A program made the translations under genes and the position numbers. The notes below the pieces were generated by a model that worked only from the letters and a program-made list of their open reading frames with translations, did not search any database and was not told where the DNA came from. Source: an uncultured Saprospiraceae bacterium (lineage in GTDB: Bacteria > Bacteroidota > Bacteroidia > Chitinophagales > Saprospiraceae). From it: a stretch of 28,878 bases of DNA. The stretch lies in contig CBDUIU010000001.1 of assembly GCA_965367335.1 (NCBI GenBank), forward strand, positions 1 through 28,878. Reading direction: 5' to 3'. Positions 1 through 28,878 of this stretch are shown here, piece by piece; positions within the stretch are counted from its first letter, which is position 1; every line of letters starts with the position of its first letter.

Positions 1-37
1 TTGAATCAACTGAAACTGGTTTGAGTGTAGTCATCAT
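1..37 (-). CDS. 5' end of the next arg-operon gene running off the window (MMTTLKPVSVDS...); possibly the M20/ArgE deacylase that usually follows argB in Bacteroidota
   Basis: ATG ATG at 37/34 on the minus strand, 69 nt after the argB stop, open to the window edge. Only 12 codons are visible, so identity is inferred from typical gene order only. Confidence 0.3.
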   Translation of the reverse strand, partial: MMTTLKPVSVDS

Positions 38-105
38 TTGTATTGAATTTTTTACTAATCATTGATAAAAAATAGTTGTGGCTAATAAGCAGCCAGGGTC
101 ATAGG

Positions 106-873
106 TTATCGCAAAATCTCTGTCCCTCCATTTTTCACCATATTACTCACATTACAGATATAAACCTGGGCACTACTTTTTTCTACCACTGAAAAGGCAT
201 TATCCAGCTTGGGAATCATGCCATCCCGGATGACCAATTGCTCCTTTAGCTCCCGATACGAGGTTTGATCAAGGAGGGGAATCAATGCACCTTGTTTATC
301 CAGCACACCTGGTTTGTCCAGGCATAAATAAAGGCGCACATTAAAATAGCCGCTCATGGTTTTAGCTAAGCAGGCAGCGATCGTGTCGGCATTTGTATTG
401 AGTAGCTGCCCTGAACCATCATGGGTAATCGCACAAAAGACAGGGCAAATATCCGCTTGCAACAATGCACCGATGGCCTTAGCATTTACCTGTTTAACAT
501 CCCCCGCAAAGCCATAGTCAACTTCTCCAACCGGTCGCTTTTCTGACAGAATACTATTGAGATCCGCTCCGCTAAGTCCGAGTGCGTTGATACCACAGGC
601 CTGCATTTCCGCGACCAGTGTTTTATTGATCAACCCAGCATAGACCATCGTCACGACCTCCATGGTAGCAGCATCAGTGATCCGACGACCCTGATGCATC
701 CGAATTGGGATATCCATTTTTTCGCTAAGTACCGAAGCCTGATTACCTCCACCATGTACAAGGATCTTTGAGCCCTTTACCTGGGCAAAGGTTTCGATGA
801 GCCTTTGGCGATTTTCAGCTACTTCGACGACGCGACCTCCAACTTTAACAATGCTTATTTGTGGTCTTTCCAT
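106..873 (-). CDS. argB: Acetylglutamate kinase
   Basis: IVKVGG, LVHGGG, GRRITD, and NTNADTIA motifs of the amino-acid kinase family; arg operon context. Confidence 0.95.
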   Translation of the reverse strand: MERPQISIVKVGGRVVEVAENRQRLIETFAQVKGSKILVHGGGNQASVLSEKMDIPIRMHQGRRITDAATMEVVTMVYAGLINKTLVAEMQACGINALGLSGADLNSILSEKRPVGEVDYGFAGDVKQVNAKAIGALLQADICPVFCAITHDGSGQLLNTNADTIAACLAKTMSGYFNVRLYLCLDKPGVLDKQGALIPLLDQTSYRELKEQLVIRDGMIPKLDNAFSVVEKSSAQVYICNVSNMVKNGGTEILR

Positions 874-912
874 GAGTATCTATTTTGATTAGCCTTAAAG
901 AGAACAACCCAT

Positions 913-1860
913 TCAAAGCAAGTCTTGTAAACAATGCCACAGCACTGATTGAGCTGCATAAGTTCGATTATTGGCTTGTTCTATGGCGAGTGAACGATTG
1001 CTATCTAACACTTTACCCGCAACCACAACATTACGGCGAACAGGCAAGCAGTGCATGAAATAGCCATTGTTAGTCCTGGCCATTTTTTCCGGGGTAATCA
1101 TCCAGGACGGATCGGTTGACTTAATTTTACCGTAATCAGAATAGCTTGACCAGTTTTTTACGTAAACAAAATCTGCATCCGCCAAAGCGGCGTTTTGGTC
1201 ATGGTAAACGGGAATATCTTTAGCAAATTCCGGAGCTAAGTCATACCCTTCCGGATGAGTGATGCTCAACTCCACTTTGGCCTGCCACATCCACTCCAGG
1301 AATGAATTTGCAACAGCTTGTGGAAGTGCTTTGGGATGAGGCGCCCAACTGAGTACAACCTTTGGCCGGTCTACTTTTTTAAACGTCTCAATGGTCAGCC
1401 AGTCAGCCAAAGATTGCAGAGGATGACGGATAGCCGATTCTAAACTAATTACCGGGACACTGGCAAACTCCTGAAACTTACGAATAATGCGATCCTGATA
1501 ATCTGATGTTTTATTGGTCAAAGAAGGAAAAGTCCGCACAGCGATAATGTCGGCATACTGGCTAATGACGGCAGCGGCCTCCCGAATGTGTTCGGCTTTA
1601 TCGCCATCCATAATAACTTCATCTTCGAATTCGAGTTGCCACCCTTGGGTTGCATTCATACTCATGACAGCAATTCCCAGGTTTTGGGCCGCACGTTCGG
1701 TACTCAGGCGGGTACGCAGACTGGGATTAAAGAAAACCATCACCAGGGTTTTATTTTTCCCAATTTGTTGTTGGGAAAATGGAGTAATTTTGAAGTCAAT
1801 GGCTTTCTTCAACAGTCCTTCTGGATTTTCGACGTCATTGAGTGTGATAAAATTTTTCAT
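913..1860 (-). CDS. argF: N-acylornithine carbamoyltransferase (ArgF' type; residue 89 = Ala suggests N-succinylornithine specificity)
   Basis: FFNPSLRTR carbamoyl-phosphate motif (SLRT rather than STRT), HPLQ, WAPHPKALPQAVANSF, YVKNWS and FMHCLPVRRN, all typical of AOTCase/SOTCase. Confidence 0.93.
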   Translation of the reverse strand: MKNFITLNDVENPEGLLKKAIDFKITPFSQQQIGKNKTLVMVFFNPSLRTRLSTERAAQNLGIAVMSMNATQGWQLEFEDEVIMDGDKAEHIREAAAVISQYADIIAVRTFPSLTNKTSDYQDRIIRKFQEFASVPVISLESAIRHPLQSLADWLTIETFKKVDRPKVVLSWAPHPKALPQAVANSFLEWMWQAKVELSITHPEGYDLAPEFAKDIPVYHDQNAALADADFVYVKNWSSYSDYGKIKSTDPSWMITPEKMARTNNGYFMHCLPVRRNVVVAGKVLDSNRSLAIEQANNRTYAAQSVLWHCLQDLL

Positions 1861-1946
1861 GGATTGTGGTATTGTGATAGCACAGTAAAAATTATTGTTA
1901 GATATAAGTAGTTCACGAAATTAAACCACTTACTGCATCAAAAAAC

Positions 1947-3095
1947 TCAAATCGTCACCGAAGAGAATTGGCGTACCGCTTGTGCAAGTTTTTCCAAAAA
2001 ACAATCGACTTCCTTTCTCTGGACATTGAGCGGCGGTAACAATCGCATTACGTTTGCGCTTTTAGCAGAGCCGGTGAAGACTTTCTCTTCGTATAATAAA
2101 TGCTTTCTAAGTTCCGCAACCGGCATCGGAAAAGACAGGCCGATCATAAGCCCCTGGCCACGCACTTCCGTTATCCCGGGAATGAGTTCCAATTGAGCTT
2201 TCAGATACTTTCCTAACTGATCCGCATGAGGCAATAAATTCTCTTTGTCCAAAACTTCCAACACAGCTAATCCGGCAGCACAAGCAAGGTGATGACCGCC
2301 GAATGTCGTACCCAGCAAACCATAGCTGGCTTTATAATCCGGATGAATGAGGACACCACCAATGGGATAACCATTCCCCATACCTTTAGCGACGGGAATC
2401 AAATCAGGTTCTATTCCGGCATGCTGAAAAGCAAAGAATGCGCCGGTACGACCATAACCGGATTGGACCTCATCCAGGATCAAAGCGGTACCATGTTTTC
2501 TACAAAGGGTTTGCAGGCTTTGTAAAAATTCTGGTTGAGGAATATAGATACCACCGATACCCTGCACCCCCTCGATGATCACCGCACAAACATCCTCCTG
2601 TTTCAGTACCTTTTCCACTCCTTCCAGATCATTCAAATCAAAAAATAGTGCCTCAAAACCCTTGTTCAAAGGCGCCTTTATTTTTTCATTATCGGTGATG
2701 TTTACCGCAGCGGAAGTCCGGCCATGAAACCCACGATTAAAGGCAACGATTTTGGTACGGCCATTTTTGAAAGACGCTAGTTTTAGCGCATTTTCATTGG
2801 CCTCAGCACCGGAGTTACAGAGAAACAACTGATAGCCATCCAATCCGGAAAGTTTACCTAGTTTTTCCGCCAACTCTATTTGCAAATTATTTTGCACGGA
2901 GTTCGAATAAAACACCAGTTTTTCTACCTGCTCTTTTATCCGTTTGACAAAATGTGGATGACTATGCCCGATTGAGATTACTGCATGTCCACCATAAAAA
3001 TCAAGATATTCCTGCCCGGACTCATCATAGACATGACAACCTTTGCCTCTGACCGGAGCTACGTTGAAAAGAGGGTATACATCGAAAAGTTTCAT
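1947..3095 (-). CDS. argD: Acetylornithine/succinylornithine aminotransferase (class III PLP)
   Basis: YLDFYGGHAV, NSGAEANE, FHGRT, EGVQG, LILDEVQSGYGRTG and AKGMGNG (PLP Lys). Confidence 0.93.
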   Translation of the reverse strand: MKLFDVYPLFNVAPVRGKGCHVYDESGQEYLDFYGGHAVISIGHSHPHFVKRIKEQVEKLVFYSNSVQNNLQIELAEKLGKLSGLDGYQLFLCNSGAEANENALKLASFKNGRTKIVAFNRGFHGRTSAAVNITDNEKIKAPLNKGFEALFFDLNDLEGVEKVLKQEDVCAVIIEGVQGIGGIYIPQPEFLQSLQTLCRKHGTALILDEVQSGYGRTGAFFAFQHAGIEPDLIPVAKGMGNGYPIGGVLIHPDYKASYGLLGTTFGGHHLACAAGLAVLEVLDKENLLPHADQLGKYLKAQLELIPGITEVRGQGLMIGLSFPMPVAELRKHLLYEEKVFTGSAKSANVMRLLPPLNVQRKEVDCFLEKLAQAVRQFSSVTI

Positions 3096-3139
3096 TTTTT
3101 TTAGTTTAATGATAAGTCCAAAAACCTGTTAGGGTAAAC

Positions 3140-4105
3140 TTAGTAAACGATAGACTTTAATTGAAGTCCCATCTTTTCATTCAGTCCGAACATTAAATTC
3201 ATGTTCTGTACGGCCTGTCCGGAAGCCCCTTTTAATAAATTATCGATCATGCTGATGACGAGCCATTGGTCATCAATTTTTTTGCCGTATAAAATACACT
3301 TGTTTGTATTGACGACTGACTTGAGTGAGGGGTTTGTGTCAGAAAGCCAAACGAAAAGTTCATCCTGATAAAATTCGCGATACAGCTCTTGCAGCTCCGC
3401 TTCACTTTGCGCCAACTTCGTATAAGCCGTAGCAAAAATACCTCGCGGAAAATCACCTCTGACCGGCAAGAAATGAATGGGCGCCACTTCCTCTGTTTGC
3501 AGTTGCTTCAAACTCTGCCGAATCTCATCCATATGTTGATGGCGAAAAGGTTTATAGACGGAAATATTGTTATTTCGCCAACTAAAATGAGTCGTCTCAA
3601 CCGGCTTCACACCTGCACCAGTAGACCCTGTCAACGCTTGCACATGAACAGGCTGACGCAATAGTTTTGCTTTAGCCAGAGGCAGCAAAGCCAGCTGGAT
3701 AGCGGTTGCAAAACAGCCACAATTAGCAATGCGGTTACTTTGTTGAATGGATCGACGATTAAGTTCTGGCAGGCCATAGACATAATTATGCTCGGGAGAT
3801 TTGAGTCGAAAATCACGGCTCAGGTCAATGACCTTGGTTGTAGACGGTACATTATTTTCTGCCAAAAAAGTTTTTGACTGACCGTGTCCCATACAGAGAA
3901 AAATCACATCTACCTCTACCGAAAATTGGTCACTAAAGTACAGGTCAATATCGCCCAGCAAATCCGGATGGACATCATGTAAATGTTTTCCGGCCTGGCT
4001 CCGGCTATGGACAAAACTCAGGTCCACTTGCGGATGTTGTAACAACAACCGAATAAGTTCGCCGCCGGTATAACCAGCCCCACCTATTATTCCTGCTCTG
4101 ATCAT
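3140..4105 (-). CDS. argC: N-acetyl-gamma-glutamyl-phosphate reductase
   Basis: GGAGYTGGEL Rossmann motif, IANCGCFATA catalytic Cys, GSTGAG and IDNLLKGASGQAVQNMN. Overlaps the argG stop by 4 nt. Confidence 0.96.
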   Translation of the reverse strand: MIRAGIIGGAGYTGGELIRLLLQHPQVDLSFVHSRSQAGKHLHDVHPDLLGDIDLYFSDQFSVEVDVIFLCMGHGQSKTFLAENNVPSTTKVIDLSRDFRLKSPEHNYVYGLPELNRRSIQQSNRIANCGCFATAIQLALLPLAKAKLLRQPVHVQALTGSTGAGVKPVETTHFSWRNNNISVYKPFRHQHMDEIRQSLKQLQTEEVAPIHFLPVRGDFPRGIFATAYTKLAQSEAELQELYREFYQDELFVWLSDTNPSLKSVVNTNKCILYGKKIDDQWLVISMIDNLLKGASGQAVQNMNLMFGLNEKMGLQLKSIVY

Positions 4106-5313
4106 AATACTTCCTCTTTTTTATTGGCAACTTGTTGAACCGATTGATAAATACGGTTCTGATTTGCCATGATTTTTATAAACCCTTTCGCCTCTTCTCC
4201 GGTCCAGGCAAGGTTCATTTCGCCATAGCTACCAAAACGAGATTGCATCAGATCATATGGAGATTTGATACCGATCAGTTCAAACCGATAAGGTAGCAAC
4301 CTGACTTCTACCGACCCGCTAACACTTTGTTGGGTATCTTCCAGAAAAACTTCAATGTTTCGCATCACCGGATCGAGAAATTGGCCTTCATGGAGTAACA
4401 TTCCATACCAATTCCCCAGTTGTTCTTTCCAGTATTGCTGCCATTTGGTTAGCACATGTTTTTCCAGTAATTGATGTGCTTTGATCAAAATCATGGGAGC
4501 GGCGGCTTCGAAACCGACCCGGCCTTTGATCCCGATAATCGTATCCCCTACATGTGTATCTCTTCCGATCGCATAGGAAGCGGCCAGTTGTTGCAGGGCT
4601 TTGATTAGTTCCGTTGGATGGCCATATTTCTCATCATTCAAGCCAACGGGTTGCCCTTTTTCAAACAATATATTTACAGTCATTTCCTTTTCCTGGCTTA
4701 ACTGACTAGGCCAGGCTTCTTCGGGCAAAGATTGGTGAGAAGTTAGCGTTTCTACGCCTCCGACACTGGTTCCCCAAAGCCCTTGATTGATGGAATATTT
4801 GGCTTTCTCCCAGTTAAAATCAAATCCCCTTTCCTGTAAGTACTTCACCTCAGCTTCCCGGGATAACTGCAAATCCCGGATAGGACTAATGATTTCCAGG
4901 TTCTGGCCGAGGATAAGAAATGCCAGGTCAAAACGAACCTGATCGTTACCTGCCCCCGTACTTCCATGCGCCACTGCATCCGCCTTGATCCCGTTAGCAA
5001 ATCTGGCAACTTCCATGGCCTGAAAAGCCCGTTCCGCAGAGACAGAAAGCGGGTAGGTTTGATTTCGTAACACGTTACCGTAAAGCAAAAAACGAATACA
5101 TTGATCATAATAGGTTTGGACGGCATCAACAACCTGGAAGCTTTTAGCGCCAAGGGCATAAGCGCGCTGTTCCATCTCGTGTAACTCTTGTTGAGAGAAA
5201 CCGCCCGTATTAACAGTAAGCGCATGCACCTCACAGTTTTGATCCTGGGAAAGGTATTGAATACAGAAGGAGGTGTCGAGGCCTCCGGAATATGCTAAGG
5301 CTACTTTTTTCAT
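4102..5313 (-). CDS. argG: Argininosuccinate synthase
   Basis: LAYSGGLDTS, AHGSTGAGNDQVRFD, YSINQGLWG and KGRVGFEA. Confidence 0.97.
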   Translation of the reverse strand: MKKVALAYSGGLDTSFCIQYLSQDQNCEVHALTVNTGGFSQQELHEMEQRAYALGAKSFQVVDAVQTYYDQCIRFLLYGNVLRNQTYPLSVSAERAFQAMEVARFANGIKADAVAHGSTGAGNDQVRFDLAFLILGQNLEIISPIRDLQLSREAEVKYLQERGFDFNWEKAKYSINQGLWGTSVGGVETLTSHQSLPEEAWPSQLSQEKEMTVNILFEKGQPVGLNDEKYGHPTELIKALQQLAASYAIGRDTHVGDTIIGIKGRVGFEAAAPMILIKAHQLLEKHVLTKWQQYWKEQLGNWYGMLLHEGQFLDPVMRNIEVFLEDTQQSVSGSVEVRLLPYRFELIGIKSPYDLMQSRFGSYGEMNLAWTGEEAKGFIKIMANQNRIYQSVQQVANKKEEVL

Positions 5314-5417
5314 GATAAATATTTGTATTAAAAAGGCTTCACCCTCAATTGTTAGAAATTTCTAATCCTTTAAACATCTGTGGTGATTTAATGTCAATCA
5401 GGAAAGGATGGTTAAAT

Positions 5418-6044
5418 TCATTTTGAATCCGTTTTATTTTCAACTACCCTGGGAGAATTTGAATTAATGACCTGGGAGGATTCAAACTCAGCTTTTGAAG
5501 GAGCAAGCATACCGGTACAAAGGCAGAGTTTCCTTTCGTTGCGTTGCAGGATATCATAGTTCGGGCAAGTTTGGCAGCCTTTCCAGAAGGTTTCATCCTG
5601 AGTTAATTCGGAAAAGGTAACCGGCCGGTAGCCAAGGTCAGAATTAATGCGCATAACGGCCAGGCTAGTGGTAATTCCAAAGACCCTGGCATTTGGGTAT
5701 TTATCTCGAGCCAATTTAAAGACTTTGGCCTTGATCGCTCTGGCTAATCCTTGTCCGCGAAATTTGCTGGCGACGATTAGCCCGGAATTAGCGACATAGC
5801 GAGAATGGCTCCAGGTTTCAATATAGCAGAAGCCGGCGAGCTCTCCGTCGGGAGAAAAAGCGATAACTGCTTTGCCCTCAGCAATCTTTTCTCTGATGTA
5901 TTCCGGAGAGCGACGCGCGATGCCAGTACCTCGTTCCTGAGCGGAGACCTCATACAATTTACAGAGTAATTCCGCACAGGGAAAGTGTACTGGCTGGGCA
6001 TTGTCTATGATAAAATTTGAATCCACTTTCTTAATTTTAAACAA
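5418..6044 (-). CDS. Bacteroidota-type GNAT N-acyl-glutamate synthase (ArgA role); true start may be GTG at 6026
   Basis: First gene of the arg operon. RGTGIARRSPEYI, acyl-CoA motif A (FRGQGLA), and a C-terminal CQTC...CLC cluster. Role inferred from position and family. Confidence 0.8.
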   Translation of the reverse strand: MFKIKKVDSNFIIDNAQPVHFPCAELLCKLYEVSAQERGTGIARRSPEYIREKIAEGKAVIAFSPDGELAGFCYIETWSHSRYVANSGLIVASKFRGQGLARAIKAKVFKLARDKYPNARVFGITTSLAVMRINSDLGYRPVTFSELTQDETFWKGCQTCPNYDILQRNERKLCLCTGMLAPSKAEFESSQVINSNSPRVVENKTDSK

Positions 6045-6244
6045 TAAAATTACATTCGTTGCAAAATCATTTTACAAACGTGCTATATGATGTAAGGTTT
6101 ACTTGATGTAGCTTAATGAAAGAATTGGTATTCATCCGGGTGCACGACCCAAGCAGGAACAATTCCCGGGAAAAACTATAATATTAAAAATACTACGTTT
6201 TAACTAAGCTAAAAATAATTAGATCTTATTTGGTAGAAACAGAC

Positions 6245-6259
6245 GGGGAAGCACTCCCC
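6245..6259 (-). promoter_or_regulatory. GC-rich hairpin downstream of the Arg-rich leader (candidate attenuator hairpin)
   Basis: mRNA GGGGAG-UGC-UUCCCC followed by GUCUGUUUCU (only a weak U-tract). Confidence 0.45.
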
Positions 6260-6288
6260 TGGATGGGTTATATGTAGGATGTACGCCC

Positions 6289-6372
6289 CTAAGGGCGAGC
6301 ACGAAAACGACGAACGCGGCGGGCTGCTGCGTCAATAGATGAGAAAAGATATGTCGTTTTGCATAAAAACAT
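6289..6372 (-). CDS. Candidate arginine leader peptide MFLCKTTYLFSSIDAAARRVRRFRARP (27 aa)
   Basis: Hand-translated: ATG at 6372, TAG at 6291-6289. Codons 18-26 are CGC CGC GTT CGT CGT TTT CGT GCT CGC. It lies just behind the operon promoter and is below the ORF-track size cutoff. Confidence 0.7.
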   Translation of the reverse strand: MFLCKTTYLFSSIDAAARRVRRFRARP

Positions 6373-6376
6373 AAAT

Positions 6377-6408
6377 CAAAAGTAAGCCGTTTTTTTGGAT
6401 TGTGCAAA
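6377..6408 (-). promoter_or_regulatory. Bacteroidota housekeeping promoter of the arg leader/operon
   Basis: TTTG (6408-6405), 20-nt spacer, TACTTTTG (6384-6377): a full match to the -33/-7 consensus. Confidence 0.8.
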
Positions 6409-6425
6409 GAATAAGATAAAAAGTT

Positions 6426-6475
6426 TTGAGGGTTTTTATTTGTCAACGCTTCGCCAACGGAATAAAAACCCTCAA
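6426..6475. terminator. Long hairpin just after the MFS stop, insulating the arg promoter
   Basis: TTGAGGGTTTTTATT ... AATAAAAACCCTCAA is a perfect 15-bp inverted repeat. Confidence 0.65.
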
Positions 6476-6479
6476 CTTT

Positions 6480-7739
6480 TCAAAAACTCATTTCCACCTC
6501 TTCTTTTACCAGTGCTTCCTCGGAATCTATTCTCTGACGTCCCATCATCACAAACCCCCAGGTAGCCAACAAGGTGAATCCCCCCAGAACATACCAAAGT
6601 GTAGCGTAACTAAATTGCTCTGCCATCCGCATCCCAAAAGTTGGAGCGATGATAAACGCTAAGGAATACGACATTCCGTATGCGGCCATGTATTGACCAC
6701 GGTTAGCATCGTTACAGCGATTCATGGCAAAAGCATTAGCGAAAGGCATCATGAGGATTTCGCCGATAGTAACAAGTACAACAGACAAGATGGCTACAAG
6801 GAGCCATACCGGCAACCAGTTAAAGATTAAATAAGATATCCCAATCAATGCCGTACCTATCCCAGCCAGAACTAAGTTGCTATATCTTTTTTCTAATCCG
6901 TAAACGATAGGCATTTCAAGCACGGCAATCAATAATCCGTTCGTGGCCATTAATATGCCGATTGTATCCTCATCAAAATGCATTTCTGTTTTGAAGAAAA
7001 CCGGAATGGTTGAAAACAGTTGCATAAATACGATGGCATTCAGTAACACAAACAGCAAGAACCGCATGTATACCGGATCTTTAAAAGGTGATAAGACCGC
7101 TTTTTTTACCTTATCCACTTCTTTAATCTCATCCTTCTTTTCTTTAATCTTTTTTGGTGCTAGTACCTGACGAAATAACAGGGCTCCAAAAACACAAGTC
7201 AATCCATCTGCCCAAAACAAATAATCGTAGCTCCAGTAATAAGCCATCAATCCGCCAATGGCAGGACCGACGCCAAAGCCCATATTGATCGCCAACCGAA
7301 TCAGTGAAAGCGAACGCGTACGATTTTCGGGTTTGCTATAGGCGGCAACAGCAGCAAGGTTAGCCGGACGGAATGCATCCGCTACTACTGCCAAGGCAAA
7401 AATAGCAAGACAAAAAAGCCAGAATGTTTTAATCCAAATCAGCACCCAGAAAAATACACTACTGGATAATAAGGTCCAGAACATAACATTATAATAACCA
7501 AACCGGTCCGTAAGGTGGCCGCCCAAATAAGTTCCTAACAATGACCCTGCACCAAAGACGCTCATTATAGTTGCAGCCTCTCCCATAGTGAGGTGGAGCT
7601 GAGTAGTCAAATAGACCGTAAGAAAAGGAATCACCATAGTACCTGACCGATTGATCAGCGTAATTAAAGATAACCACCAAATTTCAGGAGAGAGCCCCCG
7701 AAAAGATTTTGTGTACTGCCGAGTAAGATGTTTTAACAT
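6480..7739 (-). CDS. Major facilitator superfamily transporter
   Basis: About 12 hydrophobic segments, motif A GGHLTDRFGY, and RTRSLSLIRLAINMGFGVGPAIGG. Confidence 0.93.
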   Translation of the reverse strand: MLKHLTRQYTKSFRGLSPEIWWLSLITLINRSGTMVIPFLTVYLTTQLHLTMGEAATIMSVFGAGSLLGTYLGGHLTDRFGYYNVMFWTLLSSSVFFWVLIWIKTFWLFCLAIFALAVVADAFRPANLAAVAAYSKPENRTRSLSLIRLAINMGFGVGPAIGGLMAYYWSYDYLFWADGLTCVFGALLFRQVLAPKKIKEKKDEIKEVDKVKKAVLSPFKDPVYMRFLLFVLLNAIVFMQLFSTIPVFFKTEMHFDEDTIGILMATNGLLIAVLEMPIVYGLEKRYSNLVLAGIGTALIGISYLIFNWLPVWLLVAILSVVLVTIGEILMMPFANAFAMNRCNDANRGQYMAAYGMSYSLAFIIAPTFGMRMAEQFSYATLWYVLGGFTLLATWGFVMMGRQRIDSEEALVKEEVEMSF

Positions 7740-7864
7740 GACTTAATTTGGTTCTGGGTGTTCAATTATAATATGGCTTTTAACAGCCCTAAATAAGGGA
7801 TAGTTCCAACCTTGGATTTTTATTTTAATTTTGCTAAAAATTACCCTTGTTCATTATATAGTTT

Positions 7865-8545
7865 ATGAATGTACAAAAACTCAAAGAGGCGATCCAAGCG
7901 TACACCTCCTGGCTACAACAATCCAGGGACATTCCCAATCTTCACTGCTGGGAGGCACTCCATCACTGGCAAGTTAACTGGGACACTGAAGCTCCTGACC
8001 TGGCTGCCACCTATGATAAAAGCCTGCAAAGCCAGGAATCACGTCGTTTATGGAATCGGGAAAATTTTTTCCCAAAGGAAATGATGTTAAAGCTGATCCG
8101 ATCCCAACCGAATTTTTCCCGGCGAGCTTTTCAAGCACTATTTGACGAGGAAAAAGAAATCGACAACCGGATCAGTCTATTCAAGTTTTTTTGCGATGAG
8201 ATGCTAAAGGAATATAAAAGCAGTAAAAAAGTAAGTATTGAAAACAATCATTACCACGACAATAATGAGATGATCTTCTTATACCTGGCTTTCCAATTTC
8301 CTGAGCAATATACCCTGCTTCACTATCCATCTCTTCGAGCTTGTTTGGAAAAAGTAGGGAGTTTAAATCCACCTGGTCCATATGACCTGGGACGTTTTGT
8401 AAAGATCAGCCGGGCACTTTGGAAATGGCTACGGGAAGACGAGGTATGTATAAATGCGGTAAAGAAAAAAATAGAACCTACGGGTTTTTACCGAGAAAAC
8501 ACCCTGCTAATTGTCCATGATTTCTATACTTGGGTAGGCAAATAA
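7865..8545 (+). CDS. Hypothetical protein resembling N-terminal domains of McrB-like/HNH restriction proteins
   Basis: 226-aa ORF with a TAATTTTG element at 7826-7833. Motifs WEALHHWQVNWD, FPKEM, LFDE, NHYH and YLAFQFPEQY recalled from such domains; not verified. Confidence 0.7.
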   Translation: MNVQKLKEAIQAYTSWLQQSRDIPNLHCWEALHHWQVNWDTEAPDLAATYDKSLQSQESRRLWNRENFFPKEMMLKLIRSQPNFSRRAFQALFDEEKEIDNRISLFKFFCDEMLKEYKSSKKVSIENNHYHDNNEMIFLYLAFQFPEQYTLLHYPSLRACLEKVGSLNPPGPYDLGRFVKISRALWKWLREDEVCINAVKKKIEPTGFYRENTLLIVHDFYTWVGK

Positions 8546-8664
8546 TCTGGCATGAAATTTTCCTGGTATATATAACATACTTATTATCAAACCAATTCGA
8601 TTATAGATTTTTTATCAATTAAAAGATTTAGTGTTCAATGGACACTAATGAGGAGTAATTGTAG

Positions 8665-8672
8665 TATCTTTG
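8665..8672 (+). promoter_or_regulatory. -7 promoter element for the phosphorylase gene
   Basis: TATCTTTG about 95 nt upstream of ATG 8766; -33 element not evident. Confidence 0.5.
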
Positions 8673-8765
8673 ATAAACTTTTATCCCAATTCTAAATGCA
8701 CAAATGAAAATGCCGGGGGTATACTCGGTGAGTGAATACTATTTTTTGGATAATAAACCAATACA

Positions 8766-10454
8766 ATGAGTCAGTTTCAAAACTTCAAACCAAGCTATCC
8801 TCTAAATAAGCGCTATAAAAAACCAGTAGCTTATTTTTGTATGGAATACGGTATAGACCAAGCCCTGAAGATTTACTCCGGTGGTCTGGGTTATCTTGCC
8901 GGATCGCATATGCGTTCCGCGTTCACTTTACAGCAAAATTTAGTTGGTATCGGTATTTTATGGAAATATGGGTACTACGATCAGCTCCGTGGTAAAGATA
9001 AATCCATGGAGGCTCAATTTATAGAAAAGAACTATAGTTACCTGGAAGATACCGGGATCGTTTTTGACATTATGGTCAATAAGCATCCGGTAAAAGTAAA
9101 AGCTTTCTATCTGGCACCCGAGATCTTTGGAACAGCACCTTTGTTCCTTTTATCTACTGATTTACCGGAAAATGATTGGCTGGCTCAAACGATCTGCCAC
9201 CGCTTATATGATTCTAATGTATCCACCAAGATCGCTCAGTGTATGCTACTGGGAGTTGGAGGTGCAAAATTGTTAGACATCATTGGCTTTAACCCGGAAG
9301 CTTACCACATGAATGAGGCGCACGCTTTACCAGCAGCCTTTTATTTGTATCAGAAATATCGCGACCTGGAAAAGGTTCGTGAAAAAATGGTGTTTACTAC
9401 GCATACACCGGTAGAAGCGGGTAATGAAAAACATGATATCCGTCTTTTAGATGGCATGGACTATTTTAGTGGTTTACCAACAGAGGATGTTAAACAACTG
9501 GTTGGTATTCAAGGTGAAGTGTTCAATCATACTTTGATTGCTTTACGAATGTCTCACTTAGCCAATGGAGTGTCAAAAATACATGGAGAAGTATCCCGTC
9601 AGATGTGGGGAGGCTATAATGACATCTGCCCGATTACCCATATCACCAATGCCCAGAATCATAAATACTGGTCGGATCAGCCATTGGATAAGGCATTAGC
9701 AAAAGGATTGGATAAGAAATTCCTGGATCGTAAGACTGTTCTGAAAGAAAGGTTGTTTGAAGTCGTTGCAGATCAAACGGGTAAAATGTTTAACCCCAAA
9801 GTACTGACTGTTGTCTGGGCACGCCGCTTCGCGGGCTATAAACGTGCAGACATACTAACAACAGATATGCAGCGTTTCGAAAAGCTGATCAAAAACACGA
9901 AGCACCCTATCCAGATCATTTGGGCGGGCAAACCCTACCCTACTGATTATGAGGCTGTCAGCACCTTCAACGGTTTAGTCCATTTAAGCAAAAGATATTC
10001 GAATCTTGCGGTATTAACCGGTTACGAGCTTCGCCTATCCAAACAACTTAAGCAAGGTTCTGACATCTGGTTGAATACGCCTCGTGCTCCCCGTGAAGCT
10101 TCTGGTACCAGTGGCATGACTGCAGCAATGAATGCAAGTGTCAACTTCTCCATCAATGATGGCTGGGTCGCTGAGTTTGCCCAGCATGGCACCAATGCCT
10201 TTGTAACGCCCCTGGCCAACCCGGCCTGGCCAGAATTTCAACAAGATGCGTACGATCGAGATAATCTTTTTGATGTCTTAGAAGATGAGATTCTCCCATT
10301 GTACTATGAACGACCACAAGAGTGGTTAGAATTAGTAAAGAACAGCATGCGCCAGGTAGTTCCGTTTTTTGATTCGGATCGAATGGCAGCAGCTTATTAC
10401 GATACCTTATATGGAAAAAAAGAAGTGGAGGCAGCAGCAAAAGCTAGTCGATAG
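8766..10454 (+). CDS. glgP: Alpha-glucan phosphorylase family protein (GT35), short 562-aa form, PLP Lys replaced by Thr
   Basis: VAYFCMEYG, YSGGLGYLAG, HMNEAH, FTTHTP, ARRFAGYKRA and EASGTSGMTAAMN. Confidence 0.88.
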   Translation: MSQFQNFKPSYPLNKRYKKPVAYFCMEYGIDQALKIYSGGLGYLAGSHMRSAFTLQQNLVGIGILWKYGYYDQLRGKDKSMEAQFIEKNYSYLEDTGIVFDIMVNKHPVKVKAFYLAPEIFGTAPLFLLSTDLPENDWLAQTICHRLYDSNVSTKIAQCMLLGVGGAKLLDIIGFNPEAYHMNEAHALPAAFYLYQKYRDLEKVREKMVFTTHTPVEAGNEKHDIRLLDGMDYFSGLPTEDVKQLVGIQGEVFNHTLIALRMSHLANGVSKIHGEVSRQMWGGYNDICPITHITNAQNHKYWSDQPLDKALAKGLDKKFLDRKTVLKERLFEVVADQTGKMFNPKVLTVVWARRFAGYKRADILTTDMQRFEKLIKNTKHPIQIIWAGKPYPTDYEAVSTFNGLVHLSKRYSNLAVLTGYELRLSKQLKQGSDIWLNTPRAPREASGTSGMTAAMNASVNFSINDGWVAEFAQHGTNAFVTPLANPAWPEFQQDAYDRDNLFDVLEDEILPLYYERPQEWLELVKNSMRQVVPFFDSDRMAAAYYDTLYGKKEVEAAAKASR

Positions 10455-10473
10455 AACTACTTAATAAGAATAG

Positions 10474-10508
10474 AAAAAACGTCGCTCTTTATTAGGGCGG
10501 CGTTTTTT
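10474..10508. terminator. Intrinsic terminator after glgP (bidirectional shape)
   Basis: AAAAAACGTCGCTCT-ttatt-AGGGCGGCGTTTTTT. Confidence 0.8.
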
Positions 10509-10611
10509 AGTATTAAGACAATTGTCTAGAGTGTTTCAAGGCAATAATATTTATGTGCATCCATTTCATAAAAAGTAGCATTTGCACTAACCATTACTGA
10601 CCTCCAATATC

Positions 10612-10658
10612 AAAAAAGCCGCTTTGATCCCGATAATTATCGTGGACAAAGCGGCTTT
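10612..10658 (-). terminator. Intrinsic terminator after glnA
   Basis: AAAGCCGCTTTG...CAAAGCGGCTTT 12-bp stem with an inner CGATAATTATCG palindrome; T-run follows on the minus strand. Confidence 0.75.
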
Positions 10659-10686
10659 CAAATTTATACTTATTTAACGCAATATT

Positions 10687-11724
10687 CTAAGCGGTAGCGG
10701 CAGCGGCTGAGCTTTTTACTTTAGCAGACTTCACCGTCTTAATGATCCGAGCAGTTACTAAGTAAGGATTAGCATTAGAAGCCGGGCGACGATCCTCCAG
10801 GTATCCAATCCAAGTTTGTGATACATTCAATGGAATACGGATAGAGGCACCACGGTCAGAAACACCATAGCTAAATTGATCAATAGATTGTGTTTCGTGA
10901 GCACCGGTCAGTCGCTGATCATTATTAGATCCATATACCGCAATATGCTCATCGTGAACTGGACGGAAAGCTTCACAAATACTCATAAACAATTCTTTCC
11001 CTCCTTCTTCACGCATCGGCGTATTGGAAAAATTAACGTGCATACCTGAGCCGTTCCAATCACCTTTAACTGGCTTAGGCTGGATATCTACATTAACACC
11101 AAACTCTTCACATATCCGGTATAATAAATAACGAGATAAGATCAAGTCATCAGAAGCTTTCTTAGGTCCTTTGCCAAAACATTGGTACTCCCATTGTCCT
11201 AACATTACTTCTGCATTGATACCTGTAATACCTAAACCAGCATCCAGACATGCATCCATATGTGCTTCGACGATATCGCGGCCAGCAACTTTTGTATTAC
11301 CTACACCGCAGTAGTAGGGTCCTTGTGGAGCTGGATAACCATCAACAGGAAAGCCTAATGGCTTGCCAGTCTCACCGGTCATTACATACTCTTGTTCAAA
11401 ACCAAACCAGAAGTCGTCATTGCCGTCTTCAATCAATGCCCGATGGTTGGTAGCATGAGGTGTACCGTCTGCATTAAATACTTCGCAAACAACCAGGTAA
11501 CCATTGATCCGAGCTGAATCGGGGTAAACTGCAACCGGCTTTAACAAACAATCAGAAGAGTGGCCTTCCGCTTGCTGAGTAGAGCTGCCGTCAAATGACC
11601 AATCGGGCAATACGTCCAATTCACCATCGTAGTTATCAAATGCCAAAACTTACGTTTTGCTTCTTAAGTTAGCTTCAGGTTTGTAACCGTCTAGCCAGAT
11701 GTACTCAAATTTGTACTTTGCCAT
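10687..11724 (-). pseudogene. glnA: Glutamine synthetase type II (GSII-like) interrupted by an in-frame TAA at codon 25 (real nonsense allele or sequence error)
   Basis: ATG 11724 gives MAKYKFEYIWLDGYKPEANLRSKT, then TAA (11652-11650), then VLAFD...PDWSFDGSST in the same frame. Downstream GS motifs are intact: FGFEQEY, GINAEVMLGQWEYQ, DWNGSGMH, RLTGAHET, DRGASIRIP, YLEDRRPASN. Confidence 0.85.
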
Positions 11725-11943
11725 TGTAATCAAGAATTTATTAATTTATAAAAAAGCTTTTTTCCCTATTTATAAGGCTGTGCCTTTGTTATTATGGATT
11801 TTTATGCTTCGCTTTGCGAACCATTTTATGAGTTTTAACCTTAGGGGGTTCGCGCCTGAAAAATTTGATGTTTCAGGATTTGCTAGTCCGACAACGTGAA
11901 CCTCGCGTTAGCCCTGTTAAGTTAAAGCCCCTTTTTCACCCTT

Positions 11944-13041
11944 CTAAAAAGCATACATCGCTGCCATAATAAAAGCCGGAGAGGTTCCCGTAGCTTCGCC
12001 GTCCGCATCAAAGAAGACATCCTTGTCCGCAATATCTATCCGAAATTCCGGAATGATCGTTAACTGATCTATTTTGATATTTGCAGATAAGGTCAAATCA
12101 ATAATGCTATTGTCAGCAACGCCAGAGATCAAGCCATCGTCATCACCGATATATTCACCTCGAACTCCAAACAATAAGCTTTCGCTTACGGTATAATTAG
12201 CGTATAATGCTGCACCAAACCAGGACGCATTGTCCCCTTCATCCGGATTCAGGGTTTTTACCGTAGTATTTAAGCCTAAGCCAAAAGATTCCGTAGCCTG
12301 AAAAGTCGCTGTCAAATCAATTTGATTTTCCATGATATCTCCTGCTATTTCACTCTCTTCAGCTTTACCTCCGATAAAGTTTAAATAAGCACCTAGCTTA
12401 TCATCACTATAAGACAACTGAGCACCAAAGTGTTTACCTGGTACAACATCCATCTTAGCATCGGTATCATTAAAGACGCCGAGCATAATGCCAAATTTTT
12501 CAGACACCGCATAGTCTGCTTTCAGACCGGTGTGGTAAAAAGGTCCATTTGAAAACATGTACGAGGTACTGTAGTTAATGTTATCCGGTGCATCAATTAC
12601 TTCATAACCGACATGGGTACCATAGTTTCCAAAAGTAAATGTCAAGTTCTCTACTGGTGTATACGTAACGTATAACTGTTTGATAGCAGAGAGGGTCGTT
12701 CCAGCATAACCATTGGCCACTTCAGCACGAGGGCCCACGGCAATATCTGCTTTGAATCCTACTTTACCTTCTTTAGCAAAAACGACATTCGCCATGCCCA
12801 GGGAAAAAGAATTATGCGCTTCGGTAAAACTTGTAGGAAACGCTTCTTTGTTGGTAAAATAAGCATAGTAACCATCGACAAATCCGCTAATGGTAAATGA
12901 AGGTTCAACTTCAACTTCAGTTTGTTCAGCCACCGTTGTGGTTGAAGGAACGAGGGGCTCGGTGCCCACATCCGCCATGTCCTGCGCGTTCAATACATTT
13001 AACGATAACAGTAACAAGGCAATAAGTGTAAACTTTTGCAT
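11944..13041 (-). CDS. Outer-membrane beta-barrel (putative porin, BBP2-like)
   Basis: N-terminal signal peptide, SGFVDGYY, alternating amphipathic strands, C-terminal aromatic (MYAF); lies between amt and glnA. Confidence 0.78.
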   Translation of the reverse strand: MQKFTLIALLLLSLNVLNAQDMADVGTEPLVPSTTTVAEQTEVEVEPSFTISGFVDGYYAYFTNKEAFPTSFTEAHNSFSLGMANVVFAKEGKVGFKADIAVGPRAEVANGYAGTTLSAIKQLYVTYTPVENLTFTFGNYGTHVGYEVIDAPDNINYSTSYMFSNGPFYHTGLKADYAVSEKFGIMLGVFNDTDAKMDVVPGKHFGAQLSYSDDKLGAYLNFIGGKAEESEIAGDIMENQIDLTATFQATESFGLGLNTTVKTLNPDEGDNASWFGAALYANYTVSESLLFGVRGEYIGDDDGLISGVADNSIIDLTLSANIKIDQLTIIPEFRIDIADKDVFFDADGEATGTSPAFIMAAMYAF

Positions 13042-13261
13042 AAGACAAGCAGTTTGGAGCCAAAGAGTCTTTGATAAAAAATCAATTTCAAATTAGCTCA
13101 GCGTTAAAAAATCTGATTTTTAAAACACCGGAGTAGATCCGGATGGTTGAAATCAGAAAGACCGCTTGCTTACACAAATAAGGTATTCAGTATTTCAAAT
13201 ACGACCTATTTTGCGTAACTTTGTTTTGCGATTCAGGAAGGCGGTCTTTCCGTTTTCTTGA

Positions 13262-13304
13262 AGAAAAGGGGCTCCTGGCATAGTTAGCGCTAACCAGGAG
13301 TCTC
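13262..13304 (-). terminator. Intrinsic terminator after amt
   Basis: mRNA GAGACUCCUGG...CCAGGAGCCCC followed by UUUUCUU. Confidence 0.65.
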
Positions 13305-13350
13305 CTTATTTGTACAATGTGCAAGTACTAAAACCTAATCTCGAATGCTA

Positions 13351-14601
13351 TTATTCGATGGCTAGGTTGTAGGACGGGGCACTCTCCAATTCTGCGTAGG
13401 CAGCCATGTCATGCTCGGAGTGATCCAAGCCCCTGGCTTCTTCTTCGTCAGATACGCGAATTCCGACGGTTACTTTTAACACGTACATCACCGCGAAAGC
13501 AAAGATGAAAGTAAAAGCACCAATGGCCAATGTACCATAGAGCTGCACCCACAACTGAGCTAACCCCGCTTTAGCACCGAACAATCCTACGGCCAGGGTT
13601 CCCCATATTCCGCATACCAGGTGCACAGAAGTAGCACCTACCGGATCATCCAGTTTAAGGATTTTGTCAAAGAAAACTACTGAAAACGGTATAATTACAC
13701 CGGCGACCAAACCGATGATAATGGAAACACCAGGGGTCATTAAATCTGCACCCGCTGTGATTCCGACCAAGCCTCCCAGGATGCCATTCAACACCATGGA
13801 AAGGTCGTGAGTTTTAAATAATAAATAGCTGGCGAAAAAAGCACCTATAGCACCTGCCGCAGCTGACAGACAGGTCGTTACAAATACCAATGAAACAGCT
13901 GAGGGGTCTCCAGACAACACGGAACCTCCGTTAAAACCAAACCAGCCAAACCATAGTAAAAAAACACCCATAGCAGCCAAAGGCATGTTATGGCCCGGGA
14001 TCGGATGGATTGTCCCATCTTTATCATATTTACCATTCCGTGCACCTAACAATACAATCGCAGCCAAAGCTCCCCAGCCGCCAACAGCGTGGACCAGGGT
14101 AGAGCCAGCAAAATCGTAAAATCCATTTGCATCTAACCATCCGGCTCCCCATTTCCACATTCCGGTAATGGGATAACTGATGGAAACAAATAATATACAG
14201 AATATTAAAAACGGCCCAAGTTTGATCCGCTCCGCTACCGCGCCGGAAACAATAGTACAACATGTAGCCGCAAACATCGCTTGGAAAATAAAGTCAGTGT
14301 AATAGGTATAAGCTCCATCAGCATAAGCGATAGCTTCCCCTTCGGGAAGTGTCAGGCCAAAGCCATCAAAACCGAAAAAAGCGTTGATCGGCTCATCCGG
14401 ATACATCAGATTAAACCCTACAAAATAATAGGTCAACAACCCGATCGCGATAATCATCACGTTTTTAAATAGTATATTGACCGTATTCTTTTTTCTGACA
14501 AATCCAGCTTCCAGAGTAGAGAACCCCAGGTGCATGATAAAAACTAGTACTGTTGCTATAAGCAACCATAGATTATTAGCAGTAAACAATGCCTCATTCA
14601 T
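13351..14601 (-). CDS. amtB: Ammonium transporter
   Basis: FQAMFAAT, IVSGAVAER, DFAGSTLVH (first His), LWFGWFGFNGGS, NGILGGLVGITA and DDPVGATSVH (second His). Confidence 0.96.
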   Translation of the reverse strand: MNEALFTANNLWLLIATVLVFIMHLGFSTLEAGFVRKKNTVNILFKNVMIIAIGLLTYYFVGFNLMYPDEPINAFFGFDGFGLTLPEGEAIAYADGAYTYYTDFIFQAMFAATCCTIVSGAVAERIKLGPFLIFCILFVSISYPITGMWKWGAGWLDANGFYDFAGSTLVHAVGGWGALAAIVLLGARNGKYDKDGTIHPIPGHNMPLAAMGVFLLWFGWFGFNGGSVLSGDPSAVSLVFVTTCLSAAAGAIGAFFASYLLFKTHDLSMVLNGILGGLVGITAGADLMTPGVSIIIGLVAGVIIPFSVVFFDKILKLDDPVGATSVHLVCGIWGTLAVGLFGAKAGLAQLWVQLYGTLAIGAFTFIFAFAVMYVLKVTVGIRVSDEEEARGLDHSEHDMAAYAELESAPSYNLAIE

Positions 14602-14758
14602 ATCAATTAGACGTTAGTAGTTTGAAAATTGGTTTTAAATTGTCTTGGTTATTTGATTAAGGCAGTGTCAAATCTTTTATGGCAATAACTGATCGTTAAT
14701 ATTAGTAAGTGATACTATATATTTAAAAATAGTATTATGTGTTAATAATTATTCTTTT

Positions 14759-15097
14759 TTAGATCGCAGCAGCATTTTTTTCTGCCGTACGGATTCTGGT
14801 AACACTTTGAACATCAAGGACGGTAATTTTACCATCACCAACTTCTCCGGTACGGCCCGAATTCACAATTGCATCAATAATCGAATCCACTTTATCATTA
14901 TCGGTTAAAATATCCAATTGTAAACGAGCGATAAAAGTCGTATCATAGACGGAGCCGCGATAGACACGTTTTTCACCTTTTTGCAGACCAAATCCTTTTA
15001 CATCTTTGAGTGTAAAAAAATTTACTCCAATCTCGGCAAGTGCATCACGAACGGCATCAAAACGAGAAAGACGAATAATCGCTTCTATTTTTTTCAT
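14759..15097 (-). CDS. P-II nitrogen regulator (GlnB/GlnK family), 112 aa
   Basis: Start MKKIEAIIR at 15097 gives the canonical 112 aa. T-loop YRGSVY with Tyr51, plus GEVGDGKI and RIRT. Adjacent to amt, i.e. GlnK-like context. Confidence 0.95.
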   Translation of the reverse strand: MKKIEAIIRLSRFDAVRDALAEIGVNFFTLKDVKGFGLQKGEKRVYRGSVYDTTFIARLQLDILTDNDKVDSIIDAIVNSGRTGEVGDGKITVLDVQSVTRIRTAEKNAAAI

Positions 15098-15159
15098 TTT
15101 TCTTATTTTTAGGTCTTCTATTTCAGAAATGATTAAAGATTTATTTGCATTTGTTAATA

Positions 15160-15191
15160 CAAAAGTAATTGACTCGCACACTTAGATTAAA
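15160..15191 (-). promoter_or_regulatory. Promoter of the P-II/amt cluster
   Basis: TACTTTTG (15167-15160) with TTTA 20 nt upstream (one mismatch to -33 TTTG). Confidence 0.6.
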
Positions 15192-15276
15192 TTAAAAAAC
15201 CCCAGTGATGTGATTCCCAAAGTGCAGCTTATAACTATTTACCTCTGATAATCAGCACTTTAAGTCAACCATAAAT

Positions 15277-16824
15277 ATGACCTTCAGCTCACCTACAGAT
15301 CAAACTTTTACCTTAATAAAGTCTTTAACGAAGGCAGAAAAGCGCAATTTCAAATTATACGCGACCCGAATCCAGAGTAAAGAGGAGCTTAAATTTGTGC
15401 GGCTTTTTGAAGTTATGGATAAGATGACGGATTATCATGAGGCGGATATGCTAAAACGACTTCCAGAAGTTAAACGCCGTCAATTACCTAATCTCAAGCG
15501 CCACCTTTACAAGCAGATCCTCTCCAGCCTGCGGATTATTCACATTCAAAAAAACGCGGATATTGAAATTCGCGAGCAAATTGATTTCGCCCGGATCTTA
15601 TACGGCAAGGGACTCTATTTGCAAAGCCTAAAACTACTGGAGCGTATCAAAGGGCTTGCTATTGAAAATCACTTAGATCTATTACTGTTAGAAATCCTGG
15701 AGTTCCAAAAGTTGATTGAAGAACGACATATTACCCGTAGCCGACAGATAAAAGGAAAGGTGGAAAACTTATTAGAGGAGGCAGCACAACGAAGTGAAAT
15801 CATTCGAAATAGTTGTCATTTATCAAACCTCAAGATCAAGATCCATGGTTGGTATATTCAAATCGGACATGTAAAGAATGAAAAAGACCGATTGGTCGTG
15901 GAGGAATATTTTCGCTCCAATATCCCTAAAGTCCGGGTAGAGTTATTAACCTTTTTTGAAAAAATTTACTACTTCCAATCCAATGTTTGGTATCATTATA
16001 TCATGCTGGATTTTGAATCCTGTTATACCTCCGCAAAAGAATGGGTAGACTTATTTCAGCTGGACCCCAAGATGCAATCCGAAGACCCCGATCTCTATAT
16101 GCGGGGACTGCACTATTTACTGACCTCAGCTTTTAATTTGCAGGACAAAATTCGTTTTGCCCAAGGCTTAAATCTATTTGAATCCTTTTATCAAAAACAC
16201 CATAAATCTTTTCCAACGATCACTCAAACGATGGCTTTCCTTTACCTGGATACTGCCCGTTTGAATGCTTTATTCTTAGAAGGTACTTTTGAAAAAGGCC
16301 TACCCTTAGTTCCTAAGATCCTCAAGCAGATAAAGCTTTACGAAAAATACCTGGATCCACACCGGATAATGGTTTTTTACTATAAATTCGCTTTTCTCTA
16401 TATCGGTTGTGGTCGTTACAAAGAAGCGATTGATTATCTGAATATCATTATCGATTTAAAAATTGGTCATTTACGGGAAGACATTCAATCCTATGCAAGG
16501 TTATTGTTTATAATTGCCCATTTTGAGTTGGGCCATTATGATTTAATGGAGTATTTATTAAGTTCTACCCAACGCTATCTGGAGAAATTGTCGGAACTAA
16601 ATAAAGTACAGAAAAGGACCTTGAAGTTTTTCCGACAATTACTTAAGCATCCTCATTCAAAGTGGTCCGAGATTTTTGTCCAATTCAGAGACCAATTGAA
16701 AATACTCCAGGAAGACCCCTACGAGATGAGGGCTTTTCTTTATCTGGACATTCTCACCTGGGCGCAAAGTAAGGTGGAAAAAAAATCATTGGCCCAGGTC
16801 ATACGAAATCGAAATTTAAGATAA
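15277..16824 (+). CDS. Hypothetical all-helical protein, TPR-like repeats, possible N-terminal DNA-binding region
   Basis: 515-aa ORF divergent from P-II. TPR-like segments such as FARILYGKGLYLQSLKLLERIK and FLYIGCGRYKEAIDYLNII; basic helix KRRQLPNLKRHLYKQIL. Confidence 0.8.
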   Translation: MTFSSPTDQTFTLIKSLTKAEKRNFKLYATRIQSKEELKFVRLFEVMDKMTDYHEADMLKRLPEVKRRQLPNLKRHLYKQILSSLRIIHIQKNADIEIREQIDFARILYGKGLYLQSLKLLERIKGLAIENHLDLLLLEILEFQKLIEERHITRSRQIKGKVENLLEEAAQRSEIIRNSCHLSNLKIKIHGWYIQIGHVKNEKDRLVVEEYFRSNIPKVRVELLTFFEKIYYFQSNVWYHYIMLDFESCYTSAKEWVDLFQLDPKMQSEDPDLYMRGLHYLLTSAFNLQDKIRFAQGLNLFESFYQKHHKSFPTITQTMAFLYLDTARLNALFLEGTFEKGLPLVPKILKQIKLYEKYLDPHRIMVFYYKFAFLYIGCGRYKEAIDYLNIIIDLKIGHLREDIQSYARLLFIIAHFELGHYDLMEYLLSSTQRYLEKLSELNKVQKRTLKFFRQLLKHPHSKWSEIFVQFRDQLKILQEDPYEMRAFLYLDILTWAQSKVEKKSLAQVIRNRNLR

Positions 16825-16951
16825 AATTCTGCAAGGATCATATTATTATTTTTTGGCATCTTATGTGCATCAGTAATTAAACAAAATACTTATCTTGTAG
16901 ACTAGAAAAGCCCACATAAACTTTTCTAATTTGTTTTACAACATATTAAGA

Positions 16952-17557
16952 ATGAAACACTATATCCTCTTCATGCTTTTCTGCTTGCTCTGCACTTGCC
17001 AGACACAATCGGAGTCTACTAGTCCGGAGTACGGTGCAGTGAGTATATCCAATAAAAACAATACCGCTAAACCAGCAATTGGTAAAGTCATTGATAAACT
17101 TAATGGTATCCCTATCTACTACAATGGTAAGGTGCGGCACACAAATGGTCGCCACCTCAGTACTGACGGTTATAATTATGGCTTGCGTTGGCAATGTGTC
17201 GAATTTGTCAAACGCTATTATTATGATCACTTAGATCATAAAATGCCAAACCCCTGGGGACATGCAAAACAATTTTTCAATCTTAATCTCGTGGAAGGTG
17301 AATTCAACCCGGAACGGAATCTTTACCAATTTCGCAATGGCAGCAAGCGCAAACCGCAAGTAGATGATATTGTCGTATTTGGAGGACAATCATTTGGCCA
17401 CGTGGCTATTGTCGCTGCAGTTGAGGACGACTACATAGAGCTAGCACAGCAAAACGTCGGAACGGAAAGCCGGGTAAAGCTCCCAATGACCTTGCGCAAA
17501 GACCGTTGGGTAATCCGGGATGCAGGGGTATTGGGATTACTGGGGAAGAAAAAATAA
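16952..17557 (+). CDS. CHAP-domain (Cys/His amidohydrolase) exported or lipoprotein
   Basis: WQCVEFVKRYY (Cys), FGHVAIV (His), EQ-like QQN. Signal peptide with Cys (LLCTC); ATG 16952 preferred over TTG 16931. Confidence 0.88.
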   Translation: MKHYILFMLFCLLCTCQTQSESTSPEYGAVSISNKNNTAKPAIGKVIDKLNGIPIYYNGKVRHTNGRHLSTDGYNYGLRWQCVEFVKRYYYDHLDHKMPNPWGHAKQFFNLNLVEGEFNPERNLYQFRNGSKRKPQVDDIVVFGGQSFGHVAIVAAVEDDYIELAQQNVGTESRVKLPMTLRKDRWVIRDAGVLGLLGKKK

Positions 17558-17619
17558 AATCATCACTGATTCCCTTTATTTCTTCTTATTTTGTGCGCTC
17601 ATTAGCACAAAAATAATTT

Positions 17620-18111
17620 ATGAAAAAGATTGCGCTGTTCTCTTTTTGCTTATCTCTCTTTTTACTAGCCTGTCAAGCTGATTCTGTCAATAGCAACTGG
17701 AAACCACTAGACCTGTTATCTTATGGAGTCCCAATAACGTTAATGGCACCTGATAGTGCAGCAGTAACTGTAGACGATTTGCTAGGCCAAAAAGATATTA
17801 CCATTGAAGGGGAAAACTTCTCCGTTCAATTATTTGTTTACGATGCCACCACTACCAATGCCGCAGAGGTGAAAAATGAAAAACTGAGAGAAGTCCAGGA
17901 GCAAAAGTATTTCTCAAAAGTTATAAAAGATGAGCCTACTGGTTTTATTTACGAAACGGTAATTGACTCTACTTACAAAAGTTACCGCTTTTACCACATC
18001 AAGATCAAAGGGGATAAAGAATTTTTGTTTCAGTCGGGATTACGAGGACAATTTTCGCAGGAACAAGCGGAAGCAACCTATCAGGCGGTGAGCGAGCTGA
18101 TAAAGAGATAG
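17620..18111 (+). CDS. Hypothetical lipoprotein
   Basis: MKK + hydrophobic stretch + lipobox LLAC. Confidence 0.8.
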   Translation: MKKIALFSFCLSLFLLACQADSVNSNWKPLDLLSYGVPITLMAPDSAAVTVDDLLGQKDITIEGENFSVQLFVYDATTTNAAEVKNEKLREVQEQKYFSKVIKDEPTGFIYETVIDSTYKSYRFYHIKIKGDKEFLFQSGLRGQFSQEQAEATYQAVSELIKR

Positions 18112-18152
18112 AGGTACTTATTAAAACGCTACGGATTAGTTAAAGGCGTCAA

Positions 18153-18187
18153 AAAAGGCTTTCACATTATACTTGTGAAAGCCTTTT
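18153..18187. terminator. Bidirectional intrinsic terminator
   Basis: AAAAGGCTTTCACA-ttatact-TGTGAAAGCCTTTT, a perfect 14-bp stem. Confidence 0.82.
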
Positions 18188-18216
18188 ATGTTTTAAATCG
18201 GTTCGTGGGTATAATT

Positions 18217-18294
18217 TTACGAAGCCTGATTTTCTTGGAGTAATTCATAAGAAAAAAGTCCAAGGATCACTAATAAGACGCTTAAAATAATCAT
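18217..18294 (-). CDS. Candidate small membrane peptide MIILSVLLVILGLFSYELLQENQAS (25 aa)
   Basis: Hand-translated ATG 18294 to TAA 18219-18217. One hydrophobic helix plus a polar tail; ends 30 nt before a bidirectional terminator. Confidence 0.4.
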   Translation of the reverse strand: MIILSVLLVILGLFSYELLQENQAS

Positions 18295-18441
18295 GGGAGG
18301 GTGTTTGGTTTTAGGACACTAAGGAGTAGAGATACTCCCGCGACGAAGGTTTAAAGAAATGCTAAACGATGTAGGGTTTTTCAATACGTGTCAGGGATCG
18401 TGTAATCAGAAGTCATCCGGTAGAGATTAAGCATTATACTT

Positions 18442-18468
18442 AAGCCGTTGGTAAGATACGGCTTTTTT
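18442..18468 (+). terminator. Plus-oriented intrinsic terminator with no annotated plus-strand gene upstream
   Basis: AAGCCGT-tggtaagat-ACGGCTT-TTTT. Confidence 0.55.
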
Positions 18469-18544
18469 ACATTCATAACAAGAATTATTAATATACAACT
18501 TTTGCTTTTTACTGATTATTGTCTGATGCCGGGCAAAAACAGGC

Positions 18545-18588
18545 AAAAAAAACACCTGCAGCCTCCGAAAGAAGCTCCAGGTGTTTTT
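18545..18588 (-). terminator. Intrinsic terminator after sodA
   Basis: AAAAACACCTG...CAGGTGTTTTT 11-bp stem; 8 T follow on the minus strand. Confidence 0.78.
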
Positions 18589-18613
18589 ACTTACAAAAGT
18601 GACAATAAGGTGC

Positions 18614-19231
18614 TTACTTCGTCGCTTTATTATAATTTTTTGAAACTTCAGCCCAATTGATCACATTGAAGAAAGCCTCGATATAATCCGGGCGACGATT
18701 TTGATATTTCAGGTAGTACGCGTGTTCCCAAACATCTATACCCAGGATTGGAGTACCTTTCTCCTCAGCAACATCCATTAGCGGATTATCCTGATTAGGT
18801 GTAGATGTAATGAAAAGGTTACCACGGCTATTAACACATAGCCATGCCCAACCGGAACCAAAGCGTGTTGCAGCTGCTTTTGAAAACTCATCTTTAAAAG
18901 CTTCCAGGGTTCCAAAAGCTTTTGTAAATGCTTTACCAAATTTACTGCGGGCATTAGGTTCTCCGCCGCCATCAGGAGACATAATTTTCCAAAACAAAGA
19001 ATGGTTATAATACCCTCCTCCATTATTGCGGACAGCGGTAGAAGCAGTAGAAACTTTTTTTAGAATGTCCTCGATTTTTTTCTTTTCCAGGTCCGTACCT
19101 TCAATTGCTGCATTTAGTTTGTTAGTGTAGCCATTGTGGTGCTTAGTGTGGTGGATTTTCATGGTGCGCTTATCAATATGTGGTTGTAAGGCATCATAGC
19201 CGTAGGGGAGATCTGGGAGTTTAAAAGCCAT
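18614..19231 (-). CDS. sodA: Superoxide dismutase, Mn type
   Basis: [33 protein letters not shown] and DVWEHAYY. The GG and NQD signatures favour Mn over Fe. Confidence 0.93.
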
Positions 19232-19310
19232 TGATTAAATCGTTTTTGATTAATAAATAAATTGCTTAGAAAGGTGTTTCAAGCGTTTAATTGTACTTAA
19301 TACATTTGAC

Positions 19311-19341
19311 CAAAGATACTAGTTATTTTCTTACTGGCAAA
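19311..19341 (-). promoter_or_regulatory. sodA promoter
   Basis: TTTG (19341-19338), 19-nt spacer, TATCTTTG (19318-19311). Confidence 0.72.
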
Positions 19342-19527
19342 ACTGTGTTTACCTTAAGCTATAACACCAGTAGCTGCTAAAAGTTCTATTAAGTTTCCCC
19401 CTTTGGCCAACAGGGTATTTGAACAAGTTAAAAACAGCAAATAACAATACATTTACAGCGAAAGAAAATTAAACGACCATTGATAAATTTCACCACCGTA
19501 AGCAATAGAGAAATCAGAAACTATCTG

Positions 19528-19535
19528 TAACTTTG
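19528..19535 (+). promoter_or_regulatory. -7 element for fumC
   Basis: TAACTTTG 54 nt upstream of the ATG. Confidence 0.55.
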
Positions 19536-19588
19536 TGTCGGTAAGAATGAGATTATAATATCCTTCAACGTCTAAAATATTTCATTTT

Positions 19589-20980
19589 ATGAAATTCAGA
19601 AAAGAAAAAGACAGTATTGGAATCATTAAAGTACCCGCTGATAAATACTGGGCCGCTCAGACCCAACGTTCCAGTGAAAACTTTAAAATTGGTGGGCAAC
19701 AAATGCCCATTGAGATCATCCGTGCATTTGCTATTTTGAAAAAAGCCGCAGCCATTACAAATGCCGAGCTAGGTGTATTGCCAAAAGCAACGGCTAAGCT
19801 AATCGGTAAGGTGTGTGATGAAATTTTAGCTGGTAAATTAGATGATCAGTTTCCGCTGGTTGTCTGGCAAACTGGCTCCGGCACCCAAAGTAATATGAAT
19901 GTCAACGAAGTCATCGCTAACCGCGGTCATGTACTAAAAGGAGGAGCATTAACCGATGAGAAAAAAGTGCTTCACCCAAACGATGATGTCAATAAATCGC
20001 AATCCTCTAACGATACTTTTCCGACGGCCATGCACATCGCCGCTTATACCGTCCTCATGGAAACCACCTTGCCAGGGATTCAAGCCCTGCGCGATACCCT
20101 GAATGATAAAGCCAAAGCATTTAAGAACGTTGTAAAAATCGGGCGGACCCACTTTATGGATGCCACTCCTTTGACTGTTGGTCAGGAATTGTCCGGGTAT
20201 GTCAGCCAGTTGGATCATGGCATGGCTACTATTAAAAACAGCTTGAAACATTTGCAAGAATTAGCCCTGGGAGGTACAGCCGTTGGGACAGGATTAAATA
20301 CCCCAAAAGGATACGCCAAATTAGTTGCGAAGCACATTGCGAAATTAACTGGTTTGCCATTTGTTACGGCAAAAAACAAATTCGAAGCCCTGGCTGCTCA
20401 CGATGCAATTGTAGAGTCACATGGTGCTTTGAAGACTGTAGCTGTTTCGTTAATGAAAATTGGAAATGATATTCGCATGCTGGCTTCGGGCCCTCGCTGT
20501 GGCATTGGCGAATTAATAATACCTGCCAATGAGCCTGGCTCATCAATTATGCCTGGCAAAGTCAATCCTACGCAAGCTGAGGCTTTAACTATGGCAATGG
20601 CTCAAGTAATGGGAAATGACGTAGCGATCAATTTTGGCGGAGCTACGGGTCACTTTGAACTCAATGTTTTCAAACCAATGATGATCTTCAACTTTTTAAT
20701 GTCTGCTCGTCTCATTGGTGATGCCTGCCGCAGCTTTAACGATAATTGTGCCGCAGGTCTTGAACCAAACTATGAGCGTATCAAAATGAACCTGGACAAT
20801 TCTCTGATGCTGGTTACTGCGCTTAATACGCATATCGGTTATGACAAAGCGTCTACAATTGCCAAGAAAGCACATAAAGAAGGGACAACCTTAAAAGCAG
20901 CAGCTACTGCTTTAGGTTACCTGACAGAAGCAGAATTTGACAAGTGGGTCAGACCAGAGAAAATGATTGGCTCGCTGTAA
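19589..20980 (+). CDS. fumC: Class II fumarate hydratase
   Basis: [40 protein letters not shown] and [13 protein letters not shown]. Confidence 0.97.
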
Positions 20981-21024
20981 AAGTATTCTTAAATCAAGCT
21001 TGGTGAATCACCAAATCTTGAAAT

Positions 21025-21205
21025 ATGAGTTATCCCGAATTTTTTTCGATGTTGTGAGGGTTTATGAAGTTTATCGCAGATGCGCTTGGTTTACCTCTCC
21101 GCTAAAGCGGATTCGAGGTTGATATACTCCGTACGATAAACCCTTCGGAGCGAAGGTGCAACTTCATAAGCAATTCAAATTGCTCCAACTTTCGGGATAA
21201 CTCAT
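21025..21205. repeat. 181-bp nested inverted-repeat element (MITE/REP-like)
   Basis: Perfect 15-bp terminal IR ATGAGTTATCCCGAA (21025-21039) / TTCGGGATAACTCAT (21191-21205), with several internal stems; no ORF. Confidence 0.6.
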
Positions 21206-21747
21206 GATTTTTTTCTCCAGACTTCCATTACCCGGTTTAATACCGACAAGGTATGTGGATGACGAATCAGGCCTTCCTCGGCTGCTTGTTTAATAGCCTC
21301 CTCTCCCATTATTTTTACAGCTACATCTTCTCCATCATCCAACTGGACTTTGTCTGTAAGCACAACATCTTGAGCCAAGTAATGATGGATATAACTATCC
21401 ATATAAACGGGATTAGATTGGATCGCGCCGAGGTATTCCCATTGTTGAGCGGTATAGCCTGTCTCTTCGCGTAGTTCGCGTTTTGCAGCTTGTAGAGGTG
21501 TTTCTCCGGGATCGATTAACCCACCTGGCGCCTCAAGTGTCTCGCCCTGGATTCCAAAACGGTATTGTTGAACCAGAACGAATTCGCCGGCCTTGGTTTT
21601 GGCAACTACATTTACCGAGTCGCCTCCTTCCAGGATAATCACCCGAACGGTTTTTCCATTTCTCGGATTTTTGACAACATCAAACCGTGAGCGAAAAAGT
21701 TTGAGGTCATGACCAGGTTCACTTTTAATGAGTTCCCATTTTTTCAT
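21202..21747 (-). CDS. NUDIX hydrolase (ADP-ribose pyrophosphatase-like)
   Basis: Nudix box GGLIDPGETPLQAAKRELREETG; LVQQYRF. Confidence 0.92.
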   Translation of the reverse strand: MKKWELIKSEPGHDLKLFRSRFDVVKNPRNGKTVRVIILEGGDSVNVVAKTKAGEFVLVQQYRFGIQGETLEAPGGLIDPGETPLQAAKRELREETGYTAQQWEYLGAIQSNPVYMDSYIHHYLAQDVVLTDKVQLDDGEDVAVKIMGEEAIKQAAEEGLIRHPHTLSVLNRVMEVWRKKS

Positions 21748-21836
21748 ATTGTTATTTTGATAAGTTTTTGTGTCCTATTCAGCCTTAAATGATGGAGGTA
21801 AAACACTATATCAATTTTAATATTGCGTTAGATTAA

Positions 21837-22367
21837 TTACACTTTTTTCCTTTTTAAATCATCCAATAATTGCAGCACTTTTCTACCTCTCGATTTAAAG
21901 CCTGCCGAAGCAGTGGGCCATTGTTCTTCGATCAGTCCTCTTAATTCATCGGCGAGATCTGGTTCTTTGAGGCAAAAATCGCCGAGGATACACATGGAAA
22001 ACATCTTGGATGCCACTGCCTGTTTCGGATCGCTGAGAATATCAAAAGCCACACTAACTATCCGGCCTTCCAATTCTTCGGGCATACCTGCATAATAGAA
22101 TAAGCGCATTGTCGCGCGCCAAACAGCCTGGTGGGCATCTTCAGTGAGCCCATCAAGCATCCGTGCAAAATAGGGTTGGCTGATAACCTGTTGCTGTGGT
22201 GTAAAGTGGTAGACTACCCATGCAGCTCTTTGCCTCTCCTGCGGTTCTCCCTCCAGAAAAATTTGCATTAAATCCGCCATTCGACCTTCATTAGTTCCCA
22301 GAAAATCAATTATTTGAATGACCTGTTCTTTAGAAGATCGTTCTAAAAAAGCTTTGCGAAGATCCAT
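21837..22367 (-). CDS. Hypothetical HEAT/ARM-repeat-like protein
   Basis: 176-aa ORF with repeated helical pairs (RQRAAWVV, WRATMRLF, VASKMFSMCIL); TATCTTTG promoter at 22510-22503. Confidence 0.72.
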   Translation of the reverse strand: MDLRKAFLERSSKEQVIQIIDFLGTNEGRMADLMQIFLEGEPQERQRAAWVVYHFTPQQQVISQPYFARMLDGLTEDAHQAVWRATMRLFYYAGMPEELEGRIVSVAFDILSDPKQAVASKMFSMCILGDFCLKEPDLADELRGLIEEQWPTASAGFKSRGRKVLQLLDDLKRKKV

Positions 22368-22502
22368 ATGCTGATGATATACGATTTTTATTATTTTGAC
22401 GTTTTGTCCTTTAATAAAGCAAAAAACAGCTATTTAAGTGCTACTTGCCCTCCCAAATGCACAATCCATTGATTTATAAATGGTTTGGTATGGTTCTGGC
22501 GT

Positions 22503-22510
22503 CAAAGATA
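22503..22510 (-). promoter_or_regulatory. -7 element for the 21837-22367 gene
   Basis: TATCTTTG on the minus strand. Confidence 0.45.
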
Positions 22511-22547
22511 AGAGAACCGGAACGCCACTTGAGAAAACCAATTATCC

Positions 22548-23432
22548 ATGCTAAAAGAAGGACTTTTCTATTTAAGTATATGTAGTTTGTTTTTGGTCGC
22601 TTGTCATTCTTCCACACCGACAAACCAGAGTCCTTCTGCCCAAGAAGTTATGGAAGAGGCTGCGCCGCTGAGTTTTCTTCAATTCCTGCAAATCCTATCA
22701 ACGGACGAAGATACCCTTACTGAAAATTGGCAAACTATTGCCACCCATTTTCTTCCTGATTCTGTCATCCATAAAGATTGCCAGTTGCGAACTCAGCAAA
22801 TCCCATTTCCTCCCCCATTCCAACTTTTGCTTTATGAATACCTGGCCGACCAACATGCTCATAATGACATGTACTTATCCATCTTTGATAGCAGTGGGCA
22901 AGCCTTAGACTTGCTCCAGCTTCGCCAAGTCTCCTTTGATGGCAATGTAACAATAAATGTGATAGACGAGAAAATTTTGGAAATTGAATATTATGATTTT
23001 TATCGACCTAGTAGTCATGGTTTAAAGGATGTTTATACAGAAAACTTAACATCTGGTTCTCCCAGGAAAGTTCCTACTTCAGAGACCATCCCCGGCTTGC
23101 TTGAATATTATGACTATGAAAACTATCTGATCTCATCTAGTGGAAAATTGAAACGCTTGAGTCGCGCAGACTCGGTCAATTTACAACGCCGTTATCCTTT
23201 TACCTCTTCCCGCATCATTTCAAAGGATGAACTCAATCGGTACAAGCCACTGCAACTTCGTTATATGATCAACGAGATATACGCCAGCCACGGCTATATA
23301 TTTCCTGATGTAGAAAATCTACATTACTTCAAACGCCGCAAATGGTATCAGGCTAAACATCAACGCGTAGATAGTTTGTTAACAGATATTGAACGTTTAA
23401 ATATCCAAACGCTCTCTACGGAATTATTCTAA
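22548..23432 (+). CDS. Lipoprotein with C-terminal YARHG domain
   Basis: Lipobox LVAC; LRYMINEIYASHGYIF...YFKRRKWY...LTDIERLNI. Confidence 0.85.
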   Translation: MLKEGLFYLSICSLFLVACHSSTPTNQSPSAQEVMEEAAPLSFLQFLQILSTDEDTLTENWQTIATHFLPDSVIHKDCQLRTQQIPFPPPFQLLLYEYLADQHAHNDMYLSIFDSSGQALDLLQLRQVSFDGNVTINVIDEKILEIEYYDFYRPSSHGLKDVYTENLTSGSPRKVPTSETIPGLLEYYDYENYLISSSGKLKRLSRADSVNLQRRYPFTSSRIISKDELNRYKPLQLRYMINEIYASHGYIFPDVENLHYFKRRKWYQAKHQRVDSLLTDIERLNIQTLSTELF

Positions 23433-23476
23433 GCAGTTGCCTCACCTGGCATCATATTCAGTGAAACTTTATATAC

Positions 23477-24355
23477 TTATCGTATAGCAGATGAATTAAT
23501 CATCTTGCTCAACTCCTTCCGATAATCGGATGGGCTTTTTCCGGTGATCGCCCGAAATTGTTTATTAAAATGAGAAAAATTATTAAACCCGCTTTCTAAA
23601 GAAACCTGGGAAATACTCAGGTGTTCCCGGGATAATAGCTTACAAGCATATGCTACCCGGAACTCGTTAACAAAATTCGTAAAAGTCTTGTTTGTTAGTT
23701 TTTTAAAATAACGACAAAACGCCGGAACCGTCATATGAATCTCCTTTGCAATACTTTCTAGTGGAATCGATTCCCGAAAATTATTTTCAACATAGCGATA
23801 TATGGTTCTAATCCGCTCTTCATCACGTGTATTTACTTCAATACCAAAACCGGTCGCATTAAGTAAGCGGTAGTCTTCTGTTCTCGACATCTTATTAAAG
23901 ATTTGCAATAAACTTAATAAGCGGTCAAAATTTTCTAATTCCACAAGATCTATCAATGCTTTACCGATTTCGTGTTTTAGGTCGGTTTCGATGACCAGAC
24001 CTTGCTTGGCTCGTTCAAACAGCTGACGAATAGCCATCATTTCAGGTCTGTTTAAAAATTCTTTACCCAAAAAATCCTCTCTAAGCTGCACCACTACCTC
24101 AATATGTTCGTCATATAACTCATCCGTAAAAGATAAATGAGGAAGATTAGGCCCCAAAAAAATTAAATCTCCATCTTTATAATTGGAGACATGCTCTCCT
24201 ACATGCCTTTTCCCCATTCCACTTGACACATATACTAATTCATACTCTGGATGGAAGTGCCAGTTTGGAACACGACATGAATTTATTTCAGTAAACTTTC
24301 TGATGGCAAATGAACTACCAAAGCCCGGTTCGATTTTCTCAAGAATCGGTTTCAT
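23477..24355 (-). CDS. AraC-family transcriptional regulator with N-terminal cupin
   Basis: WHFHPEYELV cupin; C-terminal double HTH FCRYFKK...SGFNNFSHFNKQFRAITGKSPSDYR. Confidence 0.95.
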   Translation of the reverse strand: MKPILEKIEPGFGSSFAIRKFTEINSCRVPNWHFHPEYELVYVSSGMGKRHVGEHVSNYKDGDLIFLGPNLPHLSFTDELYDEHIEVVVQLREDFLGKEFLNRPEMMAIRQLFERAKQGLVIETDLKHEIGKALIDLVELENFDRLLSLLQIFNKMSRTEDYRLLNATGFGIEVNTRDEERIRTIYRYVENNFRESIPLESIAKEIHMTVPAFCRYFKKLTNKTFTNFVNEFRVAYACKLLSREHLSISQVSLESGFNNFSHFNKQFRAITGKSPSDYRKELSKMINSSAIR

Positions 24356-24575
24356 AAAATAAAATTTTGAATTTACAATCTATATTACCAAAATCAAATC
24401 TATTCTAAACAAACTTTGGTTAATATAGCATTAATATCTGTAAAAAACGTCGTAGCCTGCCTTTTGTTTTCTTCACAACTTTGTGAAGTATTTAATTAAT
24501 AAAGTTTATTGTTCACCTAAAGGACGGTTGATCTTCAACTTTTGTAAATCTCCGTTCTTCTAAAAAACTGTTGTT

Positions 24576-25175
24576 ATGAATGACCTAAAATTTCGTAAAA
24601 CATTAATGACTTTGATTGCTGTTCTGGTCATTGGATTTAATATCCATGCTATGGATAAAGTCTCATTTGTTCTGGACAAACAGGGTAAGGCGTTTTCACT
24701 GTATCTGCACAATCAAGTAAAAAAGGCTATTGCCATTCGGATTGAAGATGAGGCGGGAGTGATCCTGTGGGAAGAGAACTTACAAGTTACTGGCGATGTA
24801 GCAAAAAAGTACAATTTGACTCACTTACCCGATGGCCGTTATTATGCATTGGTTAGTGATGAGATAAGAACCATAACGCAACCGCTTACTATTCGTAAAA
24901 GCAGGGCAACTATCATAGGTACGGAGCGCATTGTCAACTTCAAACCAATGGTTTTCCAACATGAAGACAAGTTGGACATCAACTGGCTCACTGCTGGTGA
25001 AGAGGTAAGCTTAAAGTTATTTGATCAAAATGGCAATGTAGTAATGAAGCAAATTTTTAACGAAGGAACTACATTACATAAGCGCTTAAGCCTGGAACAA
25101 CTTCCAGCTGGTAATTATACTTTAAAGCTCCAAACCCCTAAAGCTAATTATTACCGGGAAGTTATTTGTCAATAA
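24576..25175 (+). CDS. Exported protein made of two T9SS C-terminal-domain-like beta-sandwich repeats
   Basis: Signal peptide; two repeats of I.D..G...K..L..LP.G.Y (YNLTHLPDGRY; LSLEQLPAGNY). Confidence 0.7.
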   Translation: MNDLKFRKTLMTLIAVLVIGFNIHAMDKVSFVLDKQGKAFSLYLHNQVKKAIAIRIEDEAGVILWEENLQVTGDVAKKYNLTHLPDGRYYALVSDEIRTITQPLTIRKSRATIIGTERIVNFKPMVFQHEDKLDINWLTAGEEVSLKLFDQNGNVVMKQIFNEGTTLHKRLSLEQLPAGNYTLKLQTPKANYYREVICQ

Positions 25176-25226
25176 AACTTAAGCTGATTTAACAAGATTT
25201 TAGTTTTAAGTTTCATACGTATTTTC

Positions 25227-25255
25227 AACAGGGGCATCACGTCCCTGTTTTTTTT
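25227..25255 (+). terminator. Intrinsic terminator
   Basis: AACAGGGG-catcacg-TCCCTGTT-TTTTTT. Confidence 0.75.
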
Positions 25256-26999
25256 ATTTTAGTTTTATCTTTTTTATGTGACTCCCTACCTTAAATACTT
25301 TCTTTTCAGTTTGCAGGATGGCTTTCTCCGATCGACAAACGATCTTGTCCATTCCTTCACAATCCGGAACTGCCATACGGATTTTACCAAATTTCATGAG
25401 TGCAAAGGAATCCTTAGCACCACCTTCAAAATGCAAACAGTCCGGACGATCCATTTCAAAGGAATAATTCACCTTACCCTTTTCATCAATTAATTCTACT
25501 TGAAAGTCTCGATAATTTACCAAATTTTTCTCTGGTACTCCATAAACTTTATCTACTGTTTTTATCTCTAAATTATTTTGTTGCAAAGTCAACTCCATTA
25601 AAACAACTGCCTCGTAGTCAAACATATTTTCTTTTTGGTCTTGCAAGCGGATGGAGCGCTGCGGGTCTTGCATTGGCGGTAATCGATCATAATAACTTTG
25701 AATAATTGACCGGCAAGTTCGCTGAAATTTACGAACCTGACGATCGCCATCATCCTGCATAATACACACTCCTTGTTCGGCTCGATAAAAACGACTCCCG
25801 TCTAGATCAATAAAAACAAAACAACTGTCTGGGCTGTATCCATTTTGTTCATTATAAGCAAGACATTCAGCCTCCGTTTGAAACATAACAGCCTGCTCCG
25901 GCATATACCATTGCTGCCCGCTATAACTAACAATTGTCGAACAACTAGGATCATCAAAATTATTCAACTGATTAAATTCCTGACAGCCAGCCAAACTCGT
26001 AAACATATTAGAGCCACCTTCCGGAGCTTCAAAACAAGCACAGCCTTCATATTCATCACTAAGGTTAAAAACAGTATGTGCCGTTTCATGGACCGCTGTA
26101 CCCAGGTTGTAAGACTCACTTGTAAACACATTGTGAGAGAGAAATCGAATATTACCTAACATATAGGCTCCATCACTATAAGGCTGCCGGTGTAATAAAC
26201 CAAACGCATCAATTCCGAAGATAAGGCTATCTTTCATAAAAGGAGGAAAGCGATCCGGATTTCCATAATCCTGAGATAAGGCATAGCCATCCGTTTCGGT
26301 TTGGGTGTAATAAAAACGCCAACGATTTTTATTTGATGAGATTACATTGTTAAGATGATATCCTTGATATATCAAGGTGTCCAGGTCTTCTAGAAATTGT
26401 TGCCAATCTCCATTATAGTCTGTATCTGGGAAGAAGCAGATATTAATCGTATGTTGGAGCGATTCCTCCGTCGCACCATAGAGCAAGATTTTATCTTGAG
26501 GCCAGGGAGAATCGCCTGCATCAAACCCTGCCATTCGCTCACTAATTTCACCGTTTTGATTGTACACCCGAAATAAATAAACAACATGGGTTTTAGCCGG
26601 AAAACCTTTGGTATACGTGTAGCTTAGTTTTTCAGTTTGTAAAGTGGCGGGAATCTCCCAGGTTTTGACTAATCCCCACTGACCGGTAGAACGCCGTCTT
26701 TTGGAAGGTAGCCCCTCATGATTTCGAAATAATTCATATTCAAATAACAATAATTCCACTTTGGTAATTCCAATTTTTTCTTCCGACATTACCTCAAAGG
26801 TAACCGCTTCCCCATTAGCCGGATGCATGGGATGATGTCGCCAGTATTTAAAATTGGCTGTATTTGAAATTTTCAGTACCTGTCCGGTGGTATCCCGATC
26901 TACTTGGGGCGGCACAACAATTACCGGTCGATTAGAGTCGGGTGTTCGACAGCTTTGCAGCGTAAAAATAAGCAGGAAAAGAAAGGCAAGTTGATTCAT
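25254..26999 (-). CDS. Lipoprotein zinc metallopeptidase, M64-like (HEXXH...DEY)
   Basis: Lipobox LQSC; AVHETAHTVFNLSDEY at 26090-26049; Cys-rich C-terminal half. Confidence 0.72.
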   Translation of the reverse strand: MNQLAFLFLLIFTLQSCRTPDSNRPVIVVPPQVDRDTTGQVLKISNTANFKYWRHHPMHPANGEAVTFEVMSEEKIGITKVELLLFEYELFRNHEGLPSKRRRSTGQWGLVKTWEIPATLQTEKLSYTYTKGFPAKTHVVYLFRVYNQNGEISERMAGFDAGDSPWPQDKILLYGATEESLQHTINICFFPDTDYNGDWQQFLEDLDTLIYQGYHLNNVISSNKNRWRFYYTQTETDGYALSQDYGNPDRFPPFMKDSLIFGIDAFGLLHRQPYSDGAYMLGNIRFLSHNVFTSESYNLGTAVHETAHTVFNLSDEYEGCACFEAPEGGSNMFTSLAGCQEFNQLNNFDDPSCSTIVSYSGQQWYMPEQAVMFQTEAECLAYNEQNGYSPDSCFVFIDLDGSRFYRAEQGVCIMQDDGDRQVRKFQRTCRSIIQSYYDRLPPMQDPQRSIRLQDQKENMFDYEAVVLMELTLQQNNLEIKTVDKVYGVPEKNLVNYRDFQVELIDEKGKVNYSFEMDRPDCLHFEGGAKDSFALMKFGKIRMAVPDCEGMDKIVCRSEKAILQTEKKVFKVGSHIKKIKLK

Positions 27000-27049
27000 G
27001 GCTCAGGGGTTGTGTACAACCATCTAACCTATTACTAAAAGAAAAAGTT

Positions 27050-27140
27050 GTAGCTAACGAAAGGTTGAAAGAAAATAGTCTTCCCTAAGACGAAAACCGT
27101 GGCCCAGATCAACCTACCGATTCCATAAGTAAGTTGCTAC
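27050..27140. other. Multi-stem inverted-repeat structure overlapping the ABC permease stop
   Basis: GTAGC(T)AAC/GTTGCTAC, AGGTTGA/TCAACCT and GTCTT/AAGAC nested stems. Confidence 0.45.
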
Positions 27141-28396
27141 TTACTCCGAATAGCGACAACCGGATCCATAGACGAAGCTTGAAACGCAGGGATCAAACCT
27201 GCCAATATACCGACACTGACGGACCAGATCAATCCACTGACCACGTTATTTGCGGATAGGTACATTTCAAAACCAATGGAAGAACTAAGCGCAGAAATCA
27301 CTATAAGTACTAAAGCTAAACCAGCTAAACCACCAATAATACATAAGATCACCGACTCGACGAGAAATTCCAATAGAATGATCGATCGCTTTGCACCTAA
27401 AGCTTTTTTTACCCCGATGATATTCGTCCGTTCTTTGACTGAGACAAACATGATATTGGCTACACTAAAAATACCTACAAGAATGGCAAAACCACCAATG
27501 ACCAGACCGATAACATTTAAGACGCTAAAAAAAGCGTCAAAAGCTTGAGAAAGAATAGATAGCTCGTTCAGCGAAAAATTATTATCCTGTCGTGGTTTTA
27601 ACCTACGATGGGCTCTCAGCACACCGGTAATTTCATCTTTCAATTGAGCCAGACTAACACCGTTAGCCGCCTTGATCATCAAATTGGAATTCTGGAAGGC
27701 TGCATCGGATTTGATGTTCGTCATTTTCCTCGCCAATTCGAAAGGCAGAAATACCACCTCATCAAAATTCATTACCCCAATTAAATCCTCACCAGCTTTT
27801 TCAATAACCCCAATTACCTCCAGTTTTCTTCCGAGTAATTTAACCATCCTCCCGATTGGCTCAATGGTGCCAAATAGTTCGAGAGCCACGGTATGGCCTA
27901 AAACAACTTTATTAGCGCCATAATGATATTCCTGTGGAGAAAAATAACGCCCTTTCTCAAAAGTCATATCAACCATTTCACCGTACTCATAAGTTACCCC
28001 AACCGTTTCTGCCTCTTCGACACTATTAGAACGATAAGTTAGTGTCCGCTGATCAATCCCAACAACTAGTGCTACGCTTTCCGCAGAGCGAAGCTTCTTC
28101 TTCATCACTTTGTAGTCGTTGTGATTTGGATTGGGTCGTTTGAGCCACTCCATAAATTCGGCTCGAGTAGCTCCCGTCCAGCCAAACTTAGACACGTAGA
28201 TCATGTCGGAGCCTAACTTTTCAAAACTACCCCGAATATTATCTTCCAGCGAATCCACAGCAGCTTGCACCCCAATGATGCAAAAAATACCAATGCAGAT
28301 ACCAAGTAAAGAGAGGAAGCTACGCAGCTTGTTTCCCCACAATTGTTGGATGGCCTGATAGATACTTTCTTTTAATACTTTTAGATAGATGGTCAT
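27137..28396 (-). CDS. ABC transporter permease, MacB/FtsX family
   Basis: NKLRSFLSLLGICIGI, large periplasmic domain, IANIMFVSVKERTNIIGVKKALGA, and C-terminal PAFQASSMDPVVAIR. Confidence 0.93.
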   Translation of the reverse strand: MTIYLKVLKESIYQAIQQLWGNKLRSFLSLLGICIGIFCIIGVQAAVDSLEDNIRGSFEKLGSDMIYVSKFGWTGATRAEFMEWLKRPNPNHNDYKVMKKKLRSAESVALVVGIDQRTLTYRSNSVEEAETVGVTYEYGEMVDMTFEKGRYFSPQEYHYGANKVVLGHTVALELFGTIEPIGRMVKLLGRKLEVIGVIEKAGEDLIGVMNFDEVVFLPFELARKMTNIKSDAAFQNSNLMIKAANGVSLAQLKDEITGVLRAHRRLKPRQDNNFSLNELSILSQAFDAFFSVLNVIGLVIGGFAILVGIFSVANIMFVSVKERTNIIGVKKALGAKRSIILLEFLVESVILCIIGGLAGLALVLIVISALSSSIGFEMYLSANNVVSGLIWSVSVGILAGLIPAFQASSMDPVVAIRSK

Positions 28397-28600
28397 AAAA
28401 TTAGAGCATTGCTGCTGATAAAAGGTACGGTAAACACAGTGGGTCGAAATATAGGCGAAAATCCGAAATAATATTGGTCAGAGGGCAAGGAATCGATGAA
28501 TCGCGGCATTTTTTCGCCAAAACAAACCCTTATATTCCAAATGCGAGGTTAGCGCATTAAATTACAACAAAATCATCTGGTAAAATGCGGGATTTATTCT

Positions 28601-28608
28601 TATCTTTG
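28601..28608 (+). promoter_or_regulatory. -7 element for queA
   Basis: TATCTTTG 33 nt upstream of the ATG. Confidence 0.55.
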
Positions 28609-28640
28609 CCCGTCTTTTAAAAAACCTGAATTTTACTTAT

Positions 28641-28878
28641 ATGAGGACGAAGCTATCGCAATTCAACTTTAATCTCCCGGAAGAACTAATTGCCAAGTAT
28701 CCAACCGATTCCAGAGATGAATCGCGCTTAATGGTCGTTCACAAGGACACTGGTAAGATCGAACATAAGGTGTTTAAGGATATGCTTGATTATTTTGAAG
28801 AAGACGACTGTCTGATCTTTAATAATACTAAGGTATTTCCTGCTCGTTTATTTGGGCGTAAAGAAAAGACGGGTGCCA
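28641..28878 (+). CDS. queA: S-adenosylmethionine:tRNA ribosyltransferase-isomerase, 5' part (truncated by the window)
   Basis: Hand-translated [78 protein letters not shown]; LPEELIA.YP, SRL and [10 protein letters not shown] are QueA motifs. Confidence 0.93.

Follow-up and report, generated by a model that had tools for sequence, protein, structure and literature searches.

A putative arginine-specific attenuator leader in front of the GNAT-argG operon of an uncultured Saprospiraceae bacterium

The standard textbook example of a pathway under repressor control, by ArgR, is arginine biosynthesis. The window analyzed here (the whole stretch of 28,878 nucleotides from an uncultured Saprospiraceae bacterium) contains an arginine biosynthesis operon preceded by a short ORF rich in Arg codons, and this raises the question of how the operon is controlled. 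A preliminary description of the locus had proposed that charged tRNA-Arg is sensed by ribosomes stalling on this ORF. The proposal gained support from the conservation of Arg-rich ORFs at this position, from a terminator-like hairpin with a competing upstream strand, and from the distribution of ArgR. The leader is probably a ribosome-mediated transcription attenuator of the arginine biosynthesis operon, of the trp/his type and tuned to arginine.

Promoter, leader ORF and operon

The features of the locus are listed in Table 1. The promoter had been described as TTTG-N20-TACTTTTG at 6408-6377 on the minus strand, and its sequence and coordinates were found as described. The ATG, said to follow the -7 box after 4 nt, was located at 6372-6370 on the same strand. 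The sigma-A -7 box spans positions -12 to -5 in F. psychrophilum (PMC9723704), and the spacing between the -7 box and the transcription start site is 4-5 nt in F. johnsoniae (PMC6847099). From these flavobacterial box positions the predicted +1 is A6372, the A of the leader AUG, which fits the earlier suggestion of a leaderless start with the ATG at about +1. The leader mRNA is thus predicted to be leaderless and to be without a Shine-Dalgarno sequence.

The Arg distribution given previously was also correct. No Arg codon is present in codons 1-17 and six are found at codons 18, 19, 21, 22, 24 and 26, corresponding to six Arg in nine codons, and all six are of the CGY type as claimed (CGC, CGC, CGT, CGT, CGT and CGC). 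CGY makes up 41% of the Arg codons genome-wide, and the probability of finding six of six in the leader was about 0.005. Twenty ATG-started ORFs of 10-60 codons with at least six Arg in 10 codons were counted when the genome (4.8 Mb) was scanned on both strands, and the leader ORF was the only one of these with a TAnnTTTG box 1-14 nt upstream. The chance expectation for a promoter-linked Arg-dense ORF was about 7e-4 per 330-nt region. The hairpin-plus-CATAT pattern of the leader was likewise unique in its own genome. The arrangement of promoter and ORF is more than chance. The reverse strand was rejected as a control for Arg-rich ORFs because CG-rich codons also give Arg when the complementary strand is translated, and the genome-wide count was used instead. 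Three weaker candidates for other Arg leaders in the same genome were rejected, all of them located inside long ORFs, and a survey of this genome for leaders of other amino acids with a near-leaderless layout gave no convincing case. A search of public runs for the leader sequence resulted in matches in three DNA metagenome runs only, all from one study.

The distance from the leader stop codon (6291-6289) to GNAT was 244 nt, close to the approximately 250 nt estimated before. The claim that no argR is located at the head of the operon holds, as the upstream neighbour is an MFS transporter gene. This gene ends in a hairpin terminator, and the leader and the arg operon therefore form a separate transcription unit.

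Table 1. Features of the leader and the arginine operon in the window.
Feature	Position	Strand	Remark
Terminator hairpin ending the upstream MFS transporter gene	6416..6492	-	Long inverted repeat AAAAGUUGAGGGUUUUUAUU...AAUAAAAACCCUCAAAACUUUUU
-33 element TTTG	6405..6408	-	Read from the sequence; 20-nt spacer to the -7 box
-7 box TACTTTTG (TAnnTTTG)	6377..6384	-	Sole consensus box on the same strand in the 450-nt intergenic region
Leader ORF MFLCKTTYLFSSIDAAARRVRRFRARP	6289..6372	-	27 codons and UAG stop; predicted leaderless
Alpha strand AAAACGAC	6353..6360	-	Codons 5-7; partner of the Arg-codon strand beta
m1 box ACAUAU	6349..6354	-	Near-invariant among family leaders
Arg-codon run CGC CGC gtt CGT CGT ttt CGT gct CGC	6295..6321	-	Two clusters
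Beta strand GUCGUUUU	6304..6311	-	Partner of alpha
1:2 hairpin CGCCC-UUAG-GGGCG	6284..6297	-	Stop codon in the loop; extended stem 6279-6302
Putative antiterminator 5' strand GGGGCGUACAUCCU	6276..6289	-	Segment 2 and the next 8 nt; pairs with 6246-6259
m2 box ACAUAUAACCC	6265..6275	-	In relatives, pairing of the 3' half with the terminator 5' arm
Terminator-like hairpin GGGGAGUGCUUCCCC (6245-6259) and tail GUCUGUUUCU (6235-6244)	6235..6259	-	Found in a terminator scan
Operon GNAT-argG-argC-argD-argF'-argB (putatively regulated)	106..6044	-	NCBIfam and Pfam assignments
GNAT	5418-6044	-	First operon gene
argG	4102-5313	-	Operon member
argC	3140-4105	-	Operon member
argD	1947-3095	-	Operon member
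N-acyl-ornithine carbamoyltransferase (argF')	913-1860	-	Operon member
argB	106-873	-	Operon member

Conservation of the leader and distribution of ArgR

Inspection of orthologous upstream regions had been suggested as a check, and short Arg-rich ORFs of otherwise variable sequence were present at 13 of 13 GNAT-argG loci of the family, the window's own locus included (L001-L005, L007-L010, L012, L013, L015 and L016). Arg-rich leaders were also observed in Lewinella, Haliscomenobacter and Phaeodactylibacter, in 28-29 of 29 Balneolaceae, in Cytophagales and in some Chitinophagaceae and Sphingobacteriaceae. A covariance model of the 3' core of the leader, R1, matched 38 of 151 genomes of the family, once in each. 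Nearly all non-redundant matches (44 of 45) were located 26-285 nt upstream of GNAT on the same strand, and an ATG-started ORF was present in 40 of the 45 family matches. When 24 family genomes were compared, a match was obtained in 10 of the 12 that carry GNAT and in none of the 12 that lack it. The leader is conserved, and its linkage to the operon is exclusive. The possibility that the ORF is a chance product of a CG-rich spacer with no regulatory role is suggested by its small size and by nothing else, and is barely credible for an ORF that is unique in its genome and is conserved and operon-linked in dozens of genera.

The leaders of the family carry 4-9 Arg near the C-terminus, and a bipartite arrangement, RR(R)-x1-3-RR(R)P, is seen repeatedly among the relatives. 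The CGY share of the leader Arg codons was 88% (128 codons in 22 leaders), compared to the 41% found genome-wide. In most relatives TTG or TTTG is located 19-20 nt upstream of the -7 box, and the distance from the box to the leader ATG is 4-9 nt. Counted from the AUG, the m1 box ACAUAU occupies +15 to +19 in about 32 of 40 leaders of the family, where it is read in different frames, and the CGCCC/GGGCG hairpin motif was present in 43 of the 45 non-redundant family matches. In all cases the CG-rich run is in the frame that encodes Arg, and the ORF terminates either within the hairpin loop or a few codons downstream of it. In some relatives the loop lacks a stop codon and the ORF extends a few codons past it. 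As the hairpin is kept while the stop codon is displaced, it is the RNA hairpin that is the conserved feature.

The displaced stop codons are of importance for a second explanation, namely an arrest peptide sensing free arginine, in which a nascent chain ending in RRRP would stall at the Pro-stop end in the manner of the fungal AAP or TnaC. An R-R-P-stop end is almost invariant in the family, and Pro-stop ends are slow to terminate. Furthermore, Chitinophagaceae, Pedobacter and a Flavobacteriaceae-like group conserve the tail of the peptide instead of the Arg run. However, the stop codon is located 3-11 codons further on in at least eight family leaders (ending in RRPLGRA, RRRPAGRA or RRPIGA, for instance) in which the hairpin is kept, and the conservation of RRP is therefore explained by the RNA and not by the end of the peptide. 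The N-terminal two thirds of the ORF are conserved at the nucleotide level but in different frames, the number and spacing of the Arg residues are variable, and the strong CGY bias is likewise against a role of the peptide itself. Stalling at high arginine would also have to cause termination, with which the geometry is not obviously compatible. An arrest peptide is consequently regarded as very unlikely indeed.

ArgR was searched for with PF02863 and TIGR01529, and was not found in the genome of the window, which is 79% complete. No ArgR domains were found in the 41 genomes of an order sample (the genome itself and 40 relatives), 36 of which are at least 90% complete, and the profiles gave a match in B. 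thetaiotaomicron, which was used as a control. In a sample of the phylum Bacteroidota, the search for ArgR was negative for about 76 of 79 genomes with GNAT. An anticorrelation with argR, which had been proposed as a further check, was thus apparent among operon-bearing genomes, and in the two clear ArgR-bearing exceptions argR occupies the place of the leader. In Paludibacter-like genomes argR is located directly before the same GNAT-argG operon. This distribution is one at the level of clades and comprises few independent events, and it does not prove that the leader has replaced ArgR.

RNA structure and proposed mechanism

We infer that the ORF is translated, that ribosomes may stall on it and that this would decide between alternative hairpins. 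The transcript would begin with the A of the leader AUG or with an adjacent nucleotide, which would allow immediate loading of a ribosome on the 5' end. The two clusters of CGY codons, six in total, that the ribosome would read are located immediately upstream of and within segment 1 (GUGCUCGCCC). With ample charged tRNA-Arg, it would reach the UAG in the 1:2 loop and cover segment 2 (GGGGCG and a few bases), while in untranslated RNA segment 2 would be held by segment 1. With segment 2 covered or held, the GGGGAGUGCUUCCCC hairpin with its U-rich tail would form and transcription would stop before GNAT. When charged tRNA-Arg is scarce, the ribosome would stall in the second Arg cluster, leaving segment 1 covered and segment 2 free. 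Free GGGGCGUACAUCCU could then pair with both arms of the terminator, and RNA polymerase would read into the operon. In the relatives the antiterminator appears to be composite, in that the 3' arm would be bound by segment 2 and the 5' arm by the m2 box. The coupling of ribosome position to hairpin selection is only partly resolved.

The 1:2 hairpin (-12 kcal/mol, z -2.8) was the sole structure that was individually significant by single-sequence thermodynamics. It is proposed to act as an anti-antiterminator and might possibly serve as a pause hairpin. When segment 1 was covered, pairing of GGGGCGUACAUCCU with 6246-6259 (GGGGAGUGCUUCCC) had an energy of -13.4 kcal/mol. This 12-bp alternative helix, the putative antiterminator of the window, was not above composition-matched shuffles (z -0.6). 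In masked folding of the window leader, the predicted terminator probability was 0.9 and fell to 0-0.2 when the A site was placed at codons 22-24. The terminator-like hairpin of the window is modest, with six pairs, -7.1 to -7.3 kcal/mol, z -1.3 and an interrupted U tract, and folding of the whole leader gave z values of -1.4 to -1.5, which are not significant alone. Stall-specific loss of the terminator was observed by ribosome-masked folding for the window, L002 and L010, and by eye for approximately 13 of 33 family leaders. Equilibrium folding gave no stall-dependent change in about 20 of 33 relatives.

Covariation-type support was obtained for the alpha:beta helix, for the pairing of m2 with the terminator 5' arm and for the terminator. 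Alpha:beta is an 8-bp helix in the MFE fold (z -1.8), and the cognate versus non-cognate duplex tests across relatives gave p=0.0018 and p=0.0086. For the 3' half of m2 and the terminator 5' arm, cognate pairs were better than non-cognate pairs with p=0.0105 and p=0.0028, and the cognate test of the terminator 5' arm versus its 3' arm gave 0 of 20000 permutations. The relatives have a hairpin at the same place as the window terminator but with a different stem sequence and a U/C-rich tail, and only about half of these hairpins have at least four U in the tail. No covariation across relatives (p=0.32) and no cognate advantage was seen for segment 2 and the terminator 3' arm. In some cases m2 is located at least 21 nt past the stop codon, where a terminating ribosome cannot cover it.

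Automatic picking of terminators often took the antiterminator hairpin. A Wilcoxon p value of 0.004 was therefore unreliable, and the analysis was redone. RNAalifold on a MAFFT alignment paired segment 1 with the terminator 5' arm and segment 2 with m2, a nesting that was set aside because it implies the wrong regulatory sign.

The same stalling sensor could have a different read-out, namely Rho-dependent termination, mRNA stability or processing, or the loading of later ribosomes. Roughly half of the hairpins in the relatives are without a good U tract (AAAUUUCC and CCAUCC, for example), a C/U-rich motif, UUUCCAGAAAUAA, is conserved 3' of the hairpin, and about 200 nt more separate the window hairpin from the start of GNAT. 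A G-poor, C/U-rich stretch after the hairpin is the candidate site for Rho. On the other hand, the position expected of an attenuator terminator is occupied by a conserved hairpin whose stem shows compensatory changes and for which a competing strand is present upstream, and simple polarity by Rho would lower, and not raise, expression on stalling. Such a read-out is considered unlikely, and intrinsic termination is preferred.

The classical attenuation model has no need of the alpha:beta helix or of the two ACAUAU boxes, one being m1 and the other part of m2. No covarying partner of the m1 box was found in the family. Its use as a second antiterminator strand was rejected, as it showed no cognate advantage versus the terminator 5' arm (p=0.93), and so was pairing with a far-downstream complement, an arrangement of Balneolaceae and L052 that the Saprospiraceae type did not show (z about 0). 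An explanation for these elements could be a translation-independent RNA switch, in which the helices and ACAUAU boxes would bind a protein or ligand, with the ORF as a by-product of the CG-rich helices. In the naked RNA, base pairing is found on either side of the Arg run, by alpha:beta and by 1:2, and the invariant ACAUAU boxes are without a role in the ribosome model. But the short, fixed distance from promoter to ATG, the open Arg frame and the in-frame stop codon at or just after the hairpin have been retained despite many indels, and the leaders of Balneolaceae and Cytophagales are unrelated in sequence, with only the Arg-rich ORF and its position in common. The absence of matches to Rfam families, T-box included, is a further argument against a switch. 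The search of the window region against Rfam 15 gave nothing better than E=0.08, all miRNA and sRNA noise, and the loci of 20 relatives gave zero matches at the gathering score, T-box and Bacteroid-trp included. A switch of this kind is thus judged very unlikely, and ribosome-mediated attenuation remains the favoured reading.

Comparison with known systems and significance

The leader resembles the enterobacterial trpL, hisL, leuL, thrL, ilvL/ivbL and pheL leaders in having a short ORF between promoter and operon with a cluster of codons for the end product. The location of the last Arg codons in the 1:2 hairpin, the predicted mutual exclusion of antiterminator and terminator-like hairpin and the stop codon beside segment 2 are also similar. 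It differs in being directed at arginine, in its predicted leaderless start without a Shine-Dalgarno sequence, and in Arg codons that are paired on both sides, by alpha:beta and 1:2. The composite antiterminator of the relatives and the two invariant ACAUAU boxes have no counterpart in the enterobacterial attenuators. Within the Bacteroidota, leaders of ilvE, hisG and aromatic genes have been noted in F. psychrophilum (PMC9723704, supplement). These and the Bacteroid-trp leader of Rfam share the phylum, the promoter type and the principle of a short ORF plus a structured 5' region, but none of them is for arginine, and the 5' UTR of the F. psychrophilum hisG leader is about 14 nt compared to a predicted length of about 0 nt here.

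ArgR/AhrC with its ARG boxes controls the same pathway, but as a DNA-binding protein sensing free arginine. Arg-specific T-boxes of Firmicutes have been cited as a known RNA-level control of arginine genes (PMC1262725), and were the only one found cited in a literature search. Similar to the proposed attenuator, they read the charging of tRNA-Arg and control a terminator, but they bind uncharged tRNA directly and do not need translation. In Salmonella speF orf34 (PMC6386406) and S. aureus rbfL (PMC13009471), slowing of the ribosome at Arg codons in a small uORF alters downstream expression. They act on polyamine synthesis and on a biofilm regulator, respectively, whereas the operon described here is for arginine biosynthesis. 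Furthermore, rbfL uses rare AGA/AGG codons and blocks a downstream ribosome-binding site, in contrast to the CGY codons and the predicted terminator read-out of the present leader. The fungal arginine attenuator peptide (arg-2/CPA1 uORF) is also a uORF regulating arginine synthesis, but its conserved peptide responds to free arginine within the exit tunnel by repressing translation, and it has neither an Arg-codon run nor a terminator. No description of an Arg leader peptide before arginine biosynthesis genes was found in the literature search.

On balance, it is slightly more likely than not that the leader is a member of a large class of Arg-specific attenuators replacing ArgR in ArgR-less Bacteroidota (Saprospiraceae and other Chitinophagales, Cytophagales, Balneolales and others), with leaderless mRNA and extra conserved parts, namely the alpha:beta "anticodon-like" helix and the ACAUAU boxes. 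If this is the case, the extra parts would indicate a step not found in textbook attenuation, for instance programmed pausing of the polymerase or a bound factor. The covariance model combined with an Arg-rich ORF could serve as a simple marker of the arginine regulon in the annotation of metagenome-assembled genomes. A conserved Arg-codon attenuator would, if true, fill a long-standing gap among the amino-acid attenuators and be a clear natural case in which attenuation operates on a leaderless mRNA free of Shine-Dalgarno sequences. It would also account for the regulation of the arginine pathway in large groups of environmental Bacteroidota that are without ArgR.

Leader, promoter and operon in the window

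The promoter, the ORF and its Arg codons were confirmed as given in the preliminary description, coordinates and sequence agreeing on the minus strand. TACTTTTG was the sole consensus TAnnTTTG on the minus strand of the intergenic region. No Arg was found in codons 1-17 of the leader ORF, and Arg codons 18, 19, 21, 22, 24 and 26 read CGC CGC CGT CGT CGT CGC. The acyltransferase gene GNAT was followed on the same strand by argG, argC, argD, the N-acyl-ornithine carbamoyltransferase gene and argB. Since the MFS transporter gene ends in its own terminator, leader and operon form a separate transcription unit. The sigma-A box lies at -12 to -5 in Flavobacterium psychrophilum (PMC9723704) and 4-5 nt separate box and transcription start in F. 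johnsoniae (PMC6847099); on these spacings the predicted start is the first base of the leader ATG, and the mRNA would be leaderless.

Features of the leader region in the window; helices and hairpins of the leader are folds of naked RNA
Feature	Position	Strand	Remarks
Hairpin terminator ending the MFS transporter gene upstream of the leader	6416-6492		long hairpin
TTTG promoter element	6408-6405	minus	20 nt before TACTTTTG
-7 box TACTTTTG	6384-6377	minus	TAnnTTTG consensus
Leader ORF MFLCKTTYLFSSIDAAARRVRRFRARP, then stop	6372-6289	minus	ATG 4 bases past -7 box
alpha:beta helix (5' part of ORF with Arg codons)	AAAACGAC 6360-6353 with GUCGUUUU 6311-6304	minus
1:2 hairpin (segment 1:segment 2, holding the stop)	CGCCC 6297-6293 with GGGCG 6288-6284	minus	-12 kcal/mol, z -2.8
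Terminator-like hairpin GGGGAGUGCUUCCCC, then GUCUGUUUCU	6259-6245	minus	-7.1 kcal/mol
GNAT acyltransferase gene	5418-6044	minus	first gene downstream of leader

The terminator tail and the GNAT start are about 190 nt apart (6045-6234, minus), farther than in most relatives; this stretch contains a possible hairpin CCCGGG...CCCGG at about 6115-6150 and a near-consensus promoter-like box TGATTTTG at 6069-6062 (minus). Genes for an OmpL-like porin and an ammonium transporter, with a short ORF of 319 aa resembling glutamine synthetase, make up a nitrogen-related gene group at 10687-14601 (minus).

Chance occurrence was counted for ATG-ORFs of 10-60 codons on both strands of the assembly, which has 4.8 Mb in 878 contigs and is 79% complete. 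At least five Arg in ten codons were found in 160 ORFs and at least six in 20, and only one of these 20, the leader ORF of the window, had TAnnTTTG 1-14 nt upstream. Three weaker promoter-linked Arg-rich candidates in the same genome were rejected, all being located within long ORFs. CGY makes up 41% of Arg codons in the long ORFs of the genome, so that six CGY out of six has a p of about 0.005. Across 22 leaders, 113 of 128 Arg codons were CGY and 122 were CGU, CGC or CGA, the codons decoded by the inosine-bearing tRNA-Arg(ICG). This strong bias fits the sensing of one tRNA, and it could also come from the constraint of the alpha:beta and 1:2 pairings.

Conservation of the leader and its linkage to GNAT

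The GNAT protein was searched in 40 relatives and the upstream DNA inspected. The preliminary description had proposed looking for Arg-rich ORFs of otherwise variable sequence before the orthologous operon, and a short ORF with an Arg run at its end, typically ...RRRxxRRRP and stop, was present at 13/13 loci of the window's Saprospiraceae-type family (the window included), the remainder of the peptide differing at every one. Outside this family one locus (L006) had such an ORF and two (L011, L014) had none. Among 80 named public-genome loci, the window grouped beside Saprospiraceae MAGs (GNAT identity 65-69%). Arg-rich leaders were observed there in Lewinella, Haliscomenobacter, Phaeodactylibacter, Balneolaceae, Cytophagales (e.g. 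Cesiribacter) and some Sphingobacteriaceae, and Bacteroidales-type loci had no leader.

Leaders with few Arg and a kept peptide tail were found in Chitinophagaceae (...VRP(I/T)PF(W/I)VRR and stop), Pedobacter (...PTSRQNFTPRI and stop) and a Flavobacteriaceae-like group. In the latter (f19, genus g57; L156-L164 and other loci), the GNAT-arg operon is preceded at a distance of 240-330 nt by a conserved ORF of 28 codons, M(N/K)K(I/T)SLHITS...SPEVRML, with 1-2 Arg only. Leaders that keep the tail and not the Arg run may have a different sensing mode.

The 67-nt core, which extends from the second Arg cluster through the terminator 5' arm, was built into a covariance model that matched 38 of 151 family genus representatives, once each. 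Of 45 non-redundant matches, 44 lay on the same strand 26-285 nt upstream of GNAT, and the remaining one lay at a contig end. In 24 family genomes, the core was matched in 10/12 with GNAT and 0/12 without it. Genome G271 had two core copies, L206 (C293:22215-22280) and L201 (C275); the sequence downstream of them is identical, and the further copy, at a contig end, probably reflects duplication in the assembly and not a second regulated locus.

RNA elements and the predicted switch

The order of parts was read from an alignment of 20 family leaders and a larger leader set. The -7 box precedes the leader ATG by 4-9 nt. The alpha strand lies just 5' of an invariant ACAUAU box, m1 (+15..+19), followed by a variable spacer and two Arg clusters. 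CGUCGCCC-NUAG-GGGCG, 3' of the clusters, forms the 1:2 hairpin, whose loop holds the stop. The hairpin is separated by about 9 nt from a second ACAUAU with UAYCC (m2; at least 21 nt beyond the stop in some leaders), after which come a G-rich, GGGUAG-like strand (the terminator 5' arm), its complement and a U/C-rich tail. In at least eight leaders the loop is stop-free and the ORF runs 3-11 codons longer (RRPLGRA or RRRPAGRA, then stop), therefore the hairpin and not the Pro-stop ending is the conserved feature. Likewise, m1 falls in two or three frames (TY, HI, II) and is therefore conserved as RNA. The near-invariant ACAUAU boxes, in the window at 6349-6354 (inside the ORF, minus) and 6270-6275 (16 nt past the stop), occupy equivalent positions in L002-L022 and L176-L213. 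No conserved complement to ACAUAU was found in family leaders; a pause site or factor binding are possible roles.

Helices were tested by comparing each leader's own partner strand with partner strands from other leaders. Support was obtained for alpha pairing to the Arg-codon region (p=0.0018 and 0.0086), for the 3' half of m2 pairing to the 5' arm of the terminator (p=0.0105 and 0.0028) and for pairing between the two terminator arms (0/20000 permutations). There was none for m1 and the terminator (p=0.93) or for segment 2 and the 3' arm of the terminator (p=0.32).

In Balneolaceae (L098-L134, f39) and a Cytophagales MAG (L052:1153-1500), an m1 homologue, CAUAGAAUUGA or ACAUAUUACCC respectively, has a pairing partner 100-180 nt farther downstream, adjoining a second terminator-like hairpin. 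Covariation is plain (GAAUUGA:UCAAUUC, GUAUUGA:UCAAUAC, AACAUUGUUCG:CGAACAAUGUU). The pairing points to a longer series of alternative helices in these leaders, and the series in the leader family overall may be more elaborate than a four-segment scheme.

A ribosome was mimicked in folding by masking 29 nt around the A site. When the A site was placed at codons 22-24 of the window's leader, segment 1 was covered and segment 2 free, GGGGCGUACAUCCU (6289-6276) paired with GGGGAGUGCUUCCC (6259-6246) at -13.4 kcal/mol, and the predicted terminator probability fell from 0.9 to 0-0.2. At codon 26, Pro or the stop, segment 2 was covered and the terminator re-formed. This behaviour matches trp-type logic. 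The GGGGCGUACAUCCU:GGGGAGUGCUUCCC energy was not above that of shuffles matched in their G+C-rich composition (z -0.6), and therefore the window by itself would not prove a switch. Stall-specific terminator loss was also predicted for L002 and L010, where the 3' arm is bound by segment 2 and the 5' arm by m2, and judged by eye about 13 of 33 family leaders showed it, the remainder being unchanged. In leaders of the L004 type, with the stop past the hairpin, the predicted switch was simpler, m2 being covered by the terminating ribosome.

The leader parts, their linkage to the operon and covariation-type support for three helices (alpha:beta, m2:terminator 5' arm and the terminator arms) are established, and they support the earlier interpretation that the leader is a ribosome-mediated attenuator of the arginine operon, which we consider probable. 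The leader ORF would be translated, the ribosome would stall on the Arg codons and its position would choose between the hairpins. The 1:2 hairpin may act as a pause hairpin; the m2 ACAUAU follows it by about 10 nt, a spacing typical of hairpin-dependent pauses.

Known attenuators and the distribution of ArgR

As modelled, the leader works like the trp, his, leu, thr, ilv and phe attenuators and is classed with them as a variant. No Rfam family was matched. No arginine attenuator is listed in the open-access attenuator surveys consulted, an older subscription-journal account being possible. Arginine is unmentioned by Naville and Gautheret (2010), Seliverstov et al. (2005; PMC1262725) name T-boxes as RNA-level control for arginine, and only ilv, his, trp and aromatic leaders are listed for F. 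psychrophilum (PMC9723704). Arg-codon uORFs are known for genes outside arginine biosynthesis, Salmonella speF (PMC6386406) and S. aureus rbf (PMC13009471).

The leader had been proposed to replace ArgR. Neither PF02863 nor TIGR01529 was found in the organism's own 79% complete assembly, and PF02863 was found in 0/41 order-sample genomes by a search that detects Bacteroides thetaiotaomicron ArgR. Among 200 Bacteroidota genomes of at least 90% completeness, 79 had GNAT and 86 had ArgR. Only two clear cases had both, G070 and G165 (Paludibacter-like by nearest neighbour); a third match, in G102, was weak with an internal stop. In the two clear cases argR lies directly upstream of GNAT, at the usual leader site (G070:C10:12711-13493, L171; G165:C6:85392-86198, L174), and no Arg-rich ORF was present upstream of GNAT. 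The leader occurs and ArgR is absent in Balneolaceae (28-29 of 29), Saprospiraceae, most Cytophagales and part of Chitinophagaceae. This pattern, clade-wise and with few independent events, agrees with a leader that stands in ArgR's stead.

Follow-up and report, generated by a model that had tools for sequence, protein, structure and literature searches.

PLP has long been considered indispensable for alpha-glucan phosphorylases. This textbook mechanism is challenged by a cofactor-free branch of the family, as already shown in 2024-2026 for an archaeal enzyme. In the phosphorylases of the Methanococcales the Schiff-base lysine is reported to be replaced by Thr, and sometimes by Ser (Gonzalez-Ordenes et al., bioRxiv 10.1101/2024.09.29.615707; FEBS J 2025, doi 10.1111/febs.70182). 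According to the preprint, the recombinant GP of M. maripaludis (MmGP) is a monomer of about 55 kDa that phosphorolyses glycogen with a Km for Pi of 0.74 mM, and it was found to be PLP-free by absorbance, by fluorescence, by a cyanohydrin assay and by MS, where a peptide map of 89% coverage revealed neither PLP nor any other modification anywhere (bioRxiv 10.1101/2024.09.29.615707). Its authors propose that a second orthophosphate, bound in the conserved PLP-phosphate site, serves as acid/base, and they ascribe the filled pyridoxal pocket to "Phe26"; the activity of MmGP is modest, and the "second phosphate" mechanism was proposed from modelling (bioRxiv 10.1101/2024.09.29.615707).

A phylogeny published more recently (PMC13324651; Nat Commun 2026) splits the prokaryotic enzymes into GP1 and GP2. 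As described there, members of GP1 clade VIII are about 550 aa long, the lysine is changed to Thr, Gly or Ala in Flavobacteria, Chitinophagia, Cytophagia, Akkermansia and Gastranaerophilales, and the lysine was lost where clade VIII divides into its subclades (PMC13324651). The distribution of the lysine-less branch among bacteria has thereby already been reported, and the gene described here adds a Saprospiraceae-like example to it. No assay of any bacterial lysine-less phosphorylase was found in the searchable literature. The statement, in the original prediction, that no biochemical study of such proteins existed is nevertheless out of date, as the biochemistry of MmGP has been published (bioRxiv 10.1101/2024.09.29.615707).

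The gene is located in a window of 28,878 nucleotides (the whole stretch of DNA that was analysed), which is part of the MAG of a Saprospiraceae-like member of the Bacteroidota, 79% complete and in 878 contigs. On translation the ORF proved to be intact and 562 aa long, as had been claimed (Table 1). It is quite likely, judged from the analyses presented below, that it encodes an active PLP-independent alpha-1,4-glucan (glycogen) phosphorylase of the ~550-aa lysine-less GP1/TIGR02094 branch, the same branch that is found in the Methanococcales. The 562-aa protein scores 438.2 bits against TIGR02094 ("alpha-glucan family phosphorylase"; cut-off 191.7) and 58.8 bits against PF00343 (cut-off 27). 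Its AF2 model has a pLDDT of 95 and a pTM of 0.93, and when this model was used as a Foldseek query the best 50 matches were all glycogen, maltodextrin or starch phosphorylases, i.e., the predicted fold is that of a GT-B phosphorylase.

Glycogen synthases and phosphorylases have the GT-B fold and the layout of the active site in common. It is therefore conceivable that the protein is a different GT-B enzyme, e.g., a nucleotide-sugar-dependent glucan synthase that accommodates the nucleotide in the old PLP pocket, and a weak match that covers nearly the whole of the GlgA model (TIGR02095, E 1.5e-8, profile positions 99-472 of 477) points in that direction. However, this match amounts to 33.8 bits where the cut-off for GlgA (GT5, TIGR02095) is 328.45, a true GlgA is encoded beside GlgC on contig C109 of the same genome (448 bits for glgA, 439 bits for glgC), the fold matches are without exception to phosphorylases, the phosphate-binding Arg-Arg...Lys motif is unchanged, and the characterised relative of the clade is a phosphorylase. 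A switch to another GT-B reaction is accordingly highly improbable.

Table 1. Features of the phosphorylase locus (positions in the window)
Feature	Position	Strand	Basis or remark
Predicted short alpha-glucan (glycogen) phosphorylase gene, lysine-less GP1 branch	8766..10454	+	562 aa, TIGR02094, PF00343
GGLG substrate (glucose-1-phosphate) motif, G39-G-L-G42	8880..8891	+	Near-invariant in lysine-less and lysine-bearing relatives
His213 (in FTTHTP), counterpart of H316, a substrate contact in S. copri GP	9402..9404	+	Alignment; invariant in both groups
A352-RRFAGYKR-A361, phosphate/substrate-binding motif	9819..9848	+	Alignment; conserved to 90% or more in either group
Ser425, clade-diagnostic; Ala in most lysine-bearing relatives	10038..10040	+	Ser in 29/29 orthologues
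Lys429 (AAG), Lys throughout the lysine-less clade and in no lysine-bearing relative	10050..10052	+	22/22 vs 0/118
GT35 cofactor motif EASGTSGM-T-AAMN, E444 onward, with Thr452 replacing the Schiff-base Lys	10095..10133	+	Translation, alignment
Thr452 codon ACT	10119..10121	+	Sequence
Terminator-like inverted repeat with A6/T6 flanks	10474..10508	.	15-nt arms, 87% complementary, 5-nt loop

The nearest solved structure is the GP of Segatella copri (ScGP; PDB 9l6i, 20yr), with an E value of 4e-78 and a TMq of 0.89. ScGP EASGTSGEKAEMN aligned over window-protein EASGTSGMTAAMN, and this alignment places T452 exactly on the PLP lysine of ScGP (EASGTSGEK609AEMN). The PLP lysine of ScGP is Lys609, and its substrate contacts are H316, R507, R508 and K513 (PMC12912991). 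Because Thr452 is aligned to this published PLP lysine it stands exactly at the Schiff-base position, and the replacement described in the original prediction, i.e., Thr at the place of the PLP lysine in EASGTSGM-T-AAMN, is borne out by both the translation and the alignment. The phosphate-binding motif ARRFAGYKRA, said to be retained, is indeed present at residues 352-361, and its R353, R354 and K359 correspond to R507, R508 and K513 of ScGP. G39-G42, H213, R353, R354, Y358, K359, R360, E444, T448 and S449 are invariant residues common to lysine-less and lysine-bearing relatives. The substrate- and phosphate-binding residues expected of a GT35 enzyme (GGLG, the His of HTP, Arg-Arg...Lys, and the Glu, Thr and Ser of EASGTSG) are thus all found in the protein, and the Schiff-base Lys of the classical PLP-dependent members is not. 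As far as can be judged from the alignment, the 562-aa protein is a GT35 homologue that is not a classical PLP-dependent member, since Thr452 aligns with Lys609 of ScGP.

The window protein has the GGLG, HTP and RRF..YKR motifs and the core of the EASGTSG motif in common with ScGP, and differs from it in several respects. ScGP is 852 aa long and forms pentamers, it carries PLP at Lys609, and it has Val at the place of Lys429. From the aligned ranges, the window protein is without the N-terminal DUF3417 part, an internal insert and the C-terminal beta-sheet domain of ScGP. The original prediction had regarded a length about 250 aa below the usual as anomalous; the shortness as such is real, with some 290 aa fewer than in ScGP, whereas the anomaly is not, as short enzymes of this kind are a known size class.

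The best 120 homologues (62-71% identity) come from Saprospiraceae, Lewinellaceae, Cyclobacteriaceae and others, and a regex count at residue 452 gave 113 Thr, 5 Ser and 1 Ala among them. By alignment the lone regex miss reads MT as well, and Thr, Ser or Ala was found in 120/121 close homologues. Close orthologues (E below 1e-189) are carried by 30 genomes besides the window MAG among 301 Bacteroidota species genomes sampled, and the aligned loci read from these species genomes had Ser425, Lys429 and Thr452 in 29/29 cases, one of them with Ser452. A Lys in close orthologues, which the original prediction had named as the mark of an isolate-specific lesion, is therefore not what is seen. A paralogue on contig C768 of the same MAG, 54% identical and of matching G+C, has also kept EASGTSGMT. 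An isolate-specific lesion or a sequencing error was rejected on these grounds, Thr being clade-wide in homologues, orthologues and paralogue. It is correct that a change from AAR to ACT takes two base changes, as had been argued against a single base error, and the argument is moot because the change to Thr is ancient and clade-wide.

In nearly all pairs compared dS is saturated, already between orthologues that are 87% identical in protein (dN 0.09), and dN ranges from 0.09 to 0.4. An omega of about 0.055 was obtained in the two pairs with a computable dS, and is not a precise value; the evidence for selection is that dN is far below a saturated dS. By this measure purifying selection on the phosphorylase gene is strong, and Thr (or Ser) at residue 452 is fixed across the clade, as the original prediction had suggested should be checked.

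The genome context is informative as to function. Because glgA and glgC are adjacent in the genome, the organism would make glycogen via ADP-glucose. A GH13 branching enzyme (TIGR01515) above cut-off was not found in the 79%-complete MAG. It may be mentioned that a lysine-bearing GP could lie in the part of the genome that is not assembled. Besides the window gene and the C768 paralogue no further GT35 gene was found in the MAG as assembled, and no GP of the TIGR02093 type was found in this genome or in 81 sampled genomes of the class. Each of the 30 further genomes in which the short type was found, among the 301 Bacteroidota genomes, had one match and no long lysine-bearing GP; in this sample of the phylum no genome combined the short Thr-type with the long GP1 type that bears the lysine, as one would expect if the short enzyme served as the working phosphorylase.

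The replacement of the lysine is not accounted for by a loss of PLP synthesis or of vitamin B6 metabolism, because each of the four complete relatives with a Thr-type GP that were checked has pdxJ, and because an aminotransferase encoded in the same window (positions 1947-3095) is of the PLP type. Neither pdxJ nor pdxS was found in the 79%-complete MAG, and this is not read as absence because the complete relatives have pdxJ. Taken together, the gene and its orthologues provide genome-level support for the lysine-less enzyme as the working glycogen phosphorylase of many Bacteroidota, because it is the sole GT35 gene found, is under strong selection, and occurs where both the GlgC-GlgA pathway and the synthesis of PLP are intact.

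The same data bear on whether the protein could be a catalytically dead pseudoenzyme that is kept as a glycogen-binding or regulatory protein. Such a role would fit the loss of a residue long held to be essential and the position of the gene outside any glycogen operon. It is difficult to reconcile with the invariance of every catalytic-site residue except the lysine, with the strong purifying selection, and with the finding that the protein is the only GT35 homologue detected in glycogen-making genomes of the class. In addition, activity has been reported for a related enzyme from the Methanococcales (bioRxiv 10.1101/2024.09.29.615707). There is consequently very little to commend a pseudoenzyme, and an active phosphorylase is by far the better reading.

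To place the protein among its relatives, 150 of these were collected in a HMMER search of 1.84 billion representatives, and a DNA-level scan of species genomes supplied named members for a second tree. In 154 full-core aligned sequences residue 452 was Lys in 119 and Thr, Ser, Gly or Ala in 35. Two maximum-likelihood trees, both made by quick search without bootstraps (the first with LG+C20), placed every lysine-less protein on the same side of a branch whose SH-aLRT is 99-100, and the first tree needed only two changes of state at residue 452. The tree neighbours of the lysine-less proteins are short (~530-555 aa) lysine-bearing enzymes. These nearest lysine-bearing relatives, short TIGR02094 phosphorylases such as P0135, P0136 and P0165, have the same architecture of about 530-555 aa, and differ in that Lys452 is kept and that other residues are found at eight diagnostic positions.

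Members of the lysine-less group were found in Chitinophagales, Cytophagales, Saprospiraceae, Flavobacteriaceae, Campylobacterales, Melainabacteria/Gastranaerophilales/Vampirovibrio, many Patescibacteria, and four Methanococcales. The trees thus reproduce the published split (PMC13324651), and add members from Campylobacterota, Patescibacteria and Melainabacteria. In the second tree the four GPs of Methanococcales (Methanocaldococcus and "Methanococci") are nested within the lysine-less clade, and their sister group, with a support of 100, is the Thr group of Campylobacterota + Bacteroidota that holds the window protein. With Thr452 in an enzyme of 562 aa, and a position inside the clade that includes the Methanococcales enzymes, the window protein has the characters of lysine-less GP1 clade VIII, and no difference in kind was seen between it and the lysine-less subclade as far as that is described in PMC13324651.

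MmGP itself is absent from the trees, where Methanocaldococcus and other Methanococci loci stand in for it, and the link to the characterised enzyme runs via these other Methanococcales sequences and the published statement on that order. The Methanococcales GPs carry the same EASGTSGMT and LKQGSDIW motifs, and the GP of Methanocaldococcus sp. 28A is 47% identical to the window protein over 531 aa. At this level of identity the transfer of function from the Methanococcales is good, although not certain. MmGP and the window protein are alike in being short enzymes (~520-560 aa) with Thr for the Schiff-base Lys in EASGTSGM-T, and the Methanococcales orthologues of MmGP share Ser425 and Lys429 with the window protein as well as the GSH(M/F)RS variant of the GDHLKS segment. 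The two differ in that MmGP is archaeal, whereas the window protein is bacterial and about 40 aa longer. The counterpart of MmGP Phe26 is probably F24 or Y28, by an inferred match of the numbering; both residues are common in lysine-bearing relatives too, and do not discriminate between the clades.

Eight alignment columns separate the lysine-less from the lysine-bearing proteins, namely Y71, F121, V350, W351, P390, E421, S425 and K429, for which the lysine-bearing counterparts are mostly, in the same order, F/T; a gap or varied residue; G; F; A; D; A/G; and V/T. The sharpest of these is column 429, where Lys was found in all of the 22 diverse lysine-less representatives and in none of the 118 lysine-bearing ones in the HMMER representative set, the latter having Val, Thr or Ile. 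The Methanococci loci were found by peptide patterns that include LK.G.D.W, so that their Lys429 is partly selected for, and the unbiased counts are those of the HMMER representative set and of the 29 species-genome orthologues. In the AF2 model residues 425 and 429 are four apart on one face of a helix (422-431) that precedes the strand-loop-helix bearing EASGTSGMT. A nested lineage of Patescibacteria (P0241 and the Giovannonibacteria locus L052) has Lys452 together with Gln429 and Met425, and keeps the remaining diagnostic residues. Because all three positions revert in this lineage, residues 425, 429 and 452 would have switched as a unit in two separate events. The covariation of Ser425 and Lys429 is mentioned neither in the accessible text of the MmGP preprint nor in the phylogeny section of PMC13324651, and the coupling of Ser425, Lys429 and Thr452, as it appears from the alignments, may be new.

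An invariant lysine at precisely the proteins that lack Lys452, and never otherwise, raises the question whether the enzyme still uses PLP, bound either non-covalently or as a Schiff base to a relocated Lys429. In line with this, the reported contacts of the PLP phosphate are conserved, and the four complete Thr-type relatives with pdxJ can make PLP. Against it, MmGP was reported to be PLP-free by four methods (bioRxiv 10.1101/2024.09.29.615707), and the Methanococcales orthologues that could be read have the same Lys429. Furthermore, Lys429 is seven residues into helix 422-431 in the model, and is probably too far down to reach the position of the aldehyde. Retention of PLP is for these reasons improbable. 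Of the four readings offered in the original prediction, i.e., non-covalent binding of PLP, PLP-independent chemistry, a different GT-B reaction and a pseudoenzyme, it is thus PLP-independent chemistry that is favoured by the biochemistry of MmGP and by membership of the same lysine-less clade, and the other three are disfavoured.

For a PLP-independent enzyme the following scheme can be envisaged. The window phosphorylase most likely mobilises glycogen made by GlgC and GlgA according to glycogen(n) + Pi -> glycogen(n-1) + glucose-1-phosphate, and a group other than PLP would act as acid/base in the place of the PLP 5'-phosphate. The Ser425/Lys429 pair, beside Thr452, would fill or neutralise the space left by the Lys-PLP adduct; Lys429 might be hydrogen-bonded to Ser425 and to Thr/Ser452 and so make up for the space or the charge of the lost lysine, its placement relative to the PLP pocket being derived from helix positions only. 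It is tempting to speculate, although rather doubtful, that loss of the lysine is obligatorily paired with a relocated Lys429 and that this is the mechanistic key to cofactor-free catalysis. If Lys429 were more than space-filling these enzymes would be "lysine-relocated" phosphorylases, in which Lys429 might hold the proposed cofactor phosphate or relay protons in place of the PLP 5'-phosphate, and such a role would refine the published two-phosphate model in a way that is open to test. In either case the strictly co-varying Ser425/Lys429 pair provides concrete targets for mutation in the study of catalysis without PLP.

The neighbours of the phosphorylase gene are an MFS transporter, a 226-aa ORF and a convergent nitrogen-assimilation cluster, none of which is glycogen-related. 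The gene had been credited with a promoter of its own. The sigma-70 consensus is unsuited to Bacteroidota, and a scan for promoters of this type gave 6 sites, where 6.0 were expected from shuffles. The gene had also been credited with its own terminator. A simple terminator scan gave no match at the place in question; an inverted-repeat search did find a predicted terminator-like hairpin there, which together with its T6 lies 20 nt 3' of the stop codon, between the phosphorylase gene and the convergent downstream gene.

The genome carries a second short phosphorylase without the Schiff-base lysine, in which the motif EASGTSGMT and Lys429 are both present too. The contig on which it lies is 2.5 kb long and has a matching G+C content of 0.40. 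Most sampled relatives have one copy, and two short copies were found in at least one of them (G301).

Within the lysine-less clade, one nested lineage, represented by protein P0241 and by locus L052, combines a lysine in the Schiff-base position with Gln429 and Met425. From these residues it looks as if the PLP lysine was regained and the compensating pair (425/429) was reversed in step. Alternatively, the lysine of this lineage may be the ancestral state, kept there, which would imply several independent losses. Among the lysine-bearing GP1 relatives, giant multidomain proteins of 1400–1530 aa are common (P0145, P0149, P0152, P0160, P0162, and others), the phosphorylase core forming the middle or the C-terminus; glycogen phosphorylases above 1000 aa are mentioned in a passage of PMC13324651 as well.

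Residues 147–546 of the window protein match the glycogen synthase (GlgA) profile TIGR02095 weakly (E 1.5e-8), yet over almost the whole profile length, and two close homologues (P0058 and P0114) have a precomputed PF08323 (GT5) hit. The GT-B folds of glycogen synthase and phosphorylase are known kin, which explains both matches, and this kinship shows more clearly in the trimmed-down short form. The genome encodes the ADP-glucose pathway (see table). In the MAG, which is 79% complete, no GH13 branching enzyme scored above the TIGR01515 cut-off, and contigs C699 and C687 carry candidate GH13 genes.

Features of the window, its genome (G000) and the nested lysine-bearing lineage
Feature	Location	Strand	Remarks
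glgA and glgC	C109: 4408-5829 and 5952-7109	+	adjacent; loci L005, L125
Lysine-less paralogue, 547 aa	C768, L004:820-2463	+	54% identical to window phosphorylase
Lysine-carrying lineage, member beside P0241	L052:3001-4626		Candidatus Giovannonibacteria MAG
Arginine-biosynthesis row	window 106-6044	-	
226-aa ORF	window 7865-8545	+	no Pfam match
Nitrogen-assimilation cluster	window 10687-15181	-	convergent with phosphorylase gene
Glutamine-synthetase-like ORF, 319 aa (short)	within 10687-15181	-	TTG start; Gln-synt_N and Gln-synt_C matches partial only
OmpL-like beta-barrel porin (BBP2)	within 10687-15181	-	
Ammonium transporter and P-II protein	within 10687-15181	-	
515-aa ORF	window 15277-16824	+	no Pfam match
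163-aa ORF	window 17620-18111	+	no Pfam match
581-aa ORF	window 25254-26999	-	no Pfam match

The arginine row comprises an amino-acid kinase, a carbamoyltransferase, a class-III aminotransferase, a semialdehyde dehydrogenase and argininosuccinate synthase; a GNAT acetyltransferase comes after them. The 226-aa ORF lies directly 5' of the phosphorylase gene and shares its strand.
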